Positions 1-64,000 of a stretch of DNA of 64,000 bases are shown here, one piece after another; the first letter of the stretch is position 1; the number at the start of each line of letters is the position of its first letter. The notes beneath the pieces were generated by a model. The model ran no database searches. It saw only the letters and a list, made by a program, of their open reading frames with translations, and was not told the DNA's origin. The stretch is from Auanema rhodensis. Lineage: Eukaryota; Animalia; Nematoda. The stretch spans positions 8,122,001-8,186,000 of the forward strand of contig OZ059899.1 of the NCBI GenBank assembly GCA_964057225.1, read 5' to 3'. The translations under genes and the position numbers were made by a program.

Positions 1-2057
1 TGAAAAATGAACGGACATGAATCGTGACTGACGTATGTATATTGCTGAATTGCAGAGAATCAGGTCAAAGAGTAAGCTATTAACGTTTTGAAGATTTTGT
101 TAGAATCTTCAGTTGTCTATATAAAGACAACAAAAGACGAAAAAGAATGGTGAAGATAAGACGATAGAGATGTAAATGGTTGAACATATAGTATATCCAC
201 ACATTGAACGGTAATTGGACTTTCTCACAATTTCACTATTCGTAAAGACCTTGAACAAAAACAGAAAAAAGTGATAGTTAAAAGTGAAAAAGTAGAGGAA
301 ATAGCCAATAAAATTCCATTACATCATCAATCCGATTGCTTAATCTTGTACCGTCATGGGCTTATCACACATCAGAACTGAGAACTGAACAACATAAATA
401 GAAAACTGTGATAGATAGATATTTAAGAAAGTTTCAGATATCTTTAGAAGTTTCAGGATCACTTAATAAGAAAATTACGAAAATGGAAAAAAATAAACAA
501 AACAATCAGCCATATCAGATGATTGAAAAACGAGCTATTAACCCTTTTATCTTCACAAAAGAGTCGCCCAAGCGAAATATGTTGAGGGCAGGTCAGTCCA
601 GAAGCGAAAGTGGTCATATCCTTTTTTGAAAAAAAAATGCAGCAAGTTCTTCAGATGAATGAAAAATATTTCAAAGTAAATAAAGTTTAAACTCAGTTTC
701 GTATAAAAGTAATTTTTGAAGAAAAAACAAATTATCATATACGCAGTTAGTAAAGCTATATACAACTAACTTATATTTTAAAAATGAATCTTATAAGAAT
801 TATATAAAAGAATATATATTATGAATAATAATATTGCTTGAAAACGAATTAGAGTAAACTGAAAGCTGACTGATATATTGGCATTAGCTTCATGCTTTAT
901 CATGAAGATTGTTATGATCTATACAAAGTCCAGGAATAGCAACACAGAATACAACAAATAATCTTCAGGATTCATAACGAATAGACCTTTCACTTGGTCA
1001 GAGCTATTGTGCTTTAGCCAATCTATTGTTGAATATGAATTTTATTTCTTTTCCTATCCATTTAACTGTACATGAGATTCAACTGAAGGAAATCAAGAGA
1101 ATAGCCAAAAGGTAGATCGAAAGATCAAGCATACATGAGAGAAACAGCATGGAAAAGATATATAGAAATATAGGAAGAGAAATATATAATATAAGAGAGA
1201 GAGAGAGATATGACGTTTACTGTGGTTATAACTACAGCACACGTCTCACTTCTCAAACTGTTTGTATGAACCTTTGTCTGTACAATCACGAGCCAACGAG
1301 AATATGCGGCTCCTCAAGTCTTTCATACAAAATACCGAAATGGATGGTATAGATATGTATGTATGTCGCTCAATAAACAAAAAAAATGAAATTGTTCTTC
1401 GTTTTCGTCTGAAATAGTCAGGGAATACATGAAAAATACCATTTTAAATATAAAAAGTACAGTATATGATAATGATAAAACTAATTAATTTTTAAATTTA
1501 TTACCACTATTTAAGATATAATGAACATGTTTAATATATTATAATATGATTTTTACTATTAAAAAATCAATTTTTAAATGTTTTTTGTATTGAAAACTAT
1601 TCGGAAATGAGTCTATCGTTGTTTTATTTTTCGTTCAAAGTTTGTTACTTATCTATTCTTATTCTTAAAAGCTATACGGTATATTATATAATATTATTTT
1701 AAAATTAAAATAAATTATATAAAGAATATAAGATTAGTATTATATCTAATACTAATCATATCATCTTTAATCATTTCATGGTTTTTTTAGATCGAAAATA
1801 CATTATTTGGATCATAGTTAACTGACTCTAATATATTATGAAGACAGGGTCAGAGATGTTCTTCGACAAGGTCATTACGACCTCTCCTTTCTTCCAAACA
1901 CCTATCTTCGGATAGTCTTCATTCAGTATGTTTACTATTCAATATAAAAATATTTTTGCTAACCTTTAGTTAGTTCTATTACATATCACCTTTTTTGTCA
2001 TCTTCCTTGTTATTATATGAATTTCATTACAATTGTATTACAGATGTGGTAAAAAAA

Positions 2058-4493
2058 ATGTGGATATTTAAATCTTTATTATTCTTTAGATGTTTATTCA
2101 TTGGATCTATTTTTATTTTTATTTTTACTTTACATAAAGAATATTTATACGAATCATCTCTACAAATTTCTAATACAGCTTATAAAACGTAAGAATAATA
2201 TTTCAAATCTTTTTACTTATAAATATATATGTTCTAAATTATATTTTATACTATATTTTATGTGAAAAGTTGAAAGTAAAACTTTAATTTTAAATTATTA
2301 TTTTTATTTATCAAAGTAATTGAATAGATTATGGCTTAATTGGTTGATTAAAGAGTTATTATCATCATAATCATATTTTTAAAATTAGATAATACAGTTA
2401 TATATACTATATAGAATAGAATATATTTTCTTATATTTCTTTACAGATTTGTATCAGATGTGTTGTGGTCATCGATTGATGTTGAAGTTCCTGAACAGTT
2501 ACACAGTTCTTTAGCAGAACGGCTACGTTTGAATGAGTTATTCGCTACAAAGCAAATTGAATGTAAAAATGCCCATAGAATAGCGGACACGCGTCAGACC
2601 TTTGTCATCTGTCCCGAAATTCATAATGAATTCAAGTATGTTTTATATTGAATAATCATATTTTAGGATTGAAACATTAACGATATAACTATAAATTTGT
2701 ATTTTCATCGTAGAAATGGCTTGGTTATAACCGGGAATTCATTTTCAACTGGAAGTCTTGAAGCTCAGTTGAATATTACTAATTGGTCAATATTTTTACC
2801 TGAAGATAGTAAACTTATAGATAGCTTATCCGGTCAGTATAGTTATAATACTTAAATTTTATTATTTTATTCAAAGTAAAATACATTCAAAGTTCAATAT
2901 GATTTCAATTTTCATTTCAATTGAAGGCGATGTCGAAGTAAATTATTTGACTGAACTCTACGAATGGGATCATTGGCATACATGGGATTTCGAACAGGCT
3001 ATTAAATCTAAAACATTTTCTTTTCTTCGTTTCGAACTCTATTCACCACATTTTGAACATTATGATCAGCCAACAGTAATTCGAAAGCTAATAAAGGTAC
3101 GTGTTCACTAATAAAAGTTTCATTTTTCAATTAAATATTTTAATTTTCAATGAGAAAATGTGCGTCATTAATTCGGAAACAATCACATAGTTTATTTAGA
3201 ATTTAATATTTTATTCTGCGATATGCTATATATGAAGTATGACGTTTACATAAGAAAAATATTGTTTTATATAATTATAGTACTTTATAATTAAATTATT
3301 TATTACATTAACGTATTGGAAATGTTATAAAGCTTGAATTAAAGATTCATAAAGACAAACTTGTCAGTAGACACATGATAACAATTATATTCTTTTACAG
3401 TTGCTAAAAAGTCCAGCTGATTATTTGATGATAACGATACATGTACCATCTGATACTGATAATGACGGAAAACGTGTTCTGTCTGACTGGTAAGTCTCAG
3501 TCTCTTTTCAATTAGAAGAATAATAAAATAAAAAACTTTTTTCAAGGTATCGTCTTTTCTATTGGCTTTATTTAAATCAGAAATATGCTATAGTTGGAGC
3601 TTATCCAAGTGGAACATGTGGTTTTCAAACGCAATCATGTAGATATCATATTAGTTTAGTTAACTATAAAGGTCAAACTAGACTTAATGCTCCTGTTTTT
3701 GGCTTTGGTTTGAACGGTTTAGTTTTGGGTTTTCAGCTTATTCATCTTACAGGATCCCCAGTTGAAGAGAAAAAGCGGTTAATATTAGAGATGACAGTTC
3801 CAAAAAACAATTGTTACATAATTAATTCGGATGAAATTCCATTTTTTTGTAGTCGAACACTACTAACTGATAGCAAAGTTCTTCTGATTCGGTAGTATCA
3901 TTCAGAGTTAACGTAGTAATATTATAGATTTAGATATGGTTACAATCTACTTCCTGATTTTCCTGAAACTTTAAAAAAAATTTCAAAAATAGTTCTGATA
4001 CAACCATCAAATCTAGAGTATTCATTCATATTATAGTTTATTCAAAAAATCATCAATTTCAGAACAAATCTTACTAATATTGATCATTACCAACTAGGAA
4101 TTTCTGTTGATGGATCCATCAATTCATCTGACCAATTGTGGAAACTACAGACAATGGGTAAGTTATGGAAAATGAACTGAATATAATGGTTTTGATATTT
4201 CAGAAGAAGTTATAAAGAACATAAATACTGAGGTTATTGATCTCATATTAATTGATGTACATGGATCTGAATGGGATATTTTATCTCAAATCATTAATAT
4301 ATTACAAGATAATCAAAATAATATAAAAATATTACAAATAGCCATAAAAGGAACTTTTTATCCTGAGGAGAACGAAAATTACCGCCATTTTTACTGGATT
4401 CTTACTCAATTAACTCATTTAGGATTTTCAAAAGCTTTTAGTGTCATTAAAGAAGATACCTTTCAAATTTCATATGTATACTCATTTGAATGA
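2058..4493 (+). CDS. Type-II membrane protein with two Methyltransf_22/METTL24(FkbM)-like repeats, ~488 aa, 10 exons
   Basis: Exons 2058-2188, 2447-2635, 2714-2832, 2927-3096, 3401-3489, 3547-3707, 3753-3891, 3934-4017, 4063-4157 and 4204-4493 join in frame with GT-AG introns (1467 nt). The N-terminus is a hydrophobic anchor (MWIFKSLLFFRCLFIGSIFIFIFTL). The C-terminal 'IDLILIDVHGSEWDILSQII...ILQIAIK' resembles the IDILKIDIEGxEW...QIxIE motif of FkbM/METTL24-type methyltransferases, and 'QIECKNAHRIADTRQTFVIC' resembles the family's CxxxxRxG..C motif. The family call is from motif recall, not a database search, and the start codon is less certain than the internal exons. Confidence 0.75.
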
Positions 4494-5119
4494 AATATAA
4501 ATATGGAAATTTACATTATTCGTTTTCTTCCTGTGCATATAGAGCATGACTAATGATATGAGACAATACAGAACAGTACAAAACCTGTTGAACAAATACT
4601 TCATTTCTTAAAAATTTAGAAATTAAAAACAAACGAATCAAATATTTTCACAACATGACTAAAAAGGCTGAGTAGAGTACAAAAGTATTAAAATAACAAT
4701 GTAAGACTTCGGTGAAAATATATCCGAACTTTTGGAATCATATCATGTCCATTCTGATCATTTTGATTAATTTTAGTGAACTATACACCTAATGTTAACT
4801 ATACATACAGTTAACCAGGATTGACACCAGTTAATTTTGAATTAAAATAAACTATTAAGATTAGTACCTAAGAGGAAGTTGAATTTAAAACTATTATCAG
4901 TCTTACGTGGAGTTTAAAATATGATTAAATATATGTATATATGATTCTAGCGTATAATGTTATTATAATGGTGAGTATGACTGAATTAACCGTGTAGAAG
5001 TATAATACAAAATAAAAACAAAATAACTAGATAGAATGTGAAATCACGATCTGAGATCTAATGCAAATGGATTTGTAAAAAAAAAAGAAATGTAATAAGA
5101 ACGCCAACCTAGAGTGGAT

Positions 5120-6667
5120 CTACCACTCAGCCTCCTCATCTGTAGGAGCTTCAGCTTCTTCATCTAACCGACGTTCATGTCGATTTAAGAAAACGCGTTC
5201 TTCTTCATCCTGAAAATGAAAAATGTTATCATAATTATCAAATAAGCACGAACCACATCTTCAAAAAACACGGCTAGGCCGTCACGCTCTCTGTCTCTCT
5301 CTCGTTCTCTTTCGGGAACTTCACGATCTCGCCGAAGCGGGTTAGCATCTGCGGGAGCATCTGCTGGAGCATCTGCAGGATAATGACGAGGGGCAGCATC
5401 GAACCGTTGATTTTCATAAAATCTTTGAAACAGGTCAATAACCTCTGGAGGAAGAGCTCTCTCGTAATCATGATCACGACGGCCATTCTGAAAACAGGGA
5501 ACTAGCAATAGGACAAGAAATTGATAATTACCTGGTGTCTTCTTCTTCTAACGGCATACGGTAATTCTCGCCGGCGAGCACGATTTTGTTCAGTTTGCAA
5601 AAATCTAAAACTAAAGATCCGTAAAAGATGCAATGATGTCTTTACAAAACCTGTACAACTCGTAAATCATTGGAGGAATCAACAGCTGTTGGCTTGTTAT
5701 ACCCGCGGAACGACTAGGTTGTCTTGAAATCATATGCTTGAGACGAATATCTCCATATTCACAAACAACCGCCTAAAATAAGGATCTCAATTACAGAAAA
5801 CTATTATCTAGAAAATATTGATTTTTTACAAACCTGTTTCCTTCTGTTCAGGGCATTAAGGAAACGGATGGCTTCATCACCTCTCCGCACACCTGGATAA
5901 GAGCAATTCCTAAGCAAGACGAGCTCTACCTCCAATTTCTATAACAATAATAATTAAAATATTGATCAAAATTGCAGTCCCTGGGATGAATATCCTCTTT
6001 ACGAGTACAAGTACAAGGACATGTGCACTTGGGACACTTAGATCAACGCTAAAGGACAGAGCTCAATCAATAGTTGGTTCGTATATTGCTGGATTATTAA
6101 ATGAAAGTTCAACTTAGAACACTTAATTCAAAACTTTGAACAAGAAAAATGAGTATAAGATTGAGAAGAAAAAGAAAAACATGATAATGAAGAATGAAAT
6201 AAGAAACAATAATACTTTGAAGTGAAAATATTATACACTCACTTCAACGGTTCTTTCGAGGTTATCAACATCCTTTATATCGAAAGCCACATTCACGAAT
6301 TCAATCGATTTTATTCTCCAAGCTTTAACATGTACAATACCACGTAAGACTCGAGTGAATGAGGGATAGTTTGCCTTGAAATAAATAATAATAAAGAAAC
6401 AAATTATGTTAAAAACTTACGGCAAAGGGTCTTATATCACATTTGGAATGAAATTGTAAAACATATTTTCCTGAAGCCGTCATCATGACGGACAGTCGAT
6501 CTGGCGCTAAACCGGCAGAGAACATAAAATCAATTCCTGCAGAAATTATTATATTTCATTGAATATACTATAATATATGTGTGGTATTCACCTCTTAAGA
6601 ATGTCTTCCCTGATGTCTTTAACAACATCTTTTCTGTTGCTAAGGCCACAAGACTTTTCACCAACAT
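5120..6667 (-). CDS. Uncharacterised 315-aa protein with an N-terminal BC-box-like motif and an acidic Trp-terminated tail, 8 exons
   Basis: Exons (minus) 6667-6592, 6536-6421, 6374-6243, 5938-5834, 5772-5651, 5604-5532, 5487-5254 and 5209-5120 splice in frame (948 nt). All introns are GT-AG and six are 44-61 nt. The protein starts MLVKSLVALATEKMLLKTSG and ends RLDEEAEAPTDEEAEW*. An acceptor-like GTTGCAG about 25 nt upstream of the ATG could be a trans-splice site. Confidence 0.8.
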
Positions 6668-9320
6668 TATACCCGTTACGTCGGTAAAATTTCCTGCAAC
6701 AACAGTACCAATACTACGATTTTATATATATTTATATGTTAAAAATGAAGAAAATATATTAATTATATAATATTTAAGAGTTGTATAACACTACTAGCAT
6801 AATTAGAGCAAATTTAAGCAGTATAAGAACATATCGAGAAAAGAGCGTTGGCATAAAAGACAGCGTGACTGGGATGGAATAGAGGCCGATTTAATACTAC
6901 GAGCCGTCCAAATGACGCGCTATCGAACGCGCGCTCATTCGAACACCCTGTCATATCGTTGGGTGAAAAAGATTATAGGTTGAAAGTAGAGTAGATTACA
7001 TTATAATATTGCTTATTATCAAGAAAAAGGATTTCATAAATGCTATATTCAATTCAAATCTAGTAAAGGAGTAACAGAACAATGAAACTATATTGCTATG
7101 GACATGGTAAAAAGAAAGAATTTAGACTAATACTTTGTTCATTGTCGGATTATGCTATTAATTTTAATAATAAATATATCTAGTATAATTTATCAAGACT
7201 GATTTATGATTAGTGAAAGGAGAAGTTCAGATTTTCGGTTTTTGGCAGGCTAAATTAATGCTCCCGGTAACACTTCACAGTTTGATCAATTTGCTTATAG
7301 GAAAAATTATTTTTTCGAGACTTCTGTTTATATGAAGCAAATTATCAAAGCAAATCTAGAATATATACATATATTATCAATCAGAATAGTGTATCTTTTT
7401 CATTTTTTTATCAGTTTTTTGTTTCTCTTAAGCACAGCAATGTTATTGTAGTCTATAGTTAGTGTTGGTTTTTTGAATTGAAAATATTTTTTTCCATCAG
7501 AACTATGAATGAAGAGGCAAATCTTTATTTTATTGACAAATACATCGATATACATATAACTTTTTAATAACAGAAAAAATATTTTTTTTGCAAGAAAAAG
7601 GTCACGAGATCATGTTGCATTTGCTGTTTAAATTCTTTTTTATGTCGGAAAAAACGAATGAAATAATAAAAATTTGAAAAACTCAAAATATAGATATTAC
7701 TCAATATAATATATAATACATTCATATATTATATTTTAAAAATGGAAAAAAAGATAGGCTAGAAGATGTACAAAACAGGTTTTAACCACATGTGATGAAA
7801 GGAACAGAACCGACGCAAATAGCTCATAGCAACCTCCATTTAAGGATAACAACAAGTAAAAAGGTAAAGAAAGCTGCTGAAATGGACATACATATGACAA
7901 TCTAAGAATCGAGACTGTAAACCATCTGATGAAGAAGGTCTTAAAGATTCAATGATTTGTTTACATAGACTTCTGAATTCTAATAGAAATTGAACAAGGA
8001 GCAATATCTCATACGTTTCCAGCATGCTTTATTGCTCCTGGTAACATATTAATTCCATCTGACATTTATAAACATAAAAAGTCCCGTAGCGGAATTGCCG
8101 CAGAGCTGAGCCAGCCAGGGGCAGGGCAAATAAGCTTCAGCCATGGTGACACACGCTAGGTAAGGAAGTGGTAGCGTAGAAAGATGAAGAAGTGTTGGCA
8201 AATGTGTTGTTGATTAGTAGTGAAACCATCTAGAGAGAAATATGAAAGAGAGAAAGAGAGTGAGAGAGATAGAGAGAAAAAAGATAGAAGGAGGGAATTT
8301 AAGGTAAAGAAGTCGTTAGTATTTTGATTAGCTGCCATTATCCGCATAAAATGAACTTTGTAAGAGATATGTGGTAATCTAACTGATGATACTATACGGT
8401 ATAACATATCATATGTACATAAGCTTTTTATAGTTGTTAACTATATATGATATATGAATAAGAGAGGTATATCGTATACGATATTCTGCAATGAATGTCG
8501 TACCGATAATGAGAGTTCCAGATGTAATCAAATTCTAATCTTCCCGAAAAGTTGTTAATGAATAGTACCCAACTGAACATATGTATATACAGCTGTATCG
8601 TATGATGAAGAAGCTAAGAGATCTGAGTGCATCTGATTTTTTTGGAATTCTCTATACAATTACCGATAATTGAATTTTGTTGTTTTTATATACATGAAGA
8701 GTCTGAAAAAGTCAAAAGAATAAAAAGCTTTAAGAGAATTGGTAAGGAGGAATAAGTAAAACTTATACCAGATACATATATATATATATATATATGTGTA
8801 TAGAGAGGGGAGAGAGAGAGCGAGAGTAAGAGAGAGAGAGGGGGGGGGGTGTGAGAGGGAGGTTGTTCGGGAGCAGGGAATCGAGGAAAATAGAATAAGA
8901 AATATTAAATTAATATAATAAGTAATGTGTCAGAATATACGCAGAGTATAGGTGTTTTTTTCTGAGAAATATCTGTGTAAGGGAAAGAATTAAGGGTTAG
9001 CAAGTAGAGGAAAGAAAGAATTGAAAAAATATTTTTCTCAAGTTGGTTTAGATGTAGAAGAAAGAAAAAGATGAGACGGTTTTTTTTATTGTCTGAGATA
9101 CTGGACATGTTCATGTTCCGAATTGGAAAGGAAAAGACACATGGGCGGAAAAAATTGTAGAGAAAGGCTCGACCAGCATATGAGCTTTTCCTTCTTTGAT
9201 TATGAAACCTAAAATTATTTCCAAGTTCAACAATACAAAGAAAGAAAAGAGAAAGAAATTATTTGATGGAGGCTGGTAGTGTATTTGTTGATTAGATATA
9301 GATGATAATCCATTTGAAAT

Positions 9321-12300
9321 TCATACTTCTTCTAGAACACCATGATTTCCAACCATGTTCTTATACATTGGAGACGCCAAAAATCTAAATAAAAGATATA
9401 TTGATATGTTTTTCTTTTATGCTAAAATTTTTTTTTATAATTATAAATAAACAAAACAACCTCAAAGTCTATATAACAAATGCCTAACTATGAATTTGTA
9501 AACATTCGGTTGAACAGAACAAATCATAGATTGAATTGAAAAACAAATTATAATACTTCAAGCATTGCTACTATGTTTCTTTGAGATTCTAATGATAAAA
9601 TGAAATATTATTATATAAATATAAGGAAAATGGTCCGTTGTAATATGCAATCAACATGGGAATTTCACAAACAATCTAATATTTCTCAAAAAGGTAATCA
9701 ATCTTTACATGATTTTCAACAACAATTCACAGGCACTTTCATAACTGAACTCAAATTAAGAAACAGTTGATTGACGTGAACTTTCACGTGACCAACTAAG
9801 AAATTAACGTGAACTTTCAAACAGGAAGTTATTTAAATAAAATAAAACATACCGTGGATAAGAATCACGTTGCATGAGTGTAAAGATCTGATTTTGGGCT
9901 TCATCAAATGTACTAGCTGATGGCCTTTGCATATTATTATTCACAATTTCTCTAACTCGTGAATCCAATGAAACTTCCTTGGGTGATAATATTGAAATAA
10001 AATCCTCATAAATAATTCGAGCCTGAAAATAGTAATAGAAATGAATACATTTGAAGTTCATTCAGAGTTTCTTTTATAATTTATTTCAAAGAAGTAAAGT
10101 TTTCTATTGATTCACTTTCAGACAGTTTTAACAGAAATAGTTACCATATTTTGATTTTTCTTACGTTTTTCTCATATTCTTGTTTTTTATTTCTTTTTTT
10201 TTCTTTCATCAAAATACAAAACAAGAGAAATTATATGATATTATGGGTTGTCAGTAGTATTACTTACCAAATACAAATACTATTAATAATAATAAAGAAT
10301 ATATGTATATTATATATTTATATATATTGTAAACTTGATGTAATCAACAAAAATTGGAATTAAACGTGAGAATTATATTATATAATATACTATATGTATT
10401 TATAATTTGTATTTTTGGTCATTTTGTATTTCATTGTAATCAAAAGGATATAGCTTAAAAAATGCAAATAATCATAGGACTGTGAATATATAATATATTT
10501 GAGAAAAACATATTTTTAGAGTTTCAATCAGTTTTGTTCCCTCATCAAAGAAATGTTATAAGCAACAAAGCATAGTTTGAGAAATGAAGTAAGAAAAACA
10601 GCAAAAATTTCATCAAAAATAATAGGAAATTTTGAAAAAAAGTAAAAATTATAATTGGAGATCACTATACTCTTCAAACTCACTATTTGCCAAAAGCTAT
10701 ATAATTATCCAAAAATGACTATGTATGTAAATGAATTAATAATTAACTAATCACATTTCATTTCCCACGAAAATCATGTGTTTTCGTGAAAATATTCGTT
10801 TTCACTCAACTGCTAACAGAAGAACAATTTCTAAAGTTACTACCATGAAATCATATAAAGTTTCTATACAAATAGAAGAGAGTAATTATTAAATTTTGAA
10901 TATAATTTTTGAACTTGTGTCAACTTGAAACATTGATGCTTGAAATATTACTTACCTTTTCTTCAATTTTTTCAGCATTTTTCTCTCGTTTCAATTCCTC
11001 ACAGGCTTGCCAGAATAATATATTCTCGTCGGAGTACTCCCCTTTGAGAAATTCAGCAAAATACTTTTGACCTACTGTAATAAACAAGTTAATAAAATTA
11101 TAATAGATAAAATATAATAATTAGAATTTGAAGTTCATATGTTTAAATATAATTAATAAGATATATATATATTTTTAAAGACAAAAAGAATATGAAAATG
11201 ATACTTTTTCATTAAAGGGACTATACATATTTTTATTTATTCTATTCAAACATTAAAGAAAATATAATTTTAAAAATTGAAAAAAGACTTACATTTGTTT
11301 CTCATTAGATTATCGAATGATTGTGACCACCCGTACACAGTTTCATACGATGGCCTGAAATATTGTTTTAAAGCAAAGATTAATCAATTAAATATGTTTC
11401 AAATTTATTTTTAGTTAATAGATCTTTGTTTTATATTTCAAAATATTTTTTTTGTCATAAATGAAAGAGATTTTAGTTGAAATTTTGCCAAACTTCAAAT
11501 TATATTTTTGAATCAGCAAAATATACTTTTTTTTGTTACAAAATTATAATAATGCTCATGCCATTGTAATTCCCATATTCAACATACTAGCACACTTCCT
11601 TTATCCGGTCTACGTTCTCTCAAAGTTGTATATGTACATAAGTACATGCACATGTGCATATTTTCTAGTAAAATCAATATTAAAATAATTGGATGATATT
11701 TTGATGTTGAAGATAAAGCTTCTGAATGATGTCAGAGTACACTATGCAACAATTCTTTTCTCTTTTGCTTCTTTATCCACTACTGCTCTTGCTGTGTCAT
11801 CTTCTTCTTTAGAAATTGCTCTGGATTATTAGAAAAGACTCGTTTCAGAATAATGAGATCAGATTTACGATGCAGTTTCAGGAAATATGTTTCTCATCAC
11901 GATGTCCAGAGAATCTGAAGACATTTGAGTGGAAGTTCATAGCTCTCTAAGTCACATGATCTGCTACGTTCAACATTACTCGACAGAATGGGAAAAAAGG
12001 AAATAAGGATCGAGATGTAGAAGACAAAAAAGGAAGAAAGTAAGAAAGAGTCGCTGAAATGGATGAAGGGAAGCTAAATTATGAGAATTCAACCGAGTTG
12101 TACGTTTTAGCAAAAGCGCTTGATTCTACTACTTGAAATTGATGATTCTCCTCCTTAAACTACATACATATATCTGATAAAAACTTTTAATGTTAAGTAA
12201 TATGAAAATAATAATCTTAAAAATTAATAATGATGGATTATGATTGTTCTATAATATTACTATTTCAAGTATTAGTATGATGTTTTTGATTTTTTCCCAA

Positions 12301-15300
12301 TTTATTTATGACAATTGTCATTTAATTCATTATATTTTATATAAACATTTCATTTTATTCGTTTAAAGATCAGAATATTCGATAGTTCAATCCAGTAGAA
12401 CAAGCAAGATTACAAAGAAAAAATGAAAAAGGGGAGAAAGATCTTGAACCTTTAAAAGCTCATAGTCACGAGAGTATCAACAACAATGATTGGAAACCAT
12501 TACGAGAAGCAAAGAGCTTTATGAGGCTTAGTGGAATAAAAAGCTTTGATGAAGCTTGAATCTTTTTCTAATACTAAAAGACTTTTAACTGAAAATTAAC
12601 TCTCTTGACAGTAGACACATACAAAGTGGGAATTTTTCGTGAATTGAATGAAGAATAAATTAAAAACGATTCATCCCCTCATTAAAATGTTTTGTTTAAA
12701 AAATCATAAAAAAATGAATAAAACAAAGATTATTTTTAATAAAATCAAAACAAAAATCCGATAAAAATTTAAAGAAAATTATAGAAAATATTTAGAACTC
12801 ACTTGTCTAGCTCATCTCCATTATTTGATACCAATTTCTTCTCACTGCCCACTTGACTGAAATAAGATTAACTTTAATATAATATGATTAAAATAAATAT
12901 TTAAAATTTATTTTTATAAATGTCAAATAAAATTTTTTCTCGAGCCCCTTATTGAAAATTCTGGATAATAATATAACTAATATCATCATTATATCCTTAG
13001 TCAGATCATGAGACCTGTCATCGGATACTCTTGGATGTATACCTAAATTGAGTGAAGCCCCAAAACGAAAATGCTGAAAGTTAGATGAATGGCTATGCTT
13101 TAGAACGAGCATGCTATTTCAGAATAAGATGCATAAAAAGTTCAAAATTGAAAAAAAAAAGAAAAGAAAAGAAAAAGTAAGATAAAGTGAAACTTAAACA
13201 GAAGGATAAGATGTGAAATATTTGTTTTGTAATTTCAAGACATATGTAGAACGTTGAAAATCTCAGGGTTTGAGATATGCTTCAGGTTATTACACACATT
13301 TGTTTTAATAAATTAGCAATTATTATTCTTAGTTAAAGCTTATTCACATGATATTGCATTGAAAGGTTTTAATTTTTCTTAGTCAATAGACTTATTGCTT
13401 TGGTTACACATACATATATCATATAAACAGTTTTAGATATGATATTAGTCTGTTGATTGGAAATGGAAAAAAAGAGAAGTGGAAAACCATCCATATTCAT
13501 AACTCATCTTCCGGAGAAACAAGGCATATTTCTGCTGACCATCTGTTCTGGATAGCTCCTCCATCTCTTTTGGTTCCGGCTGATTTCCATTTTGGACCCC
13601 CTAGCCCTTTATTGTGAGTCAACTAACTTTCATCTCCGGGATATCCTTCTTGAAAGTTTAGGCAGACGAGAGATAGAGAATGGGAATGCGACATATTTGA
13701 TAGAGACATGGTGTAGAATTTGGATATAGTAGGGCTGCAGGATATGTATAAATCAAAAGACAAAAAAAATAATGGAAATATCATCAGAACAGAATAAGAA
13801 GATGTTATAACTACAGCAGATATCCAAAAAGACATCGTCATGGTAACAACGAGCTCATTTTTCTGTTTAAATACCATGACCAATCTTATATCATTTAGAA
13901 TGAACTTTTTGATTCTTAAAAGAAAAAAAACAAATTTGAAGAGCAAAAAGTATTTTTAGATACATTTGTTTATTCAAAAAATATATAACTAATAAGGAAA
14001 TCAATTTTTTCTCCTTTTTTTTTCTAAAAAAAAAACGTCAATTTGATTTGAAATTTGTCTTCTCAAACACATGGGAAGTTTTTTCAATTTTTTTGCAGAA
14101 CGGAAAGGTTTTAAAGAACACAAAGAAAAGGTTCTTGGGAAATATTGTCTGATATCTTTGTCATTCTCTCAAGTCACCAATCATATTTACAAAGATACAT
14201 GAATATTCTTTGCATGACGAACATGATGCAGATTTCAATATATTTTTCGATGAAACATATACCTTCTTTTAGGTTTTTTAGAAAAAATAAATTATATTTA
14301 GGTGGTTGAGGTTAAATTTTTTTTGCGATTTCATCTGCTTTTTAAAAACGGCGAACAGAAATCTTCAAGTGAAATAAATAATATCAAAGAGGAAAGCATA
14401 GAAAACGGACGAAAGAGAGAGATGGGAATCAAAGAATCAAAAAAAGAAGAGAAAATCTAAGAATAGGACACGACGGTTCCATTGAAATGTTATAAGATTT
14501 CATCGGAATAACGTGAAAATGTATGTGAATGTTGGAGATGATTAAGAAACAGCCTCAGGGAGCCAAATGGATTTCAAGCTGACTCATTACTTCGACATCA
14601 TCTTCAAGATGGCAGCAACAATTTCACTTCTATTTGACCGATATGAAGCATTTTGCCTCGTCTTCATTTGAATTTTATCCCTCAAATGAAAGATATTGCA
14701 TAAGGGAAATATCAAAATTGTGAAAAAAAATGTAATATTTTCCTTGTTATTGATTGAAATTTGATCGAATTTCAGTGAGGTAACGCAGCAAGGACAACCA
14801 GTTCACAGATTAATTATTTTTGGAAAAGACAATGGGATGAATAGATATTGCAGGTGAGAAGGGAAGATGCAACACAAGTTTACGATGATGATACTCAGTA
14901 TTGAAATTGCCATTATAAGAAAAAGTGCGATAAGCTCTGGAACTATTGCATAATCTGGACCGATAACATGTTCAAAACCAGAAAAGCAAATGCGATTTTG
15001 ATTTCATGATAATCACTAAAGGCGTGATGATAAACTCTGAAACATATAAGGTTCATGTCATTTTTAGAAAAAAGTGTAGCACAGATTAAGAATAGAATGA
15101 AATAATTCCTTTTTATAGAATTAATGATAAGAACAATCATCTAATTGATTTTTAGAGATTAATCCGGGTGAATGATGATTCGAACAAAGACTAAAAATGA
15201 GTTAAGCACTGAGAAAAAAATGTAGATGGTTATAATAGGAATAAAAAAAATCATTATAAATATACATATGTATGTATATAAATATATAGACTAATTAATC

Positions 15301-15442
15301 TATTAAACTGGTATAAGAAATATATACATATGTGCATGTCAATTTGTTTTCGTTTTCTAATTGAACAAGCACAAATACTAAGGAACAATTTGTTAAAAAG
15401 ACTAATTGCAAGACAATATATTAAACTACATATAATAAATAA

Positions 15443-15487
<45 letters not shown>

Positions 15488-16118
15488 TGTTTACTATGCA
15501 ATTGAAAAGTAAAAGTATAATGATTATGTTTCGTATTTGAGAGGAAAAAATGAAACTTTAAAATCAGAAACAAAGGGAAGGTTTAGTTCCTTGCGATGAC
15601 TGTGGTGAACGATAGTTTACCTTATTCATCGAAGAATAAGAACAAGATCTCATGAATTTGAATAAAGCTCAAATTCTCGAACATGGATTGAAGAATAACA
15701 ACAGAGTTAAAAAAAGTAAAATAGCTATTAAAGTTTTTACCAAAAAAAACGAAAAATGCTACTTCAAATGACTCATTGTGAACATATTTGATTCTCTATG
15801 CAAAAATTCAAGAACATAGGAGAATATGTAGAAAAGGGAAAAGAATAAGTATACAACCATTCATCTTCGTTTATTTTATTTAAAATATTTGTTGTTTGTT
15901 TGTTGCATACGTGAACAACAACGAAACACTTGGAGTTGAAGTCACGTGGCTTCATTAGCATATGCATAGTGAAAATAAATCAAACGAAACGGAAATTTGC
16001 ATAAATTTACGTGGAAATCGGAATAGAAAGCAATTTAACAATTACAAAAAAATATTAAGAGTACCTACCTCTGACCCTGCCCCATCAAGTTTGTGCAGTC
16101 GCAGTTGAAAATTTTCAT
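9321..16118 (-). CDS. rgs-2: Regulator of G-protein signalling, RZ subfamily (C. elegans RGS-1/RGS-2, human RGS17/19/20-like), 172 aa (161 aa from the second ATG), 6 coding exons
   Basis: Exons (minus) 16118-16069, 12856-12803, 11354-11293, 11074-10956, 10022-9853 and 9384-9321 are in frame (519 nt). The RGS box reads WSQSFDNLM..GQKYFAEFLKGEYSDENILFWQACEELKREKNAEKIEEKARIIYEDFISILSPKEVSLDSRVREIV..RPSASTFDEAQNQIFTLMQRDSYPRFLAS. The RGS call is firm; rgs-2 versus its close paralogue rgs-1 is from memory of the sequences, and the first coding exon is less certain. Confidence 0.88.
15446..15484. repeat. (AT)n microsatellite in an RGS intron
   Basis: Uninterrupted TA run. Confidence 0.9.
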
Positions 16119-16640
16119 TAGCAGAGATCGGAAGAACTCTCGTAGGGAGACTATGGTCGGCGGCTTTTGGGGGATACAGTCAGCACAAGCAACAAGTTAG
16201 GAATATGACTTTTAAAAGTCTTTAGAAGGAATATATAGAAATGGCCGTAGTGTGAATAACAGCACGTAGATACTCGAGCTGAGACTAGAATAAGCTAGAA
16301 GACGATATATGTATTCCTGTCGTCCGTCGTCGGTTGTCGTAGCAGTAAGCAGTGTTACGTGAATAGAGCCGCTTTATACACTGTTTTCGAATCAGACTGA
16401 ATAGCTATCGGTCGAAAGATGGCAAGATGAGCAAAAAGAAAACGAAATGATCTAGCTGACGACGAAATTCTGGATTCTGCTGGCAGCAACACGCACTATG
16501 TAGGGGAGAAAATACGAGTTGAGGCAGGATACACACGGAGCAGCGGGAGCAGTAGCAGGAGCAGCACACTTGACGACGTCGGCCAAAAGTCTGACGTCGA
16601 CTTGCACAAGGAGCAGCACTGATGCACTACGGAGGAATAC
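16119..16640 (-). other. Probable long 5' UTR portion of the first coding exon of the RGS gene
   Basis: An acceptor TTCTTATAG| lies at 16641. The following 522 nt are relatively GC-rich and contain no ATG on the minus strand before the ATG at 16118. Confidence 0.55.
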
Positions 16641-18469
16641 CTATAAGAAAAGGACAGGAATATGAATGTTAGATAAGATTCGACGATATGAAGTACGATA
16701 CGGGTTATAAACTAAAAAAAAAGAAAGATAAAACTGATATGCTTATATATGATAATACATAGAAACATATAAGAAAAGTGAATGCAATACACATAATGAC
16801 ACGAAATTGCAAAAGGAAACTTATGAGAATGTGGAAGGCGAATGTTTTAAATTAGCAGGAAGTAAAGAAAGAAATATTGAATACAAAACAGATAAAAACA
16901 GGAGAAATGACTGTAAATCTTGATCGCATATTAGACAACAAACGACAGAAGAAAAAATATAATAATATTCAAAAATGGACAATTTATTTACATATAGATT
17001 ATTATTAGATAAAAAGTATATGAAAAAACGACATTTAATATAATTCTTACTGATGAAAAAACAGAGGAAAAGCAGAAAAATATATGAAAAAAAAGGAAAA
17101 AGAGATGATAATAAGCATAATATGACATGATCAGGCAACAGAAGAGAACGAAATGAAAAAAAAGAGATGAAGAGAGGGAATGAGAGAGGACGAATGAAAA
17201 AGAGAGAGAGAGAGAGAATAGAGATAGATAGGCATGTTGATGAAGAGAGGTAGAGAACGATAGAGAGGGATAAAGGGTAGAGAAAGAGATAAAGAGAGTT
17301 CTCATAAGAAAAAAATGATTTGATTTTTGAACAATGATTAGGAGCAATAGTCTATTTGAGGAGGAAAAAGAGAAAGTGAAGCAATAAGAAAAAATGGAAA
17401 GCAGAGAAAAGGAAAACGAGGGTAGAAAGCAGAAAGAAAGTGATAAGATCTAATTAGTTGGAAGAAGCTTCAAGTACAAGTGTTAGTTAAGTACATAGTA
17501 AAACTAGTTGGAATTGAGTCGATTGGAGGCTCCAGTTGGCATCTGGAGGCGTCAAAAAGTGAACTGGTTTCATAAGATGAGGATTACTTACAGAATGAGC
17601 GAGAAGTAATATCTTCTTGGAAAAGACAATCAAAAAAGAAAAGAAGAAAAATAGCTGAGACAATAGGAGGCAAATTGAAAAAACGGCAAGAACGAGGGGG
17701 GATGAAGGAATTGCTGATAAGATTCACAGATTTTCACAATGAATGAAATGCGATCGTAAGCTTCGAGTAAAACGAACGATACGACATAGGGCTAGAGGTT
17801 TACAAGAAACAGATATATTCTGTGAAGCTTATAGATTGTCCGAAAAGAAATACGAGAAATAGACAAAATAATTAAGCTAGAAACTGAAAATTCAATAAAG
17901 AAGATCAAGCCTATTGAGACAACGACGTCGACATGACGGACACGACAGTCGTTCAGAAGCACCATCTGAAGAAGCTTATAATATAAACTAAGGCATATAT
18001 AAGATATAACTAACTATAACATATAATGAATAAATAAAATAATTAAAAATAGAATATATTTTGAATTAATAGCGATTAGTAAAGGAGTTAGAAGTAAAAC
18101 TAGTAAAGGTATTGAGTAAAAGGCTAAAAGACAATTGGCTGAAAACGAAGTTGCTGTGCTGTCGTTGACGAACCGACAGCCTAAGGTCCACACATGAATC
18201 GGGTTGTCAGGCGGTCGACATACTACTCTCTACTACACATCTCCACAACTATGCAAACCACATTGGCAGAACTATATTATGGGGTAAATATGATAGGTGT
18301 AGCATCGACATGTACAGCTTAACAAGACTTGGAAAGAGAAGAGTTCAAAAAATGAAATTGAAAGAGATAATGAGCTTTGGAGCATAAGCTTATCAGTTAA
18401 AAGCTTATGAAAACGTATTCCACACGTAGCCATCGAGAATATGAGTATTATGCGTATAATGAATGAATA

Positions 18470-19790
18470 AGCTCAGCTACCAATAGGGTAGAAGCATGTG
18501 AATGTAGGTGTACGTGAGTGTACGTGTGAGTGTGTATGTGAGTGTGTCTGGGTCTGTGTGTTGGTCGGGCGAGCGACGGCCAGCAGCGCAGCAGCAGCCA
18601 GCAGGCAGAACACGAAGGGAAAGAGAAAGAGAGGGATAGCGAGAAAAAGTGAAATAAAAAGAATATGAGAGAGAGAGGGAGAAGGAGAGAGGGAGAGAAA
18701 AGCTAGACGGTGAAAGAGCTGGAGGTAAAGAGAATGAGGACCGCCGCTTGGGCCAGCCAACTGGGTCCGATGAGAACGACACAGACAACGATGAGGAGGG
18801 GGGGGGGGTTGGCGAAAGATTCGAAGGAAGAAAGCTTGAGTACAGTTGAAGAACTAGAGAGGGAGGGAGAGAAATACGAAAAAGAGTGAAGTTGTAGAAA
18901 GAGGAGCAGATTGAGGGAAAATGAGCTAGATAACGCGGTTTAGTGCATTTGGAATAGTAGACATGGAAAAGAGTCTGAGAAAAAAGAAATATTGAAGGAA
19001 ATATAGAGAGAGAAAGGGTATACATGAGACAAGATAGAAAATAAAAGGTGGGAGAGTGAGAGAGAGAAAGATGGAGAGAGAGATACTCTGAGCATAACTA
19101 TGTATGTAGGAATATATATAAGCATATAGGAGAGGAACAGAGAAGCCGAAGCGGCTTGCCAATAGCGGATCATCTGACTTGGAGAGCGCTGGGTAGTCGC
19201 ATAAGGAGGGAGAGAAAGCTGAAACATAGCCTGAGGGCAAGAGAAGGGGGGATTGAAAAGAAAAGAAAGATGAAGAGGTAGAGGGAAACAGATGTGAGCA
19301 GAGCGAGATATCATAGCTGGTAATAGTGTGTGAAGTAGTCCGCTAGACTCAATGGGAAAAACGGAGAGATAATATAGCTGAACACAACAAGGGAGAGACG
19401 AAAAGGGAAAAAGCAGGGTGAGAGAGAGAGGAAAATAAGAGAGTACATCGAGTGACAGAGAGAGTCTAAGAGATCTGAGAGAGAGTAGACTATGGGTCTA
19501 TGTGGTTGTGTATGTATGTGTATGTGTGTGTGTATGTGTGTGTGTGTGTGTTTGCGTGCAGGCAATCAATATGAAAGAGAAGAGGGGAGAAGGAAGGCTG
19601 GACAGAGAGGACGGAAGAAGGCAGAAGCAGGCAGAAGGGTAACTGGCAAAGGTCCCAATCGTCTGACTAGCCCTCAACTCCGGATGCCTGTCCTTCACGT
19701 CTCGCGACTCTCTCCCTTATACCTCTCTCCTTACTTTTCCCTTTTCTCTTTTGTTCCTCCTTCTTTCTTGTGTGCTAGTTCATCTACTCA
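18470..19790 (-). promoter_or_regulatory. Probable promoter / upstream non-coding exon region of the RGS gene
   Basis: GC-rich cores (18550-18610, 18735-18810, 19620-19710) sit within dense GA and TG repeats 2-3.5 kb upstream of the coding exon, with no coherent coding signal. Inferred from composition only. Confidence 0.4.
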
Positions 19791-22700
19791 TTTGCTTCGA
19801 GACTGCAATATTTCTGGCCATCGTCATAGTCATTACCGTTGTGCTCGATGTCATTATCAGCATGGTTGTTACAAAACCTTATTCAGAAACACAGCAGATC
19901 AGAACCCAAGGTGCCACGGCCACTTAATTTTGCAGAGGACGATCATGTTCAAGTATCAATGTAATCTCAAGAAATGGATAGATGCATTTAAATCCAAATT
20001 AAAGTCTTAAAATTGTCATTTTCATTGGTGAAAAAGAAAAGGATTATACGGTGCTCATTGTGAGCGTTTGCCTTTCAGAGCTAAATAGGGTCAAGAAGAG
20101 AATTGTAAGAATACAAAATGAGGTAAAACGTGATGTATAAAAAACATAAAAAAACTGTGACTTTTGAGGTTACGTGAAAATTTTGTAAATAGTGACAGCA
20201 GAAAAGCTTGAACTGAGGGCGTCACAACAATGATTCGTCGTTGTCATCGTCTATCTCAGTAATGGTATGATGATGAGGCAACATCGACCTTCACAATCCT
20301 TACTAGAAAACTGTTGGCGCCAAACTATATAATTCAAATGAAACACGTGAATTGTTACGCAAAATGATGAATTGAATGAAAAACGAAACGAAACGAAACA
20401 CGGGATCCGATGACGATAAACAGAAAAACCTCGGACAGACAGAGCACACAGACAGACATATTGACGATGATGATGAAGGTAGTAAGCCTTCTCCTTCTAA
20501 GAATCTAAGATGATGGATTTACTTCTCTCCTTTTCTCTTTCGAAAATTTAGTTTCGCTTCGTTCGAAGAGACACTTGCAAAGCTGAGAAACTAAAGCAGA
20601 AAGTAAGAGAGGGACAGAGATGATGATACAGAGGGATAGCTAGAGAGCAAAAAAAGAGAGAAGAGCTTGGAAGAGAGAGATTGGAAGAGAGAAACAGAGA
20701 GAGAGGGGGGGGGGGAGACAGCCAGATAAGAAAAAAGACTAAGAGAAAAACAGTTTCTTTTTTAGCCAACTTTGCTATCCTAATAGAACCTTTTTCTCAC
20801 TCAATTTCAAATAAAATTCAATTGGTTGTGAAGGTTTTCTCACCATCAAAGGACAAACAAACACAGTTGAACAGTCATTGAGTTGAGACACTCTTTCACT
20901 ATTTCTCTTCTATCGCACTCAATATCGTTCACTCTCTATATTACTTAATCTTTTTCTCTATTCCCTCTTTTATTCTCTTTCTTGTATTTCTATCTTATTT
21001 TCTCTATTGGGTCTGTGTTGTCAAATAGTTATAAAGATGTTCTCTATGATCTGTGTCCTTAGATGGAAACATTTCCATTGAATTATATTTTTAAAAAAGA
21101 GGAGAAAGAGAGTAAGAGAAGCGAAAAAATTGGAGAGAATGAGGGAAAAGCTTTTTCTAAGCTGGCACATTCCCACGTAGTTCTACTCATATTTGGATTT
21201 TGTAATCGGCGATTCAGAGGTTGAATAAAGACGAATAATAGATAAAAAGAGTATAGATAGAGAGGGAAAGCTTAATAATGAAAGAGAATTAGATTGTTAG
21301 AGAAACAAGAGAACGAAAGTCAAGGAAATTCAAAATTTGGTATTACCACTAATGTTAGGGATCCTGAAATATAATCATAAGAACTGAAATAGAGAGAGAG
21401 GGGAATATTGAGCAAGAAAGAGAGAGGAAGAGGGAAAAACAGAGAGAAAGAGGGAAAATGAAAGATCGGAGAGGGAAGGAAATAGGGTGGCTAGATGAGG
21501 GAAGGCGAAAGAGATCACGTGACAAGAAAGGGAACTCGAGTTCTCAAAGAACATGCTACTCTCGCCTTGCCCATCAACTATCAGCATCAGGTCCACTAGG
21601 AATTAGAAAAATTATTTTCTTTATTTTAAGAAAAAAGGAAATTTTACTTTTCATATAGTTATATTGTGAATGTAATATTATAATATAACATGAACTTATG
21701 TTTAGATGCATATTTGAATTATGTGACATGTAGAAAATTTAAAAGGTACAAGTCAGAAACATAGACAATGAGAAAGAGGCTATGAGAGAGAGAGGGAGAA
21801 ATCAGGAGAAAGAGAGAGAAAGACTACGAGAGAAATAGATAGAGAGAGAGAGAAAGAATGAAAGAGGAGGAGGAAAGGAGAGACAGGGAAAGAATTATGA
21901 GGACCCTACAGGAGTAAAAGACAAAAGAAAAGAGGATATAAAGTAAGAAGCAATAGAAATATCGATGACAGCTATTGCGGGCTGATTCTCAAGCATCTAT
22001 AGCAGGAGGACCTTTGAAGTTCTTTCGAGGTGTTGGAAGCTAAAAATCAAAAGACCAGCTAGGATATCGAGAACAACACAATAAGAAGACAGGAAAGAAA
22101 AGAAAAAGATTGAAAGAAAGACAATGTAGACAAAAAGCGAAAGTGGGTGCGAAGAAGAGGCCGAGAGACAAAAAACTCAGTGGGAATAGGTTAGATTTTC
22201 TCATTTTACCTTTTTCAATATGACTTTTAATTTTCTGAAACTTATAATCTAAATTAAAGTAAAATGTTAAAATAAGTTGTTTTCAGTAAATAATAGCAAG
22301 TATAGTTACTATATGTTCGTTTCAATATCATTTGTAAAAAGCATCATAGATCAATACTTCTGTATTATAATCAGAAAAATACCTTTTTTTCCGATCAAAA
22401 GTACTTGAAATATTGAGAGAAAAGGCGGTGAAAGAGTAAAACAGAGATCGAGAATTAGGGAGAGATAGAGATAGAGAAAGAGAGAGAAAGAGAGATAGAG
22501 AGAGAAGTAGAGGTTGACGAACATAATTGAAAAGAGAGGGAAAAAGACAAACCGTAACAACCGTTCCAACCATTGCTCATAGTTAAAAATAAAAAATATA
22601 AAGAGTAAATGAAATTTATCATATATGAATAAACTATATTTTACTTTTGAATTGAAATATATGAGAATTATAGAATATTTTTGTGAAATAGACATACAAG

Positions 22701-25700
22701 TTTCTGCTGAAAAAAACAAAATTTACGTACTAATCATTTGAATTGTATTTTTCTACCAAAAACGAATGAAAAGAGAAGTTAATGAAGAAGACACAAAGAC
22801 AAAAAAATCTGTTTATAGTTTAAGATTGGAACTGAGGCAGTCATACTGCTACTGCTTCTCCATACTCTGCTGAAAGATGAAGAAGAGCAGGCAGGAACAG
22901 GCACTACGGAATAAGGTTAATGTTTTCGGACTCGTGCTCCAATTGGAGACAACTTATTCGCACAAATTAGAGGTAGATCTAAGGACATCTTATCTAGGAA
23001 CACCATCATCCCCAGGAGAACTACAACGAAATTGTATGAGAATCCTATTGGCATAGAAGGTAGACAAGACTTCACGAGTTTATTCGAAAAACAAATCAAA
23101 TTTATCTAATCAATTCAATGAAAATCTAAAATAGATATAGCTGTAAAAGAGAAATCAGAAAGGAAAGACGGCAAAGAAGGGACAGGAAGAGCAGCCGGTT
23201 CCGGCATACTGCTTTATGGTCTTCCCCCTTCTCTCCCCTCCCTGCTTGTTCCTTTTTTTTCCCCTCTTATTTCAGCTTTCTATCTATACTCTCTTTCTCT
23301 TTCTCTATTATTCTCTTCATTTCGCTAGTTCTCTCAGCCTTCCTGTCTTATTCCTATTTCTGGTTCATGACGGCTAAGAATGGAGCACACGATGGATGAT
23401 TCTGAAGACATCAGATGGTCCCAAGCATTCCCAATGACAAAACAGGACCTAAGCCAGGGGATAGAAATACTCAATGGCGAAGAGAACAAAGACAACTAAT
23501 TACCGCATCAAATGGCTGTTAATCATTCAAATAGTTAAGATATGACATTAATTTTTTTTCGTAAAAATAAGGAAATCACTATACGGAAAGCAGTCAGCCA
23601 AGCAGGCTTTCTCAACATAGAACTAAAACGGAAAATAATGTTAGTATGTTAATGATAAACGAGGAGCTACTTTGCTGACTTTAGAAATTTTGTTTGGCTC
23701 CAAGATGAAATTAAGAAGTATGAGGTCATCTATTGCACAAAAACGCTTCCGGCAAAAGATCGATTATAAAGATAATAAATTCTTTTGAACGTTGTTTTCA
23801 TTGAAGTATTTTTCAATTTCAATACATATGTGCATGTATAAAAATGAAAAAAAAAAAAACTTCCTTCAAAAGAATCTTCAAAATCTGATTTATCTGTCAA
23901 CGATGTTCAATTGGCTGTCATTGCTACTATTCATGACCAATTACAGCTGCTATTGCAAGCCTAAGAGTAACCATAGCAAAATGTCTATTTCTCATTAAGG
24001 AGGTCGTAAAAGGCGATTCCATATAAGCCCCGCAAGCATGTCATCCAATTTTCTTGCTATGCATAGCGATTTCAGGTTGGAAAGATCAGCATGGTCTGTG
24101 TGTATGCTGGAATACCGAGCATCAGAAAAAAGAATCATCTGAAGCTATTTTGACATAAAAAAAAGGATTTTGCAAAGACAAAAGAAACGAAGAAGAGGGA
24201 GAGAGAGAGAGAAAAGGAAAAGGAGGAATAGAGAATAGTCATGCAGGAGAACGAGAGTATCGAGACACTCAAAGAGAAAATAGACCAAAAATTGAGAACG
24301 ATGTTGCAATAGATCGGAAAAGAAAGAATAGAAAAATAAGAATCAGCTGTTCTCATGCAATAGAATACAAATAGGGTGATACTACATACTTGTAAAATTT
24401 GTATAAAAGGAAGTAAAAAAACTTAGAAGAATGATAATTAGGGTGTCAAATCAACTATGAGGCATTAGTAGCAATTGGATGACAAAAAAAATGAATAATA
24501 AACGTTAAATTGATCAAATATGAGGAGAATCACAGTTGATTTGAATTATAATACAATCACAAGGGTTATGAGAAAAATTGATGTAAAAATTATGCAACAG
24601 CTGAGCAAATATAAACGAATTTGATGAAATGAATCAAAATTTTCATGATTTCTGAATTTTTTGAAAAAAAGAGCAAAACGACTAATTAATGTGCTAAACA
24701 ATAAAGAAAAGGAAAAAACATGAAAATTGCTTCATCTTTTGATCGTATCGGTTACATCTAATATAAAATTTGAAGAAAATAATTGAAAAAAAAAAGAAAA
24801 AGAAATTGGTTTTGTATTTCATTTCAAAAATTTAGTTATTATCAATGAGTTTTTTTAAAAATAATTTTATATAATAACTATTTCTTCTTTCTTTAAATAT
24901 TTGAACGAGCAATTTGACGAATAACAGAAAGATGAGCTTCTTAGAACCAAAAAAAATTGCAGAAAGCTCAATCCCATACATTCAGAATTCTATTAATCAA
25001 ACAGGAGAATCAGATGGATTTATTATCCTAATAAGGCGTGTCGTTCGTGTCTGTCTTCCTCTTTCTGATGCTTATTGATGAACATCAGTAGCAGTATATG
25101 TATGCACCATCTATGGACTACAACGACAACGATGGCACCAATGAGGATGACGAGAATGATGACGGCGTCGCAGCCGCCAAAGCGGTTGTTGATGAGAGTT
25201 GGATGGAAGATGATTAGAAGTAAAAGTGAAAGTATAAAAAGATATTTTGGTTATTTTTCGAATAATTGTGTTTCTTCTTGTATCAATACATTCATACATA
25301 TGATAGTATTAAACTACTTTAAATATATAAATTATAAGTTAAAAATCAAAATTATTTTGCAAATTTTGATTATATAGTATAATGAAATAAAAATTTCAAA
25401 TATCTTGCTCATCACACTTGCACACATATGTATGTATGTATGTATATTCATACAAATATAGTATATAGTATAGATATGCACATACATATCTTCGTTGTGT
25501 AATGAGTGCACGTTAAACTCTTGCATGACTTCAAACTATGAATCTTCCTTTCGTAATATCGGATTGCCATGAACGGTTGCTTCTCTTGTTAGTGACTTCT
25601 AATTCACATTCCATCTATCTTTCCCTCCTCTTTCTCCCTTCATTCTTTCTGTGTTTTTTCTCTCAAAACTTTCCCTCTTTACATCTTTTGTCCCTCACTC

Positions 25701-26634
25701 TTTAACATGTCAAGCATATAGCTTTGTGTTTGTTATTTTTATAACCAAAACCTTGACACAAGTTGATCAGGAAAAAATGCTCTGACGACCGGATAGAATG
25801 ATGGATTGTCTTAAGCAAAATACTAATGACATCACCGAGCACACAAAACCATTCAAATTGGGAACCATGTTACTCAGTGAAATCAAAAACTTTTTTATAT
25901 ACTACACTATATACATATAGTGGAGATATTTTGATGCTTAATACGAGTTTGCTGAGGTAAATCTAAACGATTATAGGATATTTAAGACATTATTCTGACA
26001 GGTAACCTTAGTCAACTCGCATCTTGTCTGCTCAAGCTATAGTTATGAAGCATATTTTATATCCTCAAAACAATTTTCAGGCACCTACGATCTTTAAATA
26101 AGAATTGATAATATAGCAAATATACGAATAGTTAAAAATGAATATGAAATAAATTGAAATATCAAGATATTTGGAATATTTTCAAAAGAATATCTGATTT
26201 CAAATGATTTCGATCTATATAAACTTTTTTTTACATTAAGATGCTTAATCTTTATAATTTATCAGCTTTTGTTTTTAATCTTTAAGAAGGATTGTCAAAA
26301 GAAATAGGTAAATGAAGGTAATTCAAATGAAGACATGAAAAGATAAAAAGAAAAAGAAGATTTTAATGGAAAAATGGACAATGGAGCAACATTGTGAGAG
26401 AAGAAAATGACGTTGTCTTTTAAATATTAATGCTACCAACAATCTGCTCTGATTAGAAAAAAATGAAAGAAAACGAACAAATGAGCTGGACACCAAATGA
26501 AGGAGAAGGTTGGATGGAAAAAAAGAAAAGAAGGAGAAAAGAGATGAACAAACGTGAGCAATCTGGTTAGAGAGTAAATGGGAAAATGTATACATATAAA
26601 AGTGTAGGTAAAGTAAAGAAAAAAGAACGAAAGT

Positions 26635-26645
26635 TAGAGAGAGAG

Positions 26646-26689
<44 letters not shown>

Positions 26690-26704
26690 GAAGAGAGAAA
26701 GAGA
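26635..26704. repeat. (AG)n microsatellite / purine tract
   Basis: Long AG run with a few interruptions. Confidence 0.9.
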
Positions 26705-27885
26705 AGAAAAATAATAAAAAAAATAGAAGAAAGTGGTAGTTTACAGAACGATTGAAAAACTCATCATCTTCTCAGCTAATTTGGCTTAATGTTGTTACTC
26801 TACCTATAGCAGGTCAAGTACGAATGATTCAATAAAAATTATTGGAGCATAATAACTTATTGAAAAGCATACAGTTAACTAGATGGAGATAATAATCTTT
26901 GAAAATTAAAATCAGGCTGAGAGGAGGACAGCACAGCAGGAGGGAGAAGAAGCGCTTAATAGTGAGTATAGAGGATAGTTGAGATGTGAGGAAGTCAAGA
27001 AGAATGAGCGTGGTCATCCGATAACATCTCTCCAACAGGGAGCAAACTCATGTCTCGTTTCATCTGATTGCTTGCTTGCTCATGTTCTCACAAAGTCATA
27101 TTCAACCAGATTGATGCTTAATTATGCTAATTATATGGTTGTGGAGACATGTAAGAAGCAAGAAGAGAATCAAGAAAAGATTTAGAACATGAGAAAAGAA
27201 GAATGAAAAGAAGAAAAAATTAGATATACATATAGGGAATGAGGCAAAGAAAAACGAATGATGAATGATAGAAGAGACAAGATTTTTCGTTCTCAGTAGC
27301 TGATTGTCGTTGTGATTGTGGTTTTGGTTGTGGTCGTTGACATCATTCATGGATACCTGGAACATAAGATATATGAGTCTATGCATGATATTCATATACA
27401 AAAGAAAGTTCAAACAAGAAACAAATTATTATATAATTTAAGAAAAAAATTGAAAATTTTCAATGAAAAATGAAAAATATGATAACTAATGACTATTTTT
27501 CATATTTTAGAACAAAATATTAAGAAAAAAAATCAAATAAATGATAAGATAAGGAAATTTTAGTATTAGATGAAATGGAAATCTTTTAAAATTATATTGT
27601 AGTTGTAAATAGTTTAATATAATATTTATTATAAATAAACTAAATTTTTTTTTGAAGTCTCAAAGTACATGCCTTATTTGGAGATAATATGAAATTGCCA
27701 AATAACTTTGTTTCCAAGAATCAAGTTTTAACTATTTTTAAAATACTGATTTTTGAGTTTGTAAATTTACAGCAAAGCTACTGGCTTCATGGAAAGTTCG
27801 TTCAACTCACTGCTCTTTTTATTGCCTAGTCTCAATTTTTTTCTCTTTCTTCTTCTTTTCTCCTCTTCTTCAACCTTCTATCCCA

Positions 27886-27926
<41 letters not shown>

Positions 27927-30900
27927 TATACATATAAACTTAAATACACACATTCTTTCTTTTTCTCTCTTATGTGTTTCCAAAGCCTTGTTCATGAATT
28001 TTCACAGATTCTGTGAAAGAAAGAGGAGATTAGAATAATTGTGAGAGAATGAGAGACATGCCTATCGTCGGTGGAAAGAAGAAAAAGGATTAGTAGAATA
28101 TTGAGATAGAAAATATAGAGAATGTAGAAAGAAAGAAAGAAAAATGTTAAAAGTACAAAGTAGTAGTCAGTAATGAAAAAGTACCTGTATAATAATATAT
28201 AGTTATAGTTATTAAAATAAAATAAAAATTTATATATGTATATATATTATATATATAAAAAAAATGAAAATGAAAATTTATTAAATGAGAAAGAAAAAAG
28301 AAAAATAATAAAGTTTTAGTTGACGGAGAGTGAAAATGAGAGTGAAAAACGATTCAAGTTACATGCATGTGCAAGTTTTCAGAGTGTTCTAGTAGGATAC
28401 TATGAAAAAGAGATAAGCATTTTCTTTACTTATGTCTACTCAATCGTTTATTTTTCATTCCAGATTTAAAACATAAATTTGAGTGAAATATCTAATTTTA
28501 ACAAAAATTCTTGTAATAATTAGAATAGATAATACATAATACTTGTAACTGTACTATTTTGCAATTTTTATATTTTTAATTATACTTTGCAACAAACGCT
28601 GATTCTTTTTGTATTCAAAATTGAAATGAAAATCGTTTAGGGATTACAAATGACGTCATAGTGAAAAGAGCGATATTCTCATATCTGAAATCAATGTTAT
28701 TAGATGTCAGACAAATGATCATCGACTGCTATAATTCGTATTTTGTTCTTTTCGAATTTGAAAAATTCATAATTTTAGTGGTTCATATGCTCTTATTTGG
28801 AGAAAACAATATATACTATATATAACTATATATAACTATATATATACACACAGTTTCAAATAGTTTGTTGTATCCTAATATAGCCAAAAACTTCGCAAAG
28901 AAACAAAAAAAAAGAGAAAAAGATAAAGAGAGAGAGAGAGAGAGAGAAAAAGGTAAAGAGAGGAATAAAAATCCTTTTTTTTTAGAATTATGAAAAAATG
29001 AGAATTAGGAAATTCATTTCTTCATTTTTTAGCTATTTATTCGTAATTCATATATAAAAATAGAGATAACAATGCAATGGAAACATAATGGTAGACTACA
29101 AAAAACAGAAAAAACCAAATTTTCAAAAAAAAAAAAGCATTGAAGCAAAACAAAAAAAAAGAACAGAAAAAATAGTTATTCGATAAGTAATATTAAAAGG
29201 AAAAATCAATTAAAAGTTGTTGGAGAAAAAATAAGATTAATGAAACAATGATTAGAATGAGAAAGTAGAGTAACAAGAGTACAGAAATAGTTAAAGATTG
29301 AATAGTTAAAGAAGATGTTGTGATATATATATATATATATATACATAGTATATATTGAGTTACATATGTATTCTATATGTATGTATATCTCATCAAAAGT
29401 GAACAGATGGTTAGCTAAATGTTTGAGGAAAATTAAGCAAATGTTTGAAAATGCAATGAAAAATGTTTTATTGAATTGTATTTTTAAAGAAATATATAGT
29501 TATAAATATATATATATATATATATTTAACTATATAAATATAATAAAAAAAATGAAAAGATGTTTTGTTTAAAATAAAATTTCAAAAATGGTTGAAAGTA
29601 TTTTACGAATAAGATATGCTTCTGACGTCTGAATATCTGAACTTCTTCTTACCTGTCAGTGACAGATTTTCAAATTTGATGTAGTTTTTTTTCTCGAAAA
29701 AGAAAAAAAAAGAAAAAAAAAAGAAAGTTTATTCGAAAATAATATTTTTGATCAACGATTTTTTTTGTACAAATAAGAAAGTGAACAGACTTACGTATCT
29801 ATATATAGCATATGTATATACATACATTCATGTACATATATGGTATATGTATATGAGCATATACAGATACATACATAGAAATATTGAGAAAAACAAAATT
29901 TAAAAGAAATTCGTACATATTTGTATATATTATATATGATTGATAGTCTTAATTAAATAAAAATTGAAATGAATCAAGTTTTAAATTTCAAGAAAAGTTC
30001 TCAAAAAAGAATGAAAACATCAGAAAAAGCCAGATCATGAGTGAGAAATCCAACCGGGAGAGGGGGTTGCTATGCATTCAAAACTTACAATATGATACAA
30101 TTATTTTTAAGTTGTTTGAACTATTCGAATATATAAAATAAAAATTTATGGAAATATTAAAGAAAAATGAATTATAATATATTAATTTCTTAACTATATT
30201 TCAATAAACCAATTGTTATATATATAATATATATCAGTATATATCAGTAACAATACATATATATATATATACATATATGTACATGCATATAGTATATCTC
30301 ATTGTCTTTATAACGTCAGAATATTTTTGCATAATATACTGTTTATTGGAACTATATCTTTAAATTTCTAGTAAATGGCAATGAAACAAGCATTAATTCA
30401 TGTCTTATTCTGACAATTAGTTACTACAAAAACTTTTTTTCCTACGAATATACTTGAATATCAGAATTCCAATAAGTTAGCAAATCAGAAAAACAACAAC
30501 ATTTTATTTCTTTGGTTCATTAAGTACATCGAATTGTAATAAGAATGCAAATGAATTTTGGATTTATACAATTAATTCGGAAAATTTGCAAAAAAAATAG
30601 AAAATTATTTAATTTTCATTTGAAAGAAAACTTTTACGTTTAAATTTTTAATCTTTTGATTTCTGATAAAGCAACATGACGATAAAACTAAATGAAGATG
30701 AAGAAATGATGGAAAAAAATGAAGAAGAACGATGAACAATGAACTGAAGAAAGGTTGCTTCGTAGGAGCTATATATGAATATTTCATATGTGAACTGACT
30801 TTCTTCTGAAAAGACGGATCAAGAAAGGTCGGCCGGATGGACAGAAAGCTCTGGAGCTAGAGACTTGAAGCTAGTGTCATTCAATCTCAACACGGCCTCA

Positions 30901-32201
30901 AAGCTAGCCATACCCACCAAGCTAAAACTGACTTCTGGTCGAATACATTCAGTCCGGAAAATTACCGAATAGAAGAGAAAGCACGCGGATATGAGGAAAA
31001 AGAAGACGAAGAAGAAGAAAAAAGAAAAAGAAAAAGAAAAAAAAGGATGATGATGAATAAGAAAAGAAAAATATAACAAATATGAAAATAATAGAGGACG
31101 ATGAGAACATATTTACTGCAACTACTTCAAGAAACCAAATTTGATTTTGAATTTTGAAGTTTATTGTGATTATCTATGTATATAGTTATATGAATATAGT
31201 AATTCAAGAAATAAGCTGCAAACAAGTTCATTGAAATATCTCTCTGGTTCGGAAAGCTCACGACAAGCGTTGAAGATGTGACTTCAGAGGTCAGAATGAG
31301 AATCGTGAGATATAAATACATCGAAGATGGCGAGAGAATAAGGATAGAAAGTCTTCATTCAGCTTAAATTCAGTTAACTCTGCTCGTTGTGAAAATTCGA
31401 AACAGCTTTGTAGATATAAAAAATATAAATATCTATTAAATTTATGTATAAATACAAATTGATTATATAAAATAAGTTATATAACTATGTACAAGACTAT
31501 ATAATATTTAGATTGTTTTACAATTTATGTTTGAATTATGCTTACTTTACTCAATAATCTATTATTTTAATCTAAAAATGCATAAATATTACGACATACA
31601 TATATATATTTATATATATATATATATACTATATATACTATATATATATATATAAAAGAATGTTTTTAATTATTTTCACAAAGAACAAAATCATAAAGAA
31701 AAGTTAATAAAGAATAGAATACATGTACATGTACATGTATAGATGTATATACATATATATGCATTCGATTAGTATTCTCCTCTCATTCTTCTCATTATTT
31801 GTAAATTATTTACTTATTATTAAATAAAGGCAATTATAGTTAAAAAATAATAATATTCTATTTATTAGAAAGTAATTTCGTTTATAATATGTTTTTTGAG
31901 ATTTTTTTTATTTTTATTTGAAAAATTAATATTTATAAGGAAACACATGAAAAATTAGCTATCAAGATCATAGTTCACAAAATGTTTGATATACTATATC
32001 TAGTATATCCATACATATCCATCTAGATATTTCAAATATTAACATTATGATATAGTTAAATCTAATTTATTATAATCAATATAAATAACATCATGATAAC
32101 TGAACAGAAAGTGAATCTCTGAATAGTTTTCGTAAAAACCCGTACGAGATATTTGAAACTGACATCTCTCACTCATCTTTCTCTCCCTATAGATGAAAAG
32201 C

Positions 32202-35200
32202 TCAATTTTTGTTTTGCCTGAGATGTTTCGGCAAACGGTTTTTCAGCTGAAAATAAAAAAAAACTATAAATACATAGTTAGACTAAAAATACAGTTAATA
32301 TACCTATAATCTAATTTATAAAAATAATAATTTGAAAAAAAAAATAAATAAAACATACGCATTTCTTTGAATTATCTGGATATTCTTCATGCATTCGTTC
32401 ATAAAAACGACGTAATGCTTTATTTCCGTGATATATTCCTCTGAAAATTGAAAGATTACTTGATCATAGGCTAAATCAATTTTTTTCTGAATAATACTTT
32501 ATTAAATTACATTTTTCTTAATACTCTAAAGCCATGAAAGATCAAATTTTAATTGTTCTATCGTCATTTCCATATTAGTGACTCAATAATTCCAATCAAT
32601 TCGTAATAATTAGCACATCCCGTGAATTTTTAAAATGCTCAGCATATTTTTGAAGTTTAAGTCTTTTAATTTTTGCCCTATTAGAAGAAATAAATGGGAT
32701 GAAACTTGCTTATAAGCTAATTTTCGATTTTCCTTCTGTGTTCGTATACCCGGATGCATGCTGAAAACATTGGGAGCAACCGGAAACAGGTATCCAGCAC
32801 TACAGAGGTGTAAAGCCTAAAACGATTAGGTTCCATATAAATTTATAATTTTTCTCTCTTCGTAAAATTATTCGTGTTCATAGAAACAGCTTTTAAGTCA
32901 TCAGCAGTCTTTCGGATTTTGCAAATTCATTTTGCAGATATTGAAAAATAATTTTAATAACGCTAATAAAGTAAATTCAAAGAACTCACAAGCGCTACAT
33001 GATTATCCAAACCATACGGTAATTCCTCATTATGCCATTTAGCAGATTTATGTATAACAAGCATAGGCTCCCAGTATGTTGTTCCTAATTTCTTAATATC
33101 TACTGTATGAATCTGAAATTTCAAATTATTCAAAAAAAATTTCAAAAAAAAAAAAAAAAAAAAATGAAGAAACAGTTATTGTAAAGATGAATGTGACGGT
33201 CCAATTCAATAAAAATGAATAAATACAATTATTCACACAATCACTCACGTGATTTATATGAAATTACAACTTTACGTTTTTATCTTATACATATATGAAT
33301 TGAATGTTGATGATTTCAATTAGTATATTACAAAACCAAAAAATATTCTTTACAAGTAATTTCTAAAGTTGATTGATGTCATTTCTTGGCTAGAACAAAG
33401 TGTGTGTGTGTGTGTGTGTGTGAGGAAGAAAAAGCGAAAGATAGGAAAGTAAGAAATAATTAAAAATAAAGAAAAAACAATATTTTTCGGAAAATTACTT
33501 ACTTTTTCTAAAGTCCATTGTTTATAAATTTCATCTTTTGTTGTATCATGTTCACCATTTTCTTCAACCTTTGAAATGACGTCATCAAATGTATGAGTCT
33601 CATTGAGCCAGTCCTTTAATTTGGCTATTTTATGTCCCTGTGGCCAGAAGAAGACGTGGAATTGATAGACAAGCTTCTTAGCAATAGCTTTCTTAAGCTC
33701 ATCCATCGTCACCGGTGCTCTGAAATTAAACGTCAAATAGAGAAGGAATGCTAGAACTTCAAAGAAGACAGGGAAAAACTGAAAGTTCTAACGCATTGAA
33801 ATAAACGAAAAGAAGCATAGTTAGTAGAAGGGAAAAGAAAGTATTATTAGTTATAAACTAAAAAATAATTTAATAAAACGTACTGTATATGTGTGTCATA
33901 TTCAAATCGTCTAATAGCAATTCCAATTTTTTCATTTTTTAAATTCCATTTATCAGCCAAATAATGTAATATAGCTTCAGCATTAGCAGAATATTCTTGT
34001 TCCATATCAGCAAAGAGTATATACTCCGAATCTTGAAACTGGAAAAAATTAATAATTTGTATTCAGAATATTGTTATTAGAAACAAACTTTTCGGGCAAC
34101 ATTACGTATTGTATTTACTGGATACATCAAAGAGAAGGTATTAAAAGAGAATTTATCTAATGTTTGTCCAGCTTTATCACAATTATTATTAAACATTTTT
34201 GATTTATCTAAATTAATTATATATATTTATGTGAATTTAGATGATTTTTTTAAAATTAAAAGTATAATAAACCTATTTGAATTGAAGGACATTTCAGATT
34301 CTTCTTCCATGAAATGACAATATGCACGCTCAAGCTTTCTTTCAAATGTTCAAAACATTCAACAATAGAATAAATCTTAAATCAAAGTTTTTTAATTAGA
34401 TTAAGATTAATTAAAAATTAAATTAAAATAATTTTTAATTGATTTACCTTATATATAGTATTCATAACTGATGATTCAGTTGTATTATTCATTGAATATA
34501 GTACAGATGATGCAAATACTGCCAAAGATATGCGACCATCCCATTTTTTACTCATTGTAATCAAGTTTTCACCTTAAAATAAACGTTTTAAACTTATAAG
34601 AATGTATAAAACTAACCAAAATAGTTTGATGAAGTATGTAAGATCATACTAATTTTATTTTTTCGTTTTTCACTTTTATAAATATTAGGAAAAACACAAT
34701 AATCATCATTATTATAACGAATTGATTGATATGTTATAAATGGTATTTTGTCGTTTTTTGTTTTAATATCTGTTTCATTTTGAGTTTCTTCTTTAGTAAT
34801 TTCTTCATTTGGATTTTTTATATCTTCATCTTCTATTTTAGCTTCTTCATCACCGCCATCATCATCATCTTCTTCGTTTTCTTCTTCTCTGGCTGCATCA
34901 TTATCATCTTTTAGAGAACTACTAGCTGACATAGTTGTTGTGATGATATCTTCTAGTTTATAGGGACTATCATAATCCTGTTCGCTTAGTGATTCCACAA
35001 TCTTTAACTCAATATCATCAAAACTTTCTTCATCAGGATCATCATCATCATCCTCATCCTCATCAACTCCATCTGAAAAAAAAGAAAATTCTAGAAGCAA
35101 GCTAATTTAAGTTATTTGTTTCATTACAATAATTGATTGTTTTGAATTAAACTAATAATAATATTAGAGAAACCTTCCGCAATCAATTCAGAATCATCTA

Positions 35201-35471
35201 AAAAGGATTCATCGTCATCATCATCAGCTTCTTCAATTTTGCGAGATGTAGCATTCGGTGCATGCTGAGCTTTACCATATTCAGCAAAATAAGTTTTAAT
35301 TCCAACAGCTTGATTACTAATTAAATTTTTGCTCTATAGATATACCATATATAGTATATAATATAAGAATAAAATAAATAAACTTACATTATCACTATAT
35401 AAAAATATAGTAATTGTTATAGAAATTGTAAATAGTATGAATAAACGATTAATATTATAAGAAGTAGCCAT
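32202..35471 (-). CDS. Glycosyltransferase family 49 (B4GAT1/LARGE-GlcAT/nematode bgnt-1-like) type-II Golgi membrane protein, ~591 aa, 12 exons
   Basis: Exons (minus) 35471-35388, 35333-35174, 35072-34617, 34572-34448, 34375-34273, 34207-34089, 34038-33884, 33719-33503, 33112-32990, 32816-32710, 32440-32359 and 32246-32202 (1776 nt). The signal anchor is LFILFTISITITIFLY. GT49 motifs include ISMILHTS, KKWDGRISLAVF, YPVNTIRNVARK, YILFADME, IAIRRFE, WPQGH, YWEPMLV, LHLCSAGYLF..VFSMHPG and YPDNSKKC. One intron needs a GC donor. Confidence 0.87.
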
Positions 35472-36605
35472 TTGTAGTCATATATCTTCAAAATAAAAAT
35501 TACATACTAAACTCTTAATCTTATTTTTCTTTATAGAAATCATGAATATCACGAATAAAAACATAAATTGGACGATGAATAAGATAAAATCATTTCAAGC
35601 TAATCGAGTGATGATAAACCGGTTACCATAGAACTTTCATATATCATTCATTAACGTTCAAAAAAAAGCTTTCAGAAGTAATAAGATAATGATTTCTAGC
35701 TAATTATTGTTTGTCAGCATTACTTTAACATATAATTAAGCTAATTATTTAATTTCAAATATATAAATATTATTTATTAAAGTTTAAATTTTAATTTTCT
35801 GACACATATAGGAAAGAAAATATGATTTTTTATTATTTTTTCAATTTTATTTGCTTATGATGTTGGCATTGAAATCATTTCCTAATTTATATTTGAACAT
35901 GCTACTATTTCTAAAAAAAAAGTGAAAAATAACGTGTCTATTAATGTATATACATATGTATGTATGTATGTATATAATATATAAATATAATTTAATTTTT
36001 ATTTTAATTAATATAATTATTGAATTGAAAACTCAAATATAATAATATTAAAATATATAAATGCCAATTCTGAGAAATTGCAGAGCAAACAAGCCTGTAC
36101 ATATGTGGCTAAATAATCCTTAAGTTTTCTAAATTTCCTAATTAGAATGTTTTTCTTTAGATTCTAGACTTTTGATCTTTATTACATTACCATATACTGT
36201 ATCTTTTTTGATTTACTACAACAATTCTAAAAACTTCTTCTGATTCTTCAAATGTGTAGTATTCTATTAGAACTTTTTTTATGGCACATATACACATACA
36301 TATATGTATGTAGATCTAATCTTAAACCGAAAGATAAGGATAAAATGTTTGATAAATTAATTCAAAACAAAAAAGAAAAAAAATTGTAAACAAATATTAA
36401 AAAATCTTTTATTCTGAAAGAATTGATTTGAAAATGAATTTAGGGTTAACGGGGTATTTGTATTATCTCAAATATTTTTATTCATACTATAGGATGTCCT
36501 TTAATAACAATAAAATAATAAATATTTATAATAAATTTACAAAATAATTATAAATTAAGAATTTGTGCATAGCACATACGATAATAATTTATAAAATATA
36601 TAACT

Positions 36606-37066
36606 TTATTGTATATGTTCAACTAATATTTCTCCATCATTGAATACTATCTCAGCTCTTTTTTCTTTTGGATAATAAACTACTTTTCCTATAAATTAAA
36701 ATTTATATTTAAATAATAAAAAGAAACATTTACCATCTTTGGGTAATTCTTTCATAGCTGTTGCTGTAATATTATTAGAATTATTTCCCATTTTTCTGAG
36801 ATTTTTCATATAAACAGACATCTGATTATTCTCCTATAATTGAGAAAAATATTCCAAATTAAAATTAATTTATGTATTAAACCTCTTTCTTCATATCAGA
36901 ATCTGTTGATTTTGCAGTAGCAGACGATGTACTTGTCTGTTTATTTGATGCTTCATCACCGAAAGCATAGTTAACAAGATGATTATTATATCTAACAGCC
37001 ATAGTACGATATCTCATACAACAAGTATTTTCGCTACATTGTACATAACTAGAAGTACTTTTATTA

Positions 37067-37122
<56 letters not shown>

Positions 37123-38107
37123 GCAAAACTACTAACCCTGCTGGACAATAGCATGCTGCAGCTCCTGTAGGACATGGAACCATAATTGGAGGAGATCGAA
37201 CACATTCTCCTAAACACTGTGGCATACAGCCTAAAAACAAGTCCAATAGTAACTAGAAAAAAGCTGTAGTTCCAACTTGGGCGGCATTTGGGAACATTAT
37301 CTGTACGAGATGGCCGAATATTTGCTATACAAGCAGCAGTACATCGAGGCATGCATTCAACACGACACAACGGTTCTTCTAAATCATCATCTTCGACTCG
37401 AAATCCGAATGACCTGATGGGAGATATCTCTGGAGGTTGTATATTCTGAATTTATAAATAAAATTATTTTACTTTACTATATGTATATATTACCATTTGA
37501 TCTTCAACAACAGTTATATCATTAGCAGTTAATGTATTCATAAATGTAGTTACAATCATCTGATAACGCTAAAATAAACAAAAAATCAATTAATTTATAT
37601 AATATAAGCTTAACATACTTGAATACATCTCTCTGAACATTGTGGTTGACATGCTTTAGGACATATATCAATATCATATGGAGTACCACTTTGTGAAATT
37701 CCAATATAGGGTGTACGAATAGCATTTTCGCTAATACTGATTGGATAATTTCGAATTCCTGTATAAGATGGATAAGCTGAAATAATTTGAAATAGAAAAA
37801 TATGATTACGTATGATATATTATAAATTTTACCAGAAGCTGTTCGTCTGATTGGTGAACGGTAAACACGACTTGGTTTTTCAGCGCAACATCTGTAAAAG
37901 CACCAACCAGCAGATCCACATTTCATAACATCTTGTAGATATTGTGATATTGAGTATGGAGAACGTACAAAATCATTTTGTAATTCCTATATTTATTAAA
38001 AATTAAATATAAATAATCAAATAATCAAATACCTTTATATCACTTAAAGTTGAATTTTCAGCAGAAGTTTTGTGAAAAATTAAAAATAGTAATAATTGAA
38101 AATACAT
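36606..38107 (-). CDS. Secreted cysteine-rich protein (CxxxC[M/Q]PxCxxxC repeats plus a CxCPxGYxxCxxxxCC module), ~351 aa, 9 exons; probably a cuticle/extracellular matrix protein
   Basis: Exons (minus) 38107-38033, 37986-37833, 37758-37619, 37568-37494, 37445-37277, 37230-37137, 37048-36883, 36833-36734 and 36688-36606 are in frame (1056 nt). The signal peptide is MYFQLLLFLIFHKTSA. Repeats are CPKACQPQCSERC, CRVECMPRCTAAC and CRPSCMPQCLGEC, followed by CYCPAGYVQCSENTCCMRY. Confidence 0.82.
37069..37117. repeat. (AT)n microsatellite filling over half of an 88-nt intron of the Cys-rich gene
   Basis: Perfect AT run inside intron 37049-37136. Confidence 0.9.
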
Positions 38108-39009
38108 TGAGAATATATGTAGTTACTCACGAGAATGATTGAATTCAGATTATTTCACAATGTGATTGACAGGGTAATGAAGTCTTCGACAACATTGGCC
38201 GTTCTTTTTCATTGTCTTCTTCATCATCTACTGTCATTTGACAGCTTTTCCTCACGTCACGACGAACACCTTCATCGTAATAAACCATATACAATAGTTA
38301 TTTGATAGACAAATATATTTGATATTTCCTTTTTTTTATTTTCTTTTCGAAAAATCATCGACATTTGTCATTTTTTCCTCTTATAAGAGAATAATAGACA
38401 AGAAAATACTATGTATAAGAAATGTATTATAATTAAATCAAATCAAATCAAATATATTTCATTATAAATTATATTCTTAGAAAAAGAAAAAAAAACATAA
38501 AATAAATAGAATTTATATATATTTTAATTTAAAATATTAATTTTAAAGAAAAAAAGAAAAAAAAACATATAATGGATTAATATTTTATTTTATTATATTA
38601 GACTTATATTATTGTATCATAAACTAGTTCCTCGTCAATAGTCGTCGTGTTAATCTGTAAAACAAAAGAAAAAAATGATTAAAAGTTGAATAAAGATCAG
38701 ATATTTCTTAATTTATAATAATTATATTATTATAATAATAATAGAAATATGAGAATAACGTTTTTATTTTTTTTTTGAAGATAAAAAAAAAAGTTTCACG
38801 TAAAGTATACGAAATAATATTATAAATTAGATAAACGTTATCAGTTTATATTATATAATAAGTTTCTATTGAGCTTGTAACAATTTTTTGTTAAAATTAA
38901 ATAATGTTGTCGTAAATTGTATTAAATTAGTATAATATAATTTATTATATTAATATGAAAAATTGTTACTTAGCTCAATAATGTTTCATAGTAGCATAAC
39001 TAAATATGA

Positions 39010-39042
<33 letters not shown>

Positions 39043-42000
39043 TAATATATAATATTTATATTTATATTTGTAAAATATTTGTAATTTTTATAACAATTTA
39101 TATATTTTTTTATTTATAATTGATTTGTTCATTCACTACCATTAAAGATAATGGTTTAGTTTATCTTTGATCTAAAAAAAGATGCTTCAGAGAGAGTTTG
39201 AGAGAAAAACAAGGAGGGAGGTAGAAGAAGTTAAGAAAACTTTTTATCTCAATTTCAATTATAATTTCAAACAAATTTTATTCGAATTTCAATTTTTTTC
39301 TCTCATTTTTCTCAATTTCGTTGAATACAAATACTCTTATATGTGTAATTTCTTCATACAATTCGTTAACTATGAAATTTAGATTAAGCTAAGCGATTTT
39401 AGTAGTTAAAAAGATTAAAAATTCCATTTTTCTGATTTGAATGTTCAACTGAATTGTTTGAACATCAGCTATATGTCTTCTGATTATAAAAATGGTTTGA
39501 CAAACTGACATCCAGACTTGTATGTCCATAGATATTTCAGTCAATGAATTTTTTTTTTTCATTTTAGACATCTTTATCCCAAGAGATTTTGATCCAGCAC
39601 ATCTTCCAAACACAAAAAAAATTTTTTCATCGTTTTTGTAAATATTTTTATCTTGAAATTTCATTTCAAATTCATTTGATTCTAAAATTCTTGAATGTAT
39701 ATTATATGAATTTTGTGAATCAGAAATATATATGTATATACAATCGTTTTTTAGTGTCTTCAATGATTTTATGTACTTTACCATACTATTCAAAAACGTG
39801 TGAAACTATTCAGGCTCACTAAGTTCAAAAACAATTAACTATGTGTATTCTTTCACACCCATCCTCCTCATCTTATTCTTCAAAGTTCATACCTTTTGAA
39901 AAATTCAATTCTAGAAACACTCAAGTTTTGGCTTCTATCCAGTTTTTTTTCAGAGATGAAAGAATAAATTAACGTCACGACGTCATTTCATAGCTTTTTT
40001 TCACTTAAATTTAATTTTTTATTATTTTTAGTTTCATAAAAGTCATTATGCTCATTATCAATGTAAGAGCTTCATTAATAGCATTTTCTAATCAAAGATC
40101 TTTGATCTCGAGGTAAAAAAAAGTTTTTTTTTGTATAAACTACATGTATTATATAATATAATAGTTAATATATAATTAAGTATGTTATAATATATCTGAT
40201 CTAAAAAAAGAACATAAACAAGGTGAATTATTAAAAAAATAATGAAAAAAGCCGTGTTCTCCAGCTGAGTAGTGATTCCATTTTCTTCATATTGTTTTCA
40301 ATCTATTTAATTCACAGCAATCATGAGCTGCGAATGTGAACATATTATACTATAAATATAATATATAATATATAATATAGAATATAGAATATATTCAATT
40401 TTTAATTATTTCTTTTTGTTTCTGTCATTTAACATTTTCACTTCCCTTCTCTCTTCAAATATAAACGTATAACTCATTATGGGCGTCCTTATCGCCAGAG
40501 GGCATGTTCATTTCCTGATTTTTAAGTCATTTATACACATCTATTTATGTATATAATGCATGTTTGCTTAAATATTTTTTATAAAATGTTGAATATTCCT
40601 TCATGTACATACATTTAAATATATATTTACATGTATAACTTTTATATTTTAAATAGATTTTTTGGTTTTTTCTGTGTAAATTTTCAATAATTCCAACACT
40701 GATCAAGATGAATATAAGTAATTCATTCATTTACAGCCTTTTAAAAACTTATTTTGCTTCATTAAAGTTCAATATTCATGTTTAATTACAGCCAGTATTG
40801 TATATGAAATAGATGAATTAAAAACTATTTATTATAATTTGTGAATGTCCTTATGTATTTTTGAATTATATTAATTATAGTTTTATCTATCCATATAGTT
40901 TAAATATTCTTTTTCATATTCTCTCTATTTTAAGTTTGTCCATATTTAGTTAAATATCTTTTTTTTTATTTTATTTTAAAATAATTAATTTATTATTTAA
41001 GATTATTCAAAGCAAAATAACTTTCTTTTTTCAATTTTATTAAAATAATAATATTTAACAAATAAAGAAAATAGTTGAAAAAGACTTATACGAGTAGAGA
41101 ATGAATTTTGAAGACAAAGAGCGACGTTGATGAATAGATTTTAGGCAAAGATGTGTTGTGGATGAAGCTAAGTTGTAACATTACAACACATATCCTTTCT
41201 TTTCTTTTTTTTTGCTTCCAAAGCTTTTCATCCTGTTCTGTTTTTCTGTTGAAATATGAATTTTTCATTTTATAACTTTGCTAACTATATTTTGTATTTG
41301 AGGTATCCGATGCTGTACAGCAGATGGTCTTGTTTTTAAATTATTTTAACAGTAAATGAATAGAAATATCTAAATATTATATGAATATACTTGTTTAATT
41401 GTCATATACATTTATCCAAAGAGACTGCTAAATTTTAGTTTTAGGACAGACTTCGTGGATGACTTCATCGAGCTGTCCGATCCGTCATCTGATACTCATT
41501 AATTTCCAATCGAATTCTGTCTCTTGTCTACATAAAACTCTTCAATTTGCTGTCTACTCATAAACCATCTGTAAAATTCATTTCATCCTGAGATCAGAAA
41601 CGTTATTAGACTATTCCTAAGAAGAAAAAAAAGAAGTTTAAACGTTGTCATGATGAATATGAATATCATCATGATTTAAAACATGTTCTTCATAAAACTT
41701 CTTAAGTTTACTATACATATACATTCAAAATAATTTTTTCTTAATCAAAGCAAGAAAAATCTAATTTGTCAGTTATTTCAAATTAAATGTGAGCTGTCAT
41801 ATACATATAGTATGTATACTTCTTATATAATATATACATACTATTTGTCTTTGAATGCTGTAAACTGCCAATTGCCAATTACGTTCCTTTCACTTTCCTT
41901 CATAGCTTTTTCGTTTCTTCTTTTGTCATTTTGTTTATTTTATAACAAATTTTATAAACTAATATATATATATATATATAAATGAATAGATATTATTAGA

Positions 42001-45000
42001 AACTTTTGAGAAAATATATATTATTTAAGTTTAATCTATTCATTACTATTTTAGTAACTAATTAAAATCATTTTTTTTATTTAATTGGTTCAAAATATTG
42101 AATATTAATTTTATTATTTATGAAGCTAATCTCAGAATATTAAAATAAGAGCAATGATGTAAGAATAAGTGGTACCGAAAAATGACGAGAGTGAGAGAGA
42201 TACAGAGAGACAAAGAAGGACAAACGGAAGGAAGCCCTCAGTGTCATTCAACTACTTAATCCTTTGCTCATTCTCATAATCTTTTCAATGTCGCCCCACC
42301 AACCATTCAGAAAGACAATCGGCTAGTCTTAGAATCCTTTGTATTTCAAATCGTCTCCTTTTACTCTCAGCTGAAATAGCTCCAACTTGCTTCAGTGTTA
42401 GCTTCATCTGCCATCTATTTTTCTCTTCGTCATTTACAATATTTTTCTTTTTTTTTGCGTTCAAAAACTCTTATTTCATTATTCTAAATATATCATTCTT
42501 TTTAAATTTGAGCTCTCACCAACTTTAACTTTTCTTCTGGCAAATGGTCAATAGAATCAAGAAGACGGAAGAGGGAAAGTTAAAACTTCCGTTACACTCA
42601 TGATCTCTTTGGCTTCAGAATCACCTTTGGTCCACAAAGCGATAGTAAGATGAGGGCTAAAGCTATGCTCAAACCCATAAACAATGAATACTTTCACAAC
42701 TAAAGTTAGAAAAAGGAATATGCTAGGAGAAGACGAAGGTGAATGACATAGAAGTCACATAGAACAGAGAAAAGCAGAAAGAGATCAATTTTAAAAACAC
42801 TCCTCCCTGCCAAGTTCAAAGTGATTATAGCTTTAACCCTTTTTTCTCGTCAGTTATTGAAAAATACATAATAACTCATGAGGTCTTTTCAAATTCTTAA
42901 CTTTAATAATTCAATTTTTATTAATTTGAAAACATAACAGCGTGGAAAGTTCAAGTATAGTTCTTGTAACATTGGCTATTATGTCATTTTCGTTCTTCAA
43001 ATTTGAACAACGATCGTTATTCATTTTCTTCTGATATTATGACATGATGTTTCCAATTATATATTTATTCTTTATTTTAAATATATTTGAATGTTATTCC
43101 TAATACTTTATGTACATATAATCTTTAATTATTCAGTTAGTAACAAAAATGATCTCAATTCATCTTCTTACACCTTTTCATTTCTCTTTTTCTAACAGTT
43201 TTTTTTTAAAACATAGTACTTTGGTATGTCAAGAAGTCTAGAAAAAAAATCAAAAATTCATTGTTTCAAGATCATTCATCCATCAATAGAGCAATGAAAT
43301 TTCATTGAAATCAACTTGTGAATACCATCAAATGTTTTTCAAATATTCTTTAAAGTTCAACATCAATTTCAAATAAAGTTTTAAACTTCCTGATAAGAAA
43401 ATGTTTTAATTATCATAAAGATATATATTTTATAATATTATATTTCTAAATATCTATTTTATTTTAAAAATTGTTTCCTTTTAAAGTTTATGGAACAGAC
43501 AGTTCTTAAATATTTTCGTTAACTATTAGTCATGCATGATGATGATGATGATGATGATGTCAGTCAAATGTTCTGAATGATTATCGAATAAGCCTTGAAG
43601 CCATATGATCAAATTATTAATTTTATATACCATATTTCATCATTGTCATACATAAATATATTTCCTTAATCTTTTAAATTGTACAAGAGTACTCTACCAG
43701 ATATAATCCTTGGATGATCATTTATCAATCAAGAAATACCAATGTCTGGCGAGTTTTAAAGGACAAACGCTTTCATTTGCAGCAAATCCTATACATATTT
43801 ATTCATAAATATTTTTATGGATTTTCTGTAAACTTAGCTTGTTCCTTTTGATAATTAGAAATGTAGTTCAGAAAACTGTTTTCTATGTTTAAGTATTTGT
43901 TATATCTTCTTTTCTGAAATAATATCGGTCGGGAAAGACATCTGTAAACTATGCATAATTCAGTTGACATGACGTCGGTATGTCCAGGCTCATTCAAAAT
44001 ACAAAAAGCTTTCGAGCTTTTCAAGTTTGAAACCTTAAAGTCTTAAAAGAAGCTTAGGGAACGTAGATACTTTCTAAAGCTCCACGTACAATCCTGGCAA
44101 CAGATGTGCTGAATTTCCGGTCAAGAGGATTGAAACAATTGTCTTCTATTTCGTATCCGCCTTCAGGTCATATAAAATCCTTGATTTCTCATGCTTCTGT
44201 CTTTTCAAAAGAATTTAAAAGAAAACGAGGGTGTGTGAAGAAGAGAAATAGCTAGAGAGATAAGGGGGAGATTGGGAGTGAGAAAGAGAAATAAGCAGGA
44301 AATATATAGAGATATGGTGAGCTTTTGAGAGGTTAGAAGCCAAGCATTTCAAATTGAAACTACAGCCAAAATCTATCAATAATAGATGTTCTTTCCTCTC
44401 TGACTTTGTCCTTTTGAATCAATCGCACAATTTATGTGCAACTTTTTCTCTTGTATACTCTGAGCTCCATCCTGTTTCAAAACCTTTACTCTATTTCTCC
44501 CACCTCTACCTTGTTGCTGTTCTCTCTTTTTCCCTCATTCTATCTTTTCCTCTTATATTTTCTTTATCTCTCTTATTCTCTCTATATTCTTCCATTCATC
44601 GTTCATTTTATTTTTATTCATTGACAGTGGGTGTGCTTTGTAAGGTCACGACCATGCTGCTTCCAAAACCTTTAACCTATACAGGTGTTTCGGTTCATTC
44701 ATGTTTCCATAAAGCTCATAAAGCTCGAGTAAGCTAATTGCCCTCATGTTTTAAGCCTTAGTCAACCATATTCCGCCTCTTAATGTATTTTATAAAATAC
44801 TATGCTTTTTAAGTTAATTTTACAAGAAAATACATTAAAATCTTGTCAAAAGGGGTAGGTGGTATGCAATATGACATCGATAGTATACTATGCTTATTCT
44901 AATATTATAGTTTTGCCAGTTTTGCTCAAATTTATGTATTTTTTCAAATATTATATGAGTTCTTTTCTTTTTTGATGGCTTCTTCTAAAGACTTTTTTAG

Positions 45001-48000
45001 TAATACTATTATTTCAGAATGAAAAAAATGAAACGGGAACTGATGGGCTCTAATGATATTACTGTAATTCATGAAATTTCGGTATTTTTTCTTATTTTTT
45101 TTATCTCGTCACAAGAGTATATACTATTAATCTAAGTCTTGGCCTAATAGACCAAAAATACTAATCTCTTTCTTTTTCTTTTTTTTTATTTTAATTCTTT
45201 ATTTCAACTCTATTGACTACGATAGTTCGTAGTTTAGCATTTAAATATTTCAATGACTTTTTGATGTTTTGAACACAAAAACAGAATAAAGGCTGTATAG
45301 CAAAGAATAAAGATGAGCAACAGCAACAACTGCAAATCTCTGGCGTCATTGTGGACAAGCCATCCGGTTTCTATCCGCTGAACACGGAAATAGTATGTGT
45401 CTGAAACAGAGTACGAGAGAAATGAAGACTCGGTACCAGACAAATTTCTGGAGAGTTTCGACTGACCAACTGGTGGACAGAGCAATTGATCTTGACTCAC
45501 CGATATACAATTCAATTTGTTTTTAATGTTTGTTTTTATTCTTTTAAACAAAAAAATATATATTTCTAACTAATAATCTATATGATTAGGTCTACTGTTC
45601 CTATAAATCTCATTAAAATTTACGTGAAATTTCACGTAAACATATTATTTTTTATCGGAAGATTTTATGAACTGGTTGACTTCAATTCTTCTTCAAGCAT
45701 TCGAAAAAACTTCAAGTTTTGTAGGCTTTTTCTCTTCTTCTTTCCTTCCGTTCACGCTCACTTTAATCACATTTTTCATGTTTTTCTTTATGATGTTTTT
45801 ACAAAAAAAAACAGATTTTTTCATTGAAGTCTTAGTTATGAGGTATTCATATTCAAGTTTATTGTCTTTCTTTTAACGAAATTCAAGAAAAGCTCCTGAA
45901 CATTATATATTTCCCTTTAACACTGAAATGTGAGTATAGAGCACAGATTAACTTGAACAGCATACGACGGCATCATTCTTGTCTGCCTATCTGTCCGTTT
46001 GTCTGCTCATCTCTCATAGATATTCTTTGATCGATCAAAAGCTGAACAGGATAGATGTACAGATCAAGCTTCAGAAGCTTGTTTCGAGCTTTAGCATCCT
46101 CCTGCTTATTGTTGTGTTCCTAAGCATCTGTAAAATAATTCAATTTATTTGAACACATATCCTCCAAATCAAAAATACAGAAGACTTTGAGGAATAGAAA
46201 AGTTTATGTTAGATTAACTACTTTACTTATGTAATTGTATTCTTCATTGTTTTTTTCTCTTTGATCGTATTTTAATTCAAACCAAGATGTAGATATATGA
46301 ATGTATCTTTCATATTCATCTTTCTATCAGTTCTTATCTTTTATACCAAAAATTCCGAATTAGAACCCGATCTGATCGCTTGGATTCTCTTTCTTTTATC
46401 TTTTCACACTAATTGAAACAAATTTAACATTTCGTATATGAATATGTATATATTCATTATAAATTTTATTTTTGTATTTTATTTTAAAATTAAATTGTTT
46501 TAATTAAATTCATAACGTCATTTTTCTATGGCATTTTCTTGAGGGACAAGTACTCTTATAAGATAAGGCGTCATCTTCGTCTCTTTTGCTTTTGGCCACT
46601 TACGATCTTATGGAAAAAGAATTATATTTAGTTCAGACTGTTTAAGTAGCTCTTGCCGGAAAAGGAAAGGAACGAAAGAAAAAGAAAGAAGGAAGAAAGA
46701 AGTTGAGAGACAAAGAGAATTGAAGAGAATTGTGAGTGTTTTCGGCATATCTAAAGACTGCTCTCTGCTTGTCTAATGACCTATGCGGAAAGCGTTGTCT
46801 TTTGCTCTGTAGACCGTCTGCTGGCCATGGCTGCTCATCCACGGCCCCGGAGGGAGACGGGGGGAGGTGACGGAGGTTGAAGTAGCACCAGGAGACAGAA
46901 TCTCCCAACCTATGTCCAGCAGACGTGAGTCTGCTCTTCTCTATCACTCTCTCTTTTATTCTCATCTTCTTACAATTGACAATGGTTATCCATTCTATCT
47001 CTCTCTCTCATAATCTATCTCTCTGATGATTGTTATGGCTTGTTAGAAGAGTAAGAGTTGAAACGAAGCAGCTGTTGAACAGTTATATTGCCTTCTCTCT
47101 TCATTTCTTCATTTTCTTTTTCCGTACTTTACTATCCGATCATCATTAACTCGATGCTATGTATAACCTTCATATCTGATCTTCGTCTTAGTCAGAATTT
47201 GATTTCATTCCTTTGCCTTCTCTTCTACCCATCAGTCATCAGTAAGCTTCAAATTTCTACTGTTTTCTATCTTTCTCTAAACTCTTTATTTTTCCGTCAC
47301 CCTCATCCGCCAATTTCCCTTAACATCACAATAGATCTAGACATCTTCTAAATGTGTAATCTCTGATCAGTATCACACTATCCTTTAATTTACAATTATA
47401 ATTGATGTAACAATGTCAAATTGTGTGTTAACTATATGATACTATAGTTTAACCGTTGTATTTTATTTGTTTACATACTATTATGTAGCTTTTCACATGA
47501 ATACTTCCAGTATTTTCTATTACGATTGAAACAGTAGTTTCAGCATCTTCTGTTGCTTCCTCAAAACATAGCATTTTAGTGCGAACTATTGATTGATCTG
47601 ATTAGCTCTGAAGAAAAATATCGGACAACGACAAAGAGGCTCCTGAAACAATCGGGCTCGTCAAAGAACAATAAGTGGGGAGGATAGTAGATCGGTTCCA
47701 TTTGATTCGTCTTTGAATCTGTTCTTCTCATATACTAAACTCAATGCGAATCGGCTACTGATTGCATCCCATATTCTGTTTCATCGTCCACTTGTCGTTT
47801 GTTGACATTCTGAATCAAGACACATAATTAGTTGAATCGCAACCGATACTGGTGCCAACAACGTATAGAAGACATCAAGAGAATGAGGATGAGAACGTTC
47901 GTTAGACACGTATATTTGAAGATGATGACGTTAGTAAGTATAACGACATATTCATGTGTATATAGAAAGCTTCATAGAAGAAAAAGCTGAAAGACAAAGA

Positions 48001-48183
48001 CGTAAGCTGAAAATTGAAGATTTTGAGTGTTCTGAAGGATAAAGAAAGAGTATATTCAATAATGATTTCATTCTTTAATATTTCCTTTGTTGCCATTTTA
48101 CACTTTGAGACTCATTAAACTCAAATCTAACTTTTTTTCAGAAGAAAAACTAAAGTTGGTATACTCTTTTCATACTTTCAAAT

Positions 48184-48185
<2 letters not shown>

Positions 48186-48238
<53 letters not shown>
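48186..48238. repeat. (CT)n microsatellite
   Basis: Perfect CT run. Confidence 0.9.
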
Positions 48239-48243
<5 letters not shown>

Positions 48244-51200
48244 ACTAAGTCTCTCCCCCTCCATCTTTCTCTCTCTCTATACTCTTCTCTGTATTTCCTC
48301 CAATTTCTTCTTTACTGATCTCATTTTTGCTCTCATTCTTCACCAGAATTGCTCCACTTTTAACTCTCTATCTTTCTCTACCCCTCTCTAAATTGTGTCT
48401 ACTCTTTCTACTTATTGCTCTGCCTTTATCCCACTACTGAGTTTCTACTAGTTCAAGTCCTCGTCCCATTGTTCAAATCTCTCGAAGCTTACACTACTAT
48501 CTCTCTTTCTCTCTGTTTCGTTCCCTTTCCTAGTCAGATTCTCAAGATTCAGACAATAGTTCGTCGTCGACAAAATTTAGGAACCTCAACTAAACTTTCA
48601 TATTTCTAGCTCTGCGGTCTTCAATGTCGTTTCTCATTTCTTTCTTCCTCGCTAATATATTCGTTTTATTCTTTCTTCCTTCTCACTTGTCCTTTTTTTC
48701 TTTTTGACTGCTTCCACGAAATTTCTTTTGGATTTTTTTTTTAAATTGTGGCATAATGAAATTTGTTTCTTCTTTCGGCTTCATCAATATCTTCAGGCTT
48801 TTAATTTCCGGTTAATATTTCAACTTTTCTCGATCTGTAGCTTTTATTTCCTCATTTTCAACATTAGACTTTTGAAATTCCATAATTTTCAATTGAATTC
48901 CAAATCATTTTAACTATAATGTTCATTAACTATAAGCGGTATTCATAATTCAACGACATAAAAAAGGATTTCAAATATGTGAATGCTCGTTACTTTGAAA
49001 TTTCCATAATTATACAAGCATTGAAGAAGAATATTAAAGAATTGACTCATAATTTTTATGGATAATCATAATTATATATCTCTTGAAGTCATATTTCATC
49101 GTCTGCAATCAATTAAATTTCAATATTTTATGTAATTTATACGATATAATTTAATAATTCTCCAATATTTCTCTATCAATATACATATATACTTGTATAT
49201 CCATACATATATACTTACCCTATCAATCGCCATGTGTGAAGTTTTGAGGGAATATGGAAGTAGATTTTAAAATCTATATTGCACGTGCCACTCTATACCC
49301 GGTTGATCACCATTCCCACGATAATCGTCAACCCACCCAAACTCCTTCACTTGTCCTGCTTGGTCAGCAAGAGAAAAGAGAGAGAGAGACAGAGGATACT
49401 TCAATTCCTACTAAACATTCCATCATCGAAACTGAAAAGACGCAATCTACGATAGCTTGCCAAGATTCGAAAGAAAAAGAAGAAGGAAACGTTTTTCTCT
49501 GAATACCCATAATGCCGTCAACATCATCACCATTATCACCGTTATTGTCGAAGCGCACCGTCATCCGTGATGTAGTTCTGATGAACGACAATGTGATCTT
49601 TGTCTTCATCATCAAAACCTTCTCTAATACGCCATGTATGCCATCCCAGTGTGACCAAAAACCGGTGATCTCACATATCAATTTTTCGATTTTCATATTT
49701 TCTATGACCTCACCCTCACTTGTCCTACAGTGAGCTTGACCGTTTTCACACGTCCGATCAGATTAAATTCATCAATTGAAGAGAAAATACAACGAGATCA
49801 AAATGAGTAGCCATTCGATTTGTCGTACTTTTATCTGAATTTCCTCACAGATTATAGCATATCCTGTTGTGTCGTAACGTATGTATGTATCTACATCCCA
49901 CTCATCAACTGTCATCGTTTCCCAACCTCCTCATTACCTCTTACATCATTTCTTATCTTTTCATTCCAACGTCTCTCAATCATTTCCAATATTTCTCTTA
50001 TTATTTTTCTGAATTTTATATAATATATGCTTCTTCAAACGAATATTGGCAACAGCTGTTTTCAAATCAGCTGATGAAGAGAGTGATGATAATGTGATAC
50101 GAGAATCAGCGAACCAGTCGTTAGATATATAACACAGAATATCTAGTCAATCGTGTTGTTAGATATACAACTACATTTTGTTTTTGAACCTTTTATAACT
50201 TATCTTCTTCAAGAAGTCTCTATCCTTTTTGTTTTCTTTCTTCTCTTCTGTTGCAATTATACGAATTTCAGTCATTCTTAATGGTTTGATAGCGAAAAAA
50301 ACATTGAAAATGGGTGTTTTCTTATTCATTTTCATAAAAATAGTATATATTTATATATTTATATTTATATATAAATATGTATTTGTATAAACTTAATGCT
50401 GATTAATTTAAATATATTATATTGAATGTTACAGTCTGAGATGATTTGTTCTTAGAAGAGATATAAAAGAGAGAAAGAGAACATATAAGAGATATTAAGT
50501 GACTTAGAGAGACGAAAGTAAGTTCAAAGATAAGATAGATTCGGACAATTATAAGAACAGATATTGGGTTTGTATGTCCCTTCGTTTTCCTTTCTTATCC
50601 CCCCGACACCATATTCAGCATCCCCTCCCACTCGCCATCCTCCCATTACCGCTACCAAGTGAGAAGACAATAAGAGACATGAAATCGTAAGATTTTAAGA
50701 GAGTTTCAGAGATAAACAGAAATAGTTAATGTGTAAGAGACCGTGAATTTAATGAAGAGAGGAAGAGGACTAAGAAGAAGAGATAAAGCAACAGCTATAT
50801 CAGACCAGTCGTTCGCATTCCGCTTAAAGAACCGACCTTTCTAGCCCAGGCCTGTAGATACATACAACTATGATTTAATGCATCCAAATATAGATAAAGC
50901 AATGGTTAAGCTAGATACAACCACGGAACTACATGTTTCAGAATGTGGTTAATCAATGTCCTAACATAAGTCTTCCAGTTATTTCATGTGAATTCAGAAA
51001 AAAAAAGTTATTTCTCAGCTTTTCCACTTTACTTGAATTTCTTTGTAAATATTCTTACCTCCCTTGTACTAGAAATCCCCTTCTTTCTTCCACTTTCCGA
51101 TTGTGTGGGTATATTCTTCTCAGGGCCAGCTGCTGAAAACTCGTGCTCAAAGCACTTGAAGTTGCGCAGCCTCAGATCAGAGGAGATAGAAGTGTAGAGC

Positions 51201-54200
51201 TCCAGCAATCTTCTTGTCTTTATATTCTTCAATTCTTCATTATTTTGTCAGACTTTCTTGTCATCTTATCAAACGTTGATCAGTAGCAATTGCATATACA
51301 AACTTAGCAAAACACGCTAGAAACATAAACAACATATTCTGTACTTTATTTTAATGTTAGCAATATACATTTTGAAAAATTAATATACAGATACAGATAT
51401 ATATTATATTATATAAATATATTTTCTAATTTTATAAATCTGATGACGATGTTGATGATGATATTTCAATTTCTTTTTTGTTATATTCTCTTCTCTTCCA
51501 CATACATCTGATCAAATATTGTACCCACAGCTTTTGCCACCTCGTTTTTTCTTCTTCTCTCATTTAATTTTCCTCCCTCTCTTTTTTCTCTTCACTTTAT
51601 TTTTGATATATCTAAACTAATTCTATATAAAGCATTATTTCTTTTGGTCATTTTACTATTCCAAAGAAAATTTCTCCTTTTTTGCCGCAGATTCCAGCTT
51701 CTCAATCCCTTATGCTCACTTGCATATATATATAGGATTAGTCTCGTCTTCACTCTGCTTCCTTTCGTACTATTTATTTCCATTTTTATTTAAATCTTTC
51801 TTATTTATAATTATTCATTTTCATAACTATATCTCATTCGTTTCTACATCATCACCCTTGTCATCAGTTTTGTCATCATTATCTTCTTTTTTCTGTCATT
51901 TGGACTTTATGATGGTCATATAATATATATTATGAAGAAGCGTTGAGTTGAATAAGTCCTTGATCGGAAATTTTTGCTTTCAGTTTGAAACTCTCCTTTT
52001 CCTTGCTCTCTCGTAAGAGCTTTTCATCTCTCATTCGTCTCTATCCTATCCTTTACTATCCAACTACTATCTATGTAGTTCTATAGCATTCATCACAAAA
52101 TCAGTTTTTTTTGTTCTTTTTGTCTCTTATTTCAGCTTTTTTTTAAAACTTGTTGCATTGATTTCGAACCAATTTGACTCATTTCTCACTACTACCTTTT
52201 CGCCTACTCCTTTTCCACCTCATTCGCCTCAATTCAGATTTTCCCCTCATTTCTTCGATTGCTTTTCTTTCCGTAGATGGATGTAAGACAAACGAAAGAC
52301 TCTAAATTCCAAATGATAATGTCATCCGATGCCCCCCGTTTTCTCTTCACCCTCCGAACTTTTCTTTTCAATCTCCAGCATTAGACACAGTCAATCGTAT
52401 CCATCCGATATGTGTTCTCAACTTTTTCACAAAATTTCATATGACATGAACAAACAACGCATGTTATTTCTATCCTATATATATAATATAACCCTAGTCT
52501 ATGTATAGTTTATAATATTTTCTTCTTCTCTTTAATAATTTTTTTATTTATCTTTATCTTTAACTCTTATTATGTGCTTTTATAAACTTTTTTCAAGCTT
52601 CATCTTCAAGCTATAAGCACATCTACAACCTATTTCTTTGAATGTACCTGAAGATGTTTTGTTTTAAAGCTTAATCTTATCAAATCAACATTCCTCTTGC
52701 AATTTTAACGTATTACATCCATTTCATCTGAGTTCGCTTGTTTTCTATTGCAGACCTCATTTTGCCCTCCGACTCATTCGTCTTCAGCCACTGGCACAGC
52801 TTCTCATTGTGTGTGAATAACCTCATTTTTGCTAAAAATGCGTGCAGTCTTCCTTTTTTGGTCAACGACGACGTGTATCCCTAGAATTCTTTTCTGTTCC
52901 TCATAATCTATGTCGATTCAAAAATCGATGCTATTAAATTTTCGTTTCATTATTTCTTTCCGAGCATACATTGAATATACTACAATTTCGAAATCACATA
53001 AGTTTTTTATCATTTTTTTTTAAATTTTCAAGTATTGCTATATCATTTTCCGTGTACATTCAATGTTTTTGTACTTTTTGCGATGCAATATTTAAAAAAA
53101 GGAAATTGAATGAGAGGGTGAATACACTTGAAATACGAAGTTGATGATAAAGCTGAAACGGATGACGGCCCATGTCACTATCCAAAGTTTAACGAAAGGG
53201 GTTTGAATTCAGCTGAAATGATGAAATGAGAATAGTGGATACTCCGTGATTCGATACTGTCATCTTACGACACGCCAGCTCCAACTGTCAGCTTTCCTTT
53301 CGTTCTGTTTACCCTCTTGACTGGCTTTCTACCTCTTTATATCCTATAATCTATATTCCATCGATTATTGAAGATTTCGTTCCAGTTTTATCATACACAT
53401 ACAAACACACATTCATACATACATCTCTGATTTTCTGCTCCTATTTTCGTTTATTTCAGGATCAGTCTCTCCCTCAATCTCTCTCGATGCAGCTCTCTCT
53501 CTCAACTGTTATCCTATATTTCTTGTAGCATTGCTTCTCTCTCTTTTTTTTTAAATCACCTTTTCAATGTGGCTGTAGACAAAAATCAAATCCTCATGTG
53601 ATATGCTAAAAGAACCTGGAAGCTTTTCCAGCTGAGACAATCTCTACGAACCTATCGCCTATCCCTCTCTCAATCTATATCTTTGTCTGTCTGGCATTCT
53701 CTCTTCTCCGCTGCCTCTTTTCGTTTTTCTTTCTTATTTTATCTTACGGCTCAGTCTTGTCTTCTCTTTATCTGTTTCAATGACCTCATGACTTCTGAAG
53801 TTATTATTTTCTATTGTTTTCTGAGTTTGTTGCTACTGTTCGTCTCATATTTCATCGTGATTTTTCAAATAATTTCATTAACTTGTTCATATTTTCAGAT
53901 ATATTCCACTTAATATATTTCTTGCCGTGTTTGCAGTGCCTTTAAATACAGATATTCTATTTCTATCATAGGTTAGTTCAATTTTATTTTTTATTCTTTT
54001 GTTTTTTTATTCAAAAATTCTCAATATCAACGTATCGGTTATTCAAATCAAATCAAGACGTTTCATAATTTGTTTTCGAAATTGAAAATATTTTTATGTC
54101 AAAACATCCTAAACATCTTCAGATAGTATCTTGAATTTGCCATGTTTAGCTTTTCATTACGAGCCCCTAAACTTCTTGTTAATGTGTCTCACGTGTGTTC

Positions 54201-56129
54201 TCCACGTGTTTGTCCATCTCTTGAAACGTTTTGGGCCACTTCGTTCGTTAGTAGCCGACACTTAACTCAAAAGTCAAAGATAGACAGACTATCGACAGGA
54301 GCTGTTGCTTTCTCCGTTTTATCTGACTAACAGAAATATTTTTCGTATTCCTTTAATTCTCTTAAAGTTCTCATAGTCTTTAGAATAGCGAAGAAAAAAA
54401 TAATTTTCTAAGTACTCAAGTTTTACGAGGATACGATCCAAATCAGGGATGAAAACAAAAAAAAATTGGATAAATCGAATGCAACTACTTAGTTTGCTCA
54501 TATACAAATAATGAAATAATGGTTTTCCACAATCCGGTTACCTGAAAAGTACACATAAAGTAAAAAGTAGTATCATTATAATTTTTTAAATTAATATTGT
54601 AGAAGATGAAAGAAGATATTTAAATAATTTTTATGTTTAATCCATGACCAACACATACAAAAATGCATTTTTTTTGACAATTTTCATTCTTTTTTCTTTT
54701 CATTTTCTAATTATTGCATGGCTTTCTCATTAAAGAAAAACTAATAAAATTCTGTACATATCCTGGTAACTGAAGAAAAAAGAAAGAAAACATAAATCCT
54801 AATCTTTCATTTTCATTTTATTTTAAGATTTTTTTTTTATAAAATTATAGCTTATTTATTATAATTTTGATATGGTGTTCCATCAAATTCATGAGAAATG
54901 AACATTGAATAGACACGATATGCAATTCAAAGCACATTCGCCTATCGTTCCATCTATGTATGAAATCGTAATGTTCAAAAATTGGCTTTTGCATTTAGCT
55001 TAAGATCATATGCCCTGTGGTGTATGTTGTCGTTTGATATGCTGTAGAAATTCCTCATTTGACATAGCATAATTTCGAAATGAATAGCCGCAGAACTGAC
55101 CATCTGCTGTTCAGGATTAGAAGAGATGTCGTCTTTTGGTGCATCGTTTGATGTTATTCGTTTGTTCATGATACATTCTACTCTGATGATATATACAAAT
55201 TGACGAGAATATCGGGACTTATTCATACAACATCGAAGAAATGAACAGATAAATGACTTCTTTAGAAGTTCATATGCTATCTAGTCTTCAGATTTGACAG
55301 TTCCAAATGTATATAGATGAGAATTATTAGCTACAAAAGCTTTAATTAGAGTTCTGTATGATTGTTCTTCGCTATCTTCTGTTCTTTTTCACTAGGACCA
55401 TCACAATTTCGATGAGTAGATCTAGAAGTTTTCTCCGATTTCGCAAGTGTTTTCATGTATCCTGACAGAGAAAAGAAAAGAAAGGATTGAAGATGAAAAC
55501 CCTTGTAGAGCTATTTCTGTCACACCTTCTTCATCTGCAGCTTCTGCCTCTTCGTTCTTCCATTGTACTCGGTCGCGTGGAGCTGAGCTTAGCCATAGAA
55601 ACGTCTTGTCCACCTGGTTGCTTAGATGGTCATATAGGTGAGGAGAGATAGGATAACAAGGCGAAGTATGGAAAATAGAAAAATGCAGTGAGTGGGAGAA
55701 TAGCGAGTGCGAGAGAAAAGAAGAACAAGTTTGAGTGCTGCTCTGCGAAAAAGGGAGGAGGGAAAGAGACAAAACATTCTCTTTGCTCTCACCCGCTCTC
55801 CTTTGGTCTCGACTCACCCTAGAAGAGATTAAACTGACAGAGGCAGCAGAAGAAAGAAGACGAACGATAAGATACATCTACTCCGTCTTAATTTTCTTTT
55901 TATTCCGCATTTTTTCGCTGAAACTAATAAAAATTGCGAAATAAATAACTTCATCTTCTTACTTCGTGAAGTTCCAATCGTCGTAGCCATCATTATCTCA
56001 TATACTGATTATTACATACTATTCTCTAGATCAAATGACGATGTTAATGATGAAAAGGTTGTTCTGTCTTTTAATTTGCTTCGAGCATATCCATGCATTC
56101 CAAATATTCACAAAAAAAAAATCTAACCA

Positions 56130-56139
56130 CCATATATGG
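56130..56139. promoter_or_regulatory. Perfect CArG box (CCATATATGG), candidate SRF/UNC-120 site upstream of sup-12
   Basis: Matches CC(A/T)6GG exactly and lies about 145 nt upstream of the sup-12 ATG. SUP-12 is a muscle-specific factor and UNC-120/SRF is a nematode muscle transcription factor. Confidence 0.45.
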
Positions 56140-56284
56140 ATGTTTAAAATATAATTTTTTCTGCTCATTCCTATAATAATATGAAAATTTCTACCACATA
56201 GTAAACAATTTCATCATAGAATATATAAGAATAACTTATTCACTATTGTATAATATTAATTTTCTTTTTTTTTCTTTCAGTAAA

Positions 56285-59276
56285 ATGCTTCCTTCATCAG
56301 TTTATGGCCAATTGGGTGATCCTATAGTCCAAGCCCTAGTTCAATCAGCTGCAGGTACTGATTCTGGAATAGGTTAGTTACATTTCGATAGTTGTCTCAA
56401 AAACTTTCTCTTCAATATATTCGTTTAATCTGACTTCATTTGGCTAATAATATCTGAAACCTTGCTAAATCAACGAAGATAATAAACATCTAATCAAAAT
56501 GTTTGCTATTTACCGTATTTCTAATTCTAATTTGATTTTTTCGTGATTTTTTGTGATATGGTGTAACAAGTCTATCGAATGGCAGAGCCTATTCAAACTG
56601 CTTCATACTTCTACTGCTTCTCATTTTTCTGATTTTTTTCTATTCTTTAGGCTCTCGTGATACTATGTTCACAAAAATATTTGTTGGTGGTTTGCCGTAT
56701 CATACTAGTGACAAAACTCTGCATGAGTACTTTGAGCAGTTCGGAGATATCGAAGAAGCCGTCGTTATAACAGATCGTCAAACTCAAAAAAGTCGTGGAT
56801 ATGGATTTGTGAGTGCTTGATTTCAATTTTCATCTCATTCTGCTGTTTGCTTTTTTCCCAATTCTAAAAAATATATTATTTGATTTAATAATTATAATTA
56901 TAACAATAATATTGTAATTCTCATAGTTACCTTGTCTGCAAGACAGTTTTCTGAGAGAAAAATAATGATAAAAATATATTAAAATAGATTTTTGTTGGAA
57001 TATGAAACAATTTATCTTTAATATTCAAAAAATGTTTCGCATTGACTATAATATTTCTAACTTTTTTTTCTCGAAGAAAATCATCCTGTTTTTTTGCCGT
57101 AATCCACAACTTTTTTTTAAATCAGCATTTTTGAATGTTTTTGTTTGTGAGAGCGCAAAATACTCTGAAAAATCTCTAGTCTTCTATGTATTTTTCATCT
57201 TCAATGGATTATACACAAAATTTATTTATATCAAATCGAATATTTTGAATTAATATTCAAAATATTAAAAGTTTACTTCACAAAATCAATAATTAACAGA
57301 TGAAAATAATTTTTATTCAAATTTTATTTAAATCTTACTCATCTTTATTGATAGAAGAAATTATTTTTATAATAATTTTTTTTTAGGTTACTATGAAAGA
57401 TCGTGCTGCAGCTGAACGTGCATGCAAGGATCCAAATCCTATTATTGATGGAAGAAAAGCTAATGTAAATTTAGCATATCTGGGAGCTAAGCCAAGGAAT
57501 AATGTTCAACTAGCAGGTAAATATCATTACTGTGATGAGTAAGCTTCTACGTTTGGTGTTCTTTCAGCACTCGGAGCTGCTGCAGGAGCTGTGCAACTGC
57601 CACTTCAGACACAGCTTCAAGCTTTATTTCCTGCACGTGTTGGGTACGTTTTCAATTTCAAGTTTTGGGTCGTTGAAGTAATTAATGAGCAATTTCATGC
57701 AAATATTGCTGGAGCAAGAATTTATTTTTGATATACAATATGATGAAAATATTAAAAATGAATGCTGATAGTTTCGAGAGAAGTCTCGTTTTAGACAATT
57801 GTTGGAAGGATATAGTTAAGCAGAATCTTCTCATACTTCTTCCAATTGATTCTCCCAATTTCTCTCTCTATCTCTCTATATAAGGAAAAGGTGACAATCT
57901 AAGCTCTGCGTGTGTTTGCTCTTTGTTTTGCCCGCAGACTGATCTGGTAACATACTCCAGAAGTAGATTTTGCCGTTTTTTCTATTACAAAAAGTATAAT
58001 AAAAGCTGTGCTCTGCTGTGAGAGAGTGCTCTTGCCGTGTATTTTAATCTATAAAGTTGACTTCTCCACTCCTGTTCCCGCATTTTCTTCCTTTACCCTC
58101 CAACAACAAAAATAAAACAAATGGTTTAATCCAGCTTCTACTACTCTATTCTACTATTTCAACTGAAATATCTTCTTTTTACCTTTTTTTTTCAAATTCA
58201 CATTTTCTATTTTATTCGTTACTTTTTTTCCTTTCTTCTAAATATTTACCTCTTTTCACCATTTTTCTCCAAAATACAATGAACTTTTTGTTATTATTCG
58301 AAAATGGAAAACATTATGATTTGTTTAAAAAATGGTGACTAACATGTATCTTTGTTAATTTCTTTTCAAACTTGAAAAGCTTGAGCATGAAATCTTTCCA
58401 AACTATCTATCTTTCCCTCACTCTCTTTCCTTACGTTTATGACTTCTATTTCTATCGCATTTTTCCTAAATTCCCCTATTTAATATTATAATTAGTCATA
58501 TTCAGTTTCACACATTTACTTCTGAAAATCTAGCGAGATATAGTTTAGTTCAAAAAATGTTTTTGTTTCAAAAACTGTAGAAATTATTATCTGCTAGTCT
58601 GCCGTGTCGATTGACAAGCTAAATTCCACACATTTTCATCCATAATCGAACTTTTAAAATTAATTTTGTTTCACATACGTTCCGAAAAAAAAGTTGATTA
58701 GAGAAAATTGAATGAACATGTGTAGAATATCGGATGGCGTATCTGTAACTGCTGCACGATCTGGTTGCACGTTTCGCACGTGCTTTGTACGCCGTGCCAG
58801 ATAGATTTGCAAATCCTTTCTTAAGCTTGAGATGTGATGTAATAGACAACAAAGCCTATGCTCTAATGAAATACTTATTATGTTTACTTCTTATTAACCT
58901 TCTTCTTTGCAGACTTCCACAGCTTTACTATCCCAGTGCCGCAGCGGCTGCTGCCGGACTTGTTAATCCACTCCTCGGATCTCCAGCTGCCGCCGCGGCA
59001 GCTCAGCAACAGCTCATCGACTACAATGTATTAGCTCAGGCTGTTGCTAATCAGCAGGGTCAAGCTGCTTATGCAATTTCTCCACAAGGTTTGTTTTAGT
59101 TTTAACAATCAATTCTTATCTGAATATATGCATTTGCAGTCTCACATGCTGGTCTTGAGCAATATGGGTATACAACAGCAACCAGTGGATACGGTTTGCT
59201 TCCTGGAGCATTTCCACTTCAGCAAGCTCAATTAGCAGCTGCTCAACAAGTGCAACTTGAACATCAACGAGTTTGA
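56285..59276 (+). CDS. sup-12: SUP-12 (RBM24/RBM38 orthologue), muscle-specific single-RRM splicing regulator, 254 aa, 6 exons
   Basis: Exons 56285-56372, 56651-56808, 57387-57516, 57568-57643, 58913-59088 and 59140-59276 (765 nt). The RRM reads [90 protein letters not shown], near-identical to C. elegans SUP-12 as I recall it. An A/Q-rich C-terminus ends EHQRV*, and a strong TTTCAG acceptor lies 4 nt before the ATG. Confidence 0.95.
57938..57946 (+). other. Candidate 9-nt poison microexon in sup-12 intron 4
   Basis: The sequence is CTTTGTTTTGCCCGCAG|ACTGATCTG|GTAACA. Inclusion gives GG|A CTG ATC TG|A, a junction-spanning stop codon. Confidence 0.55.
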
Positions 59277-59867
59277 GTTTAATATAGAAAAGGAAAACTC
59301 ACGAGTTGAGCCACACATACATCTGAAGCCTTACATTCTATTCTTTCTGAAATATCTATATATACGTATGAGCGAAACCAGTTTCTTGAATATACATTAT
59401 ACATATGCACAGAGAGTTTCGAGCAACCATCTTAACCATTCATATATTTTGTATTTTTTCTGTAATATCAGGCTTGTCTATGTTGAAAAGCGCCTGTCGT
59501 CGTTGCCTTCAAACTTTTGTCTTCATCATAGGATTCTGTCTCAACTATATATATGCATCTCTCTCTCAACCTCTCTCTCGTCCCCCTCTCTTCCTCCCTT
59601 GTCTTGCTATTATCTTACTCAATTTATACCAATTCAATATCTAGTCCTTACTATGAAAAAAACGTTTAAACTTTGTGTGGCCGTTATTAGCCATGTACCA
59701 TATATTTGAAATGGTTCATTAGCTAGTCGTTTCCCGTGTTGCCTCTTAATTGCCCCTTTCCCATCACAAGTGCCATCAAAAAAAGATAAAAGCACAAATA
59801 ATGCTCTCATGAATTATTTACTCCTAAAGTTATATTTCAATTTATACACAACTTGATTTATAATAAT

Positions 59868-59873
59868 AATAAA
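59868..59873 (+). terminator. Candidate polyadenylation signal (AATAAA) of sup-12
   Basis: First canonical AATAAA I found after the stop, about 590 nt downstream, followed by T-rich sequence. Confidence 0.5.
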
Positions 59874-60416
59874 ATAACAAAATTTATTGTTATTTTTCAT
59901 CTTTTCATGTAAATTGTTACCCAAAATACATTGGTGTCTAATAGCATTTCTTTTAAAAGCTTTGTATTTCAATTATTATTTCTTACTTTAAGGCGATTGA
60001 AATACAAAAAGTAAAAGTGTTGCTTGAGCTCAGCATAAAAAACTGGAAAATCACAACTCAACATCTCAATAGATTCTAGTAAATCTATGTAAAAAAAAAT
60101 TATTTCATTTTTTCTTATGATCATTGTCATTTTCAGAATTAAAATTGCTACTGTTATAATATTTTAATAAAATTTCAAGTACAATATTTGTATTTTTCTA
60201 AGATTATATAATATTAATAACAGAATAATAATAAGAAAAAATGTATTTATAATAATTCTAATTAATTAATGATATACCTAATCTTTAATTTGAAATAACA
60301 AAATTTAAAACAAATCATAATGAACGATATATATACAGATAAACAGAAATTATTAAATTCTGGATGTTCACACCACTTTGATTTTCATAACTTTCTACTT
60401 TTCTCCTAATCATTTT

Positions 60417-61915
60417 CTAATATTTACGACAACATCGTTGATTTGTACAACGTTGAAAACCATCTGGACAACTGCATACTGTCTTTCGGCATCCTGAGAT
60501 TACTTGCTCAATTGCTGTGTTAACGTTTTGTCCAATGTTCAGACGGATGACGCAGACCGGTGTACATGGCATAGTCGTTGTTGGGAAATACACTTGTTGG
60601 GTAGTGGGGAATGTTGGCGTTTGAGTTGTCTGAAATGGTTCAAACATTGAATTCTAAACATATGATTAGTTGCTAACCGTGTAAACTGGTGGATCACGAA
60701 GAATAGTGGGAGTGGTTTCGGTAGCACAGTTACAAACAGGCAAACATTGACATCCGGTTGTGGTTGTGTCGACCGTCGTAGTCGTTGTTGCTACAGTAGT
60801 TGTAGGTGCTTCGGTCGTAGTTGTAGTCGTTGTTGCTTCTGTTGTAGTTGTCGTGGCTTCGGTTGTTGTAGTAGTTAGTTCAGTAGTTGTTGTTGTGGGC
60901 TCTGGAGTTGTAGCTTCCGTAGTGGTTGTAGTCGTTGGTTCGGTCGTAGTCGTCGTTGAGGTGGTTGGAATAGTGGTCGTGGTCGTTGTAGGTTCTGGAG
61001 TTGTAGTTGTAGTTGTTGGAGCAACAGTCTCATCAGATGCTATATAATAGTAATAATAAATAATATTTTTCTTATATAAGAATTCAAAGTAATGTATGCA
61101 TACCTGGCTTTACATGCTCAATGCAGTGTCCAGCACAAGCTGGCATGCACGAAGGTTGACATCCATGAAAAGCCATGTAAGGATGAACATATTGGGGTGC
61201 ATAGTGAGCGGGAAATACAGCTGCTTGAGCATAATGCTGTACAGCCGGAACCTGGTACAGACGAACGCATGTAGGATTGCAAGCTGGCATGCATCCAGCA
61301 ACGCATCGTCCTACAACTGATGGAACTGCTGATGGATATGCAGCCGATGGCATCATATAACTACCAGCAGTTCCTGCGGCATTATACCCAAAATCCGATT
61401 GCATGTAAACTTGCTAAATGAAAATGATTAATATCCATAAGAAGAAAGGACTTTTAGCAAATTTGAAGCGACTTCAAAGTTTTTACTCGCTTGAACTAAA
61501 AAATTATTTTCTTAATCTTTGAAGCCTCAAATGGAACTTGTTCAACAAGAAGCTTTTGTGTTTTTCAAAAACTTTTTCGCAGCACACACCATGTTTGTTT
61601 GAAAAATGCATCAACTATCTCCTTCAACAAGCACGAACTTTTGCTATTCTACAGGAAGCTTATGTATATTCCGGAATATAGAAACTATTATTGAAACATT
61701 ATTATCTTAAATTTTCTCTCTCAATCATGTCATAATAACGTTTTAATAGAAAATATGGCTGAATACTATGGTTTCGACAATGGTCAATAAATACATCAAA
61801 CTAGCCAAGCACTCAATTCAAAGGACATTGAAATGCCCGTTTCTTGACCAGACAACTATCTTGCTTCCGTAGGTATTTTGTCCTAACTCTTTCCCTTACT
61901 TCTTCACATTCTATT

Positions 61916-61984
<69 letters not shown>

Positions 61985-62338
61985 CTTTTGATACCACATA
62001 GTCAATCAAGGAGGTCTGATATAAACAAATGTATTGTAGTCTTATTGAACTAATGTTTAAGCTTGAAACTAATTATTCAACCATCACATAGAAAACTTAT
62101 GAACGGAAATAAAACATTTCAAATCTTAATTTTGAAAAAACGTGATCGCTGCTGTTTTCTCAAGAATATAAAATCGCTAAAAATTTTTTTTAACTCAATA
62201 TTTTCAAATTTCTGCTTGTGATTTCAATTATTCAACATGAGTTTGAACCTTCTGGAAGTTTTAAAAAGTAATGAAAAGAAATAGAATTACCGCTAAAGTC
62301 ATGGGTAACATACACAACAAAAATGTTTTAGAAGCCAT
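60417..62338 (-). CDS. Secreted Cys-rich protein with a Thr-rich mucin-like spacer, ~310 aa, 4 coding exons
   Basis: Exons (minus) 62338-62291, 61413-61104, 61039-60678 and 60629-60417 are in frame (933 nt). The signal peptide is MASKTFLLCMLPMTLA. It carries repeats CVAGCMPACNPTC and CQPSCMPACAGHC, about 90 aa of PTTTTTE-type sequence, and a C-terminal CSCPDGFQRCTNQRCCRKY*. Confidence 0.85.
61920..61984. repeat. (CT)n followed by (CTTT)n microsatellite in the first coding intron of the mucin-like gene
   Basis: Perfect CT run followed by CTTT units. Confidence 0.9.
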
Positions 62339-62519
62339 CACGATACTAGATCGATGTTCAACACCTACATGTAATATAATAAATGTATTTAATATAGAAC
62401 CATATAACTATATGAGTATACTTAAGAAAATATAGAAAAATATAAACTAAGGCTAAAAATTCTACGTATGGCAACTGAGCATAGAACAAGAAATGTTTCA
62501 GTTGGCCTTCAGAAGGCTA

Positions 62520-62529
62520 CCTATATACC
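62520..62529 (-). promoter_or_regulatory. Candidate TATA box (GGTATATAGG on minus) for the mucin-like gene
   Basis: A TATATA within a GC-richer segment about 185 nt upstream of the ATG. A possible UTR intron lies between them (donor GTAGAA near 62465, acceptor near 62366). Confidence 0.35.
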
Positions 62530-64000
62530 GGAAGACGTTCGGTGTCTTTGTATGTGAGACCGGTCTTGAGCCATCATTGCTCGTAGGCGTCGATCGTTCT
62601 TCTTCTCCAGAACCTTAGTTCACAATAACGATGAAAAGAAACATCCACGACGACGATAGAAGCTGCGAAAGACAATTTCAAAACTGTAGAATGTTGCTCT
62701 TTCATTCATAGAATTTGGTCTAAAAAATAAAAGAAAAGACAAAACGGCAAAATCCGGCATAAAGAGCAATTTCTTGAATCGGCAATGATGATGAGCGAGA
62801 GATACTGTTTCAACCGGAGCGTCATTCTGTCTATTTGGATACTTTCACAAGAAGCATCAACAGAAGTACCTGAGGGCAAATTTCGCATTTTTTTCATCAA
62901 AGACGACAGCCGAGAACAGGCACACATAGCAAACGTGTTGCTCATCGACAAAAAAGAGGCATCGGCTCGCACTTTAAGCTGGGAGAAACAATTATTCATC
63001 AAGCATATTTCCGGTACAAAATAGTTCTGGCCTTTTTCTTGGACTAAAACTTGAATTTCTAAGGAAATAGAATCATACATCATCAAGCTTTTCAATTCGT
63101 CTCATTTTACATTCGAAGTTTGTGCATGGATCAGCTTGTCTATTACAGAATAACTTATTTGAATTGTCAAAAATAATCTATACCATTGCAATTCAAATAT
63201 TATTGTTAAAAACAATTTTCTTTTAAACAAAAGGATGTGAAAGATGAGGAAAAACTTGAATTTTAATTAAATTGGAGAAAGTTTTCTTTTTTCATGAAAA
63301 TTTATTGATCTATTTTTTTTCCTTTTTTTTAAAAAACATGTGTCTTTATCTGATTCTATTCTATACAATATGAAGTAAGCAAAAAATAATATAATTTATA
63401 TAAAAAAAGAATAAATTATTTATTTTAATTGTATTCAAATTTAAAAATGATATGAAATTTTTAAATAAAACTTAAAACCATTCAGTATTTATTGGGAAAG
63501 AAATAAAATAAAACAGGAACCATTTCACTCTTTTATTTTCCATTTCTTAATTTTTTTTTCAGAAGAGAAAATGAAACAAGTTAAACCAAACTCATTTAAG
63601 CGTAGACATCTCTTTTGTTCACGAAAACTCAGTACCTTCTGGTGTATCACGTTGTTGAGTCAGCTGCTCATCTTAATTCAAAGACCGATTCCAACATTTG
63701 ACCTTTCTTAACTCAGTTTTAGTGATAGATATGACAACTTATTCATATATTTCTGGCAAAATTTATATTTTGAAATATAAATTTATAATTTTTACTGCTC
63801 AAACTTCTCTGTTGTTTTGATGAGACTTCGAGAATTTCATTAACTTCCTTCCGTTTTATCAAAAAAATTTGTTTGTTTGTGTTTCAATGTAATTCTGTCT
63901 TCCTGATCTCCAATCATTTATCATTCAATTATCTTTCCAAAGCCCCTCTTACTTGCTTTATTCTATATAATATAGTAGTATATGAATTATATATTATATT

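Follow-up and report, generated by a model that had tools for sequence, protein, structure and literature searches.

The stretch of Auanema rhodensis DNA analysed here (the window, 64,000 nt in full) carries a sup-12-like gene of six exons, whose 254-aa product is an RRM protein of the SUP-12/RBM24-38 type with a Pfam RRM_1 match at an E value of 9e-18. The exons of the gene are placed as follows:

56285-56372, plus strand, exon 1 (gene model)
56651-56808, plus strand, exon 2 (gene model)
57387-57516, plus strand, exon 3 (gene model)
57568-57643, plus strand, exon 4 (gene model, GT..AG junctions confirmed by spliced RNA contigs)
58913-59088, plus strand, exon 5, start of the Ala/Gln-rich tail (LPQLYYP...) (gene model, RNA contigs)
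59140-59277, plus strand, exon 6 (gene model)

Exon 4 terminates in ...GTGTTGG, in phase 2, and is the last exon common to the long and short forms of the mRNA considered below. The intron that follows it, intron 4, occupies 57644-58912 (1269 nt). It had been described in an earlier, sequence-only reading as the longest of the gene, which holds among the coding introns but not overall, because the gene also has a 5′UTR intron of about 2.3 kb.

Intron 4 contains a block that is 84% identical to its counterpart in the closest relative, Auanema sp. JU1783, a level of identity equal to that of the exons, while blastn finds the remaining intron sequence of the gene unalignable between the two species. 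The features on which the following argument draws are these:

57768-58072, plus strand, conserved intronic block of 305 nt (blastn and alignment against Auanema sp. JU1783)
57795-57890, plus strand, proposed stop-carrying cassette exon of 96 nt (conservation in JU1783, cross-species layout, start of an RNA contig; use of the donor putative)
57817-57819, plus strand, in-frame stop TAA of the short form (TGA at the same codon in JU1783)
57859-57879, plus strand, CU-rich tract of the polypyrimidine-binding-protein type inside the proposed exon, conserved
57908-57915, plus strand, GCGUGUGU, a SUP-12/RBM24-type (Y)GUGUG motif, 18 nt past the proposed donor and invariant in JU1783
57938-57946, plus strand, 9-nt candidate microexon, cgcag/ACTGATCTG/gtaaca (GTAACA at 57947-57952), judged non-functional as an exon
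58002-58049, plus strand, UGCU/GUG-rich stretch including GCCGUGUAUUUU, conserved in the JU1783 alignment
57794-58941, plus strand, RNA contig that reads unspliced from an alternative acceptor across the remainder of intron 4 and on into exon 5 (start identical in X1, X2, and X3; continuous in X2 and X3)

Since the insertions and deletions that separate the block from JU1783 are not multiples of three, most of it must be non-coding. The stretch at 58002-58049 is probably further intronic regulatory sequence, judging by its conservation, and a similar GCCGTGTTTT is present in the C. briggsae counterpart (L006:5127). A small hairpin, CGAGA-loop-TCTCG at 57775-57788, precedes the 57795 acceptor, and its stem is kept in JU1783 with an altered loop; its stability is no greater than that of shuffled sequence (z about -1), and it is therefore given no weight. 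Scanning 55800-59800 against Rfam (E<=1) returned only a sub-threshold plant miRNA match inside exon 5, and hence no known structured RNA in the block.

The sequence-only reading had proposed that the 9-nt AG...GT pair in this block is a poison microexon through which SUP-12 would set its own level or yield a dominant-negative RRM-only form. The letters and coordinates it gave, AG/ACTGATCTG/GTAACA at 57938-57946, are borne out on re-reading, and so is its arithmetic: inclusion yields GG/A CTG ATC TG/A and a product of 153 aa ending in ...ARVGLI*, with the junction TGA recomputed to lie 175 nt ahead of the last junction. The GTGTG upstream of the acceptor (57910-57914) and the UGCU/GUG-rich sequence past the site (58002-58049) are likewise present. 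Nematode acceptors usually have a UUUU run adjoining the CAG. The supposedly good acceptor of the pair does possess an AG, which is conserved in JU1783, but it lacks such a run.

The 9 nt themselves are the least conserved stretch of an otherwise near-invariant block: three of the nine positions differ in the JU1783 alignment and six are identical, as against a single change in the 75 nt upstream. In JU1783, moreover, the acceptor is kept while a 4-nt deletion abolishes the GTAACA donor and leaves GGAATC. The homologous introns of C. briggsae, Necator, Haemonchus, and Diploscapter have no counterpart of the 9-nt exon. Among the RNA contigs none includes the 9 nt as an exon, which is weak evidence because contigs drop rare variants; one contig passes unspliced across the site. 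The frequency of such pairs was assessed by counting every pyrimidine-rich AG that is followed, after 3-27 nt, by a GT in agreement with the consensus at 6 or more of 10 positions. Under these loose criteria, intron 4 holds four candidate pairs, the mean in first-order Markov simulations being 2.8, and a pair whose inclusion introduces a premature stop turns up, once or more, in 84% of the simulated introns. The 9-nt pair is thus not rarer than chance.

The conserved C. elegans microexons of 3-27 nt described to date keep both splice sites across species, and the high-confidence ones mostly preserve the frame and carry no stop (bioRxiv 10.64898/2026.09.14.751627). The Auanema pair resembles them in size class and in its AG...GT bounds and departs from them in that JU1783 has no donor. 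One could still imagine that it is spliced in at a low level and serves a lineage-specific autoregulation of SUP-12 via the junction TGA, since the splice dinucleotides, the reading frame, and the conserved acceptor and upstream GUGUG all allow this, and a rare form would escape the contigs. The missing donor in JU1783, the clustering of changes within the 9 nt, the chance-level occurrence of the pattern, and the contig that reads straight across the site nevertheless render this highly improbable. The pair seems to have arisen by chance within conserved regulatory sequence, and a functional 9-nt poison microexon is not upheld. More generally, a stop-creating AG...GT pair is expected by chance in an intron, and conservation nearby can stem from a neighbouring real exon.

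The notion of an autoregulatory stop exon in intron 4, unsupported for the 9-nt pair, fits an exon of an already annotated kind 143 nt upstream, at 57795-57890. Its acceptor (cgttttag/ACAATTG) and its donor (AAAAG/gtgaca, GT at 57891) are invariant in JU1783, and a scan of the block finds that AAG/GTGACA is the only donor-like GT that both scores at least 6/10 and is conserved. The tail peptide GQLLEGYS*, with its stop after eight codons, is identical in both Auanema species. The exon sits in the homologous intron, immediately behind the ...G codon that exon 4 leaves incomplete, and the residues at this junction align across P0129, P0122, P0002, and P0001. The conserved GUGUG, previously assigned to the region upstream of a microexon acceptor, instead lies downstream of the donor of this exon.

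Transcript evidence comes from the one RNA study in which this gene was found; its runs have no library type on record and yield spliced contigs, placed up to 58941 in exon 5. The lack of contigs on the remainder of exon 5, exon 6, and the 3′UTR is probably an effect of filtering and carries no weight. The dominant junction, and the only one that the contigs show for intron 4, runs from 57642/3 to 58912/3 and sets exon 5 directly against exon 4, no letters intervening. Of the sequence words of the conserved block, a fraction of 0.88 is present in four RNA runs, compared with 1.00 in the DNA runs, and the words missing from the RNA are those just upstream of 57794. This is where the intron-containing contig begins in three runs, and 57794 is the first base common to the intron and the end of exon 4 (...TTAG and ...TTGG, respectively); with other exon ends, or with the spliced leaders SL1 and SL2, the contig would be expected to open at 57792, 57793, or 57795. 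By this one-base assembly-graph argument, the contig start is as expected for the mark of a junction between exon 4 and the 57795 acceptor. The contig with the 57795 exon remains unspliced as far as exon 5, and neither the exon 4-57795 nor the 57890-58913 junction is in any RNA contig, which leaves the cassette form unseen; contigs drop rare variants. Contig depths of roughly 10 for the intron-containing form and roughly 172 for the spliced one mark the former as minor, a rough indication only, because each contig has just one depth value.

The continuity of this RNA from 57794 to 58941 in X2 and X3 raises the question of whether a cassette is formed at all. If only the acceptor at 57795 were used, the remaining 1118 nt of the intron would be retained, giving an alternative 3′ splice site or a detained-intron isoform with the same stop and a long 3′ region. 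Such a molecule is the one actually present in the contigs, and transcript contigs of other nematodes (L003 and L005) retain intron 4 with introns 1-3 gone. However, the donor AAG/GTGACA is conserved, cassettes clearly bounded by AG...GT occur here in C. briggsae and in the strongylids, C. elegans sup-12 has been scored as a cassette exon (PMC2265522), and contig building would lose a minor spliced path; an acceptor without a partner donor therefore appears unlikely. Alternatively, the contigs might open at 57794 because a separate RNA begins at about 57795, from an internal promoter or a trans-splice acceptor, and has exons 5-6 in common with the main mRNA, an idea in keeping with contigs that start there without upstream sequence and with an exon 4-57795 joint that no contig contains. 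Yet conservation with JU1783 extends only 27 nt upstream, the contig bears no spliced-leader letters, and the homologous C. elegans site is an annotated internal exon. The one ATG that shares the reading frame of exon 5 (58866) is not kept in JU1783, and an open reading frame starting there was rejected on this ground. An internal start is accordingly very unlikely. Use of the 57891 donor, and with it a closed exon of 96 nt, is what we infer from its conservation and from the arrangement in other nematodes.

For the cross-species comparison, the C. elegans side was read from the short-isoform protein, and the genomic exon layout was taken from C. briggsae. The short isoform of C. elegans sup-12 (T22B2.4; NP_001129938 / NP_001379963, UniProt H2L051) has 151 aa and ends (P0129) in ...PRMG-QVAG*. 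Intron 4 of C. briggsae contains tttaag/ACAAGTGGCTGGTTGA...AAAG/gttaggcgtgc, a segment of 53 nt with its stop after four codons that encodes exactly G-QVAG*, the C. elegans tail. In Necator, Haemonchus, and Diploscapter, AG/GT-bounded segments of 46-59 nt have their stop after 4-5 codons. The proposed Auanema exon resembles the Caenorhabditis cassette in occupying the same intron, flanked by ...R(V/I/M)G and LPQ(L/M)YYP, in reaching a stop within a few codons that leaves the RRM intact, and in starting with ACAA after a U-rich AG, so that both tails begin with Gln; the C. briggsae copy is then followed by GCGUG/GUGUG. It differs in length (96 nt in contrast to about 53 nt, and to 46-59 nt in the other genera), in peptide (QLLEGYS and QVAG, respectively), and in its donor (GTGACA and GTTAGG), and its motif lies 18 nt past the donor compared with 6 nt in the Caenorhabditis copy, donor and spacing both departing from the GTTAGGCGTGC of other genera. 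As the exons of the distant genera align only loosely in a MAFFT alignment across five genera, motif layout was compared by position. A Steinernema candidate in the same intron (ctgcag/ATGCGTCGGGGTGGTTTGA, stop after five codons) was left uncounted because it has no GCGUG/GUGUG near a donor. The ENA contig L004, which has an insert between exons 4 and 5 without clear GT/AG ends, was set aside.

Both GCGUG and GUGUG occur within 45 nt downstream of the homologous donor in all six loci compared (6/6), against a background of 0.1-0.6% of 45-nt windows of these loci containing the two motifs. Among 51 AG/GTR sites in the window, one has both downstream, and this is the proposed donor. Judged by these sequences, a stop exon is kept by nematodes at the same junction, with the encoded protein's own motif right past its donor in four separate lineages. 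SUP-12 binds (U)GUGUG (PMC3875643), and among intronic enhancers in muscle GUGUGU, put into a downstream intron, is the strongest (PMC13199693). GCGUGUGU can thus be regarded as a candidate intronic enhancer for SUP-12 self-control, and the conserved GUGUG past the donor points to control by SUP-12 itself.

A different function for the whole block, that of a DNA-level transcriptional enhancer directing, for instance, muscle expression with no relation to splicing, would agree with its size, as conserved intronic blocks of ~300 nt are often enhancers, and with its largely non-coding, non-triplet pattern of indels. What is conserved, though, is a set of RNA signals that depend on the strand (an acceptor, a short open frame, a stop, a donor, and GUGUG) and that recur in distant genera amid otherwise unalignable sequence, and the boundary of the RNA contig falls on the acceptor. 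We regard this explanation as having hardly any likelihood. The exon in the block is most likely orthologous to the cassette exon annotated for the short isoform of C. elegans sup-12.

The Auanema exon belongs to an already known kind, for which the annotated C. elegans cassette and exon 4 of mouse Rbm24 are parallels. On microarrays of smg-1 embryos, the C. elegans sup-12 cassette shows a log change of -1.85 with the inclusion form up; Table 3 of that study lists the exon as "PTC: no", and its discussion nonetheless counts sup-12 among the NMD targets (PMC2265522). By analogy, the 57795 form may be sensitive to NMD in A. rhodensis as well. Exon 4 of mouse Rbm24 follows the RRM exons and carries a stop; both RBM24-L and RBM38 promote its inclusion, and the transcript is stable under NMD inhibition in HEK cells (PMC13099659). 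In this orthologous family, the mouse and human product (RBM24-S, 122 aa) likewise has no Ala-rich C-terminal domain; the mouse RBM24-S has targets of its own, and no cis element is reported in PMC13099659. Xenopus RBM38 has a G before L/IP.Y.YP at residue 116, and the Rbm24 exon 4 junction appears, from such residues, to be homologous to the nematode one. Poison cassette exons with highly conserved flanks are described for splicing-factor genes of the SR and hnRNP classes (Lareau 2007; Ni 2007; both cited in PMC13099659). The arrangement in Auanema is similar in that a splicing regulator has a stop exon which, together with the flanking intron, is conserved at exon level or higher, and in that a motif for the encoded protein, known here from sequence, adjoins the exon. 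In contrast to those exons, the conservation seen here spans rhabditid nematodes only.

It is thus fairly probable that the functional unit of intron 4 is a larger alternative exon running from 57795 to 57890 and orthologous to the C. elegans short-isoform cassette, the 9-nt pair being a product of chance. Joining exon 4 to this exon would add eight codons (QLLEGYS plus the stop), and the resulting mRNA would either encode an RRM-only protein without the Ala/Gln-rich tail or be removed by NMD. The conserved GCGUG/GUGUG just past the weak donor is of the kind bound by SUP-12. A negative feedback is the likely logic: a rise in SUP-12 would favour inclusion of the stop exon and leave less of the full-length protein. 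The acceptor of the 9-nt pair and the UGCU/GUG-rich stretch would then be parts of the downstream regulatory intron sequence. SUP-12 may in this way autoregulate through the 57795 exon. To our knowledge, self-regulation of C. elegans sup-12 has not been reported.

SUP-12/RBM24 regulates splicing in muscle and is sensitive to dosage; in mice, deletion of the equivalent stop exon or the long form's overexpression leads to hearing loss (PMC13099659). The stop exon of nematodes, the adjacent motif, and the mouse parallel together provide a concrete cis element for tests of self-regulation in C. elegans. It is conceivable, though on balance doubtful, that stop exon and GCGUG/GUGUG make up a circuit for SUP-12 self-control which rhabditid nematodes have retained throughout, at the intron that also has exon 4 of mouse and human Rbm24 and the isoform break-points in RBM38 and in brachiopod and termite gene models, and that self-splicing by the family at this place is old. 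If true, this one junction would be an ancient bilaterian site of homeostatic self-splicing in the RBM24/RBM38/SUP-12 family.

The sup-12-like gene comprises six exons by our reading of the sequence. Its 254-aa product carries a single RRM (Pfam RRM_1, E 9e-18), and its tail is rich in Ala and Gln.

Exons of the sup-12-like gene
56285-56372, + strand, exon 1
56651-56808, + strand, exon 2
57387-57516, + strand, exon 3
57568-57643, + strand, exon 4
58913-59088, + strand, exon 5
59140-59277, + strand, exon 6

A protein search returned the Auanema sp. JU1783 protein as the closest public sequence (97% identity), followed by strongylid and Caenorhabditis SUP-12 (78-88%), with vertebrate RBM24/RBM38 farther off. 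RNA evidence derives from contigs of the runs of one study, the only runs in which this gene is present as RNA. Since splicing in these contigs agrees with each of the predicted GT..AG junctions, the gene model is correct and mRNA is present in the runs. At the 5′ end of the main mRNA, a non-coding exon stops near 53969 (site 53940-53969) and is joined to an acceptor just before the ATG (56280/56281), so that the 5′UTR intron spans about 2.3 kb and exceeds intron 4; the contig of this mRNA bears no spliced leader. Despite clear mRNA expression, no RNA contig was placed on 58942-59400 (remaining exon 5, exon 6, and 3′UTR), a gap likely caused by a read-placement filter acting on GCN/CAG-rich sequence. 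The public JU1783 gene model (L001:8550-8588; protein P0001, 205 aa) terminates in ...AVASHVPFGSYNMHV; it appears to run into intron 5 rather than being spliced to the last exon, and is probably mis-annotated.

The JU1783 locus was compared with the window by blastn and subsequently by alignment (A1). By blastn, the exons align at 78-90%; within the introns, alignment is limited to 57768-58072 in intron 4 (305 nt, 84%) and a weaker patch near exon 5. The conserved intron 4 block is real. Within it, the sequence-only reading had proposed a 9-nt poison microexon at 57938-57946 (cgcag/ACTGATCTG/gtaaca). Its description of the sequence is correct throughout: inclusion reads ...ARVGLI with a TGA assembled across the junction, the product would end at 153 aa with its stop 175 nt upstream of the last junction, and a GTGTG is present at 57910-57914. 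The pair of sites, however, does not exceed chance expectation: under loose criteria for AG...GT candidates, intron 4 holds four microexon-like candidates versus an average of 2.8 in first-order Markov simulations of this intron, 84% of which contain at least one candidate creating a premature stop. In A1, the 75 nt upstream of the candidate acceptor, which contain GCGTGTGTTTGC and the CAG, show one change relative to JU1783. Three of the nine microexon positions differ and the GTAACA donor was not found in JU1783, a 4-nt deletion in its place leaving no GT; conservation within the block is thus lowest at the candidate exon and its donor. Judged by sequence comparison, this pattern is the reverse of what would be expected for a functional microexon. 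Its inclusion was not seen in the RNA contigs, where the sole exon 4-exon 5 joint is canonical with zero letters between the two sides, an absence that weighs little because contigs cannot exclude rare isoforms. With a chance-level pattern and the JU1783 donor lost, the 9-nt microexon, albeit real as sequence, is not supported.

Within the block, just one donor-like GT is conserved and also matches the consensus fairly well: AAAAG/gtgaca at 57891. It would delimit a 96-nt exon (57795-57890), and GCGTGTGT lies 18 nt downstream of it. The corresponding acceptor, cgttttag/ACAATTG at 57794/57795, is good by nematode standards and is preceded by 27 nt of the conserved block. When exon 4 (phase 2) is spliced to position 57795, the reading is G-Q-L-L-E-G-Y-S-stop; JU1783 encodes the identical peptide with TGA replacing TAA. 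An RNA contig covering 57794-58941, unbroken in runs X2 and X3, in two pieces in X1, and in partial pieces in X4, starts in mid-intron, continues across the 9-nt site, and ends within exon 5. Genomic DNA contamination does not explain this contig, because neither 57644-57793 nor intron 2 is covered by any contig. Independently of this contig, the share of sampled words of 57768-58072 is 0.88 in four RNA runs versus 1.00 in DNA runs, which fits RNA without the 26 nt preceding 57794. As contigs are built from 31-letter words, they start at the first base common to two converging paths. The exon 4 end (...TTGG) and the intron end (...TTAG) have one base in common, and the predicted start, 57794, equals that observed; for exons 1, 2, and 3 the predicted starts are 57792, 57795, and 57793, respectively, and for C. 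elegans SL1 and SL2, 57793. From this one-base difference we infer that exon 4 is joined to 57795; neither junction of the 96-nt exon is itself seen in the RNA contigs. An internal start at 57795 is unlikely, since conservation reaches just 27 nt upstream, leader letters are absent from the contig, and the one ATG that shares the reading frame of exon 5 is not kept in JU1783. Because the assembled molecule retains 1022 nt of intron downstream of the 96-nt exon, these samples may contain an isoform with an alternative acceptor or a detained intron instead of a clean cassette.

Transcript-like contigs from two other nematode-like organisms (L003:870-938 and L005:727-826) have exons 1-4 joined and intron 4 kept, with GG/gtaagtaa giving an immediate stop in L003, which suggests that intron 4 is removed slowly in general. 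A second conserved patch, towards the 3′ end of intron 4 (58753-58764, 58823-58850), carries TGCACGATCTGG and AAGCTTGAGATGTGATGTAATAG/ACAAC, the latter a further 'tag/ACAA' acceptor-like site after which a stop would soon come in both Auanema species. Necator (L002:9062-9101) and Haemonchus (L008:11244-11281) have in common GGCACGCATGT(G/A)CGTTTGGGGTGA...GCTGCGTGCGTT, 60-90 nt upstream of exon 5. As this RBFOX-type GCAUG/GCACG cluster adjoins GUG-rich sequence, intron 4 seems to be under regulation at its end as well.

Annotated or predicted stop-carrying exons occur in the same gene in other nematodes. A protein cluster look-up identified an annotated 151-aa C. elegans SUP-12 isoform (NP_001129938/NP_001379963) ending ...PRMG-QVAG, and intron 4 of C. 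briggsae holds a 53-nt AG/GT-bounded segment, tttaag/ACAAGTGGCTGGTTGA...CCAAAG/gttaggcgtgctttgacgtgtgcc, encoding exactly G-QVAG-stop.

Predicted stop exons of the same arrangement in further nematodes (length; tail before the stop; sequence following the donor)
Necator: 59 nt; GCMSCG-stop; gttaggcgtgcgtgtgc
Haemonchus: 46 nt; GYMRNG-stop; gttaggcgtgcgtgtgcg
Diploscapter: 49 nt; GHLVS-stop; gttaatttgccgcgtgcagtgtgtc

Six of six loci carry GCGTG as well as GTGTG no more than 45 nt from the donor, against a background of just 0.1-0.6% of 45-nt windows of these loci containing both; among 51 AG/GTR sites on the + strand of the window, one (57891) has both. For the conserved block, the best explanation is an orthologue of the already known sup-12 exon with a stop, plus the regulatory sequence that follows it.

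In mouse, exon 4 of Rbm24 lies beyond the RRM and carries a stop; its inclusion is promoted by RBM24-L and RBM38, and the resulting transcript is not NMD-sensitive in HEK cells (PMC13099659). Mouse RBM24-S (122 aa) fits the counterpart of the exon 4/exon 5 junction, because the G at that junction is residue 116 of Xenopus RBM38; the likeness might reflect common descent. Predicted primate RBM38 isoforms split exactly after ...RTYG, RBM24-B of the brachiopod Lingula has an in-frame 35-aa cassette at ...QYG/LPAQYIYP, and a termite isoform of the RBM24/RBM38 family terminates ...SQYG-Q. All of these brachiopod, termite, and primate isoforms (P0049/P0047, P0076, P0104, P0094, P0097, P0085) diverge at this junction, which is a hot spot across animals.

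SUP-12 binds (U)GUGUG (PMC3875643). In an in-vivo reporter screen, an alternative exon was followed by an intron carrying random 10-mers; the strongest muscle enhancer was GUGUGU, matched to SUP-12 (PMC13199693). The C. elegans sup-12 cassette exon shows a -1.85 log change when wild-type embryos are compared with smg-1 embryos; sup-12 is one of the splicing factors that the authors name as NMD targets, yet their Table 3 marks the exon 'PTC: no' (PMC2265522). By binding beyond the weak donor, on its downstream side, SUP-12 would promote the stop exon, and greater inclusion would leave less full-length SUP-12, the outcome being either decay or an RRM-only protein. The broader proposal, a stop exon serving self-regulation, survives in altered, already known form and not via the 9-nt microexon: most likely, SUP-12 promotes its own stop exon and thereby lowers full-length SUP-12.
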